From Macrostomum hystrix (Eukaryota; Animalia; Platyhelminthes): 64,000 nt of DNA. This document shows positions 1-64,000 of this stretch, piece after piece. Under the pieces are notes generated by a model that was not told where the DNA came from, did not search any database, and saw nothing but the letters and a program-made list of their open reading frames with translations. Each line of letters begins with the position of its first letter. The first letter of the stretch is position 1. The stretch covers positions 496,001 through 560,000 of the forward strand of contig CATNEN010000007.1 of the NCBI GenBank assembly GCA_950097015.1, in the 5' to 3' direction. The position numbers and the translations under genes are program-made.

Positions 1-665
1 GCAGAGGGAGTGACAGATGGTAGGAGAGTGAGGCAGAGGGAGTGACAGATGGTAGGCGAGTGAGGCAGAGGGAGTGACAGATGGTAGGAGAGTGAGGCAG
101 AGGGAGTGACAGATGGTAGGAGAGTGAGGCAGAGGGAGTGACAGATGGTAGGAGAGTGAGGCAGAGGGAGTGACAGATGGTAGGAGAGTGAGGCAGAGGG
201 AGTGACAGATGGTAGGAGAGTGAGGCAGAGGGAGTGACAGATATGGTGTAGAGTGAATCAGAGGGAGTTAAAGATATGGTGGAGAGTGAGCTAGTGGGAG
301 TGACTGATGGTTGGAGAGTGAGGCAGTAGGAGTGACAGATATGGTGGAGAGTGAGGCAGTGGGAGTGACAGATATGGTGGAGAGTGAGGCAGTGTCAGTG
401 ACAGATATGGTGGAGAGTGAGGCAGAGCGAGTGACAGATATGGTGTAGAGTGAATCAGAGGGAGTTAAAGATATGGTGGAGAGTGAGCTAGTGGGAGTGA
501 CTGATGGTTGGAGAGTGAGGCAGTAGGAGTGACAGATATGGTGGAGAGTGAGGCAGTGGGAGTGACAGATATGGTGGAGAGTGAGGCAGTGTCAGTGACA
601 GATATGGTGGAGAGTGAGGCAGAGCGAGTGACAGATATGGTGGAGAGTGAGGTAGTGGGAGTGGC
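1..665. repeat. GA-rich minisatellite, 32-34 bp unit, with a ~197 bp higher-order repeat in its 3' half
   Basis: Unit gcagagggagtgacagatggtaggagagtgag has a 32 bp period from position 1. The variant block atatggtgtagagtgaatcagaggg occurs at 241 and 438. Confidence 0.95.
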
Positions 666-1465
666 AGAGGGTTAGTAGATTGAGGCTGAGTGAGAGAAAT
701 CAATGGCAGGCATTCATTGATGATGAAGTGATGAGCAGGGACATGCTGTCACAATGTTAAGGCATCCGACCTTCTGCTGATTCGCTCACTGACGCAAACT
801 TGGGACCGCATTTGATCTAGGCATCACAATTAAGGTTCAAGTCAGCACAATGATTCACTCTATTAGCGGAGTGAACGAGCGTTCGATGGTGAGTTGCGGG
901 TCCGCGCATTTACGGTTGCTACGGGACCAGACCATGGAAACAATGCTCGTATTCGGCTATTTACTGAAGACACCTTTGAATTAGCACTTAACCCACGCTC
1001 AGCACAAAGGCGCCACTTAAAGTCCCATTAGTCCACCGACCTGCTGAACTCCTTTGACTGAGCGCTCAAGCTGAGAACACCTTTCTCAAATCATTATTCT
1101 CTTCTTGCATAGCTTTGTTTTTCGCGGCCTCTCTATCCGCTTATTACGCAGTGCCTGTACGTCAGGTGGATCGATGTTGTGCTTGACGCATATTATTTAT
1201 AGGAAATTGTCACTTCGTATAAAAACAAAACTGCTTTAGGGATCAGGGGTGTGAAGTTTGTTCTCATGAGACCAAATGTTGTTTTGCTTGGTGAATCCAT
1301 GAACAACAAGCTGCAACACAATTTCCAATGTTTTTAATCTCCCGTTTGTTATTATCCGGCGCGCGCTATTCAATCAACTGTTGTGTAAAACCATCAGCAA
1401 GTTGCTGAGCTGGACAATTGTGGGACACAATGAGAAATACGAAATCTGCACGCACGCCTCCCCAG

Positions 1466-4400
1466 GTCACACCACTGGGGTCATGGTGTCGATTATGGTT
1501 CACGCCATGAGCTCAATCAACGTCATTAACATGGTGAGTAAGTGCTCCACAAACTCAGCACTGATGTGAATGGACGAGCAAGTCTGTGAAGGATTGAACC
1601 TATTGAAAAATTACTAATTCACTGAGTGTGTTGGAAAATTCCTACTCCAAAACTTACAATCCGTTTCGAGGATCTAGACTGATTGGTAGAGCTTGAGTTT
1701 GTCTTGAGTTAAAATTGTAGCTCGAATATGTCGTTAGCTGCAACAAAATGAAACCAGAAAATATGATTCTTCTCGCGAGTGTCTATGCATCTGTCGTGAC
1801 GCATATCAGTGTTATTTTACTGCATGTCTTTCTTATCATTAGTTGTTGTGCTTCAGTTTTTAGCGTTTGTTTGTTTTGATTTGTGAACTTTGATTCAGGG
1901 CTGAGGGGCAGTGCGGTTATTGCGGTGGCCTGTCCCACCAAGGTCCCTGACTCGATTCCGCAATGAGGCCACATTTATTTCGAGAGCAGCCACGTAGAGA
2001 AGGCTTGGTGGCTTGTCGTGCAACTTACGCTATTGAGGGCCAATCTCCAATGCACAGTGAGAGTGTACACTGTCTGACGATGAGAAAGTCAGGGCAGACG
2101 TACACACCTGTGGCAGTGTGTGCTCAGGAGTCAGCGGAATAAGCAGAATTGCATCCTCACTGTCTGCGGGTCTAGTATCATCAAATGATGTGCTAGTGTC
2201 CACAGCCCTGACTAAACTAAAAGTTTAATAGTTTAAGAAAATGACTGTCCTCGAAGCGCAAAGATTGTCAGTCTGCTTGAGTCTTCTCAAACTGTATTCA
2301 CAGCCTGTAGCAGACTGTTCGGTCTGTCCATATCAATTGAGACTTGCTTTCCTTCTCAGATAAATTTGCTGTTGACATTCTGTCAGCAGAGCAGCCCTTG
2401 CAGTTCAGCTGCCTAGGGCGAAACAGCTGTGAGTCCGCGTAATCTCATTCTGCTCACGTCCGCAGCTTGATTCGATGCAATTCGTTGACAGCACTTCTCG
2501 CCTCAAATCGTGTTCCGTTTCCCGAGCTGTCGACCTCTAAAAAGGATAAGTCAATTTTATTTTGCTAGAAAAAAAATTTGTTGGTCGAAAAAGTTGATTA
2601 CAAAGCTGGAAATATTATGCAATGTGGAAGGAAGGAACATAAAGTTTTCGAATTAGATGGGCGATTCAAACTGGGTACGAGCTATTATCAAATGACGACA
2701 AAGACAAGCACTATTTTTGTCTCATTTTTATCACAAAACTTTAGTGTCATGAAGCATTGGTGTCAGGAAGCATTGGTGTCATGAAGCATTGGTGTCATGG
2801 CACTTTGGTGTCATGGCACTTTGGTGTCATGGCACTTTGGTGTCATGAAACTTTGGTGTCATGGAACTTTGGTGTCATGGCACTTTGGTGTCATGGCACT
2901 TTGGTGTCATGAAACTTTGGTGTCATGGAACTTTGGTGTCATGGCACTTTGGTGTCATGGCACTTTGGTGTCATGAAACTTTGGTGTCATGGAACTTTGG
3001 TGTCATGGAACTTTGGTGTCATGGAACTTTGGTGTCATGGAACTTTGGTGTCATGAAACTTTGGTGTCATGGAACTTTGGTGTCATGGAACTTTGGTGTC
3101 ATGGAACTTTGGTGTCATGGAACTTTGGTGTCATGGAACTTTGGTGTCATGGCACTTTGGTGTCATGAAACTTTGGTGTCATGGAGCTTTGGTGTCATGG
3201 CACTTTGGTGTCATGGCACTTTGGTGTCATGGAACTTTGGTTTGAAAACAAAGAAACAAATATGCTATGTCTACGAGTAAATTAGCATTCCACTTCGCAG
3301 ACGAATGATTATTGCGAACGGAGGAGTAAGGGAGGTTCCTGGAGGTCCGCTGAGGGCTGGATGGGCATCATACTATGCCGCCCACTATTCTTCATGCTTG
3401 GTCGAGCGTGCTGTTCATTTCTTCTATTATTCAGTTTCTGAATAGCTTGACGAACCAAAGTTTGCATGCGTGTGTGGGCATGTGGTGTTGCTGGTGCGGC
3501 GCAAGGGTCGGCATTAGATATTCGGCGCTGACTATTTATGGCCCCCCAACCACACTAAGCATTAATCTGGGATTCGACCTTCGTGTAAGAAATTTTACCT
3601 GCACAGGAGAAGAGGAATGAGTTTGTCATCCTCCTCCCCAACACGCAGCATCTGCAGCTTACTGTCTACAGCTAATGATGCCAAATAAGCTGCATAGTGG
3701 ACCATATCATCTCGTGAAGCATGGGTGTCTCAGGTGGCCTTCCCATAGAAGCACCCAATTAGCAGCCAATCTACCGCTCACTGAAGATAAACTTGGGATA
3801 ATGAAGGTTGGTCTGTTTTTCCCGGCGCAGTAGTCAGATGAATTTTTTTCATAAATTTTGCTTTCGAGCCCTCAGTTTTAGTGAGGCTCTGACAGGATCC
3901 ATGTAATCGGACTTTCATCGCGATAAAATTGAAGTCGGGGTGTTTTAATTTCCTGAAATTTTGCTTTGAATCTTACCAGCACTTGGGACTTACTCTCGCC
4001 TATGCGTGTGTTAATAACGAGTATAATTTGATAGAAAAACTGTTTTTGTCACTTTTTAATTATCATCAGGAGAGTCAAGGGGATAGAGGTGTGAGCTGGA
4101 GCCACTTAGTTTTCACCTTAGCTCACACATTGATCAGTTTATACAAACTCAGATGAAGATTTTAACGTACCTGCTTGAGGCTTTTTGGTCTAGTATAAAG
4201 GCGAATAACAGTTGGTAAAGTACATCGCTTAAGTGCGCCAACCTCCATACACCTGCCACAGAGCTACTCAGTGAACATGTTCCTCACCTCCATACACCTG
4301 CCACAGAGCTACTCAGTGAACATGTTCCTCACCTCCATACACCTGCCACAGAGCTACTCAGTGAACATGTTCCTCACCTCCATACACCTGCCACAGAGCT

Positions 4401-7400
4401 ACTCAGCGAACATGTTCCTCACCTCCATACACCTGCCACAGGACTACTCAGTGAACATGTTCCTCACCTCCATACACCTGCCACAGAGCTACTCAGTGAA
4501 CATGTTCCTCACCTCCATACACCTGCCACAGAGCTACTCAGTGAACATGTTCCTCACCTCCATACACCTGCCACAGAGCTACTCAGTGAACATGTTCCTC
4601 ACCTCCATACACCTGCCACAGGACTACTCAGTGAACATGTTCCTCACCTCCATACACCTGCCACAGAGCTACTCAGTGAACATGTTCCTCACCTCCATAC
4701 ACCTGCCACAGAGCTACTCAGTGAACATGTTCCTCACCTCCATACACCTGCCACAGAGCTACTCAGTGAACATGTTCCTCACCTCCATACACCTGCCACA
4801 GGACTACTCAGTGAACATGTTCCTCACCTCCATACACCTGCCACAGAGCTACTCAGTGAACATGTTCCTCACCTCCATACACCTGCCACAGAGCTACTCA
4901 GTGAACATGTTCCTCACCTCCATACACCTGCCACAGAGCTACTCAGTGAACATGTTCCTCACCTCCATACACCTGCCACAGAGCTACTCAGTGAACATGT
5001 TCCTCACCTCCATACACCTGCCACAGAGCTACTCAGTGAACATGTTCCTCACATCCATACACCTGCCACAGGACTACTCAGTGAACATGTTCCTCACCTC
5101 CATACACCTGCCACAGAGCTACTCAGTGAACATGTTCCTCACATCCATACACCTGCCACAGGACTACTCAGTGAACATGTTCCTCACCTCCATACACCTG
5201 CCACAGAGCTACTCAGTGAACATGTTCCTCACATCCATACACCTGCCACAGGACTACTCAGTGAACATGTTCCTCACCTCCATACACCTGCCACAGGACT
5301 ACTCAGTGAACATGTTCCTCACATCCATACACCTGCCACAGGACTACTCAGTGAACATGTTCCTCACCTCCATACACCTGCCACAGAGCTACTCAGTGAA
5401 CATGTTCCTCACATCCATACACCTGCCACAGGACTACTCAGTGAACATGTTCCTCACATCCATACACCTGCCACAGGACTACTCAGTGAACATGTTCCTC
5501 ACCTCCATACCCCTGCCACAGGACTACTCAGTGAACATGTTCCTCACATCCATACACCTGCCACAGGACTACTCAGTTAACATGTTCCTCACATCCATAC
5601 ACCTGCCACAGGACTACTCAGTGAACATGTTCCTCACCTCCATACCCCTGCCACAGGACTACTCAGTTAACGTGTTCCTCACCTCCATACACCTGCCACA
5701 GGACTACTCAGTGAACATGTTCCTCAGGCAGTACTGGAACGACACCCGATTGGCCTACAAGCACCGCGGCTACAACCAGTCCCTGACCCTGAACTCCAAG
5801 AAGTCCGACCTCTGGGTGCCGGATCTATACTTCATCAACGAGAAGGAGGGCTCGTTTCACGAGATTACAACACCGAATCTGCTGCTGAGAGTGGACCCGC
5901 TCGGTCAGGTCACCTTCAGCCAGAAGTGAGTCCATCAAATTGGTTGCCAGGGAGATTATTAGAATATTTATAGGGGCTGTGAGCACTGACATACCATTTG
6001 ACGACAGCTAACTGCTCACAGCACACTCACACAGGTGTGCAAATCTGCCACAGACTTTTTAATATTCACGCAGTACAGTAAGAGTATAAATGTTCGATCA
6101 CGGTGAGTGAGTGGGAGCCTACAGTCGCGGTGAGTATATGGAAATTCATCTTGCTACTATATAGAAAAGCGAGGTCCACTTCTTATTTAAGTGTACTGGG
6201 AATCGGTACAGAACAGCCCGTTCAAATTTCGATTTTAATTTCACTTTCAATTTAAATTTCGACTGAAGAAGACAAACCAAATTGTTTAATGGCACAAGTA
6301 TAAAGTCAAGTTATACAAATGTATAACAAAGATATCTATCACTAGATATCTGTCCTGAGGCCTAGATAGTCATGCAACAATTTATTAACGCAAGTTGCTC
6401 AAATGCATGAACAATTACAAACGTATTTACATGCGTCAAATTATATCAATATTTTTTTTCTTAAAATGATATTTTTGTTTATTTCAGAATCACCGTCAAA
6501 CTGTCGTGCAACATGAATTTGAAAAAGTTTCCAATGGACCAACAGAAATGTCACGTCAAGATGGAGAGCTGTGAGTTTTTACTGAGATTTAGCCGTATCC
6601 GTGTGCAAAACAAAGCCAAGGATTAGGGATCCTCTGTGAAAACATTGTTAATCTCTTTTAAAAAGCTGCCTTGACTTGACATCAAATGCGGCTTGCAATG
6701 AGGCCGTTCTAATCGAGGCGTTTGTCAGGTGTTTCCTGGCAAGGCAATCCTCGCTAATATCCTCCGATTACCTCGCAGTTTGTCCACTTCGCACTGGCTG
6801 AATGCGTAAATAGAGAAACAGACATTGTGGGCAATGGTGGCGACAGTCATTCGGCTGACTGACGGATGAAGGGTGGGGTGGATGAAGGGTGGGGTGGATG
6901 TAGGGCTGGGTGGATAGTCTGTTGGGTATTACTGAATATAGATGGGATGTAAATTTTTACCTTTTAATTAGTTAAGGAATTGCCGGATTAAATTAAATAA
7001 TGTATGAAGTTCTGGGCCCACAAGGAATTATTCCGATGAAAATTACTCGAGGAAGAAGTAGATCCAATGCAAAACTGGTGAGCATACAGATTGAGATATC
7101 GATGGAGACACATTAGTATACAGGTCCTAATTCCTGCATGCAGTGATGGTCTCACACCATCAGAGCACAGATTCCAGCAAGTCTCTCAAACAACTCTGGC
7201 CCGCTGAAGTCAGCCAAAGCTGAAAAAATTTGCTTTGCAAAATAAATTAGCCAGGGCTGTGAAGCAGAAAATTTGTCATTAACCTATCTGGCCCTGCCTT
7301 CGGCCTGAAGTGCTTCTGCTGAAGCGCCAAGGCTTCCACAGCGTCCCTCTCAGCCCTGCATCGGGGAAGAAGAAGAAGCAGATAATTCGCTTCCCCAATC

Positions 7401-10400
7401 GTCTTCCATATTTCCCAAATGAGAAACTGATCCGGCCACAATTTTCCCATCTCCCATCCCGCATCAGAGAGAGCCCGCAGCGGATCCACTGGGGAGTTGA
7501 TTAGCGAATCGTTTAGTGGTTTTCTGCTGTCCGAGAAGCCGCTACAGGAGACACCTGATGATATTTCTGTGCAGCTCTAATGTTCCTCACTTTCCCAGGG
7601 ACTTATTTTCATCACGTGCTCATTGCGAAGATTTTTCTGTCAACTGAGAGGCAAATATTTTCCTGTTATTTTCTAATAATGCAACACAGTGATATGAGTC
7701 TCACTGAGTCAGAAAACTCGAATGAGCACTCTGTGATTTGCTCTGAGTGCAATTATTCAAGTTTTTACAGACAGTAATATTCAAGGCTTCGAGTAGGTTG
7801 TTTTGCCCACGGGTAAAGCGTCAGACTCATGGGAGTTCGATTCCTGACTCCACAGGAACAATGTGGCCGTTAGCAAGACACTTACGTCGTGGCTCTGCAT
7901 TGCTGTAGTTCACCCAGCTGTTAAATGGGTTCCAGCATCAGCTGGGGTAATTGAGGGTGGGTGCAGCGTCCCTTTAGTCCATGGACTGAGAAGCCGTACG
8001 CAGCTTTCAGATGCGCCGCGCATCCCCCAGTCCACGGACCACGATGCTGCCCCAGCTTCTACTGAGAATTAACAGCTGAAGTAGAACGGAAGCAGTTGGG
8101 AGTTTTGATAACGAAAAATTTTTTCCCCTACGCTAAGTTTCGAACTCCCGACCTCACGGTTGAACCGCAACCGCAGATGGCTACACAACGAAGGAGCTGA
8201 TGTTCGAATGGGTGGCTAAGCAAGAAGAGAGGGTTCAGTTCAGCGAAGACCTCCAGCTGCCTGAGTTCGAGACACCGCCAAACATCACCACGGAGACTCG
8301 GGTGGTCAACTACCTGACAGGTGGGCTGGGCAAGAATAATTGACGAACACAAATGCACAGTTATGAATGACATGTATGGCGGATCAAAGACTTTGGCGTC
8401 TCTTCTTGTCTCATCTCACCCTTGTCTCATCTCACCCTTGTCTTATCTCTACGTGTCTCATCTCTCCGTGTCTCATCTCTCCGCGTCTTATCTCTCCCGT
8501 GTCTCATCTCACCTTTGTCTCATCTCTCCACGTCTCATCTCTCCGCGTCTGATCTCTCCCGTGTCTGATCTCTCCATGTGTCTAATCTCTCCCGTGTCTC
8601 ATCTCTCCCATGTCTCATCTCTCCCATGTCTCATCTCTCCCGTGTCTCATCTCTCCCATGTCTCATCTCTCCCGTGTCTCATCTCTCCCGTGTCTCACAA
8701 GAAAGAAGAAAGGCGAAGCTGGTTCCTGTTTCTGGAGCCGTCACCGCACACACACCACAATACACATAGCAATATATGCTGAGCGAGCCATATCAAGAAA
8801 GCGAACATCCCGCCATATTTCAGGATCCTACTCCTATCTGATAGCGACCTTCGATCTGAACAGAAAGTCCGGGTTCTACCTCATCCAGACTTACATCCCC
8901 AGCATTCTCATCGTCATCCTGAGCTGGGTGTCATTCTGGATTGACGTCAAAGCTGTGCCGGCCAGGATCAGTCTAGGACTGCTCACGGTGCTGAGTATGA
9001 CAACTCAGAGCTCAGGAGCGTTGGGTCAACTGCCCCGAGTGTCCTACATCAAAGTGAGATTCTTTGCCTGCTTCGTGATTGTTGTATGTAACAGCCTCAG
9101 GAGGGATTGCAGGCTGTACCAGATTCAGGGGGGATTGCAGGCTGTACCAGATTCAGGGGGGATTGCAGGCTGTACCAGATTCAGGGGGGATTGCAGGCTG
9201 TACCAGATTCAGGGGGGATTGCAGGCTGTACCAGATTCAGGAGGGAGTTTCTGCGGTCAAGAGCCATTTTATGCTACCAAAAATTTTGCGAGATCGCGAT
9301 TCGTTTACAAAAAAAATCTAGCTCGATTGACAAAGTCATGCAGCCAGGGGGACTCGCAGTCGGTAATTTAATTGTCAGGACTGCCAACCCGTATCTCCCG
9401 CTGGCTTTTTAATTCATCATCTTCACTGCTCTTTGACGACGCATCGAGAAGCTGAATTGCGTCTTGTTTGACGGGATAAAACAATGGATAAATTGATTTG
9501 GAGTCCGCCTGGACACCGTTTATCCCGACAGGATAATTTCCCTTTCACATACGCACACGCACTCACACACACAAACACTCACACTCACGCACTCACACTC
9601 ACACACTCAGACGCACTCACACACTTTGTGCTTGACAACCGTTCAGTATTCTTCAATTCATTTTCTTTCGCCAGCAAGAAGTCACGCAATTCTCTAATGC
9701 TTCGCCCAGCAAATTCATCAGCTGGAATTATTAGTTGGATTGCTGCTGCAGTGAGCTATTCTCAGTTGAGTAGTCTCACTCTCTCCCTAGCTCTCAGGGT
9801 CTCAACGGCGCTCTTAAATCCAATCTATCGCTGCTCTCAGGGCAATCAAATCAATGCTGAGTGCAGTGAGACGGCCCCCGCGGGTCGCTGGGTCGATCCC
9901 TGGATTCAAAGACAACTGCATAGGCAACACGTTTTCTGCCCTGCCACGCTGTGAAACGAATCACACAGGCAAATTTCTCTTTCCTGCCAGCCTGTCATTT
10001 GGCGTCAAATTATTTGCGCCAAACGAAATAAATATTAGAGCTGACACTGTTGGCCTTGTACAACTGTTCAGTCCATGGACTGGGGACTGGGCGGCCGCCA
10101 CACATACCCGAGTTTCTACATCAGCTGATGTGGGCACTCATTTAAGCGCTGGGTGAACCGAAGCACTAAGGGCGTTGAGAGTCTTGATCAATCATAATCC
10201 ATAAACTCACCAATGCCTGGATAGGACTATCAATCAGCTAATTAATCTATCTGTCGATCATCCATTACATCCATCACCCATCACCAGTCCATCAGTCAAT
10301 CAATACATCAATCAATCAGTCGATCAATCAACCAGTCCATCAATCAACTAGTCCACCAATCAATCAGTCCATCAATCAATCAGTCCATCAATCAACTAGT

Positions 10401-12749
10401 CCATCAATCAATCAGTCCATCAATCAACCAGTCCATCAATCAATCAGTCCATCAATCAATCAGTCCATCAATCAACCAAAGCTTGGCAGCAGTTGCAGGC
10501 TGCTCCATCACTTCACAAGCAGGCGCCCTTGAATATTCATTGCATTCGCCCAGTTTAACTAGCGGTGTGCACACAGTGGTCGGGACGCTGATCCCAAACA
10601 GACCTGGGGGTGGGGTGGGGGGGGGAAGAATGAGATGCTCTGTAAAGATGGCGGCTGGGGGAAAAAGAGACGGGAATAAAAACTGGTTCCGTTGGAGTAG
10701 TTTACTTTCTAATATTTATCCTGGGATTTGCCGCTCCCTGCTCACAAGTAAAGTGCAGCTGGATGCGGTGGGCGCCAAGATGAGGCAAAATAAATTGCAT
10801 CTTAAACATTTCAAACGGTTGTCAGCTTCAAACTATGCTGCTCATCCGATGATCAAGCATCAGCTGATGCTAAACTGGCACCGCTCTTCTTGCTCTAACA
10901 TCCCGAATCCCTCACACAACCAACACAGACATTGTACCCTTATACCTCTGTAGACTACCCACATACTACAGGCATCACTAAACATTACAGTACGTCATAA
11001 AATATGAAACACATCACTAAATAGGACACACATTAGTAAACATGACAGACGTCACTAAATAGGACACACATCAGTAAACATGACAGACGTCACTAAATAG
11101 GACACACATCAGTAAACATGACAGACGTCACTAAAAAGGACACACATCAGTAAACATGACAGACGTCACTAAATAGGACACACATCAGTAAACATGACAG
11201 ACGTCACTAAATAGGACACACATCAGTAAACATGACAGACGTCACTAAAGAGGACACACATCAGTAAACATGAAAGACGTCACTAAACAGGACACACATC
11301 AGTAAACATGACAGACGTCACTAAATAGGACACACATCAGTAAACATGACAGACGTCACTAAATAGGACACACATCAGTAAACATGACAGACGTCACTAA
11401 ATTGGACACACATCAGTAAACATGACAGACGTCACTAAAGAGGACACACATCAGTAAACATGACAGACGTCACTAAACAGGACACACATCAGTAAACATG
11501 ACAGACGTCACTAAATAGGACACACATCAGTAAAAACTACAGACAACACTAAATAGGACACACATCAGTAAACATTACAGACGTCACTAAATTGGACACA
11601 CATCAGTAAACATTACAGACGTCACTAAATTGGACACACATCAGTAAACATTACAGACGTCACTAAATAGGACACACATCAGTAAACATTACAGACGTCA
11701 CTAAATAGGACACACATCACGAACATGACGGACGGCACTGATTAGTAAAGACATCCTTCTCATGTCAAATACTGCAGGCATTTTAGTTTAGTTAGGTCAA
11801 ACACCTTTCCATCACTCCAGGCCATAGACGTGTGGATGTCCACGTGCCTGGTGTTCGTGTTTGGAGCCCTGATCGAGTACGCGATCGCCAACGTGCTGGC
11901 CAGGCGGCAGAGCGCCCTGGAGCACTGGGAGGAGCTGCGGGCCATTCTGGACAGTCAGCGGGCTGCGACCAGGAACGGAGCTGTGCCAGGTGATCAGGTG
12001 AGTGGGGATATGGGGATCAGGTGAGTGGGGATATGGGGATCAGGTGAGTGGGGATCTGGGGATTAAGTGAGAGGGAATATGGGGATCAGGTGAGTGGGGA
12101 TATGGGGATCAAGTGAGTGGGGATATGGGGATCAGGTGAGTGGGGATATGTTGATCAACAAGTCATAAAGGTGCGCCTTTCGTCACAGATAACTTTTATT
12201 TTATAGCAGTGAACAATGATCTCAATCACTTATCAGTCCACCTCAGCAACGGAGTCCATTCCGCTGACTTTTGTCAACCGTCGGGCAGCAGGACCAGCAG
12301 CAGCACCAGGAGCAGCAGCAGCAGCAGCAGCTACGTCTGGGATCTCATCGTCCTTTGGGCACTCGTTGGCCTCCAAAGCGGAGATGTCTGAGAGCGCCGA
12401 GGACAGCACTTGCAGCTACGGTTACATCAGACAGCGGCTGGCTCAGGCCGAAGCTAGGAGCTGCCACCGGCAACAGCAGCAGCAGTCGCAGGTTCAGCAG
12501 CGCCGAAGACTGGAGCCGGGGCGCGAGCATCTGCGGATCCACTCCGTTCAGGGTGCAGCTCGGCTGGAGTCAAACATCAGCGCCAGCCGCGAGGATGACG
12601 ACAACAACGACGAGGAAGAAGAAGACGACGAGGATGAGGAGCTGATAAGCAGTGCCGAGATGATCGACAGAATCTCCCGCGTCGCTTTTCCCATCTCGTT
12701 TGCCATGTTCAACCTGGGCTATTGGGTCTACTTATATCTACATAGCTGA
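1466..12749 (+). CDS. Cys-loop ligand-gated anion channel subunit (glycine/GABA/GluCl-like); 5' exons not located
   Basis: Exons with GT-AG borders and consistent phases: 1466-1533 (68 bp), 5702-5925 (224 bp, FLRQYWND...WVPDLYFINE), 6488-6570 (83 bp, Cys-loop CNMNLKKFPMDQQKC), 8177-8320 (YGYT...LPEF), 8824-9053 (TM1-TM2, YIPSILIVILSWVSFW, PARISLGLLTVLSMTTQS), 11821-11997 (TM3), 12237-12749 (loop + TM4 IDRISRVAFPISFAMFNLGYW). The 68/224/83 bp sizes match those I recall for vertebrate GLRA genes. The PAR motif indicates anion selectivity. Confidence 0.93.
1895..2215 (+). mobile_element. tRNA-headed SINE-like repeat, family A
   Basis: B-box-like ctcgattcc head and shared body blocks (ggcttgtcgtgcaa, gatgagaaagtcagg, ctcaggagtcagc, aaatgatgtg). 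Related copies at ~21300, ~23060, ~24770, ~29330. Confidence 0.6.
2747..3240. repeat. 16 bp minisatellite (ttggtgtcatgg[a/c]act), about 30 copies
   Basis: Direct 16 bp periodicity; explains ORF 2861-3280. Confidence 0.97.
4241..5725 (+). repeat. 45 bp tandem array, 33 copies, spanning a 3' splice site and the first 8 codons of the 224 bp exon
   Basis: Unit acctccatacacctgccacag|gactactcagtgaacatgttcctc starts at 4241 + 45n; the last copy starts at 5681 and runs into the true exon (DYSVNMFL-RQYWND). Confidence 0.97.
7790..8075 (+). mobile_element. tRNA-headed SINE-like repeat, family B
   Basis: gggagttcgattcc B-box; central ttcacccagctgttaaatggg; gctggggtaatt; agtccatggactg. Related copies at ~10060 (-), ~23870 (-), ~38354 (-), ~50100 (+). 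Confidence 0.6.
8405..8697. repeat. 16 bp pyrimidine-rich minisatellite (tgtctcatctctcccR)
   Basis: Direct periodicity; generates the overlapping SHLS/CLISP junk ORFs. Confidence 0.95.
9100..9243. repeat. 28 bp tandem repeat (ggggggattgcaggctgtaccagattca), about 5 copies
   Basis: Direct periodicity just downstream of the TM1-TM2 exon donor. Confidence 0.95.
10255..10478. repeat. (caat)n / cagtccatcaat compound microsatellite
   Basis: Visible caat/cagtccat periodicity. Confidence 0.9.
11010..11722. repeat. 38 bp minisatellite (gtcactaaataggacacacatcagtaaacatgacagac), about 18 copies
   Basis: Direct periodicity; intronic. Confidence 0.96.
11992..12152 (+). repeat. 23 bp tandem repeat, 7 copies, spanning the 5' splice site of the TM3 exon
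   Basis: Unit gatcag|gtgagtggggatatggg at 11992, 12015, 12038, 12061, 12084, 12107, 12130. Confidence 0.95.
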
Positions 12750-12944
12750 GTAGTTGCTTCGCTGCCCGCTTGAAAACTGTCTCTTTGTATGGCTTATTTT
12801 TTTCGTGGAAAGATTGCACAACTGATCGGACTAACATAATATTAAGACAGTGTACTCACGATAAGGCGTTGATTGGAAACCAAGGTATCCGGAATCTGGG
12901 GTCGGCAAATTTAACATTATGTACCTCGGGGGACCGGGCGCGAG

Positions 12945-13305
12945 ACGGGAGATAGGAGAGATGAGACAGGAGAGAGATGAGACAGGAGAGAGATGAGACA
13001 GGAGAGAGATTAGACAGGAGAGAGATGAGATAGGAGAGAGATGAGACAGGAGAGAGATGAGACAGGAGAGAGATGAGACCCAGGAGAGAGATTAGATCCA
13101 GGGGAGAGATTAGACAGGAGAGAGATGAGTGCAGGAGAGAGATGAGACAGGAGAGAGAATAGACCAAGGAGAGATAAGACAGGAAAAAGTAGACGAGAGA
13201 GATGAGACACGGAAAAGATGAGACATCAGAAAGATGAGGCATGAGAGAGATAAGACACGAGAGATGAGAGACGGGCGGGTTTAGACAGGGGAGATGAGGC
13301 AGGGG
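12945..13305. repeat. 16 bp purine-rich minisatellite (atgagacaggagagag)
   Basis: 16 bp period; resembles the reverse complement of the 8405-8697 array. Confidence 0.93.
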
Positions 13306-14221
13306 AGGCAAGAGATTGCTGAGACGGCTGCAGGTAGAGGCCAGGCAGCCTTTCCTGTCATAAAATAAACTTTGGTCTCATAGATTCGAACTCCTGACGT
13401 TTCTCCGAACTATGTTTAAAATTTCTGACTAAAAACAGTGCAAAGAATAGCAACAGACTATTGAGTTCTGTATTTCTTATCCAAGCCCCTCTAATCAGCA
13501 TTATTCTGTAATTTTGTTATATTCACACGTACTCGTGGTCTTCCATCCAATGTCAGTGATATGATTTAGGAGCGTAAGCTAATGATATGAGTAGTATGTC
13601 AAACATTTTTTCGAACACTTACAAAATTGGTATAAAGCAAACAGTTTTAATGCCAAAAATATAAGATAATAATATACCGCAAAAGAATACAGCAGATATA
13701 AAAACTGATTTTAAAACCAATCAATTAAGTAATCGACTTTAGTAGCAGGCGTCACTCATGACAAGAATTGTGCTACTTTTCGCTGGAACGAAACGTCTGC
13801 TTACTTGCAAGTGAAAACAGCTCTATCTTCACTCTATATTTTTTCACCACTGACCAATGACGAAGCTATTCCACCTGTCAATTTTGAGCTGAAAAAATTG
13901 CCGCGTCCAGCTCCGTGCACTCACCCCAGATTTGATGTGCTCAGCGGCAAATCTGGATTAAACTGGAGCCACCGGCCCTCCTGCTCTACCACTCACTGCT
14001 CTCGTCGCCTCCGCCCCAGCTCTTAAGGCACGCAGCTGCAGCATCTCTCACAATGTCTCTCTCCAAGGCTCTCTCTGTCTCGCCTCTCTTATTGGGTAAA
14101 AATAGACCAATGATAGTTTTATATCGAAGTGGCCCCAGCCCACTTGCCTTAGATGGCTCTCAAGCAGCACTGATGCCAAGCATACTATCGTGCAGCAGAT
14201 GGAGCACTTATCCTAAGCGAT

Positions 14222-17200
14222 ATGACGTTCACCTACTCCAGCCAGGTCAGCTCGGTGAAGCTGCTGGGCCTGCCGCGGCTGCTAAGAATCTGGCGCGCTT
14301 CGGTCTACAAGCTGGTGTTTCGGGAGATCCTCATCTTCATGCTGCTCTACTTCACCGTCAGCTGTGTGTACAGGCTGGCCCTGAACGACTCACAAAAGAA
14401 GTGGGTTGCTGTGCTCGTGTGCTCTCTAGTCCAACGCACTCTAAATTAAACTTTGTTTGTCCTACTAGTGACACTATCCTACAATGGCTTCTTGTCCCCC
14501 AAATCCCACAGCCTAACCTGAAGCAACATTTCCGACTCCCAAATCCTACAGTCCAATCTCAGACCAACCTTCCATCTCAGAGAAGGGCATTTGAAGTAAG
14601 CTCGTTAATCTTTACGAATCGCAGGATGTTTGAACGATTGGTTGTGTACAGCGGCACCTCAGAAAGCCTTCTGCCCGTGACTTTTGTGCTAGGATTCTAC
14701 GTGAGTGTTGTGGTGCAGCGATGGTGGTCGCAATTCATGAATATCGGATGGCCGGACAGGTGAGAGTGCCAATTAGGGCTGGTCAATCGGTGAGGTCTGT
14801 GATCTCTGTGTGCATGGAGATGAAGTTCTCAGTCCTCGCATTGCAGAATCATGGCCTACATCAGCGTACTCGTCACTGGCAACGATGAGCAGTCACGCAT
14901 GATGCGCAGGACCATGATCAGGTACCTCATGCTGTCTGAGGTGCTGCTGCTCATGAACATGAGCGCGCCGGTCAAGAAAAGATTCCCCGACCTGGAGAGT
15001 GTGGTGAAGCAAGGCGAGTGCAAATCATGGGGACCCGCCAAGACGGCTTTCAGTACCCGGGGGAATCACTCCGAGTATCTGCATCGTGAATTTTTTAGGA
15101 CCTTGATATGAAAAGCAGCCAAGAATTGTCCATGAAAAATTCAGTATACGCTAAAACTCTTCGAAGAATAGTTCTTAGTTAAAAAAACTCCCGAGAATAT
15201 ATTTAGGTTTTGAGTATACCAATTACCAATAGAGTTTTAGGTCGAATTCCCCCAGACCATTTTTTTTCTACTGAACGGAACAACGCAGGCAAACAAAACT
15301 CAAGAACACAGGTTCAATTTGTGTTGAGCACGATCTAAAACACAAATCGAGTCACCACCGCTCCAGAAATTCGAGATATTGAACGACTACGACAGAAGGT
15401 CCACTCTTCCCATAAGCCCTAATGTATTCAGTTCTGCACCTGCACCTCGATCAGTGCAACTTTTTTGAGCGTTCAATTTCGTCAGCATGACGACCATCCC
15501 AGCATTCAGTGTCCTGCAAGCTTTTACCATCTGGGCATTCAACGGGTTCCACCTGCTGACTACTCACTTATTTGTGAGTTTCTCCAATCAAACCCTGTAT
15601 GGGAAAGTACACCTAGCCTGTTGTATCTTTGTAAAATCACTGGCAGCGATTGCGTCACGATTGCGTCATGGTGTTGCTCCGTTCAGGAGCAGCGAAACAA
15701 TGTCCAGGGTGATGAAATATCTCCCACTGGCACTAAAACGGGCGGGAAAGTAGCGCGGCAATTCCTAAATGGGCGATTCGATTGTAAACATCCTCCCGCA
15801 GGTCTGATGACACGCCGCGAGCTGAAGCTGTACACCGATGAGCGCGCGCCGCACATCGCCGCCAAGTACTGGATCCCCTGCCAGTGGTGCGCGGTGCTGA
15901 TGGGCCGAGCTCGGCAGGAGAATAGAATCAAGGACAGCTTCGAGCTCATCAAACTGCTGGAGGTGGGACATTGGGTCTGAACTGAAGAGTTAAAAACAAG
16001 TGGATTTGAATGAGAACAAAAATAGCTTCAGAGAAGGGAATAATGCAGGGCTTACTAAATTATAATGGCTGTTTACGTGTTTATTTGCTTTTTATGAGGC
16101 TCTTAGTGCTTGAAATTGTTAACAAATGCGTTTTCAAGGCACAAATGTTTGATGGCGAAACTTCCAACGCCCTCAGCTTGAGCAGCTGCAGTACAGTGAA
16201 AGGGCGGGCTGCTAGTTTTCAGTGTGACACAATAAATTTCACGCAAGGAGAGCCCGACGACCCCCTAGTCTAGTTTAATAATTTAAAAGGCTCATATGAA
16301 ACTACAAGAACAATGCGTCCGAGCTACCTTGTCGAGAGTACTGACCCCATTATTCGGAGATGAGAATTAGAGCTCACAGGCTTGCTAACGGAGACAACAT
16401 CAAAGCAAGAAATGAGTATGAGTTTTGCTTAAAGCTGTCTTATCTTTCCTTTTCCATCCATAAGTTTTGTTAGCTATTCATTTTGACGTATGGGTTAGAC
16501 ACTCCTTCACTGTCTAGCAGAGGCTAGTTGCAAATGACCTTCATGGAACTTTTCACACTTTTGTGTTAAAAAAATGCGTCGTATCACTGGCAGGAACTAA
16601 CCGAGTACAAGAACTGTCTGAAGGCCATCTTCTCCTACGATTGGGTCTGCCTGCCACTGGTTTACACACAGGTGAGGCTAATTACTGCGTCTGACAGTCA
16701 GCATAAGAAGCATTCTCCCACAATGCTCAATCAAACCGCATGGCACCGCACAGGTGGCCACCGTGGCGGTGTACGCATTCTTCTTCACAGCGATAATCTC
16801 GCGCCAGTTTGTGGACTACCACAGCGTGCGCACGGAGTTTGACGAGGACACATCGGCGCGGTTCGCCGTGGATATGTACGTGCCGCTGGAGGCCATCATG
16901 CAGCTGTTCTTCTACCTTGGATGGCTGAAGGTGAGTGTTGTGTCATATGACTTAAAAAATCATCAAGCAGTGCAGCGTCCAGAGATTTCAGAATCCACTG
17001 GATGTTCTTCCTTACCCTCACCCCTAATACTTTTTATTCTATTTCTACTAATTAGCCTGGATCAGATACCTCAATGATTTACACAGAATTAACTATAATG
17101 GAATTCTAAGGATTACTCACTGCGACACTAATCCTAATGGTATTTAACCCTTAGGCAAATTTTAACTCCGTTTCTAAGCTTCCTGTTTACTCGGGCGCAG

Positions 17201-19458
17201 TGCTTACTTTTTTAAACACTCGGTAGTTTACAGTGCTCATTGTAGCGTTTTGTTTCGCTTGAATAATTTTTTACAATACATTTATCCTCATACTTGACGC
17301 AATTTATAAGGGTATTTAGTGAGGTCAGACAAATTAGCTCACATTTTGCGTTTAATTTCTTTTTGAAATTACAGATGAACGTTAGCTTCAGTTTGATGAC
17401 ATAATGGCAATTTTAATGAAGTATCTCATTTGAAAATGCTTGAAGATTACACACAAAATTACTTGAAAAAACCTCGCGAACGACCAAGGGCGGAATTCCC
17501 TTCTGACAATTTTGTGCTGCACCCTAACGGAGCAACGCAAGCACACGAAACTCAAGAACACGGGCCAACTTTTTGTTGCGCATCTTTTAAACAAGAATCA
17601 AGTCTCCAGTTTTACAGACCGTCGAGATATCCAGTAGTTCTGGCCCAATGTGAGATTTTCCCCATAGGCGCTAGTGTATTTCATACAACCCTATACACGA
17701 ATTAGCACTGCGCCTCAGTGCGGCCTTGCCAGGCCTTCAAAATTGATCAACATGTCACCCGAATGTGCCTGCATCATCTCCGTCTTTAGTGGTCACCTAC
17801 CTCTATCTAGACAAACTGCTGGATCTTCAAGGGTTACAACAGGTGGAAATATGCCACTCTGGACACCCTGACGCGAATTTAGCGTTCTGGCGCCGCCAAA
17901 AAATATTTGTTTTCATAATGAAAAGTTAGAAATCCTTTCCTTTGGTATAAAAACGGGCGGCAAAATGGCTTTGTAGTTCTACTGTGAAAACAAGTGGTTA
18001 CATGGCTTTAAGTGCGAATTTAATTTGAAAGATCGTATAAATACTCATATCGTGTAGTCCAACCCCAGTGATTAGTAGGGCTTCGGACGTCTGACCGAGA
18101 AGTCGTGAGTTCGAATCTCAGACCAAAGTAACTACGAAGAATATGAACTTCCAGGTAGCCGAGCAGATGCTCAACCCTTTCGGAGAAGATGACGATGACT
18201 TTGAGTGCAACTTCATCATTGACCGCAACCTCAAGGTGGGCCTATTCTCAGTGGACCGAATGCTCACAATGCAGCCCGAGCTGGAGCGAGACGTCTGGTG
18301 GGACTCGGTTGACCCGCAGCTGCGCTACACCGAGGCGTCCGAGAGATTCGCCATGCCGGCCGGCTGGTTCGGCTCCACCGCCGATCTCAGCGTGTCATCG
18401 CCGACTCATCCGGCGGCGGCTGCGGCGGCGGCGCGCTCCCTCAAGACCATTCCAGAGGCTGGCGGCGCCAGTCAGTCTGCAGACGAGATCTCGGCAGCGT
18501 CGGAGGAGATGCGGACGAGAATTCACGCAAGTGAGAATTGTAGCTGGGAGCCGGGGCTGTCTCACCCTGTGACATCAAGATGTGACATCAACACGAACAC
18601 TGATGCGTCAAAGGGCAGTAAGCCGCATCCTAAATATTTAAGCTAAATAATAGGCTCAAAAATTAATGAATAAAAATTTTCGCTAAGCCGTCGTCAAGAC
18701 CTAGATTTATGGCTTGCATACGTGTAACATTTAACGTAACGAGGTAGCTTCGCAACCCATTAGCTAAAGAACACATTAAAATAGGAATAGACAGCCTTCG
18801 TTCCAGGCTAAAATTCTCAATTGAAAGTGCAGGGCAGTTTAACCCTGAATGCAGAACCAGCAACTGTGCGACTCTTCCAATCACAAGGGCACCACGATAC
18901 GATACGATACGCGCATTTGGAGGTTGACGACCGCGCAAACAGCACTTGGCCTCTGACTGATAATGAGGAACGGAATTTCTTCCCATGCTTTCCCTCCCAC
19001 TCCAATCGTTAAATAATAAAAATGCACCACCATAGAGAGAAAGAGCGAGAGGGAGATAGCGACGTGCAATCATCTGCAGTCCATTCCATGGAGAATCGGA
19101 AATGTGAGCACACAGAATCGTGTATAAACCGGATCGAACTGGTCACAACTATCTATACATGGGCGACCAGAGTGTTTTCTTAAAAAATATGTATAGCATA
19201 AAAATTTCCATTATAATTGTAGACAACAAGCGAGGTAGGCGAAGGTCTGACACAACTTCCTCCTCAATGTTCGGTTCTGGCCGGGCATCCAGTCAGAAAG
19301 GACGACTGCATTCATCGGCGCGGATGTTTGGCTCGACGCCCGACGCTCGGTTCAGCTCAGCATTCGCTGCGGGGATCAGCCCAGCCGAGTCCACTGGACA
19401 GCCGGAGTTCGACGGCCTGGTCCGTTCTGCAGAGGACGCACTTATAAAAATGCCCTAA
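14222..19458 (+). CDS. BEST: Bestrophin (Ca2+-activated anion channel)
   Basis: Exons 14222-14400, 14625-14759, 14847-15013 (GC donor), 15802-15962, 16594-16671, 16754-16930, 18155-18530; last exon 19223-19458 is tentative. Motifs: MTFTYS...WRASVYKL, FVLGFYV...RWW, KKRFPD (RFP), YDWVCLPLVYTQV, NPFGEDDDDFE Ca2+ clasp. Confidence 0.95.
15235..15440 (+). repeat. Interspersed repeat, family C (second copy at ~17485-17700)
   Basis: Shared blocks gaattccc..., aacgga.caacgca.gca.ac.aaactcaagaacac.gg, tcgagatat, ttcccata.gc.cta.tgtatt in two bestrophin introns. Confidence 0.6.
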
Positions 19459-19969
19459 TTAATTACCTAATTTGAATTCTTTATCAGGCCTCGTCAAGTA
19501 GAAGTCAGCGTAATGTCGCAACGCAAATAAACGAGGTAGTCCGTATTTTCCAGTCATGTTTTACCGAGCGTTCATATACTAAACTGTAGAAATGTACAGT
19601 AGAAATGTAAATGTTAATGTACAGCAGTTCCTTCTGCATCACACGCACGTTTACTTTTAAATTTCTCTAAATAAGCATGTTTTTGTAAGCTAGAGCGAAT
19701 TTTTATTGAAGCGAGTTCTTCGTCTACCATAGGCTTACAAAAATATAGTATAATTCCACCCTGACGTCGAAGAAGTACTTCGACTCGTAAGTTTTGTGCA
19801 GAAGCGCTGACAACATCAATCTCTGAATTCTAATATACTAAAAATGAAAATCTTGCTTGCTTGCTTGCTTGCTTGTTCGTAATATAAATCTAACATCGAT
19901 TTGAATCTGCAGTACAAGTAATTTAGAAAAAACTTTTCTACGCACTTTCGCATGACAATTTCACATTTG

Positions 19970-20498
19970 GGCAATGTCCTTGTTTCCGCGTGATTTTGGG
20001 CTCAAATTGTAAGGAAACAAACAAAAGCAAGTTTATTAAAGCAGTAAAACAGGTCAAAGCTTCAGAAACATTACTACACAGAATAGTCATTGACCAGCCA
20101 GTACAGAAAGTTGCCAAAACTCTTCTCTGGTAGAGCTGGCGCCAGAGGAACTCGTTTAGGTGGGAGTCAAAAAGCTCGTCATTTCATGCTGACAATGTGA
20201 CAAAAACTGTTGAGTTGACTAAACACTGTCAGTAGCACCAGATCGTGGTGAGTGATCTCAAGGTCACAGCGGTCGGCCGATGGCCAGTGACGACCTTTTT
20301 AAATCCCACCTCGGCGAGTTCCTCTGGCGCATGAAAGAAAAGTTTTGTCAACTTTCTGCAATAGCTGACACATTGCTATGCTGTGCAATATTGTTTCTCA
20401 AGCGTTATGAACTGTTTTACTGTTTTAATAAACTTGCTTTTTTCGTTTGCTTACAATTTGGGGTCAAAATAATTTAACGCGGAAATGAGGACATTGCT
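19970..20498. mobile_element. Palindromic (foldback) element made of two inverted Merlin/IS1595-like right ends
   Basis: Arms ~19970-20185 and ~20285-20498 are diverged reverse complements with termini ggcaatgtcc...ggacattgct. They encode DELFDSHLNEFLWR (-) and DDLFKSHLGEFLWR (+), resembling the C-terminal motif of ISXO2/Merlin transposases. No TSD seen. Confidence 0.6.
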
Positions 20499-21297
20499 TG
20501 AAATTTAACTTTCTTCACGGATTTGAACTACTTAATCAAATAAATATTGATAATTCATTTCAAGTACAACATATTGTTATCAGTTTACTAATTACAATTT
20601 ACTAAAACATTTTATCAATATAAACCTTGATGAAAGTTTTTTAATAATCTGAAAGGTTAAAAGTACTAATTGTGTATCACACTTTTTTAGTTTACACATG
20701 GGTGAGCTTTTTATAATAAGTGAAGATAAATTTAAATTGTTATGTAAACACTAATTAGGATCTTATTAATATGAATAATGTATCTACTTAGCTTTTGTTC
20801 GAAAATAACGGACACTGTAGGTACACATAAATTAAAATCGAATCATATTTTGTTCCTAAGTTTTAGGGCATTAAAAAAATTAAAAATAGTATGACTTCCT
20901 TATTCTTTGAAACTAATTCATTTTATTTTAATTGTTTTCTTTAACCCATTTCTAAAATAAAAAAGTATAAATATTTTAAATAAATAGTATTTGTTTCTTT
21001 TTGTTCGACTCTGAATGCAAACAAATCTCTTTTGCATGTGCAGTCAATTATTCTTTAAAAAATGTTGTCAAAGTTTCAGAATGCTATTATATAGGCAGTG
21101 GCTAGGCTATGTATTTAAACTGTAAAAAGAAAGTACACAATTAAAAAATAAATAGAATGCTGGAATGAGACATTTTCTCATATTTTCTTAGATTAGATAT
21201 TTTTACTGCTAAAATATTTTTTTATTATCACTAGGCCTACTCTGTACTTCTAGATGAATATTGTATACAAGTAATTTACTAGTTTGCTTTTCGATTA

Positions 21298-21665
21298 GGG
21301 AGGTGAGTGGCAGAGTTATCACATTTGCCTCTCGCACCATGGTCCCTAAGTTCGATTCTACAGCGAGGCCACATTTATTTGGGGCACCTCTGCTTTGGGG
21401 CTTGTCGTGCAATTGAGTAATTGACACCCTTGAGGACCAACCTCCAAGACACAGTGAAGTGTAAACTGCCTGATGATGAGAAAGTCTGGGTAGACGTATT
21501 TGTATTTGTATTTTATATTATACAGTATATTATATTATACAGTAAATACTATATTATACAGTATTTGTGTGTGTGTGATCTCAGGAGTCAGCAAAATGGG
21601 CAGAATTGCCTCCTCGCTGGCGGCGGGTCTAGTGTCACTAAATGATGTTCCATTGCCTTCAGCCC
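21298..21665 (+). mobile_element. SINE-like family A copy, interrupted by a TA-rich microsatellite
   Basis: ctctcgcaccatggtccctaagttcgattc head; gatgagaaagtc; ctcaggagtcagc. Confidence 0.6.
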
Positions 21666-22143
21666 TCCTACAATTACATGTATTATTATATTATTTTTAT
21701 TTTACTATTATTGCTTTTCCATTTGATCAAGCAAAGCAAGATTATATTCTAGCTATAATTGTAAAGAATCTAATAGGTATGGTCTTTAATAAAAAATGTA
21801 AACTTTTATGTATGAATACTATCCTTAATGTTTAAATGTATAATTTTGCATGATAATAGTTGTAAACTTTTTTCTATTTAATATTTAAATTATGAGTTTT
21901 AATTCCTGCATAAATGCAAACCATTGAACACAGAATTAAAATTTGCACTACCCACCTCTACAGATAGATCAAGATGTTCTGAACTGAATGAATTTCAATT
22001 CAATTGAACTGAATGAATCACTAACTGGCAATGTCATAACTAAAAACTGAAACTTAAATCTCTATATCTACTTATAACTTATTAATATGTATTTTCAATG
22101 AATTCTGCAGATTAGGCTTTAAGGCATCAAAGCAAATAAGACA

Positions 22144-25100
22144 ATGGCATTAACAAATGCCATTGACCTGACAGCCAGCAACACAGAAGCCTCAGATGGC
22201 GAAGGGGACAACTCGCCACTGTTGCGTCATTCGGGCGATCAACTTGATATTGAAACCGCAGCCAATGGGCAGCATAGTAGAGCCAGCGACTTGCCATCAG
22301 TTTTTGTTGAAGAGCCGCCAACCCCAACACCTCGGCCAAAGCAATGGCCCCATGTAGTGAAGGAAATTCTATCTACCGAGCAACGCTACCAATCTGAAAT
22401 GTCCGGCCTCGCTGATGCCTTCATTGCGCAGCCTCTGGGTGACAAATTCCCCACAGAGAAGGTGCTGCTGAACTTAACTGAGGTGGTCGAGGCCTCTCGT
22501 CTTCTACTGGTAGACTTGGAGGCAGCTGCCAGTGTTGAAAAGGGCGACATTGGTCGAGTGTTCGTGAAACATGGCGACAGCATCAGCCGCGCCTACCTGC
22601 CGTTCTGCCGAGGCGTCAAGGCGGCTATCAAAAGAGCCGAAACTTTGCAGGCAAATGGCTCACCTTGGGCTGAGCAGATCACTCGGCGCATGGAGTCCTT
22701 GGCGCCAGGTTCGCAATTTCGATTAGATTCGTTTCTGATCAAGCCTTTGCAGCGCATCACCAGATATCCACTGCTACTCAGGGAGCTGCTCAAACAGGGC
22801 TATCCATATCCAGAGTCTGTTAGTAGGGCCAGCGAGATTATCACGGACGCTCTGCGCCGAGTCAACGAGGATGTGCGAGTGCACGAGCTTCTAAGTCGGT
22901 GAGTAGCAGGTTGAATAATATTTTGCTTAGTCACGTGAAACATGTATTTGTGGGTTCTGCTGAGCAGTTAAAAATAACAGACTGTAATTTTATTTATTAG
23001 CAAAGTCCAGTAGTAACTCTGCACTCAGAAAAATTTTCTCGCTGGAGGGCTGTGGGCCAAATCATGGGATGGGACACATCATTTGGTGACAGTAGACTTT
23101 GCAGCCAGCGAAGAGCGAATTACTGAATCCTGAACACACGCACACGCAGGTACACACACACACTGTAGTGTACATCTGCACTGAATTTCTCATTTTAAGC
23201 CTCTCAACAAGCCCCCAAGTCTTCACTATGCTGCTGCGTCCCAAATGAATGTACTCTTGGCCCCTTATCGCGGATTAGAGCTCAGGGAACTTGTTAAGCG
23301 CTCTGTCAAACACTCCCTGCGAACTCGGAACTGTGAATGAAGTTGTATTAAAATATTCTGCCAGCTACCTGATGCCGGAGGACTGGCTCCAGCACCAGCC
23401 GCAGCGGCCCCGCTGGGACAGCCTGATCCGCACACTGGACAAGAAGAGCGGCCGTCTCGGCACCTTCCTTCAGGAGCGCCTGTCTGGCCAGGTCTCGGCC
23501 ACGGCTGACCCGGAACTGCGCTACCTGGTCAGCAAGTTCACCGACTGTCGCCAGCTGGTTGAATTCAGCCTGCAGCGCTGCAATCGATTGGTGCGGAAGA
23601 GTTTCCGCTGCGTGCAATGCCTGGCTATTGCGCACAGGTGCCTAGGCGAATTGGCGCCCTCGTCTGTAGCTGCCTGGCCGGAGGACGCCTTGCTGGGAGC
23701 TGCAGAAGGCGGCGCTTCTCAAGCTCGTTGGGGCAGGCTCCTGACTGACGCTGAGCTGCTGGTTTTTGAGCCACTGAAGAGTCTGCTGGTCTGTTTTGCC
23801 GGTGAGTTGTCCTCTTTAAAGTTTTGTTTATACCCAGGCGGTATTACTAGTATAATAATAATAGTTGATTACACCTGCCCCTATCGGGGCACGTGTGCAG
23901 CTGACAGCACAGCAGCTATTGCGCGGCGCATCTGCAGCAGTGCGTACGCCTGTTCAGTCGATGGACTGGGGGCGCCACACCACCCCAAATTACCCCAGCT
24001 AATGCTGGTACCCATTTAACAGCTGGGTGAACTGAAGCAATGCGGACTTAAATGCTTAGTGTAGTCAGGAATCGAACACCCGACGTTTAGGTCGCGAGTC
24101 CGGCACTCTAAACACTAGGCCACAATCCCCAAGGTCATACAAATCCACTTATTAAATCTAGTACACGAGAATGCCGTTTGTATTTGTGCAGTTATTTTTA
24201 TACGCATACATTTTCGGATCAACCTAACGAGCTATCCCAGAACTGCAGAGCTAACAGGCCCTAAGTTTTCTTTTGCTACGCTTCCAAAATAGCCACCTTT
24301 GATTTGTTTTGCTGCTAGTCTGAAATGAATAATTTTTCAACCCACGCAGTTTAGCATGCGAAGTTTATCATTTCAATGGTGTTTGTAGTATTCGATAAGC
24401 TATTTTTAGCGAGCATGGAACTGTGTAAGTTCAGTTTTACTTAAAGACATGCGATTCCTTCCAAGAAATCTTAATGTATTTGGCGACACATACAAACACA
24501 TACGATTTCGTGCTGGATTTTGTCTGGGCACACATAAAAGCTTTAGGTTCGCGCTAAGAAGAAATATATTGAATAGGCAAATGAAAAAAGCAGCTCATGT
24601 ACTCAATTCTAATCTTGAAATTATATATTCTATGGTTCTGATATTATAAAACAAACCTCCTGTAACATTTTTACACGGTACCGTGCGATGGAGTTGCTAG
24701 AGAAAGTGATAGGTAGGGCTGAGTAGGTTGACCACATGGCGTTGGGGTGTCGGTAGTTCGAATAAGGTTGAGTGGCAGAGTAGTCTGATGAGTTCGCCTC
24801 TCGCACCAAGGTCCCTGAGCTCGATTCCGCAGTAAGGGCGCAGCCGCCGAGAGAATGCTTGGAGGCTTGTAGTCCAATTTGCGAGGCACAGTGAGAGTGT
24901 ACATTGCTTCACAATGAGAACCTCAAGGCAGATGCACACACCTGTGTCGTACTGTACCTCTGTGCGTGTGCTCAGGGGTCAGCGGGATTGGGAGAATGGC
25001 CTCCTCTCTGGCTGTGGATCGACTGTCACCAAATGATGTGTCTGTGCCAATGCCCGAGTCATTCGACTGTACAAATTCTCGGCTGCGTTGTGCAACCTTC

Positions 25101-26414
25101 AGAAAGGGTCTCGCTTTCACCGTAAATTAACGAGATAGTTTTGTGCATTTACTGTCGCGCCGTAGTTATAAAATATTTCTCAAAACGCCTTACCTTGAGC
25201 CCATCCCTGCCCGTGCGTGAATTTCCCAGGTCCGCTACGCTTAATTGACGCGTGCGAGCGCAAGCGCTTGGACTACGAGCGCGTGCTGCGCCGCTCCCAG
25301 CCCGACCCGATGGCGGAGGACTCCGCCAGGCAGGACTTCGTCGCCCTCAGTGGACGGTTGAAGGAGGAGCTACCGGAACTAACCAGCCTGTCCATGCAGT
25401 TGCTGAATCGCTCTCTGGTCTGTTTTTTCCGTCTGCTTCAACTGGCAAACAGCGAAGCTTGCCAGCTGATTGAAGAAGCTTATCCGTGCGACGGAGAGGC
25501 GGCGCCAATCGACCAGGAGCTGGCAGCCTGGATGCAACGACTAGCCGCCATTCCCGCACTCGCTGAAGCCTGCCTGCTACAGGAACTGGAAGAGTACGCG
25601 ATCGCTCCAGTCGGTGCTGGCAGTGACGAAGACTTCGCCGACTCTTCTGCTGTCGCTCAGGCGCCACCGACTCTAGGCTTCCGTCCACCCACAGCGATTC
25701 GTCAGTCTGACGACTATCGAAGCCGGCTGGTTGGAAAATACAAAATGTCTCAATTGCGTCGAGTTGTTCGGGAGCACCAAGCCGACGCCGCCAAGCGCGA
25801 AGTGGACGCTTGTCAGGTGAGCTTTGGTGTGATATTTATGTTGCGATTTTTTTTGCTTTTACATTTTTTGCGTTAAATCTCTGCAGGGTGACCTGGTGGC
25901 TGTTCTCATGTCGAACTACCCGTCCAGACCATCCTACTCACTGGTGGATACTGGCACATCAATTGGACTGATTCCCAGCGACCTGCTGTCCACAAAAGAG
26001 TTGTCGTCGGCAATGCCCAGGCCGGCGAAGCAGCCAGCCACTGTTTGGTACCTGGAGCCCGAGCGAGTGTTTCCTCACCTGCTTGAGCCGCCGCCTTCGT
26101 ATGAGACTGCAACTGCTCGAGCAGAGGCCTGCACTGAACACTTCAGCGACTGTAAGAAGCCACCCACACTGCCCCCGCTGCCTCCGCTGCCAACAGTTGA
26201 TCTGCAGCAGCCATCAGCGTCGACCAGTCACTCTAACCCTGTCAGCGTGGAGGCCGCCAGCACTGCTCTGGAAACTGAACTGGACGAATATTTAAATGTC
26301 AAAGAATCTGGAGAAGACATTGAGGCATTGTTAGAAGCAACAATTGATTCTGTCAGTCTGGATCAGATCCTTGATCAGGCATTCCAGTATAACTCAGTGG
26401 TTGGTAAGCAATAG
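22144..26414 (+). CDS. Rho GEF with DH-BAR-SH3 architecture (Tuba/DNMBP-ARHGEF37/38-like)
   Basis: Exons 22144-22898, 23365-23801, 25230-25816, 25887-26414 join in phase. DH motifs VKEILSTEQRY and LDSFLIKPLQRITRYPLLL. Helical BAR-like region GPLRLIDACERKRLDY...LKEELPEL. Degenerate SH3 split by the last intron (VVREHQAD...GDLVAV...GLIPSDLL). Confidence 0.85.
23055..23292 (-). mobile_element. SINE-like family A copy (intronic)
   Basis: Reverse complement of family A blocks (cacatcatttggtgac, caagccccc, agagctcaggga). Confidence 0.5.
23870..24125 (-). mobile_element. SINE-like family B copy (intronic)
   Basis: cccatttaacagctgggtgaac, aattaccccagc, ggaatcgaac: reverse complement of family B. 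Confidence 0.6.
24766..25062 (+). mobile_element. SINE-like family A copy (intronic)
   Basis: ctctcgcaccaaggtccctgagctcgattcc head and family A body. Confidence 0.6.
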
Positions 26415-27583
26415 GTACAATACAATACTAGTTTCGTATTGATTATGTCAATCGATCGATCTGTTCTGTTGTCAGAAGCCAATATTGCAAGCACAGCAGA
26501 CACACCAACCTTTTATTGCTGCTTTTTTTTTCTTTGCAGCACCTAATTTACATAGTAAATTTCAGCGAACACTTTCTTAAATTCTTGAACATATGTGAAT
26601 GTACTCATTGTGCCTTGCAGATCTGTTTGAATTTTTCTGAGGCTAGTTTCGTGATTTGATTTTGTGATGATTAATTTGGGACTTTTGTGACCTCTTAAAT
26701 TTATTTATCCAGTTTTTACATATTCAGCACTTTTTTTGCAAATCAGCAGATGCTATTTTTAGAAAAAAGTTTTCCTGTTTTACAATGTCGATTGGAGTTC
26801 CCATCATTATCCTGAGTAAAAGTATTGCACTCGTGCTACGACTCAAGTATTCCAATTTCATGTACATGTTTTATGGCAATACACGCGAATGTGTTGGATA
26901 AGATTCTGAATCATTTCCATATTCTAGATTCGATAATTTTCTTCAGAAGGGCAGTATTTACTTCTGGGTCGTACTAATTTTCATTATTACCTGAACTGAG
27001 CATGTAAAAATGAATATATTTTTATTTTGCATGTTCAAGACCCCGCTTAGGTTCGTTTTATTCTAGCTATATGTTTAGACACAAAATCACACTTATCAAT
27101 TGAGTTTTACGAGCAATTCGAGTTACTGAGGATTTGGTTTTTCTCACACAAAAAATTTCTTCCTCACTTCTAGATTTAATTGAATCTAGGTAACTAGGTC
27201 CCCTTAAGAAATGTACTACTTTTAAATTGCGCAATAATATGTCAACTGAAAAGTTTGCTTACTTTTGTCTTTCCGCGGAGGAGGCATTGAAAAGAAGTCG
27301 GATTCACTGATTACTCGAGTCGAAGGCTTGTTGACGCGTCTGAGATGGGTTGCGCTGCAAATACGGCTCGTAGAATAAACGACGATGCGAGTCTCAATTA
27401 GACTCCAATACCCACTTGAAATTATATAAGTCCTACACTTGCAGCGGCTTACTGCCACGGCTTAATTATACGAGTAGCTACTTCCCGACGCGCGATTGTT
27501 CCCCGTGAACAATTATTCGGCCTTCGGTCTCCGAAATTAATTCGCGAGGACCGGGTAACCTCCGAGTTCCTCCTCAGGTGAAG

Positions 27584-27979
27584 TGTTACGATTTAAACTA
27601 TGCGATTTTTACATCTACGCGCGATTAGAATATGCAGCTCTCCTGCGCGAGGATGCATTTGCAGGAGCTCTAGGATTAGCCTAGAGACTCCTGCCCTATG
27701 GCAGCCTTTGGCCGGATGAGTATAAAAGTTCTTGCACTGAGAGAAAGTAGCCCGACCGCCCCGCTCGCCCGTTCCTTCTTCGCTTGCTATTCAATCTCCT
27801 AGCTAGATCCGATATCTATTAGTCGCTAGCCTTTGCTATCCCTGGCTAGCCCATGCAAGATCCAGATAATTAAGAATACCTTATTGAAATTGGAATTGTG
27901 ACTCCTGGAAACTTCACCCAGATCTTACCTTGAACCCTTTTCCATATCTTGGTTACTAACTCAGGATCCGTGAGTAACA
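27584..27979 (+). mobile_element. Possible solo LTR
   Basis: Termini TGTTAC...GTAACA and an internal tataaaag at 27721. No TSD or PBS seen. Confidence 0.35.
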
Positions 27980-29329
27980 ATCAAATACTTGTGCTTGGGA
28001 ATTACCTTCTCTCAGTGATTGTAATAATTGCAATAATTTATAGTGAGTTGTCATCTTTTAATTGTTTGCCGTAAGACCAACAAAATATAATCCGATTGAG
28101 AGTATAAGACCGAAAGTGAGTGCAACATCAGGAAAAGATAGTCGATTTTCCACGCCTCCTCATTACTTAGAAATAGCCGTGTACAATTGGCTCTTGTCAA
28201 AGACAACTAGTAAAGATAATAAGAATACTCATTAAGCTAGACATTGATAGACCAGAGACGAATCTAAAATATTTCACAGGTAGTTCCTCAAAACTCGGGA
28301 TAACTTTTCAAAATCCCCGCTAACTGTATAGAGAGGAGCTAGGAACGCTTCTATACAGCAGACACTTAGGAGAGCAGGCATTACTAAGTGTGCCTACAAT
28401 TAAAATAACTAACTCAACACAAAAGGGGTCCTTATATATTTATTGCCTGTAGGCCGGTATAGACGACTTACGTGAAGTCGAAAACTCTTCTTGTAGGACT
28501 AATTGTCGCTGGAGACGCCGGTCGGCCCCGCTGTTCTGGATCTGAATTTCCGTGACTCCAGCGCATGTGTATTTATAGTCTTTAAAAAGTTGTTACATTG
28601 TATGGTGCAATCGCGTGATGGATCCATGCTGGTTCTGGTTGGCCTACTGACAGTTTGACATTTTCTACTAGGGAAACGGACGCTGGAGGGGTGGCTACTT
28701 GAAGTTTAAACTAAATGTGTGATATCATCGTAGAGTCATTCTATTTCCGTCGTTCTATTTTTGGTTCTTACCGTAATGACATTGTTGCGCATGCTTGTGT
28801 ATAGCGTTGCTAGGATACCGTATCTATTGTCGTAAGCGTTTTATTGTATTCGCATTGACGATGCTCTACTTTCTACTATTGAAGCGTGAGTAGTGACGTA
28901 TGTACGTATCTCGTATATGAATTTGTAATATTAAAAAATCGCATGAATTTAACTTTTATTGTTATCGTTGACTACTCTAAATTACATAAACGATTCTTGG
29001 AATTGTTTCCGAATACTGGAAATCTGCAAACCATTGCAAATCATTGAGCTCAAATAAGGGCAGCAGTGCACACTTAGCATGTTACTTCATGCATCGCATA
29101 CACCATGCGAGCCAGCTAAGCCAGAATTTCATGAGTTAATACAGAATTGGCTAATAAATGAGCATAAAATAGATTATCATGCCTTCTCAAGCTCAAATAT
29201 AGTACGAGCTAGATTTCTGCGAAGCTTTCGATTGCCCAGGGAAATAGCAATAAATTATTACTGACTTTAATGTTATTTGCATTATGGACTTCTGAGTGCA
29301 AATGTCAGTTCTATCGTACATGTAGCTAG

Positions 29330-29645
29330 CAACAATAATAACAGTGATTACATTCGCAGCAGGGCTTTGGCACAGGTGCATGTTTCCAGTTTACACTGGC
29401 AACGACGAGGCAATTCTCCCCAATCCCCTGACTTCTGAGTACACAAGCTGCGTCATGCAGGTACACAGCGATGTACATCTGTCCTGACTTTCTCATCAAG
29501 TCAGGTATGTACGAGCTGTACATTGGAGGTTGACCCTCAATGGTGTAATCCCACGACAAGCCCCCAAGTATTCGCCACGGAATCGAGCTCAGGGACCTTA
29601 GTGCGAGAGAACATAAACAAGCCGTCTACTACGCGCTTGAAGCTG
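29330..29645 (-). mobile_element. SINE-like family A copy
   Basis: cacgacaagccccc, ggaatcgagctcagggaccttagtgcgagag, cctgactttctcatca: reverse complement of family A. Confidence 0.6.
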
Positions 29646-32113
29646 CCTAAAATCATAGTGATAGTTTATGGAATCAACACATTCTGGGAGTGTAGCATTC
29701 TGAGCAGTCCCTTTGTAGGCCTTATCTTATTTTGAAATTTTTTAAGTTCCAACTCTGACCTTTTACTTCTTAGCCTTCAACGCTACTGAGAGCAGTAGTG
29801 CTGAATGCGCATTTCATGTAAATGTCATTGGCATAAGGAACAAAGCAATGAGTTGGAAAATTCACAGTCGTGGAATAGAAATATAAGCTACTTCGGTATT
29901 TCTTAGTTTTGAGAGAATTCCATGAGGATTGTCACAGATTTTTCAAAGAATACCAATCGTATTCTCCTTATCCGATTGGGTCCTTTAGATTTTCTCACAT
30001 GGTGTTTCTAATCAGCGATCGATAATTCTTTAAAAAAACTTCCACATACTTTTGAGACACATTTTGAGTGGTCAAATTTGCTTTCAAGACTGAAATAAAT
30101 ACACATTTGTTCATATTTTATTCAGTCCACCTAAAATTCTAAGCTACGTCTGGAAAGTTAACACTGGTTCAGTGTAAAAAGAGGTCTAGATCACACCGGA
30201 CAGGTAAAATCAGATACATCACTACGAGCTATCATACATCTAACCATGGTTTAGCAATACCACTCTCATTGGATGCTTCCAAGACAGCTGCATCGAATAT
30301 AGCCGTATAGCTAGATGATGGAGGGAATGTTCGTCTTCCATATATGGAAACCAGGAAATACACATTGGCGTCTTGGGGCGCATAAAATAAAGGAGACACC
30401 CAAGACGCCTTTGACCAGTGACTAGCCTAACAATATTGTAAAATCTGAGAGGCACGAGTAATCTATTTGGTTTAGAAAAATTGCACAATGCCTGGAGGTT
30501 GTGTGGAGCACCTTCTCTGCCTCACCTGCGCATTCTGCTGCATTTTTAACTGTGAGTTTTGAGTCGTTCTAAACAAACCGGATCTAACAACGAGATGTAA
30601 AAACGAGCGTAGTTGTAAAAACGATTGGCATCACCATAGTTAAAATTACAAAGCTTCAGCATTATAATGATTTCTTGTTTTCTGCAGTTTAGTATGGCAT
30701 CGGCCATCTAAAAATTATTCCAAAAAGGTTCTGATTAGCACTGTACTCGAAATTTGTATAACTTGCTGCTTTTTTTCCTTGCGCTTCAAATCGAATCCAC
30801 TCGACTAATTTTATGGTTGTCCCAGTGCTTTAACTTAGTTTTCAACGTAAATTTCAAAGACATTTCAGCACTTAGCAGGGAACTTCATGCTTCTTATTAT
30901 TTTAAGCTATATTATTGAGCCGAATAATATGTAACAGATTACAGATTATATTACCCGGAGTTGAGACGTACTATATACTCGTTTAGACTAGGAAACCATA
31001 AGCTAGCTTGCGAAACATTGCGAGCTGCCAGACAGAAAGTTCCTTATGAGAATATATGATGTAGTAAGTACAAAATTGAAGTGGAAAACGAGGTCCAGTT
31101 CTTATTCAAGTGCAGTTGGAATAGTTATAGCTCATCACGTTCGAATTTCGATAATAAAATTTCAGGGCGTGAAACTCCTAATTTCACGTCCCTAACAGCA
31201 GAAGAAAAATCTAACCACATATTGGCGGCACAAGACGACAGGGAAACCACTGAAGCACTGGCCTCACCTTTGCTTCGCTAAGTACATCATCAAGAAATAT
31301 CTAAAATAAGATACCTAAGTATCTAAGATAAGATTCAGCTGCCCCGAAGCAGCTAACATTTAAATGGCAATCAGGACGATTTGTGAATTAATTTCATTCA
31401 GTTTTTCCATCGCGTCCTTTTTATACTTTTATTTTAACTCCCATCTGCTTCCCTTACCACAGAATCTTTTTCCAATTTCTTACAACACTTTGAATTTCTC
31501 TCTTCCTTGTCGATTAGTTAAGTTTTCGAAAAATATAAAAAAAATCAGGACGTACAGATGGCGTGACCATTACAAAATAAAAATAACTAAGCTATGCTTT
31601 TTTGGGAACTCTTGGTTCTCTGCTATTGGGGGGTGCATTGTTCTTCGCTGAAATGGGGGCGAACCTTGCTTATAGGGGCATTGGTTCTATGCTTAAAAGG
31701 GGCATTGTTGGTTCTCTACGAAAGGGGGCATTGTTTTTCTGCTAAAGATGAATTATTTCTTACTAGTATCACTTACATTTACTAATTAGAGATTTAGTAT
31801 AGGTGGATGAATGGATGGATAGGTTGGTTTGTTATTATTACTACTACTACAGTTGTGTTTTATTGAGTGGATTTGCTTGTTGTTATTTGAAAAAATCGAA
31901 GTAGGCTTACTAGGAGCAGTACAAGATGTACTTTTTCAAGGCACTAACTCTGTTGCAGAACTGAAAGCTTAACATGACTACAAAGCTGAGCTCATTAATC
32001 GTTATTTCTCTGCTGCTGATCGGTAAGTTAGGTGGCTTGTTCGTTGAGGTTACATACTGATATTGTTTATTAATTATATTCGCTGGTTAGACTTGCCCAT
32101 TGGGGATACATGT

Positions 32114-32347
32114 GCTCGCACCGGTGGGACACAATGCCTGTGTGGTATGAGTCAGACCAGGCCTACGGGCTAAGGTCTGCGATGCCTCACACCTGCAGTA
32201 GTTTTTTGAGCAGGTTTGGCAGGAAGGAGACCTGTGCCTCCGGGTGAAGGAATCCTCTCCACGTTGTCCCGTCAGCTGACCCATGGGTACACGTCCCGCG
32301 AGTGTTCAAGGCTGACCCTAGGGCAGCCGGACAGAATGGGCAACAGC
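32114..32347 (+). ncRNA. HDV-like self-cleaving ribozyme (predicted)
   Basis: P1 GCUCGC 32114-19 / GCGAGU 32298-303 (G1.U wobble); P2 CCCAU 32280-84 / AUGGG 32336-40; P3 GGG/CCC around L3 UACACGU (32285-97); P1.1 A32289-U32305 and C32290-G32304; P4 32306-32331; J4/2 C32332-A-G-A. Folded by eye. Confidence 0.8.
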
Positions 32348-32403
32348 GCTGGACGACCCATCCAGGGCCTCCGGCCTAACTGGGTACCTCTAGCCCCGGT
32401 TGG

Positions 32404-32745
32404 AGGGAAAGGTGTCACCCTTTGACCTTAACAGGGTATGCGGCCAGTCCGCAGCGTTCGTGCACCTGTGCGTGATCAGGTACCTCTGGCTACGGCTCTG
32501 AGGAAAAGGTGTCACCCTTTGACCTTAACAGGGTATGCGGCCAGTCCGCAGCGTTCGTGCACCTGTGCGTGATCAGGTACCTCTGGCTACGGCTCTGAGG
32601 AAAAGGTGTCACCCTTTGACCTTAACAGGGTATGCGGCCAGTCCGCAGCGTTCGTGCACCTGTGCGTGATCAGGTACCTCTGGCTTCGGCTCTGAGGGAA
32701 AGGTGTCACCCTTTGACCTTAACAGGGTATGCGGCCAGTCCGCAG
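32404..32745 (+). repeat. 97 bp monomer, about 3.5 copies, in the LINE 5' UTR
   Basis: ggtgtcaccc occurs at 32411, 32508, 32605, 32702. Confidence 0.97.
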
Positions 32746-32977
32746 GCCTCGGCGCTGGCCAAATAGCGCCCTCTAATGTCCCAGTGTTGACCGTGCTGAT
32801 GGACGCTTGACCAGGGAGTAGTCTGGCCTCCTACGGTTCCTCCCGGTGGTCCTGGCATCCCACCCCGGGTTGTAACTTGTCTTTTTTGGCTGCCCCCGCT
32901 CAGCTTTGGGATCGCGGCTGAGCGGGTTATTCCTGCCTGTGTCTACAGGAAGCCCCTCTCCTCATTGCAGCTTTCAA

Positions 32978-34564
32978 ATGGCTTCCAGCCTACCAACTGC
33001 TCCGGCCGAGGACACCATGGTGCCCGAGGCCATACACGCTGCGGCGCCCGGGCTAGCTGGCCCCGCGACCGCCACAAATGCCGCGCTGCCCAACTCGCGC
33101 GATGACCGGGGCGCTAAGCGCTCCTCAACCTCTGGAGCGGCAAAGCGTCGTAGGCGCTTAATGGCACACGGCAAGCCGGCTCCATCGACCGAGGACCGGG
33201 CCCAGACCAGAGGGGCCGAAGGGGCTCTGCCTAGCGCGGGGGCTGGGGCGGGGGGCCTTGCGCCTCCTGCCCAGGCTCCTGCACGGGGCGGAGCCCACGA
33301 CGCCCCGAGGCCAGGGTCGCGGGCCAAGGAGGTCCCGGCGCCCATCCGGACGGCGGCTCGGCCTGAAGGAGAAGCGGAGGCAGAGGGCCCTGTGCCCACC
33401 GCCGACGCTGATCCCGAGGGTGGGGTCGCCACCGGACAGGGCCCGGGACCACATGCCACCTACGCCGCCATCGCACGTAGGCAACCTGCCGTTGTCATCA
33501 CCGGCAGAGACGGAAAAAGGCTGAGCAGCGAACAGCTCAGCAACATTTGCCGCAACATAGATGCTATGCTGTGGCAACTCCAACTGAAGGGCGAGCCCCT
33601 GGCGGTCGGCGCAAGCGCTACCAGGGAATCGTGCTTCGTCGTCTGGCCCGGCGACGCGGAATCAGGGCGGCGGCTCCTTGAGTTGCTGCCCACGCAGAGC
33701 TGGGCGGCTGGCCTCGACTTCCTCCGGGAGAACGAGCCACCAAAGACCAAGCGACACCGCATTTTCGTCCCGGCGAAAAGTGTCGTCACCAGCGCTGAGG
33801 ACCTCCGCATGGGCCTCATCGCGATGAACCGGGAGCTGCCGACAGCGGGCCTGATCGTGCACCGCACGATCCTGCGCCCCGATGGCACCGGGTTTACCGC
33901 CATTCTGGGCCTGTCCGAGCAATGGACACGCCGTTACCCAGATGGCGCCAACATCTGCATCGGTCTGTGGAAGACCAAAATCTTCGCCTTCGAGGCAGAT
34001 AAATCTCGAGGTCAGACCGGGCCCACCACCGTACCGGCCACTGAAGGGTCCTCGGACCCCGAGGTTGGGACTGGGGGCAGGGCCCAGTCGTCTCGCCAAA
34101 AAAGGCCAGAGCGTGCCATCGCTGGCAGCTCTGAGCGTCGCCCCGCGCGCATCACAAAGCGCCGGGGCCTTCTCCAGCGGGCCTCCGAGGTGGTGCGAAC
34201 CGCCAGGATGGCCCAGCTGCGCGCTGAGATGCGCGGTGGCCCACCGGGGCAGGCGCCGCAACCAAGGGCTATGGGGGAGGCCTCTAAGGTGCCCAGCTCC
34301 ATCGAGCGGGGCCCTTCGAGCGCCCCTCCCACGGCCCAGGGTGCGGTGTCGGCACCGGTTGAGGGTGACTCTGGGCCTGGGCTCAGGGCCGGGGGTGGGG
34401 ACTGGGCGGCTGACCCCGTCGAGTTCCCGCCTCTGGCTCGGGGCCGGGGCACGGAGGAGCCCATGGCTACCGACATCGACCCGGAGGAGGAGGACCGCCT
34501 TCTGGCTGAGTCCCCCTCCAAGTGCCTGCATGATGATCCCCGGAATATCATGTCTGCAAGTTAA
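32978..34564 (+). CDS. LINE ORF1 (Ala/Gly/Pro-rich, no CCHC knuckle seen)
   Basis: Open frame from 32906, first ATG at 32978; position upstream of the pol ORF. Confidence 0.8.
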   Translation: MASSLPTAPAEDTMVPEAIHAAAPGLAGPATATNAALPNSRDDRGAKRSSTSGAAKRRRRLMAHGKPAPSTEDRAQTRGAEGALPSAGAGAGGLAPPAQAPARGGAHDAPRPGSRAKEVPAPIRTAARPEGEAEAEGPVPTADADPEGGVATGQGPGPHATYAAIARRQPAVVITGRDGKRLSSEQLSNICRNIDAMLWQLQLKGEPLAVGASATRESCFVVWPGDAESGRRLLELLPTQSWAAGLDFLRENEPPKTKRHRIFVPAKSVVTSAEDLRMGLIAMNRELPTAGLIVHRTILRPDGTGFTAILGLSEQWTRRYPDGANICIGLWKTKIFAFEADKSRGQTGPTTVPATEGSSDPEVGTGGRAQSSRQKRPERAIAGSSERRPARITKRRGLLQRASEVVRTARMAQLRAEMRGGPPGQAPQPRAMGEASKVPSSIERGPSSAPPTAQGAVSAPVEGDSGPGLRAGGGDWAADPVEFPPLARGRGTEEPMATDIDPEEEDRLLAESPSKCLHDDPRNIMSAS

Positions 34565-37500
34565 CACCCAGCACTGTGTGGCAGCATCAGTCAATTTGAT
34601 GCGCACGACAGAGCGCACGATGCCGGGCCTTGTACTTGTGCAGGAGCCCTGGTTATCAAAAAACAAGCCAAGTAACATTCCTGCTGGCTATGACTGCTTC
34701 TGCATGGCAGACTCTGTCCGCCCTAGATCACTGATCTATGCTGCAAAAGCCTTAAATGCGTGGATGAGACCCGATCTCTCTAACGGGGACATCTGCGTCA
34801 TCCAATCTGCACACATTGTGCCCAACAAGTTGACCCTCGTGGCATCCGCCTACCTGGCAGGCGACGCCCCCGTGGTCAGCGATACCCTCGTCGCCCTCTG
34901 TGATTTCGCCAGGGCACGAAATTTTGAGCTGCTCCTCGCGGGAGATGCAAACTCGCATCACACCCACTGGGGTAGCTCAAAAATCAATGACCGCGGCGAA
35001 GAGCTCCTGGCCTTCGTTAGCGGCACGCCTCTTAACTTCTGCAATGTGGGCAACACGCCCACGTTCGACAATGGGCGGTGGGCTGAGGTGCTTGACGTCA
35101 CCCTGGCCTCACCCGGCATCCTCCCAAGGGTGCTGGGGTGGGAGGTGTGGGAGACCGAAAGCTCGCTCTCGGACCACCGCTTCATTCGCTTCAACATCGG
35201 TACCCCCGATAAGAAGCAAAAGCCTATCTGGAGGCGTAATGTCAGAAACACCGACTGGCCCGTGTTCAGCCAAAAGCTGCATGAGGGCCTTCGGGATTCC
35301 GACCCCTCCATGGCCATGGCAACCACGCAGGACCTAGATGGAGTGGCTGCCCTGCTGGGCGGCGCCATCACAGAGGCCTACGAAATGGCTTGCCCGCTCA
35401 AAGCCTACAAAGGCAAAAAATCGGCCCCCTGGTGGAACCCCGAGCTCGGAGTCCTGAGACGCCGAGCAAAGGCTCTCCAGAGGAGGCTGAAAATCTCGCA
35501 CGACCCTGATGACAAAGAGGCCTATACTCGCGCCATCCATGAGTTTAAGGGCCGGGTCAGAAGGGCAAAAGCGGACAAGTGGCGGCAATACTGCGAAGGG
35601 CTTGAGGGCTCGCGGCCCACGGCCCGCGTGGTAAAGGCGCTCACCAACGACCGCTTCTCCAAGCTCTCATCGATCAAAAAGCCAGACGGTTCGATCACGG
35701 AGCGCCCGGAGGAAACGCTCGAGCTTATGCTAGGGCATTTCTTCCCGAGTGTACCGGCGCACTTTGGCCCAGACGACCACTCACGTGGAGGTCAGGGCCT
35801 GGCTCAGTCACTCGTCACGAATGACCGCATCGTTCGCGCGGCAAAGTCATTCAACCCTTTCAAAGCACCTGGGCCAGATGGTATTTATCCGGCCTTTTTG
35901 CATGAAGCGGTCAAAAATGGCCGCTTCCTCCATCTCCTCTGCAGACTTCTACGGGCCTGCATCGTGCTGGGCTATGTACCAGCGCTGTGGCACGAAGCCC
36001 GGGTCGTCTTCATCCCGAAGCCCGCCAAAGGCGACTATCGCTCGGTCAAGTCCTATCGCCCGATAAGTTTGACTTCCACCTGCCTCAAGCTCATGGAAAG
36101 ACTGGTGCTTTGGCGCCTTCTTACTGTAGAGCTAGGGCGGGCCCCGCTCTCCCCAAACCAGCACGCCTTTCGGGCGGGCCGGTCCACGGAGAGCGCCCTC
36201 CACTGCATCGTGGAGACTCTCGAGAAGGCAGTGCTGGGCAGCGGTTTTGCCCTGGCTGTCTTCCTAGACATTGAGGGGGCCTTCGATAACGTTGTTTTCG
36301 AAGCTTTTGAGGAGGCCCTGGTCTCCAGGGCCACTCACCCCCACCTCGTTCGCTGGGTCATGTACATGATCCGGCATCGCCACGTGGTGGCCCACCTCGA
36401 AGGAAGGCTGCTCTCGGCACCTGTCCTAAAAGGAGGGCCCCAAGGCGGCGTCCTCACCCCACTGCTGTGGAATCTCGTCATGGATGAGCTGCTGAAAAGC
36501 ACTCGTCCAGACCCAGTCCTGAAGGTGGGATATGCCGACGATGTGACCGCCATCTGCGCGGGCCCCTCGGCGGAAACCACCAGAGACCTCATCCAGGGCT
36601 TTATCAACAGGGCGGTGCGCTGGGCGGACCAATGCGGGCTCCGACTCTCTGAGTCCAAGACCGTTGCGGTTATGTTTACCAGCAAACTGCTCTGGACCAT
36701 TAAGCCTCTGACTCTCTATGGCAAGAATATTGCCATGGAAAAGCAGGTCCGGTGCCTTGGTCTCGTGCTAGACCATAGGCTTAACTGGACCCCACACATC
36801 ACCACAAAGGCCAAGAGGGCCCTGGCCATACTGGCGCAAGTCAGGCGTGCCGTGGGCACCACCTGGGGGCTAACCCCCAAGAACCTTTGGTGGATTTACA
36901 CGGCGATCATTAGACCGTCCGTCGCTTACGCTGGCCTCATCTGGGCCAGCGCCATGGGCATCCAGAAAAACCTGGAGGCACTTTATAGGGTGCAGGGCAG
37001 AGCCTGTCGTATGACGCTGGGCGCCCCACCCTCCACTCCCTTCGAAGGCATGAATGCTTTCCTCAACGCTACACCCATTGACATTTTCGTCAAGGGGGAA
37101 GCAGCAAAGTCCACCCGTCGTCTTCTTGATGCGGGTGTCTCCTTCCAGAATTCGCGAGCCTTCTCGAAGCGCTCCCTTCTGCCTCACTCTGACCTCTGCC
37201 TGAAAACTCTGGGCGAGTGCGGAGGGCTCACCATCCTTTCGGACGGGGCCCCGGCCACTTTACTCCGGAGCCACAGGTACAAAGTCAGCATCTCCCCTCG
37301 TAATGAGGTAAAGGACTGCTGGGATGACCCGGCAGTCCACTGTTACACTGACGGCTCTCTGATGAACGGTAAATCGGGATTCGGAGTGTGCGTCGCCTCG
37401 GGTGGTGAGGTCCTCTGGACCCACTCCCAATACTGTGGCAAGAGCTCTAGCGTTTTCCAAAACGAAGTGCTCGCCATCAGCTTCTGTGCGGCTGAGCTGC

Positions 37501-38234
37501 GCCAGAGGCAGCTGGCTGGTCGGAGGATCTTTTTTCACTCCGACAGTCAAGCAGCCCTCAAGGCCCTCAGCCGCTGCACCTCTCGCTCCAGAACCACCTT
37601 GGACTGCAACACCCAGTTAAACGGGTTGGCGCAGTCTAACAAGGTGGAGCTGCTGTGGATCCCTGGGCATGCCGGGTTCACAGGGAATGAGATGGCGGAC
37701 CAGCTTGCTAAGGCTGGAGCAGCCAGCTCCCTGATGGGCCCGGGCCCGGAGTCCCCGATCCCCATCTCAGTTGTCAACTCCAGCATCAACTGCTGGATGG
37801 AGACCCAGCACCGGAGGAGGTGGTCCAGCACCCTGAACTGTCGCCTGTCCAGGGCTGCGGTGCCAACCCCCTCTAGTAACCTGCGTAAGGCCTTACTCAG
37901 GCTTAACCGCAGAGACCTAAGAGCAGTCACTATGGCTCTTTCGGGACATGGCTGCTTCACCAGACACCGCTACCTTCAAGGCCACGTGCCTGAGGAAACG
38001 TGTCCCTTCTGCTGCTCCGGACGCGAAAATGCAGAGCATTTCATCTGCCACTGCCCGGCCTTCACCCGGGCCAGGCTAAAACATCTCGGGCCGGCACCGA
38101 CTCTCGCCGAAGCCTGCTCGCCCGAGAACATCCCACAGCTCGCCCACTTCCTCCGGGATACCGGCCGAGCTGATTTCTTCCCAGCCTATGGCGAGGAAGA
38201 TCGCGCGGCGGAATCGACCGACGGACCACCCTGA
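34530..38234 (+). CDS. LINE ORF2: APE endonuclease, reverse transcriptase, RNase H, C-terminal CCHC
   Basis: LQVNTQH, LVQEPW, GDANSHH, DVTL, SDHRFI (APE); KAPGPDGI, YRPISL, FLDIEGAFD, GGPQGGVLTP, GYADDV (RT); YTDGS, QNEVLAI, HSDSQAAL, WIPGHAG, GNEMAD (RNase H); CPFC...ENAEHFICHC. No stops. ATG 34530 overlaps the ORF1 end by 35 nt. Confidence 0.97.
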   Translation: MMIPGISCLQVNTQHCVAASVNLMRTTERTMPGLVLVQEPWLSKNKPSNIPAGYDCFCMADSVRPRSLIYAAKALNAWMRPDLSNGDICVIQSAHIVPNKLTLVASAYLAGDAPVVSDTLVALCDFARARNFELLLAGDANSHHTHWGSSKINDRGEELLAFVSGTPLNFCNVGNTPTFDNGRWAEVLDVTLASPGILPRVLGWEVWETESSLSDHRFIRFNIGTPDKKQKPIWRRNVRNTDWPVFSQKLHEGLRDSDPSMAMATTQDLDGVAALLGGAITEAYEMACPLKAYKGKKSAPWWNPELGVLRRRAKALQRRLKISHDPDDKEAYTRAIHEFKGRVRRAKADKWRQYCEGLEGSRPTARVVKALTNDRFSKLSSIKKPDGSITERPEETLELMLGHFFPSVPAHFGPDDHSRGGQGLAQSLVTNDRIVRAAKSFNPFKAPGPDGIYPAFLHEAVKNGRFLHLLCRLLRACIVLGYVPALWHEARVVFIPKPAKGDYRSVKSYRPISLTSTCLKLMERLVLWRLLTVELGRAPLSPNQHAFRAGRSTESALHCIVETLEKAVLGSGFALAVFLDIEGAFDNVVFEAFEEALVSRATHPHLVRWVMYMIRHRHVVAHLEGRLLSAPVLKGGPQGGVLTPLLWNLVMDELLKSTRPDPVLKVGYADDVTAICAGPSAETTRDLIQGFINRAVRWADQCGLRLSESKTVAVMFTSKLLWTIKPLTLYGKNIAMEKQVRCLGLVLDHRLNWTPHITTKAKRALAILAQVRRAVGTTWGLTPKNLWWIYTAIIRPSVAYAGLIWASAMGIQKNLEALYRVQGRACRMTLGAPPSTPFEGMNAFLNATPIDIFVKGEAAKSTRRLLDAGVSFQNSRAFSKRSLLPHSDLCLKTLGECGGLTILSDGAPATLLRSHRYKVSISPRNEVKDCWDDPAVHCYTDGSLMNGKSGFGVCVASGGEVLWTHSQYCGKSSSVFQNEVLAISFCAAELRQRQLAGRRIFFHSDSQAALKALSRCTSRSRTTLDCNTQLNGLAQSNKVELLWIPGHAGFTGNEMADQLAKAGAASSLMGPGPESPIPISVVNSSINCWMETQHRRRWSSTLNCRLSRAAVPTPSSNLRKALLRLNRRDLRAVTMALSGHGCFTRHRYLQGHVPEETCPFCCSGRENAEHFICHCPAFTRARLKHLGPAPTLAEACSPENIPQLAHFLRDTGRADFFPAYGEEDRAAESTDGPP

Positions 38235-38353
38235 GCGGCACCGCCTCGCTGGAGGCTGTCTGGCTGCCAGGGGTTAGCGATATGGGCGGCACCAGCCGCC
38301 TCCTCGCTGCGTCCGTCATGGAGGCTCCCTGCCGCTAAGTCAAGCAAGTCAAA

Positions 38354-38600
38354 GGGGATACATGTGCAACATAGCACAGCCGTAGCTATTGCGCGGCTCA
38401 TCTAAAGGCAGCATACAGCTGTTCAGTCCATGGACCGGGGGCCACACCTACCCTCAATTACCAGCTTTACAGCTGTGTGAACTGAAGAAATGCTGAGTGA
38501 GTTGTCCTGCGAATGGGCACGAGTTGTTCCAGCGAAGTCGGAATCGAACCCCGACCTTCAAGTCGATTAGTTTGAGAAAACCACTAGGCTACAAACCCTG
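38354..38600 (-). mobile_element. SINE-like family B copy whose 3' tail was split by the LINE
   Basis: The joined pre-insertion sequence acttgcccattggggatacatgtgcaacatagcacagcc aligns with the 23875 copy (acctgcccctatcggggcacgtgtgcagctgacagcacagc). B-box ggaatcgaac at ~38540. Confidence 0.65.
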
Positions 38601-41600
38601 ATTTAATATAATTTTATTTAAAAAGGAGTTCTTCTCACATCTGTGCTATTAATTATTTATTAAACATTTTCAGCTACTGCCAGGTCTGAAGATCAGCACT
38701 GCATCCACAACGAAGAAAATGTCATTAGAGTCATAATTGGTGATCACAACCCACAGAGGGTGAGTAGTATGTTGCAAACGGCCTTTATCGACCAGAAAAT
38801 AAGAAATCCTTAGAATAAAAGATTCTTATGTACTGAGTACGTAAGCGATGCCTTAAGAATAGCCAAGTAGGCGAGTTTTATTAGCACCCAGTTGGGTCAG
38901 ATTTGCAGCCAATGACAATAGACTGCGCTTCCAAAGGCTGTGTGCCTGTACGTGGACTGAGGAGGCCGCGACTCCCCACAAATTTTTTTATCCGAGCTAA
39001 TGCTGGCACTAGTTATATAGATGGTTAAATGTGAAGAAAATGCTATTTAAACGACTTGCTCAACCTCCAAGACACATTTAGAGCCAGGATAAAAGATAGC
39101 TGCGTCTGTTTCAGGTGATGACGTATGTCCGAGATGATCCGGGCTATACGAAGAACCTGGAGTGCACGTGGACTCTGAAGGCGATCAACTATGACCAGCC
39201 CAGATAGATGTACATTGACGTGCCCGTGGTGGACTTTGACAACAATATTGACCCGTTTTGCAACAAAACCGACGTGTTCAGCTTCTGGCATAAGTACAAC
39301 GAGAGTGAGTGGCTTGGCTTAAGACAAAAGTTTCCTCTAAGTTTCCTCTCAACCCTCGACAATTCAACACTCGTATTTAGGAGAAATCATTTATAGTAAT
39401 TTATCTAAAACTCCGAGTCACAGAGTAATTCCGTCGGCTTTCGATGCAAATTAAAACTCTAACGTGGAAGTACAAGCCGGCAATGTGTGACTTTTTATCA
39501 AGGAAAATGTGGTGCTTTCGTTTTGGCTTTACGAGTATAATTTTATTACTCTATAAATATAGCGAACATCTCTGTTTAATTATTATTGAGTATTCACAAC
39601 AGCTGCTATCAGCCGACTGCACACATTTCAGCTGCTTGGCGGCGGGAGTCCTTGTGCAGTGAATCGTCCGTGTCACGCAGTTTCCGATTCTTGCCGTTTA
39701 GACGGCAAATAATCAACTTGTGGGACCCGTGAGTAGTACTGCAGCTTCTTACTGAGCTCTCTTATCAGAATGCGAGTTGAGACCCTGCTGCTTCACTACC
39801 CACTTCACTCTGCAGGTCGTACTACCTGACTGTGGAATTCCAGTCTGACAATGAGCAAGTCCGCTCCGATGCCAAGGGATTGCAGATGGATGTGCAGGTA
39901 CTGGGCAGAGATTTTTGCCACAGGAACATGCTGTATCTCGATGACTACTGCTACCTGGTCACTCCTGAGAATGTGTCGCTAGCTCAATCCAATCAGGTTG
40001 GAAAACTCTACCTCGGCAACTTTTTCACTGTCCGAAACGCCTCTTCTGGCCGGGATATCTTAAACTTTCTGACTAGATTCTCGGAGAGAAGTACGCATTT
40101 CTTTTTCGAATTTCTGATGAGAGTATTTATGCTCAATTGTGCTCAATATTGTCATCGATTTGAATACCTCTTTGCGCTTCCCTCAGACAAAGCCAGGATA
40201 GGCGAGTTTCCTTACGAGTCGCCACTGGCCCTGACTAATCTCAGAGTGTGGACCGGCTACTTTGTGAACGAATCCTCCTTCAGCGAGGAGGACCCGGTCA
40301 TGTTTTACTCAGATCCGATAGACGACTGCTGCATTGTCAAGCAAGTGAAAGTGTGAGTGCTGCTTCTCTATTGTGAGTCTAGTCTAAATGATATTGTAAA
40401 TATCATTTGGTATAGAATGTCAATCATTCGATTTCAGGACTCGTGAGATTTTGACCGGCTGTAATAAAAACCCAGCGCCTGTAGCCCTTAATTGGCTTAG
40501 CAACGGCAGCGTGCATTTTTGCTGTGTGCCAGACAGCGATTCGATGCCAGCTCTGATCCAGTTCAGCCAGATTCCTGAAACCAAGGGCGATCTGCACCCG
40601 CAGCTGTTCAACACCTGCGACATCGCGCTGCCAACAACAACTACGACTCCGGAACCAACATTCACGCACAACCAGCACTGCATGCACAAGACAACCCAAC
40701 ACTGTCACTCATGCACAGATACATCGAGCAGCTCATGGACTGCAACTCAGCCCCTGGATGTGAAAGAGGGCGAGGCCATCTCACTCTCTGTGACGTCAGT
40801 CGGTGGGAATCCTGCACCCAGTCATGAGTGCTGGCTGCAGGTGGCTGGCAGTCAAAACATCCGCATGAATGTGACGCATGCGAGAAATGCGACTTCTCCG
40901 CACACTCAGGATATTCCACAGCTGGAACTCGTCACCAACTTCAGCTCGACATCCAGCAGACGAATCAACGGAGGCTCTGTGATGTGCAGAGTGAGTCAGG
41001 GCAGTGCGGCGGATCTGCTGAGCAACTTCAATCAGAGTGTCAACGTATTCTGTGAGTTCATGAGGAACTCCTTAAAGAATGTACACTTTTACCTACTGGA
41101 TGCCCTTTACATTTTCAAATCACTTGATGATCGAATCCTGACTCCTCAGACCAGCCTCCCAAACCAGAAATCACCGGCTTGCAGACATCTAACATCTACG
41201 AAAACGTTACAAAAATCTTCTCGGTCACATCGGGTGACGGGAATCCGAAAGTGACTCACAAATGCAGCGCTGACCACGGCCTGATTGTGAGCTGCTTTCC
41301 ATTTACTATTTCAAGCGTAAAGCTATTTGAACATAATATAAACTGCCCTCATTATCACAAAACTGGCAATATTTCAGAGTCAGCAATTCAAGCAAAGTCG
41401 TGTCAAAAAGAGTTACAACAGAAGTGAGTTTCCATTCGCATAGACAGAGCAGCACCATTCAGTGCTCAGCTGAGCAAACTCTAAACTCACAGACCTTGTT
41501 CAACAGCAGCACCGCAGTGGTCTTACAAGTGAACTGTGAGACTAAACTCACTGTGTTGTCTCTGCTTCTGATTGAACTTTGTTATAAGCATGCCAGACAG

Positions 41601-43443
41601 CTGAGTGCTGATCATCTGACTCTAGACATGGCCAACAATTCTCTGCTGAAAAGTCCAAGTTCCGGGATCGGAGACCTACAAACTATTATCAGTAGGTAGG
41701 GGGATGACTGTTGTTGAAGTTCTTAATTTTCTGTAGGCTCGATGGCCCTGTCAGTGAGTGGTGAGGGCCTGCACATTATATGCGATGGGACATTGTGAGG
41801 AATGGGGAGGAGTTGTGAATCAGTAGAAGGCTACTAGCTTAGGTGCAGCATTGAGCATCTTTTATATGTGAAGCAAGCAAAGGCTCAAGTATTTACAGCT
41901 TATCATGAACTGCACACGATAGCCTCACATCAGGAAAGTACAGAAATAGGTAGAACAAATTAACATCATTACAATACGAACAATTTATCAATGGATTCGG
42001 TGAAACATATGCAAAATTGAAGCATTCATTCTCATGAAAACCTCAGCTAAAATGCCTCAGCTGATCGCCACGCATAACCATGAGCCACAGAGGTCCATGT
42101 GGCCTCTGTTGTCCCCGCTGATTCTGCTGCCGCTGCTGCTCATCCTCGCAGTGCCTGTTTGGCTGCATCGCCGCAGACTCAACTCGGTTCGGCTACCGAT
42201 GGCCACCTCGGCTGCGGCCTCTAAAACCAGAAACGAAGAGCGCCGTTCAGCCCTGGAGCTCGAGCTGAAGTATAAAAAGCCGCACTACCTGTACCAGGTA
42301 ATATTTTCTATCGTCACTATGAGCTCGTAAACGGCCTTCTGTGAAAATCGAAGAAAAAAGGACGTTTTGCAATGTCTAGTAAAATACAGGCGTTTATAAA
42401 CTGAATGTAATACTATCTTTCATTTTGCACTTGAAGAATGATGCAATGAAGAATCCACAGGCTTCTTAAACTTTGCAACCGAATAGCTTCTCCGTCAGCA
42501 GCCGCATCATGTTCCTCATCTTCGTGCCAGATCCTGCATTTTTACCCGCAGAACTTGAGAAACACGGAATACGCCACCGTTGTGGGCTCGGTGCCCGGCC
42601 TCTCGGATAGCTGGGAGACTCTCTACCTGCCAATTGTTGGCCACCTGGATGAGGAAGGCCACCTGGTGACGGCTTGACACTTCAAAGAGTTGAGAGGATG
42701 TCGATTTGAGGAAACTAATTTAGGGATAAGTCTCATTAGAAGCAGCAGTGTCTGTGAAAGCTCAAAGCGGAAACGACTGTAACCTGCGCCAGTTTTAATT
42801 CGAGAGCAATATGCACAGATTCGATTTTATCAGCTCTATTTAGTATTATTTTCTTCTGAGAATCAGCGATTGCTTCACTAAGGTTTCCATACTCCAGTTA
42901 ATCAAAGACCTAAACTCGATTTGATTTACTTATAAATGTATTTATTTCGATACTAATTTAATGGGTGCAGTTTGTTACCGACTCCTATTAGCCCCAATTT
43001 GGCAATTTTCGCTTGTCCTATTTATTCAGTACCAAAGCGAGCGTCCGTCTTGTATGCATAATATTCATCGCTTGGCCATTAAACACTGGCACTAGCGAAG
43101 CTTTACTCCGGATGAAGCCGAGACTATATTTATAAAGTTTTGTATGAATAGCATATTTAGGTGTACAACTATCCCAGATCTGGCTCAGCTTATCTACAAT
43201 CTGCATGCTAAATATTCAGGCGAAGGTCGCATTGGAGAGTTTTGTTGAAGCGTTCCTTCTAAACATCACTGGAGTGTGTTCCATTTCTAAATTTGCTCCA
43301 ATGAACTCCTCATTTCGTATCAGCTTTCGAATGGCAGCCTGGTGTATTGGTATATAATATTCACATGTAGAGTTTCTATTTCAGAACAGCACACAGCAAA
43401 ACTTAGCAAGAGACAAGTTCCCTTCACAGTTGGTGCTGACCAG

Positions 43444-44275
43444 GGGGGTGTTTCATATAATTTACAAGTTACAAGCTACAAGCTATAAGTTTAATAGCTA
43501 CAAGCTACAAGCTACAAGCAAAAGTGTTTCACAACACTGCTTGTAGATTTCAGCCAAGAATCGTACAAGTTTGACAAGCTTGTGCGTCTTCGTCGTCTTC
43601 ATCTTCATTCACTTCATCGTCTATGGTAAAAACCTACCTATTTGGAGTGGTAGAGAGATAGAGTGGTAGGTGGTAACGACTCGAAGCTAAAAAACAAAAC
43701 TCATTTCATCCACTCTAGCTTCTTACATTCGTCTATTCGCTTTTGCTTACGATGCCTCTCTCTGCAAGTGAGAAGACGCTTCTGTTAGAGAAGATTCGCG
43801 ACGTCAAGGGAACTTTATTTGGCGAGTTCACCTCGGTGCTAACTAAAGAGAAACGAACAAACGCATGGAAGGATGTCGTCAGGACTTGCCGTGACTTGAA
43901 AATTTATCCGCGGTTTGAACATTCGTGGTCGCCTCGCAGCGTTCTGAGGCTGATCATCCTCGTCTGAGGAGTCCGACTCGAACATAGTGACTCGATTAGT
44001 GACTATGAAAGTTTTCTTTGAAAACTGTGCTTTTACTCGTAGTTTACAAGTGCGAGTAAAAGAAGGCGACTATTCAACTTGTCAGCAATTACAAGTGTTT
44101 GGGATTGTAGACATAGACGCTTCATGAAACGAAATGCTTGTAGCAAGTACTTGTAGCTACTCTCTTGTAGCTTGTAGGAACTTGTAGTTTCGGTAAAGTC
44201 TATGAAACGAAATTCACTTGTAACTTGTCACTGATCCCACTTGTACCTTCTACAAGTCATTTATGAAACACCCCC
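43444..44275 (+). mobile_element. PIF/Harbinger non-autonomous deletion derivative with a Myb/SANT-like ORF fragment
   Basis: TIRs gggggtgtttcat...atgaaacaccccc; 3 bp TSD CAG (43441-43 and 44276-78); subterminal tacaag/cttgta repeats; ORF 43743-43967 EKTLLLEKI...LFG...KRTNAWKDV. Confidence 0.85.
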
Positions 44276-45021
44276 CAGAACTGAATTAGTAAAATGCTAT
44301 CAATTTATAGCAACTTCTTCTAATTCTTAACAAATTGGGCAAGAACACTTTCCGACACTCGTGTCTTGATTTAACTTCGAGCTGCCGTATGGTCAGCTCT
44401 GCCGTTAAAGCTAAAAGCCCTATCCTGACGAGAAAATCTCGTGCTGTCTATGGGCGAGAAGTTTCACAAAAGCAGAGCCTTTCCTGCTGATCATGCTCAG
44501 CAGCGCTTACAAAGTTAGATACTGCTAAACGTGTCCATCTTGCATACGTTTGCCTACGAGTGAATATCAGCGAAGGAATATGCAGTAGACTTTCTGACTG
44601 ATGTGTAAAATGCGAGTCGTTTATTTTAACGAGAGAAAAAACTTCTTTTTGTAGTCAAATGCATTTAAAGCATTAATTTCATATGCTAGAAAAAAGATTA
44701 AGAACTAAATATGACCACATATGAACAGTGAGTGCAACATAGCGATAAATAAAGGTCTTAGTGACAAGAAGAGATGTACAGTATCGGACTTTACTGACTG
44801 CCAATGAACCATTTCATAAAGAACAGCAAAATGCAAAACAGCGTAGCAAAACCGAGACAAAACTGATTGCAGTTTAGGCAAATTGTCCCCTTGTGTGTAC
44901 TGTGATGTGCAGTAACTTTTATGATCCAACCAAATATAGTTTTGTCTCTTTAAGGAAATGCGGAACAGTTTGCGACCGACAATGACCAGACACATTCGAA
45001 ACACATCCTATGATTGTTGCT

Positions 45022-45210
45022 TCAGTAGTTATTCGCAAGCCACTCCTCGAAACAGGGGCTGGGACAAAGTGCAGGGGCGCTTGGGCACTCGGTGCAGCAG
45101 AAAACAGTGCATTTTGCGTTGCCCCTGCTGTAGCACACGCGACAACGCTTTGTCGGTCTTGGATGCGCAATTTGCTGGGCATATGTTTTCAGCGAGTGCA
45201 CAATCAACAT
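45022..45210 (-). mobile_element. piggyBac transposase C-terminal Cys-rich domain remnant
   Basis: CRVC...TVFCCTEC...ALCPSPCFEEW matches the piggyBac CRD spacing. No TTAA-flanked ends were identified. Confidence 0.6.
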
Positions 45211-45858
45211 GTAAACATGGGCACAGCAGCTGCGCAGTTTAAATGCTGGTACTGCTTGTGAGTAATATTAGAGTTCCTGTTGTTGTAAAAATGTTGTAGC
45301 CTTTGTTGTAGCTTTTAGAAGAGATACAGAGATTAAATTGGTTTACCAATGTCCTAAGTTCGTATACGATTGGAATGTGCTGCGTGTGCTTGTTGTACAG
45401 TAATTCTAAATTGGCTTTTAGTGTTCACAGATAAGATTTTAGCGAATGGATTTAGACTCATTCAGATTGCGCACGCGATTGCTGAGTGACCTTCAGGTTG
45501 CAAAGGAGTTGAGGTGAGGTGAGGCTCAAAAATATATACAAGCTAAATTGAAAAAGCAAAGCTAAAAATTCATTTAAGAAATTTTATTTAGCAACTTTTC
45601 GTCAGCCAATGGTTTCGTTAACCATAGCCAGAACCTCTCTTGGTCTGATTTCATTGGGTAGGTCCGAAGTAGACAAACTGGCGGAACTTAAACCTTAAAT
45701 AAGTGAAAACTGTTCAATTCCATAGGACAATACCTCGTCACTTTCAATAAAACCTACTGCCTCACTTTGTCGCAAAGCAATTAAAAGTTTTATCATAATT
45801 TCTTTATCTTTCTAGGTAGACTTTCAGACTCAGCTGGAATCCATTAGCCTCCTTATCG

Positions 45859-48800
45859 ATGGATTTCAGGCTGATGCTAACCTGCAGCTGTATGATCTGC
45901 ATCTTCTCTGGGTGTGAGCTTTTCATTCAGGTTTTGAGCTGCTTTTGAGTTTCAGCTGTTGATCCATCGGTAGCTCGCAACAGCTACGAAATCATCGAAA
46001 TTCCGTAAATGCATCCTCACCTGTTACTCATTCTTCAGGCAGCGGCTTCAACGTCACCAAAGCCGAAATCGCCGACGCCTGGCAGTCGTCCTGGCTCGAG
46101 AGCGACAGTCGCTGCTTCCGCCACTCATCGGCCAGACCTGGCGATACGGACTTTTTTCACTCCAGCAACACTCCGGACAGCTCGGGCTACCAGTGGCTGC
46201 TGCTGAAGCTGAGCCGCTGTGTCCGAGTGCGCTCCGTCACTGTCTATGGGAGGCCGGAGGGTGCGCAAAAGGCAAATTCGATTCAGCCTCTTAGCTACTC
46301 GATCATAATTAGTCTTGTAGAGTCTTCTATGCCCTATCAAACTATTGACACAACCTCACAATGCCAGTATAATTCAACTTTTTATTGTATTAGCTTTCCA
46401 ATTAGGTTGCGTTTTGTAAGTTTGGTACGTAGCATTTTTTCAGTAATAGTGTCTTCTTCTCCAGTTCCTGCCAGTGAAAGAGTCAGGGCCCAGGGCATTG
46501 AGGTGCTGCTCAGCGACCAGCAACCGGTCGGTCTGACTGAGAATCCGCCAGGCTGCACAGCGAGCTTCACTCACAATGTGACCGGATTTCACCTGTGCGT
46601 CTCCACCGGCTACTCGGAGAAGCCGGGCTTCGAGTACAAAGTGAACTGCACGGATGGGAATCATGAAAAGGTTTGATCTGCTTGGTGCAATGTTGGTACA
46701 TTGTTGGTGCATTTTCCAATAAAATAATATTTTATTATTTTGATTGCAGATGACCCAGTTTGTACTACTCAGGAAGTTCGTAAACAATCAGACTAATGAT
46801 AAGCACATGAACTTCAGACTTCTTGAAATCGATGGAGGTGTGTCATTTTACTCTTAATTTAACTCAAGCAAAATTAAGAAATTTTACATAATTAAATTAT
46901 TGCTTACTTTTTCATCTATATCATAAACTGAGTTTTTTTATGTTTGTATTTGTATTTGTCAGTTTCAGAACAGTTCTGTATATTCGATGAAGCCGGCTGC
47001 ACAGACCAGTCATTGTCCGTATTGAAGCCCTACGAAAATGTCATGATCAGAGCATGGTGGCCGTGTGGCAGCCAGCCAGTCAGCACCAACTGCAACATCG
47101 AACTGCCTGACGGGACTGTCAGACAACTGACAATTGTATGCTCCTTGCATTTGCATTGTGTGTACTCGTACATTGTGCGAATTCCTAAACAACAGGTCGA
47201 GACTGTTTGACATTTCAGATGAGCCGTAACACCGAGTATGCGATCATAAAACTCACCGATGTATCATTTAAACTTCACGAATCGACTCTGCAATGTCATC
47301 ACAGCTACGGCAATGGGACATCAATCGAGACTTCACAACTTCTTGGAGTCTTCGGTGCGATTGCTTAAAAGTCGGAGATATATTGTAACTTTAAGCTCTG
47401 CTGTTCCATTTTATATTTTCTGGACTCAAGATGACTCATACCCATTGACCCCTCAACGAATACATTTAGCACATGCAACTGATTTTACAAGGCAACTAAA
47501 TTGATTCCAATTTCTGATTCATTTTAACTGCGGTATTTTAGTGAAATCATCAAAATACGACATCGACTTCAACATCACGAAGTTCTGGGTTGTGGGACGG
47601 ACAGCAGTGTTTACATTCATCACTGAAGGCTCGTTCCCGATGCCAGTGCACAGGTGCTGGCTGGTGAATGCTTCTGGTTGGCCAATGAACTCTGTGCTCC
47701 CTAAAATCTCAGTAAGAGAGAAATTTCAGTAAGAAAGAATCTCATGTGTTGGAATATTTTATCAGGAATAAAATAGTAAGCTTAATAGTAAGCTATCATC
47801 TTAAGAACGGCAGTGTCAATAAGAAGCCACCATTTTCAGAACAAGAACTCCAGCAATGGTTTCTTAATCAATCTGAGCACAAACTTCAGTGTGTCTGTAG
47901 AGGCCACCCTCGAAGGGCAATCTTTGCATTGTGTGGCTCAGGTAGCTGGTTCAAAAACAAGCGTCAATAAAAAGATCCCCAGGCTACTGAGTAAGTTCTC
48001 AACGATTGGCCTGAAAATATAAGCATTAAATTAAGTTTCTTTAAACCTTGAAGCCCGATGCCTTACAGAGCGCTGTGACACGCAGTTTCACCTGAAGCCA
48101 TCAGCCAGCTGGATTGACGGGCAAACAGCAGTCGTGACAGTCGACTCATCAGATGAGGTCAGAACTGGTGGAGGAGGAGCTAATGTGACATCAGCCAAAA
48201 ACTGGGTGCCAACAAGCCATGCGTGTTTCATTCGAGACGATGGAAACAGATCGCTGCCGATGCAGCTTGTTGAAGTGAGTTGCAGAAGTGGATGTTCTGA
48301 AACTCATATGTTAAATTTTCTTAGGAAACTTTTTGTAACAATGAAAAACAATATCAATAGGATCGTATACTTGCGAATTGTTGGAAACGAACAAGTTATA
48401 GAATAAAAAAAGAATTGGCAATATTTCAGAACAGCAACATGAGCAGCACATTCTCGGTGAATGTGAAGCAGACACTGGGGCAGCTCAGCATCGATTGCGT
48501 GCCTGGTTAATCAGTCAGGACTCATCGAGACCTGGGCTCATCACAGACTGCCACCTGTGCTGTGTGAGTTTATGGTGTTTTTGTGCATAAACCCTTTAAC
48601 TTATACAAATAGGCTTTATGCACATTTATTGCTCTTTTACATATAATCACACATACATAGACTGTCACAATGCATTTGAATACGCATTCAGTTATAAAGC
48701 CGGTGCGTAAAAGGCTGGACTGTTAAATGTTTATTCATATACACAGTATTCTGTGATTCAATCTATCTATGACATTCAAACTGCGAAGTTTAAATAATAT

Positions 48801-51800
48801 CGTAGCGAAAATTATCAGAAGCTGTTAGATTTCTTATGTGTTAAGCTCGCTTTTATAAACATTTTATTGATACCTTGCAACACAACATGAGTTATCTGAG
48901 ACGTGATCACAAAAGTTATGCTATTGAGCATGTTTTATGACATCCTCACAGAACAGCAAAGCCAATACGAATTTCAGACCAGCCAAATCCTCCAGCAGTC
49001 GTCGGCTTGGCAACCAAAGTCTACGAAGGCATCGGCGTGACCTTCTCTGTCAGGTCAGGTGAAGCGAATCCGAGAGTCTCTCACAGCTGCTCCACAGAGC
49101 ACGGCCTGATTGTGAGTCACCATAAATATTTCTGCTGCTACTCAAATACTAACACACTGCATACTAACACACTGCACTGACACTGGTCTTCATGCATTCC
49201 AGGAAGTCGTCAGTGAACCCTCGACCTCTCTTGACTCAGCAACCGAGATGAGTTACAAGCCTGACAGGCGTGACAGCAGAGTGCGCTGCTCAGCCGTGCA
49301 GACCTTCCAGTCGCAGGTCGTGTTCAACTACAGCTTCGAGCACAATGTCAGCGTCAACTGTGAGAAGTTTTCGCCTATCCTGAGATGACCTTCGTGGTTC
49401 AAAGTGTTTGAAATGTTACACAATACACCCCGGTTAAATAGAGAAAAGTTGAGTTTCCTATCTATCATTTTGCATAACGCATTTATTGAGTCTACTCTGT
49501 GTTGCAGACAAGGCGAACAACACAGTGCTGATCAGCCCTCGTGACTGGTCCGTGGAGGGCCGTGTCACCAACGTCACTCTGGTCTCAGTGGGTGGCAGAC
49601 CCGCTGTGCGACACTCCGGCTGCTGGGTTGGCGACAATGAGCTGTTCAGCTCGAGTGTGAGTGCAGCAATCACTTCGCTACCTAAAGAGAGCACTTGTTT
49701 CACTTTCCTCAAGCAAAGCCCATGAAAACAATGACAGGAAAGAGCTTTGGCCAATGCTGAATCAGAGGGGAGATCCGAGCAGCATCTTTGGCTTAATACA
49801 TCAAGAAGGCACAATGTAAAGACTCTCAAATGCAAATTCACACAGGACGAGAAACTCATTGAGTGGATTGAAAATTATACGTTCAACGTTTTTTGTAAGA
49901 AATTTCATTTTCTGAGGCCAGTGCTTACATTTTGATATCAAATGGCCAATAAGTTTATAGGCCTTCCTAAAATTCTATGTTCAATCTGAAGCAATCGAGT
50001 GGACATATTCGTTTAAGCCCTCTATTTATTGTATTCACTAACTACTAACTTTCAGTAGTTTATGAGATTGCTTGACTTGACTTGACTTGACTCCCTAGTG
50101 ATTCAGTTCTCCCTGCTGTGAAAGGGAACCAGCATCAACTGGGGTAGAAATTCAAGTTGATGTGGCGGCCAGCCCAGTCCACGGACTGAACAGCTGTTCA
50201 GTCAGCCTTTGGAAGCGGCAAACAGCAGCAATAGCTGCTGCTGTCACTGCCTCTGCATCTGCCCCAACTGGGCTAATGTGTCATTACTATTTATAAAAAT
50301 CGTACTGAGCAGTTTAAATAAGTATTTGTTTAAGTTATAGTTTTTTGTAAAGGGCATGCAGGTGCAGCCAATAACAGTAGTAAGACCACGGGGCCTTTTA
50401 TGTACTCACATCTCGCTTCTTTCTGTATCTCCCAAAATATTCGAACAATCGCAATCAAAATCCAGAAAACTGACCAGAATTTCGCGTGAAGTTTTCGTGG
50501 AGCTGTCCTGAAGTAGGCAGTGGGTATTTCAAATACTCCGAGGTCCTTACCCACCGGGAAAATAGCGTGCTCTTTCTACTGTAAATTAAAAACCTGATAA
50601 TAAAAATATTTTAACTAACGTTGAATTCGCGCATTCCAATTCATTTCCAGATGAAGCTGCAGTCGCTTCTATCCGACTGTTCAGTAAGAAAATACGAAGC
50701 GGTTCGTCGACTAAATTTTCGCTTGAATCTTCCCATCAGGGAAATCCACCTGCTCAACATGAGTGCTCTATTTCTGGAAGGAATCTTAGTCTCATCTTGG
50801 TGAGTAGCATTGTGATGATTTCCTGTGTAAGAGTGATTGTACAAGCCTTGACCAATCTTTCAGCCTCCGTCTAAGCCCAATGCCTCATCGAAATGGGAGT
50901 TCACACCATTGGTCAGTGACAATGGGAAGAGCATCAGCTGCCGTGTACTGCAGGTAGCTGGGAATGAAGTCAAGTTCAACTGGTCAGTCAACAGCGAGCC
51001 ACTCGATGTGCTTTGTGAGTTTCAATTTAAATACTTTAATGATTTATCACCGCGCTCACAAGTGACCAAGCCAAAGCCAATTTTCTCGCAGATGCATCAA
51101 ACAGCCTCTGGAATGCGACTCAAGCATTTCTAATGAAGGAAGGCGAGTCCATGTCTGTGCGGATGAGCTCAGTCGATGGCAACCCAAGCACGACTCACCA
51201 GTGCTGGCTGCAGACAGCTGAAAACGGTTCGATAAATTTGACTGCCCCACCGACGGAAAGTGCAAACGCTTCACAGTTGAAACTGAGCAGAACTTTCGGC
51301 ATTAGATTGACGAATCGCATGAATGCTGGTGTGCTGACGTGTCGAGCATCTCAGAAGGGACTCGAAGATCTGGACATTGTATTCAGACAAAACATTACTG
51401 TCTATTGTAAGTTGATTTCATAGCTTCTCATGAGAAAAACCAAAAACTTCCAAAAACTAAAGCCCATGTTCGAATTTTTTATTGGCAAGGTGGAAGAGAA
51501 GATCCGATTGGTCAAAGAAAATAACATTTTCTGGTTCGACTGATTGTACTTTCATGGAATCAGAATTTGGGTTTTCTCTGCTCCAAAGATGTGCAGCGCA
51601 TGAGCGAATTCATCAGGCGACTCGTTCATGTCGTCGACGGAATCGCTCACGGTACTCGTCAGTTCCAGTGTGACGAGAAAATCGCTCGATCAGACGGTCC
51701 TTGACTTCCTGACAGCTTGCATAGCGCGGAAGATTCATGCTGAGCAGCGCCGGGTAGGAAGAGGCAAGGTCCAGGCTGGCGATCTGATGTTGCTTCATCT

Positions 51801-53965
51801 CGCACCGGTCGTTGATGCGCTCCATCTCGCAGCGCTGTCTGGATGTCCTGTTGCGGCTTGTACTTGATGATCATGACCAGCTTGATTGTTTGTTGTTCGG
51901 TTTGCAGTCTCAGCGCCGCCATAATCGTCTGTAGGTCTCGGAGGTTGATGTTTCGGCAGATGTTGTCCAGATCTTCGATCATTTCGTCGGGCGGGTATTC
52001 TGATGCTTCGCTCCGTGCATCGTGTCGGTTTCCTAAATTTTCGGTTGCTGCTGCTGCTGCCAACTTCTGACTGCCTCGCTGGCCACTCTGAATACGCGGT
52101 CTTCTTCTCGATCCGAATCTCGTAAAATTCTAGAACAATTGGTCTGTAGCCGATGTTTTCGAAAGAACGGTTGTCTTGCGTATTGTGTGTAGTCAGATCC
52201 AACCGCTGCTCCACCAATGTTGTACCAGCTGTCCTGCTGAACACTGCGGGATCTGGTAGACTCCAATGTGAAGTCTTAGAATTCGAATGCAGCGTAGTAG
52301 AGCTGCCACCAGGGCGTCAGGTTTCTGCCTTCGGTGAGGTGAAGGATCCTTGGCCCGAAAAGAGTGAAGTCATGAAGTCAAGAGTCGCAAACCGTGCAGA
52401 GTTTCCAGGCGCAGTCAGAGGCTGTCAAAGTCCTGCGTCGCTCGGGCGAGGATGGAAGGCTAAGTTAGTTTCGGGACTTGGTCCGAACAGAGCTTACGAG
52501 CAGCCAGACACGCCGAGACAGATGCAGGGAACTCGAACACTGATAGCACTTGACGTAACGGATTGCTAGAATTTCAAAGACTCACTCAATGATTAGACTA
52601 AGCTAGGACTAATCAAGACGGGATACGAGACTCATGAAGAGGAGTGAGGAAGCGGTGCTTCTTTATAGGCAGGGAGTGCTAAGTTAGAAAGGACGTGATG
52701 GAATCACGAGGTTTCTAAAAATAGCAACTGACGTCAGTGGCGCGCAAACGTCACTCCTACGTAGGCTCTGACTCATAATTGGGACACCAATTATGTTTAC
52801 TGCACTTTTAGAAGACAAAGAGAGGCCAGTCACGCGAGACAAAACACGTGATGGGTGACGTCAGACAGGCACACACAAGAAGGGTGGCAGGGAGAACAGA
52901 GAGACGCCAGCGGGGGACGAAAAGGTGATGACTCATTCCTTGCAGGGGGAGAAAGCACACTCAAAGTGCAGGCGCGGCCAAGGGGGACAGTCAGGCAGAG
53001 AGGGACAGACCAGTCGGCGCCAGAGATAGGCGGGCTGGGCAGTCGCTCAGTGCCAACGAAAGGCACCTAAGCTACCTAAGCAGGTACGGCAACTGACAGC
53101 TAGTGAGACACCAATAGGCCCCTAAGCAGTGGCTCACTACGTTTTGTACACTTGTACGATTTTAATCACTTATAATTTAAGTCCAAATCTCAGAACAGCT
53201 CAAATTCCTTGGCCCGCAGTCGCTTCGAACAACATCAGCTGGTCCGGTGGGCTGCTCAACGGTTCTGTGCTGAATCTCACGGCGAAAACAGCGGAGGGAA
53301 ATCCGAGGCCTGAGTTGGACTGCTCACTCAAGACCAGGTCAGTCGTTATCGAGGGAATCGAGGTGAGTCGGAAAGGACTTTTGGCTATCCGAGTCGTTTT
53401 AAAACTCCCAACTTATGAAGTCCCATTTTTAAAACATGTACTCGTTCATGCACTGATCAGGTGATTATAGAGCCCGATGAGAGAGGCAGCAACGGAGGCT
53501 GGGTTCGGACAGCTCGGCTGTTCCACCGATTCACTGAGCAGCAGTCTGAAGTCACAGTCAGCTGCAAGATCAGCCAAGCTCCGTTCTCACCTGTTGAGAG
53601 CACAAGGACTTTTCCAGCTGAGTTCCCAAGGCCACCGAGCAGTACACTTTGCTCCTTTGCGACCGCCAATGGGAGCTCTCCATCGAGCGGATCGGTGACC
53701 ATGGTTGTCTTCTGCTGCTCGCTGGCTGCAGCTGCCGCGATCTCCGCCGCGATCTCCACCGTGGTCACCTTCGCTGTGCTGAAGCGGATGCGAGCTGCCA
53801 CCAGCCGCCGAAGCGAGCCTGTGGAGATGCCAGTCAGACAGGCGCAGGTCGAGGTCAAGCCGCCTGATCCGAATGTGAGTAGAGGTGCTCATAGCTCTCA
53901 TGTGTTGAATCGTTTGAACAGCATGAATCGAACTGCCATTCCAGACTGTGTACTACGAGGCCTAG
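45859..53965 (+). CDS. Type I membrane receptor, SP-F-type-lectin-like-multiple Ig-TM-short tail ('gene B')
   Basis: In-phase exons 45859-45913 (MDFRLMLTCSCMICIFSG), 46039-46260 (FFHS...QWLLLKL...VRSVTVYGRPE), 46465-46670, 46750-46837 (FVLLR...LLEID), 46969-47135. Further Ig exons include 47838-47990 (approx.), 48978-49111, 49203-49359, 49508-49656, 50864-51014, 51092-51406, 53199-53362, 53461-53874 (TM). The terminal exon 53945-53965 is tentative. Not every internal exon was resolved. Confidence 0.75.
50100..50280 (+). mobile_element. SINE-like family B partial copy next to a (ttgac)n tract
   Basis: ctggggtag, cagtccacggactgaacagc, gcaatagctgctgctgt blocks. Confidence 0.5.
51540..53098 (-). 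mobile_element. Truncated LTR retrotransposon (5' LTR, PBS, decayed gag), antisense in an intron of gene B
   Basis: On the minus strand: LTR 53098-52315 with termini TGTCAG...CTGACG; PBS TGGTGGCAGC (52311-52302, tRNA-Leu-like); frameshifted gag pieces EVKDRLIERFS...DEYRERFRRR and NESPDEFAHAL. Confidence 0.65.
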
Positions 53966-55204
53966 AACTGCGAAGTGATCGACAGCTGCGATCTGGCGCT
54001 GACTCTCTGAGTTGAAAGTGAGTGTCACCTCAATGTGAAAATTGTAAGGAGGAGTGTTTCAAGTACTCATTTAATGGTTCAAAACACTTGTGCCGATTGT
54101 AGACTTGATTTTTATGGTCTGTAAGCGTGCACGTCGTGCGATGCTTTCGGGGGTCGATGACCGGTTAGCCACCCCTACACAACACCCTTGACGTATGCGC
54201 TGCGCCCCCAACTTTAAACTTTGGGGTCTCGCTTTGTGCGTCTGCTTTTGTCTGTGCCTATCATTGCGCTAAATATGGAATTAATGCACTACTTCAAAGC
54301 TGATTTCCTAGACTGAACGGCCCCTTTTCGATACTCCTGAGAAAAATTAACTTTAACTCGTTTAGACTCTACAAGTCACAGCAATAAATCATTAATCAGT
54401 GCTCATTTAACTAATTATTTTCAGTATCAACGATGTCCTGTTAATACGGCTCCTGTATTTCTACGAGTGGTTGTTGCTTTTCAATGTAAAACATGTACAT
54501 GCATGTATCTAAGAAATGCTATTTGAATCACTTCAGTGTATTGCTGTTACCTGCATGTGAAGCATAAATTAAAAATGTATTCGGTTCTTTGCTCGTTTAT
54601 CTTGCGAAGTCCATAAAACAGACTTAGCTCGTACTTTTTACCTGCAGCCTTTGGCTTTATGTGTAACCCAGATTTTCTAAATTACCGGTTCTAATATAAC
54701 GATACTCAATGAAGAAAAAAGTTTAAATCAAAGATGCGAGATAAATGGTAAATAAATTAAAATCGTGCCGCTGTTAGTTCCAGTCATTCCAGTCTTCTTT
54801 TATTACGTCTGCAACAATCGTGCAGAGATTTGTAAACAGGGGCATGTTATCTGGGCATGATGGCGCTAGGAGATAGGAGATAGGACATTTTTGTGTGTGC
54901 TGTTCTCGCTAAGATTGGTGACACTCCAAGACCACTCATCAAGGCAGGCTGTAGTGAGCTGAGTCACGTGATCACTGTGGCTACAGAGAAACAGAGGAAG
55001 ACTGAGAGGCGGGAATCGAAGCGGAAGACCAGCTTCAGCGTGACCTCATCGAGGTGAATGAGCGAGGACTTCGTGATGTGTCGCGTCTTTCAAGAGAAAA
55101 TTCCTGTCTTGGGTAAGCTTCGCACACCGATCGCGCCTCTAGTTTACATATTTACATTCATTGAGCTTTAAATTAAAATGCTCACATCTCCCGATTTTCA
55201 GAGT

Positions 55205-55313
55205 GCGCTGCACTGGGTGACTTTGCATACGCCCCCGCTATACGCCCCCCCGCCGCCTGGGCGCTGGGTGACTTTGCATACGCCCCCGCTATACGCCCCC
55301 CGCCGCCTGGGCG
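55205..55313. repeat. Tandem duplication of a ~54 bp GC-rich unit
   Basis: ctgggtgactttgcatacgcccccgctatacgcccccc(c)gccgcctgggcgc occurs twice. Confidence 0.85.
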
Positions 55314-56267
55314 CAGGGTTTTATTAACATCACTTTTTCGCGGTTTTTTTTCTTTTCGTGTAGTACACGTGACTTGTGGTTGCAGAAAAATATTATTTCG
55401 CCTTTAACATGTCTAGCTGCTCTAAAATTTGGCAATATTGTCTGCATTATTTTCGAAATTTTCTACTAAATTTTCCAACTTTTTTTCACGTATGCGAAAA
55501 TATTTGGAGGAAGATTAATTCGCAGTGTGCTACTATTAGTAGAAACGATAGTATACAGTTTCAGTCATATCCTATAGCTCATTCCTTCCGAAAGACCTGT
55601 ACATGTAGACTGCAATTATATGACTCTGCATGACAACTTAGTGTAATAGCTAGCCAGTATATAAAACATGGTTGCTTCTTAATTTCTGGTTCCTCTACAT
55701 TTTTCATGTGATCCCTATAGCATAGGGACTCAAAATTCGTCGAGATCAATCTGGATTAAGGGAGGTCCCAAAATCGATTCCGTGCCTTCCCTATATTCCC
55801 TAGATTCCCTAGATTAGTAGGGTGAGAGGGAGATCCGTAGGGTGAGGGAGAGCAGTAGGGTGAGAGGAAGTGTGGTAGTGAGATGCAGTAGAGTGAGAAG
55901 AAGTGGGGTAGTGAGATGCAGTAGATTTCGCAGGTAATCCGAGTTGAATTGTATTTACGAATGTTCCCAGGTGTACAGGGAAGTCAGTTCTTAAAAATGG
56001 CATGAGAAGTCAGAAAGAGATCAAAGAAAAGAATTGAGACAGAAAGAATTTAACTTTTTAGTTTCGCATTAGTTGATTTCTCTCGTAGGCACCAGTTAAG
56101 TTTGGCATGCTTAGTCACTCTTTAACTGCGGATATATTTATAGACATATATTTATTTAACGATTTGTATTAGTAAATTAAAAAGTTTGAAACCATGAAAT
56201 GAACTAAGCCTTCATCCCGCATGTGTTCAGTCGGTATACAACATATAAAAATTTAAAGCTCAGTTTA

Positions 56268-57500
56268 ATGACAATCCCAGATCCTCAGTTTGGTGACAAT
56301 CCCAGATCCTCAGTTTGGTGACAATCCCAGATCCTCAGTTTCGTGACAATCCCAGATCCTCAGTTTGGTGACAATCCCAGATCCTCAGTTTGGTGACAAT
56401 CCCAGATCCTCAGTTTCGTGACAATCCCAGATCCTCAGTTTCGTGACAATCCCAGATCCTCAGTTTGGTGACAATCCCAGATCCTCAGTTTGGTGACAAT
56501 CCCAGATCCTCAGTTTCGTGACAATCCCAGATCCTCAGTTTAGTGACAATCCCAGATCCTCAGTTTCGTGACAATCCCAGATCCTCAGTTTCGTGACAAT
56601 CCCAGATCCTCAGTTTCGTGACAATCCCAGATCCTCAGTTTAGTGACAATCCCAGATCCTCAGTTTGGTGACAATCCCAGATCCTCAGTTTGGTGACAAT
56701 CCCAGATCCTCAGTTTCGTGACAATCCCAGATCCTCAGTTTCGTGACAATCCCAGATCCTCAGTTTGGTGACAATCCCAGATCCTCAGTTTCGTGACAAT
56801 CCCAGATCCTCAGTTTCGTGACAATCCCAGATCCTCAGTTTCGTGACAATCCCAGATCCTCAGTTTCGTGACAATCCCAGATCCTCAGTTTCGTGACAAT
56901 CCCAGATCCTCAGTTTCGTGACAATCCCAGATCCTCAGTTTGGTGACAATCCCAGATCCTCAGTTTCGTGACAATCCCAGATCCTCAGTTTCGTGACAAT
57001 CCCAGATCCTCAGTTTGGTGACAATCTCAGATCCTCAGTTTGGTGACAATCCCAGATCCTCAGTTTCGTGACAATCCCAGATCCTCAGTTTGGTGACAAT
57101 CCCAGATCCTCAGTTTGGTGACAATCCCAGATCCTCAGTTTCGTGACAATCCCAGATCCTCAGTTTCGTGACAATCCCAGATCCTCAGTTTCGTGACAAT
57201 CCCAGATCCTCAGTTTCGTGACAATCCCAGATCCTCAGTTTCGTGACAATCCCAGATCCTCAGTTTCGTGACAATCCCAGATCCTCAGTTTCGTGACAAT
57301 CCCAGATCCTCAGTTTCGTGACAATCCCAGATCCTCAGTTTCGTGACAATCCCAGATCCTCAGTTTCGTGACAATCCCAGATCCTCAGTTTCGTGACAAT
57401 CCCAGATCCTCAGTTTCGTGACAATCCCAGATCCTCAGTTTCGTGACAATCCCAGATCCTCAGTTTGGTGACAATCCCAGATCCTCAGTTTGGTGACAAT
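56268..57500. repeat. 25 bp minisatellite (tgacaatcccagatcctcagtttNg), about 49 copies
   Basis: Strict 25 bp period; copies differ almost only at one site (c/g/a). Confidence 0.98.
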
Positions 57501-57554
57501 CAGTCCATGACAACTGAATAACAAAACAACGATTGATATTCATTTTATATTCTC

Positions 57555-57642
57555 ATCCTAGATTCTCATCCTAGATTCTCATCCTAGATTCTCATCCTAG
57601 ATTCTCATCCAAGATTTTTAATCTTAGATTCTCATCCTAGCC
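57555..57642. repeat. 13 bp tandem repeat (ctcatcctagatt)
   Basis: Direct periodicity. Confidence 0.9.
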
Positions 57643-60079
57643 TTGATTCTCCCAAATGTGCCTTATATATAAATACAAAACTCATCAAGCAGCTCACTCA
57701 TAACTTATCTCTTATCTTTCAACTGTCTCGTCTCACCATGGGAAAGATGCGAAACATTGTAAAGACAGAAAGACAAAAACATGTTTTCCGTTTAAAAATG
57801 TACTTTATTTCGGAAGCTAGGCCTTTTGACATTGATAGTTTCCAGTCTTTTTTCAAGTCCTTCTCGTCGTGGCTCGGAGGCATGACGGCAATTTAGGGAA
57901 TTGAATATTAGTCAGCTTCCTTTCTTGATTTGATCGTCAGCGTCTTTTGTTAACCGAGAAGGAGGCCCTTCCCTGCCGCAGCAGCAAGCATAGCCTATGC
58001 TCTTGAGAACATTTAGGAATTATGAAGTGGTGTTGATTACCCCAGACACATTTTAAATAATTTCCTTTGTTTATTAGGGCCAAGTGATATCACTTGTTTA
58101 TTTAATTATGCTTGCTGCTGAAGAACCAAGTTGAAGCCACTATCGCATGTAAAATATTGGTTTAAAAAGAATGTAGAAAAGAACAGTGCAGGTACGTGCT
58201 AGATGTGCGGGCATGTGGAAAGCAATTTTTTGTGTTTTTTGTCTATTTTTCAGTTTTAATGACGCGGAAGGACATTTTATGCACATGACACAATTGTATG
58301 AACAGGATAAATTGTATGTCTCATATATACAGCTTATCCACGACAAATGACATAGATCCTGGCAGTAGATTTTTTGTGCTTCCTGTACGATTTTAAGATG
58401 CGATGATGCCAAAAGAAATTGTATATACATACACACAGTTCTATGAACGGGATAAATTTTGTATGTCCAGTAACATGTATGTCTATGAAAAATAAAATAA
58501 GATCCTGACTAGCTGACTTGGCAAATAACAGCTACATGGTCACTTGTCTTATCTGCTTCGAATTTCCATAGAATAGTGGATTTTAAGTTGCAACCTTGCC
58601 CCACCGCAGAGGCAAGTCAAGTCAAAGTTATGCTGTATGTATTTCAAGGGTAAACAAAGAAACCTATTTCTTATTGCACACCAGACACAACGCCCTTCAG
58701 CTTATCTCCGTCTGTTGTGGTCCCTGGTCCGCTCGTCTGGGTTGCAAGCGAATTTGGGAAGCAAAAAATCGGCGGCCCTTTTGTTAACATAGGTGGGTGG
58801 ATTCTGCCTACGTAGGGCTCAAGTTCTCACACTATTTGCTCCTTATCTCTCCGAAATGTCTCTCCTTTCGTACCCCACAACGGAAGCTCATAAACAACAT
58901 GATCTGAGGACCTACCGCATGTTCTCAACTAGTTAACTCCTCACGTAGATAAGGGCGCGAGCCTGTCCTGAACTATTTGCAAAGTTTCCTGTTTGCTATG
59001 TTGAATATGAAGTGACATAATGAAGAAGTCAATTTTGGGCAGGTCCAACAGTGGTGACTTGATGACCGCTCCTGTGGCGTCTTTTTTCTGATTGTCCTCT
59101 AATAGGGATCGGTACGCTTCCCCACATCTATTCTGGCCAGCAGTTGGGGAAAACGTCACTCTGCCTTCAGCACGCAAGCCCACGTCGAATTCTACCCTAC
59201 TAAAATATTCTTCCGTCTCCATGTCCACATCGCCTTGACTTGCCGACTGCCCTCCAACCTGGACACTGCTGGGCTCCTCAGCTTCTTCTCTAAACATGGC
59301 CAACAAACTCTTGTTTGTCAGTCTCCTAACATTCCTAGACCTAGAGGACATGCTGCAAATGTTTACTGAAATAACTCTAGACTGGTGGTATTTAGAACGA
59401 AACGTAAACAGTCAGAGCTCCACGCTCCTGAGAACAGCGATATATATTTTATGCGACGGCACGTTGGGTGTAAGGATTAGGGGGTGATAAAATAGAGCGA
59501 ACAATGATTTGAAAGTCAGCCAGTTAACCAAACGGCTGCCAGCGCGGTGTACTCAGCGTACGCGCGCTGGCTGCACATGGCTGCACCGCACAATGAAATG
59601 ATATTCAGCCAGTTAACAGACAGCTGCCAGCGCGGTGTACTCAGCGTATACGCGCTGGCTGCAAGTCACTACATAACATTTACTACTGTCTGTACCGTCT
59701 TTACTCTCCGTATTAGTCTTAGTCGCAGACTCAGTCTTAGTTTTAGTCGTACTCTTAGTCTTGCAACGCACTTTCAATAGCTACAATACAAAGATTCCCC
59801 CAAAACAAACTGACTCCACTGTCCATAGTCGGCGCGAATGGCACAATCGGTAGCTAGCGGTTAGTGGGTTAGAGGATTTTCATAACTAACCAATGAGCGT
59901 GCGACGAGCCTTCCCACTGTCTAGGCCGTGCAGTTTGATCTGACATAGTAAAGCTTTAGCTTATCTTTACGCTCCTCTAACCTCCTGTCGTTCTCAAATT
60001 TCCAAAATTTTGAAGCATTTTTTGCAGACATGAAGTTTTTAGTCGTATTCGAAGCCGACAGGCAGGTTATCGAAGCTAG

Positions 60080-61947
60080 GTGTTGTGACGCAGCCCTCAC
60101 CTCTGCCCTATCATTTTCATCTCTTTCTCATTCCCTGCCCCGCCAGTCGGCTAGCGTGCCCCCACCCCAGTTCATATGTATCGATCGCCCAGCCTACCCC
60201 TAATTGTTGAATGTACATCTCACCCGCCTTGCGCGCTCTCGTACCCCACCCCCTGTTTGTTTTGTCGCTAAAGCCCGGAGTTCTGTGGTGCCAACCTAGC
60301 TATATAGTTGTGCCCAGTTAATTAGACCCTGCTAACCTCGTCTGCCCACCTGTTACGAGACTGTCTATCTTAGTGCAAATAAAACCGACCGTCTACTAAC
60401 TGTTGCATCAGCCGAGATACTGTGAGTCTGTTGTTGTTTCTCTCTGTCATTCCTCCGGACGCGGGTCGAGCGGCGCTTTTCTGGGGACCTGGGGAGTCGC
60501 AGCTTACCCAACCTAGCTGTAGGCCTACCTGCACATGTAGGTGAACCACAACAACTGGTGCCGTCACCAGGATTTCAGTTAGTGTCGCCCCGTGTCGAGA
60601 TTCTGTCTTCGTCTAGTCCGTTTAGTACATTAGCTCTATTTGTTACTTAGAAGTACGTTATCATGGCTTTAGACAATCTGATCGATGCCCTGACGGCAAG
60701 GATCCAGGAGCAGCTGCATGTTGCCCAGCGTGTTCCTCGTCCTAACAAGTATGTCCCAACTCAGGACTTTGCCCTGTGGAGGCAGCAATTTGACACTTAT
60801 TGTGAGGCCGCCCGGATCCCCGAGGATCAGCGGAAGCAAAACTTGCTCGGTTTCTTGACTTTGGCACGGCATTCAAGGCAGTGGCCAACCTCGAGCTACA
60901 TGAAGATTTAGTACGATGTACGAAGTACGATGACTTCGTTGCTCAGCTCGAGGCTCGCTTTACTCAGAATCGCACAGCTCAGGACTACAAGACAGAGTTT
61001 CAGGGCAGGAATCAGGGAGATGGGGAAGCTCTGGAGGATTACGCTGACGCTCTCAGAGAGCTCATGCGCAAGTCCTATCCAACCCTACCCGTCGAACAGA
61101 GAGATGAGCTGGCGAAGGACCGATTTTTGAAGGGCATCCGGGTTCCAGAGAGGGTGATTGAAAATGTCTTGCTGCAGGACCCCGGCACGCTGCAGGCTGC
61201 TGTCCAGCGTGTGCGCCAGACCCTGGCTTCAATGAAACTGCTGGACGGAAAGCGCTCTGTACACGTTGTGAACAGTCAGGCAGACAGCCAAGTAGCTCGC
61301 ATGGCTGCTGAGATTGCTGGCTTGAAGGAGGAGCTTGCGCAGCTGAAGCGGGGAGGGGCATTGGCCCAAACAGTCGGACCCGCCGCCGAGACAAGCCGCA
61401 GCTGCTCGCGCCGACAGGTCGTGCGGTCGGTGCCTTCAGTCGGGACACTCGACTGCGGAATGCAGAAACTCGGTGGTTTGCCTCGCTTGCGGTCAGTCAG
61501 GTCACACTCGTGCCCGGTGCCAGGGTCGTCAGGCTGGACCGGCGCAGGGAAACGGGATGAGGGCCCGGCCGGGACAGCGTCCCGGGCCCTACAGACAGTA
61601 ACTGGAGAAGCACCAGGGCCCGCAACCCAGACCCACAATGTTCTCGGTCGAAGTGGGTTGGGCTACATTGATGCAAAACTTGAATCAGGGCCCTTGGTTG
61701 CTTGCTTGCTTGATAGTGGTTCTTCCGTGTCTCTACTAAATACTCGTTTCTTAGAATCGATGAAAGCCAAGAGTCACATTCAACAAAGCATTCTTGATTT
61801 TACCATTTCTACTGCTAATGGTGAGCCTATTTCTATTCACGGCCATGTAGTCCTAAAATTCCCCAGGCGCTTTTCTGGGGACCTGGGGAGTCGCAGCTTA
61901 CCCAACCTAGCTGTAGGCCTACCTGCACATGTAGGTGAACCACAACA
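60080..61947 (+). mobile_element. Internally deleted Gypsy-type LTR retrotransposon
   Basis: 5' LTR 60080-60553 (TGTTGTG...CACAACA); PBS tggtgccgtcacc at 60556 (tRNA-His-like); gag from 60663 with frameshifts; two CCHC knuckles in an alternate frame (CGRCLQSGHSTAEC, CLACGQSGHTRARC); gggaaac slippery site; protease LLDSGS; then 82 bp identical to the LTR 3' end (61866-61947). Confidence 0.9.
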
Positions 61948-62054
61948 TAAGGAGAGCGATTTAGAGCGAACGGCCAAATATGCAGGCAGTGTCTACGCAG
62001 CTGAAGTCCTCCAGGTGAGATGGATTGCACATTTTTGCTTTTCGATATCGTAAA

Positions 62055-63122
62055 TCTATGTCAGGGAGAGATGGAATGAAAGGTAGAGTGAGAGGTGGAG
62101 TGAGAGTTGGAGTGAGAGGTGGAGTGAGAGGTGGAGTGAGAGTTAGAGTGAGAGGTGGAGTGAAAGGTAGAGTGAGAGGTAGAGTGAGAGTTTAATCCTT
62201 GCATTTAGGCCCCGTCTCTGTCTTTTATGTTAAACTGAAGTAGAGTAAGAGGTGGAGTGAGAGGTGGAGTGAGAGGTGGAGTGAGAGGTGGAGTGAAAGG
62301 TAGAGTGAGAGGAGGAGTGAGAGGTGGAGTGAGAGGTGGAGTGAGAGGTGGAGTGAGAGGTGGAGTGAGAGGTGGAGTGAAAGGTAGAGTGAGAGGAGGA
62401 GTGAGAGGTGGAGTGAGAGGTGGAGTGAAAGGTAGAGTGAGAGGTGGAGTGAGAGGTGGAGTGAGAGGTGGAGTGAAAGGTAGAGTGAAAGGTAGAGTGA
62501 GAGGTGGAGTGAGAGGTGGAGTGAAAGGCAGAGTGAAAGGTAGAGTAAGAGGTGGAGTGAGAGGTGGAGTGAGAGAAATGTCTGTCAGTCAAGTCAGTCT
62601 GTCCGACAATCTGGTTTAATTCTTTCTCTAAAAGATCTTTTCTAAAAATGACCACTTTCGATATACCTGGATGACTCTCTGGAGCCACCCAGCCTACGCT
62701 TCGTCCGCAACCTGATCCAAAGAAAACGGTCCATTGTCGAAACAATTCGGCTATTGAAACCGAGGTCTTTTATGTTAAACTGAAGTAGAGTAAGAGGTGG
62801 AGTGAGAGGTGGAGTGAGAGGTGGAGTGAGAGGTGGAGTGAAAGGTAGAGTGAGAGGAGGAGTGAGAGGTGGAGTGAGAGGTGGAGTGAGAGGTGGAGTG
62901 AGAGGTGGAGTGAGAGGTGGAGTGAAAGGTAGAGTGAGAGGAGGAGTGAGAGGTGGAGTGAGAGGTGGAGTGAAAGGTAGAGTGAGAGGTGGAGTGAGAG
63001 GTGGAGTGAGAGGTGGAGTGAAAGGTAGAGTGAAAGGTAGAGTGAGAGGTGGAGTGAGAGGTGGAGTGAAAGGCAGAGTGAAAGGTAGAGTAAGAGGTGG
63101 AGTGAGAGGTGGAGTGAGAGAA
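62055..63122. repeat. GA-rich 12 bp satellite (gagtgagaggtg) blocks
   Basis: Direct periodicity; explains the RGGV/STSH ORFs. Confidence 0.95.
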
Positions 63123-63310
63123 ATGTCTGTCAGTCAAGTCAGTCTGTCCGACAATCTGGTTTAATTCTTTCTCTAAAAGATCTTTTCTAAAAATGACCAC
63201 TTTCGATATACCTGGATGACTCTCTGGAGCCACCCAGCCTACGCTTCGTCCGCAACCTGATCCAAAGAAAACGGTCCATTGTCGAAACAATTCGGCTATT
63301 GAAACCGAGG
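62220..63310. repeat. Apparently identical 545 bp tandem duplication (satellite + ~190 bp unique sequence)
   Basis: tcttttatgttaaactgaag at 62221 and 62766; identical ORF translations offset by 545. Confidence 0.92.
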
Positions 63311-64000
63311 GTGCTCTGCGCTGAAGATATGCGGCAGGCGCGGCGCAAGTTTCAGTGTGGTGTAAGTTATCGATAATCAAAGGGAGTTGAATCAAAGGGA
63401 AATAGAGATGGCGGGTTCATTTCAGCCTAGCACAAATTCTGTCAAAGCCCTTGGTTATAAGATTTCTTCCCATTTATAGTCTGTGTGATGCGCATGATTT
63501 AATTATTGATTGCTAAATTGTTTCCAGTTCCAGATGATCACTTCAGTTGGCACATTCAGATCAGCTATCAACTATAAAGATTCATGCTTAAGATTCATGT
63601 TAGACAGTTCGCAGCAAGTATTTGCGGATCAAACCGAGGACCCAATCCACAATGTCTGGTTTGTTTACCCCGAACATAGCCTCTCCAAATGCCAAATATG
63701 AAGGACTGACCAGAGCTGTGAACATTTTTTGTTTGGCTGGCTGTCTATTTAAGCGCCATAAATTATTTACCCGCTTGATGCTGAAAGTGATAGTGAAGGA
63801 TAGTGCTTTGGTTTGCATGGGTGCTTGCGCCTGGGCAAACCGGCTTTAGTGATCAGTCAACCCCTGCCTTTGCTGTGCATCTGTGTGTGGGGTGGGTGGC
63901 CGTCCCCACCCACCCCGACTGCTGCCTTTTAAGGTGAGTCTCTCGGCTACTCGCATTTCGCCAGCCGCCTGTCGGCCCAATCATTGTTTATCTATTCCTC

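What the first reader, a model, noticed from the sequence alone, without database searches (positions are those of the whole stretch)
32114..32347. HDV-like self-cleaving ribozyme at the 5' end of a full-length LINE
Seen: the first ~235 nt of the element form every helix of the nested double pseudoknot. P1 is GCUCGC/GCGAGU, opening with the G1.U wobble. P2 is CCCAU/AUGGG, extended by GCUG/CAGC. P3 is GGG/CCC around a 7-nt L3 UACACGU that retains the U20/G25 pair. P1.1 is AC/GU, P4 is a long stem, and J4/2 is C-A-G-A with C32332 at the catalytic position. The predicted scissile G32114 lies within 2 nt of the TSD-defined 5' boundary, and those 2 nt (GC) are junction microhomology. A 155-nt J1/2 insert is itself closed by GGGACA/UGUCCC and carries a C(UACG)G hairpin. 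Established: HDV-like ribozymes process the 5' ends of R2, RTE, L1Tc and some LOA-clade elements. Inference: this is an active member with unusual features (6-bp P1, an A-U pair in P1.1 compensating the L3 change, a large J1/2 domain) in a non-insect lineage.
Basis: partly seen in the sequence, partly recalled or inferred. Interest (0 to 1): 0.9.

Follow-up and report, generated by a model that had tools for sequence, protein, structure and literature searches.

The report
HDV-like ribozyme heading a flatworm LINE
The first 234 bases of an intact jumping gene (a LINE) in a Macrostomum-like flatworm genome fold into the hepatitis-delta-type self-cutting RNA shape, and related elements keep that shape through matched base changes. 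It is very probably a real ribozyme that trims the element's RNA to its exact first base, which is a known trick seen here in a new LINE family.

Summary

- **Specificity.** A strict HDV-like descriptor hits the 128 kb of both strands once, at G32114. It gave 0 hits in 60 shuffled windows and 1 in 300 shuffles of the GC-rich element.
- **Position.** G32114 lies at the 5' boundary of an intact 6.2-kb LINE set by a 14-bp target-site duplication. The LINE has ORF1 and an ORF2 with endonuclease, reverse transcriptase and RNase H domains.
- **Covariation.** A relative, L001 (ORF2 62% identical, ORF1 35%), has the same colinear architecture. Of 29 pairs in P1, P1.1, P1.2, P2, its extension and P3, 14 changed on both sides and none broke. 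Its contig begins exactly at G1.
- **Further support.** A third family (L006) and two M. lignano gene models that translate through the core also fit the fold. The J4/2 cytosine is kept in all three DNA sequences.

Self-cleavage was not tested.

The features called unusual are documented: 6-bp P1, a structured J1/2 with extended P2 in Agam-2, and J1/2 of 216-498 nt in R2. Only the covarying A-U/U-A P1.1 and a near-invariant 43-nt hairpin in J1/2 stand out.

Verdict: a new member of a known kind. This scan has already noted the same kind of ribozyme at other LINE 5' ends in this genome.

The parts
32102..32115 (+). 5' copy of the 14-bp target-site duplication GGGGATACATGTGC. Its last two bases (GC, 32114-32115) double as G1-C2 of the ribozyme, which is junction microhomology.
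   Evidence: exactly 2 matches in the window, 0 expected. L001 also starts GC..., so GC belongs to the element.
32114..32119 (+). P1 5' strand GCUCGC. The predicted scissile bond is immediately 5' of G32114.
32120..32274 (+). J1/2 peripheral domain (155 nt). It has a 3-nt linker, a 9-bp closing stem P1.2 (32123-32131 with 32265-32273), internal hairpins and a 1-nt linker.
   Evidence: P1.2 has 5 both-side changes against L001, and RNAalifold independently finds its outer 5 bp.
32144..32186 (+). Near-invariant hairpin inside J1/2 (GGUAUGAG..GACCAGGCC-UACG-GGGCUAAGGUC..CGAUGCC). 37 of 43 bases are identical to L001.
32275..32284 (+). P2 extension 5' strand GCUG, a bulged A, and P2 5' strand CCCAU.
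32285..32297 (+). P3 (GGG/CCC) enclosing L3 UACACGU. U32288 and G32293 are the U20/G25 equivalents. A32289-C32290 form P1.1.
   Evidence: P3 and the L3 pattern U...CGU are invariant in window, L001 and L006.
32298..32305 (+). P1 3' strand GCGAGU followed by P1.1 3' strand GU.
32306..32331 (+). P4 hairpin (UC-AA-GGCUG...CAGCC-G-GA).
   Evidence: Length and sequence vary among relatives while a stem is kept. A Q/L swap in M. lignano model P0135 fits a U-A to A-U flip.
32332..32335 (+). J4/2 CAGA. C32332 is the candidate catalytic cytosine (C75 equivalent).
   Evidence: J4/2 is CAGA in the window, CUGC in L001 and CUGA in L006, so the C is kept in 3 of 3.
32336..32347 (+). P2 3' strand AUGGG, conserved CAA bulge, and P2 extension 3' strand CAGC.
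32978..34564 (+). ORF1 (528 aa from the first ATG). It has a DUF4780-like central domain in relatives.
34530..38234 (+). ORF2 (about 1234 aa) with AP endonuclease, reverse transcriptase and RNase H domains. It is uninterrupted and overlaps the ORF1 end by about 35 nt.
38354..38367 (+). 3' copy of the target-site duplication. The element ends at 38353 (...GCTAAGTCAAGCAAGTCAAA).

Best explanation
Bases 32114-32347 encode an HDV-like (delta-type) self-cleaving ribozyme. It forms the 5' end of an intact, TSD-flanked LINE (endonuclease, RT and RNase H) in a Macrostomum-like flatworm.

Proposed mechanism:
1. The element sits in sense orientation about 90 nt downstream of a putative exon-1 splice donor. 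It can therefore be transcribed as part of the host pre-mRNA, or from any upstream promoter. This step is inferred.
2. The nascent RNA folds into the nested double pseudoknot P1/P1.1/P2/P3/P4. The 155-nt J1/2 domain, closed by a 9-bp P1.2 with linkers of only 3 and 1 nt, and the extended P2 hold P1 and P2 together. This is the 'pinch' architecture. The fold is shown by covariation.
3. C32332 in J4/2, with Mg2+, catalyses attack of the 2'-OH of U32113 on the phosphate 5' of G32114. That releases element RNA beginning with a 5'-OH G1. This step is inferred from established HDV ribozyme chemistry and was not tested.
4. Full-length target-primed reverse transcription of that RNA yields copies that begin exactly at G1 and regenerate the ribozyme. 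This is consistent with the TSD boundary here and with the L001 contig start.
For: - **Specificity.** The descriptor hits once in the window on both strands, at 32114. It gave 0 hits in 60 window shuffles and 1 in 300 element shuffles. A descriptor with A, G or U in place of the J4/2 C gives 0 hits.
- **Position.** The 14-bp TSD places the element 5' end at 32114-32116. The ORFs are intact.
- **Relative L001.** L001 (ORF2 62% identical, ORF1 35%) has the same architecture at the same spacing.
- **Covariation.** Of 29 pairs, 14 changed on both sides, 2 on one side, 13 are the same and 0 are broken. The both-side changes are 2 in P1, both pairs of P1.1, 4 in P2, 1 in the P2 extension and 5 in P1.2. 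The register is unique.
- **L001 start.** L001's only descriptor hit starts at contig base 1, although the contig runs about 540 nt past the element's 3' end.
- **Other families.** L006, a third family, keeps P2, the P2 extension, P3, L3, P4 and J4/2 CUGA. M. lignano gene models P0135 and P0134 translate through a homologous core (tblastn E 4e-9).
- **Energetics.** The two nested halves of the pseudoknot fold within 4-6 kcal/mol (window) and 1-2 kcal/mol (L001) of the unconstrained MFE.
- **Literature.** The same role and similar architectures are documented (PMC4908430; PMC3774820; PMC6765202).
Against: - There is no biochemical or RNA-end evidence, and the library type of the run behind L001 is unknown.
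- No Rfam HDV-type model matches, even at E<=10. The 155-nt J1/2 insertion plausibly prevents a match.
- Only two complete sequences and one 5'-truncated DNA sequence were available, and the helices in L001 were first located by eye.
- L001 has J4/2 CUGC, lacking the usual final A, and a G1-C pair instead of G1.U.
- L006 has a U-U mismatch in P1.1.
- More distant relatives (ORF2 31-37% identical: L002-L004, L011, L012) show no convincing motif. L003 gave only one weak relaxed-descriptor hit.
Confidence: 0.85

Rival explanations
1. The conserved 5' double-pseudoknot is a structural RNA element that no longer self-cleaves or never did, for example a binding site for the element's proteins, an IRES or a packaging signal. 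On this view the element's 5' end is set by an internal promoter that starts transcription at G1.
For: - The most conserved part is the J1/2 hairpin (37 of 43 identical), not the catalytic core.
- The R2 protein binds a pseudoknot within the R2 ribozyme region, and HDV-like ribozymes are proposed to aid translation (PMC6765202).
- L1Tc combines a promoter and a ribozyme in the same 77 nt (abstracts).
- The TSD boundary and the contig start would also fit a fixed transcription start.
Against: - All hallmarks specific to catalysis are kept across families: G1 at the base of P1, the L3 pattern U...CGU, a covarying P1.1, and C at J4/2 position 1 in 3 of 3 sequences.
- A mere binding scaffold has no need for the exact HDV topology.
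- The two functions are not exclusive.
Confidence: 0.1
2. It is a chance match: a GC-rich 5' UTR with a permissive 155-nt gap lets an HDV-like drawing be made by accident.
For: - The descriptor was tuned to this case (6-bp P1, 5-bp P2, J1/2 up to 250 nt).
- Relaxed descriptors give spurious hits elsewhere.
- Rfam finds nothing.
Against: - Shuffles give 0 hits in 7.7 Mb of window shuffles and 1 hit in 3.7 Mb of element shuffles.
- The hit coincides with the TSD-defined 5' end.
- An element with only 35% ORF1 identity has the same fold, with 14 compensatory pairs and 0 breaks, starting at contig base 1.
Confidence: 0.03

Closest known systems
drz-Agam-2 HDV-like ribozymes of Anopheles gambiae (Webb et al. 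2016, PMC4908430)
   Same: Both have a nested double pseudoknot with a structured J1/2 domain (P1.2) joined by short linkers, and a P2 extended beyond about 7 bp. This 'pinch' architecture accelerates cleavage. P1 of 6-7 bp is normal.
   Different: Here J1/2 is a 155-nt multi-helix domain with a near-invariant 43-nt hairpin. The host is a flatworm LINE with ORF1 and an ORF2 carrying endonuclease, RT and RNase H. There is no sequence similarity detectable by Rfam models.
R2 (and R4/Dong) element ribozymes (Eickbush & Eickbush; PMC3774820)
   Same: An HDV-like ribozyme at the LINE 5' end processes the element out of a co-transcript. J1/2 loops are very large (216-498 nt in silkmoths). P3, L3 and P1.1 are conserved while P1 covaries. 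R2 also occurs in a flatworm, the planarian Schmidtea.
   Different: R2 is a site-specific rDNA element with one ORF and a restriction-like endonuclease. It is transcribed by Pol I and often cleaves upstream in 28S. The present element is dispersed, TSD-flanked, carries an AP-type endonuclease and RNase H, and its cut site is the element's first base.
L1TcRz of Trypanosoma cruzi L1Tc/ingi elements (PMC3185411, PMC4035085)
   Same: It belongs to a dispersed LINE with AP endonuclease, RT and RNase H, flanked by TSDs of about 12 bp. Its HDV-like ribozyme starts at nucleotide 1 and releases the element from long co-transcripts.
   Different: L1TcRz is compact (77 nt), overlaps the Pr77 internal promoter and occurs in a protist. 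Here the ribozyme spans 234 nt because of the J1/2 domain, and no promoter function has been shown.
Baggins1 (LOA clade, Drosophila) 5' ribozyme
   Same: It belongs to a non-site-specific insect LINE whose HDV-like ribozyme cleaves at the element 5' end (PMC3774820). LOA/I-type elements also carry RNase H (my own knowledge).
   Different: Clade membership of the present element was not tested against reference LINEs. The host phylum also differs.

Membership tests
HDV-like (delta-type) self-cleaving ribozymes | Nested double-pseudoknot topology: P1, P2, P3 and P4 in the canonical order, with P1.1 between L3 and the bases 3' of P1. | tested here: met
   The descriptor hits once in the window. 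The parts were parsed. Every helix is complete only in its own register.
HDV-like (delta-type) self-cleaving ribozymes | Catalytic cytosine at the first position of J4/2. | tested here: met
   C32332 is in that position. The C is kept in window, L001 and L006. Descriptors with A, G or U there give 0 hits.
HDV-like (delta-type) self-cleaving ribozymes | Cleavage site at the first nucleotide (G) of P1. | tested here: inconclusive
   G32114 is at the TSD-defined 5' end, and L001's contig starts at its G1. These positions fit, but no cleavage product was observed.
HDV-like (delta-type) self-cleaving ribozymes | Conserved L3 core: U at position 1 and G at position 6 (the U20/G25 equivalents), preceded by C. 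| tested here: met
   L3 is UACACGU in the window, UCUCCGU in L001 and UUCCCGU in L006. The U20/G25 role rests on my own knowledge of the HDV structures.
HDV-like (delta-type) self-cleaving ribozymes | Helices supported by compensatory changes among homologues. | tested here: met
   14 both-side changes and 0 broken among 29 pairs, window against L001. RNAalifold independently supports P1.2 and the J1/2 hairpins. The sample is small, at 2-3 sequences.
HDV-like (delta-type) self-cleaving ribozymes | Mg2+-dependent self-scission abolished by changing the catalytic C to U. | not testable with these tools
   This is a bench assay.
Curated Rfam HDV-type families (HDV_ribozyme, CPEB3, drz-Agam and others) | Match to a family covariance model at or near the gathering score. 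| tested here: not met
   There is no match at gathering or at E<=10 on 32000-32500, and none in L001 or L006. It is therefore not a member of any curated sequence family. The 155-nt J1/2 insert plausibly blocks the models.
LOA/I-type LINE clade | ORF2 groups with LOA/I reference elements in an RT phylogeny. | not tested
   Only the domain order was established: AP endonuclease, RT and RNase H, with a DUF4780-like ORF1 in relatives. No reference LINE sequences were available.

The most novel reading that the evidence does not exclude
The near-invariant 43-nt hairpin inside J1/2 (32144-32186) may be a second functional module nested in the ribozyme. It is 37 of 43 bases identical between elements whose ORF1 is only 35% identical and whose ribozyme helices are heavily substituted. 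It could be a recognition site for the element's own ORF1 or ORF2 protein, by analogy with R2 protein binding a pseudoknot in the R2 ribozyme region. It could also be an IRES or promoter element. Either way, the 5' ribozyme would double as a processing and cis-preference signal in a non-site-specific LINE.
Probability: 0.3. Interest if true: 0.55.

Novelty: new member of a known kind. Interest (0 to 1): 0.4.

Why it matters
It extends HDV-like 5'-end processing to a family of dispersed LINEs with RNase H in free-living flatworms. In the literature I could search, the only ribozymes tied to flatworm retroelements were the R2 HDV-like ribozyme in planaria, twister variants in Schistosoma LINEs, and hammerheads in Schistosoma SINEs.

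It also offers a natural covariation series for P1.1 (A-U/C-G against C-G/U-A) and for the 'pinch' P1.2 domain.

This copy lies in sense inside a putative first intron, so an active ribozyme would cut the host pre-mRNA. That effect on host gene expression is testable. For annotation, it explains why M. lignano gene models wrongly translate through LINE 5' UTRs.

Tried and rejected
- **Rfam.** Searches at gathering and at E<=10 found no match.
- **Other copies in the window.** There are none.
- **Metagenome scans.** The conserved J1/2 pattern gave 0 hits. An ORF1 alignment gave 151 pattern matches, none confirmed.
- **Other collections, same pattern.** Viral contigs gave 0 hits. Bacterial genomes gave 3 hits, which is chance level (about 1 expected), and none lie in a known RNA.
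- **ORF1 homologue searches.** They gave few relatives:
  - L005 starts inside the 5'-UTR tandem repeat and lacks the ribozyme.
  - L007 has only coding-like sequence upstream.
  - P0131 and P0135 are not on record.
  - P0002's contig has no DNA available.
- **Distant relatives.** L002-L004, L011 and L012 gave no convincing HDV motif by relaxed descriptor or Rfam. L003 gave one weak candidate with a competing hairpin, which I did not accept.
- **Covariance model.** I did not build one. MAFFT alignments of the core were not structural, and the full length would exceed the calibration limit. Pair counts were made by script instead.
- **Nested MFE folding.** It cannot represent the pseudoknot and gave only z = -1.76.
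- **Tetraloop receptor.** I considered reading CUAAG/UAUGA in the J1/2 hairpin as a GAAA-tetraloop receptor. I dropped it because the strands do not face each other that way in the predicted fold and no GNRA loop is available.
- **Papers.** Ruminski 2011 and Webb 2009 are not held.

Full report
**Observation**

- P1 is GCUCGC (32114-32119) paired with GCGAGU (32298-32303), opening with G1.U.
- P2 is CCCAU (32280-32284) paired with AUGGG (32336-32340). It is extended across an A/CAA internal loop by GCUG (32275-32278) paired with CAGC (32344-32347).
- P3 is GGG/CCC around the 7-nt L3 UACACGU (32288-32294).
- P1.1 is A32289-C32290 paired with G32304-U32305.
- P4 spans 32306-32331. It is a modest hairpin of about 7-9 bp, not a long stem.
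- J4/2 is CAGA, with C32332 first.
- J1/2 is 155 nt. Its closing stem is longer than stated: 9 bp, GGUGGGACA/UGUCCCGUC. Only 3 nt and 1 nt link it to P1 and P2.

**The element**

GGGGATACATGTGC occurs exactly twice in the window, at 32102-32115 and 38354-38367, with none expected by chance. It brackets a 6.2-kb element ending ...GCTAAGTCAAGCAAGTCAAA.

The element carries ORF1 (32978-34564). It also carries an uninterrupted ORF2 (ATG at 34530, ending at 38234) with AP endonuclease, reverse transcriptase and RNase H domains.

The best named relatives of both ORFs are Macrostomum lignano proteins, at 50-75% identity over the parts they cover. The host is therefore a Macrostomum-like flatworm but probably not M. 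lignano itself.

The last two TSD bases, GC, are also G1-C2 of P1. The relative L001 also begins GC..., so these bases belong to the element and the overlap is junction microhomology.

**More than chance**

I wrote a descriptor with these requirements:
- G-initiated 6-bp P1, and J1/2 of at most 250 nt;
- 5-bp P2 abutting a 3-bp Watson-Crick P3;
- 7-nt L3 with U at position 1 and G at position 6;
- 2-bp Watson-Crick P1.1;
- J4/2 of the form CNRA.

It hits the window once on both strands, at 32114.
- It gave 0 hits in 60 dinucleotide shuffles of the window (7.7 Mb) and 1 hit in 300 shuffles of the 62%-GC element.
- Replacing the J4/2 C by A, G or U gives 0 hits. This follows the false-positive control used for theta ribozymes (PMC10879173).
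- Sliding any 3' strand by 1-3 nt destroys the helix.

The descriptor was tuned to this case. The decisive evidence is therefore comparative.

**Relatives**

The window holds no second copy. The ORF2 search led to Logan contig L001 (run ERR14788467). Its ORF2 is 62% identical to the window's and its ORF1 only 35%.

Its first 244 nt have the same parts at the same spacing: P1 at 1-6, P1.2 at 11-19 with 154-162, then the P2 extension, P2, P3, L3, P1 3' strand, P1.1, P4, J4/2 and P2 3' strand.

Pair by pair against the window:

| Helix | Window | L001 | Pairs changed on both sides |
|---|---|---|---|
| P1 | GCUCGC/GCGAGU | GCCUGC/GCAGGC | 2 (plus G.U to G-C) |
| P1.1 | A-U, C-G | C-G, U-A | 2 (both pairs) |
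| P2 | CCCAU/AUGGG | CUCAGA/UCUGAG | 4 |
| P2 extension | GCUG/CAGC | GCCG/CGGC | 1 |
| P1.2 | GGUGGGACA/UGUCCCGUC | GCAGGGCGC/GCGCUCUGC | 5 |

In total, 14 of 29 pairs changed on both sides, 2 changed on one side, 13 are the same and none is broken. P3, the L3 pattern U...CGU, the C and G of J4/2 and the CAA bulge are invariant.

RNAalifold, run without my helix assignments, also finds the outer part of P1.2 and the J1/2 hairpins with compensatory changes.

With J4/2 relaxed to CNRN, L001 has a single descriptor hit, at contig base 1. Only 5 of 300 shuffles gave any hit anywhere in 13 kb.

L001 runs about 540 nt beyond the element's 3' end (...GCTAAGTCAAAG) yet has no 5' flank at all. The start could reflect an RNA 5' end or a repeat boundary in the assembly. 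Either way it marks G1 as the first base of that element.

Other families:
- **L006.** A third family from the same run (ORF1 38% identical). Its contig lacks about the first 80 nt. It still shows P2 CCUCAGA/UCUGAGG, extension GUCG/CGGC, P3 GGG/CCC, L3 UUCCCGU, a different P4 stem and J4/2 CUGA. It has one U-U mismatch in P1.1.
- **M. lignano models.** Two gene models, P0135 (A0A1I8IE52) and P0134 (A0A1I8JA99), translate straight through a homologous core. tblastn against the window 5' UTR gives E 4e-9 and 9e-6. A Leu-to-Gln change on one P4 strand and a Gln-to-Leu change on the other fit a U-A to A-U flip. This is indirect evidence, at the amino-acid level only.

**Energetics**

Nested folding cannot represent the pseudoknot. 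Forcing either nested half, P1+P1.2+P3+P4 or P2+extension+P3+P4, costs only 4-6 kcal/mol in the window and 1-2 kcal/mol in L001 relative to the MFE. The omitted helices are worth 8-11 kcal/mol. The full fold is therefore plausible.

**Mechanism**

The element lies in sense about 90 nt downstream of what reads as exon 1 of a host gene. That exon has its ATG at 31975, a signal-peptide-like sequence and GTAAGT at 32025.

I infer the following sequence of events:
1. Co-transcription with the host gene.
2. Folding, helped by the P1.2/extended-P2 'pinch' described for Agam-2 ribozymes (PMC4908430).
3. Cleavage 5' of G32114, dependent on C32332 and Mg2+, leaving a 5'-OH.
4. Reverse transcription of the trimmed RNA, so that new copies begin at G1.

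The fold and its position are shown. The chemistry and the in vivo use are inferred from established HDV, R2 and L1Tc work (PMC3774820, PMC3185411, PMC6765202).

**Comparison and novelty**

- 6- or 7-bp P1 helices and structured J1/2 domains with extended P2;
- J1/2 loops of 216-498 nt in silkmoth R2;
- HDV-like ribozymes in R2 of planaria, birds, tunicates and cnidarians, and 5'-end cleavage in R4, Dong, Baggins and L1Tc.

It matches no curated Rfam family. I found no paper on HDV-like ribozymes in Macrostomum or in non-R2 flatworm LINEs in the held library. It is therefore a new member of a known kind.

Earlier notes of this scan report the same type (226-234 nt) and a short type (66-68 nt) at other LINE 5' ends in this genome. 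I could not read those sequences, so they count as agreement and not as evidence.

**What remains odd**

Within J1/2, the hairpin 32144-32186 is 37 of 43 bases identical to L001. The whole ribozyme is only about 60% identical, and the rest of J1/2 about 53%. A helix that merely pinches P1 and P2 together would not need that much sequence constraint. A second function, such as protein binding, an IRES or a DNA-level promoter, is possible and untested.

**Limits**

- Only two complete ribozyme sequences and one truncated one could be retrieved, and all capped look-ups are spent.
- More distant relatives (ORF2 31-37% identical) showed no convincing motif. The breadth of the ribozyme within the clade is therefore unknown.
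- L001's J4/2 is CUGC and its first pair is G1-C. L006 has a P1.1 mismatch. These particular copies may be less active.

Noticed in passing
window 32403-32745: A 97-nt unit is repeated 3.5 times (98% identical) in the LINE 5' UTR, downstream of the ribozyme. The same unit heads contig L005, the closest ORF1 relative, where the assembly breaks inside it. L001 appears by eye to hold one diverged copy, around 300-400.
   Followed up: partly
window 32349-32365: A hairpin sits directly 3' of the ribozyme: CUGGA-CGACCCA-UCCAG. Its stem changes in relatives (L006 CCGG/CCGG, L001 GCU/AGC by eye) while the ACCCA loop is kept. It may be a further conserved 5'-UTR module.
   Followed up: no
window 32225-32380 against proteins P0135 and P0134: M. 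lignano UniProt gene models A0A1I8IE52 and A0A1I8JA99 contain a conceptual translation of the LINE 5' UTR and ribozyme core, fused to ORF1-like sequence and to host domains. These are probably chimeric mis-annotations.
   Followed up: partly
window 31975-32030 and 38660-38765: A putative exon 1 (ATG at 31975, signal-peptide-like, donor GTAAGT at 32025) and a putative exon 2 (acceptor near 38671, donor GTGAGT near 38760) flank the LINE in sense orientation. CUB-like coding sequence follows near 39110-39300. An active ribozyme would sever this host pre-mRNA within intron 1.
   Followed up: partly
window about 38515-38600, minus strand: This stretch contains a tRNA T-arm-like motif (GGTTCGATTCC as reverse complement). 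ARAGORN and Rfam call no tRNA here. It may be a decayed tRNA-derived SINE or a tRNA pseudogene just 3' of the LINE.
   Followed up: partly
window 34530-34564: The ORF2 start (ATG ATG at 34530) overlaps the end of ORF1 by about 35 nt in another frame. In relative L001 the two ORFs are separated by 24 nt.
   Followed up: no
L001 5954-6492, minus strand: The 3' flank of the L001 element carries open reading frames called on the opposite strand (142 aa and 37 aa). I did not check whether this is a host gene or whether the contig is transcript-derived.
   Followed up: no
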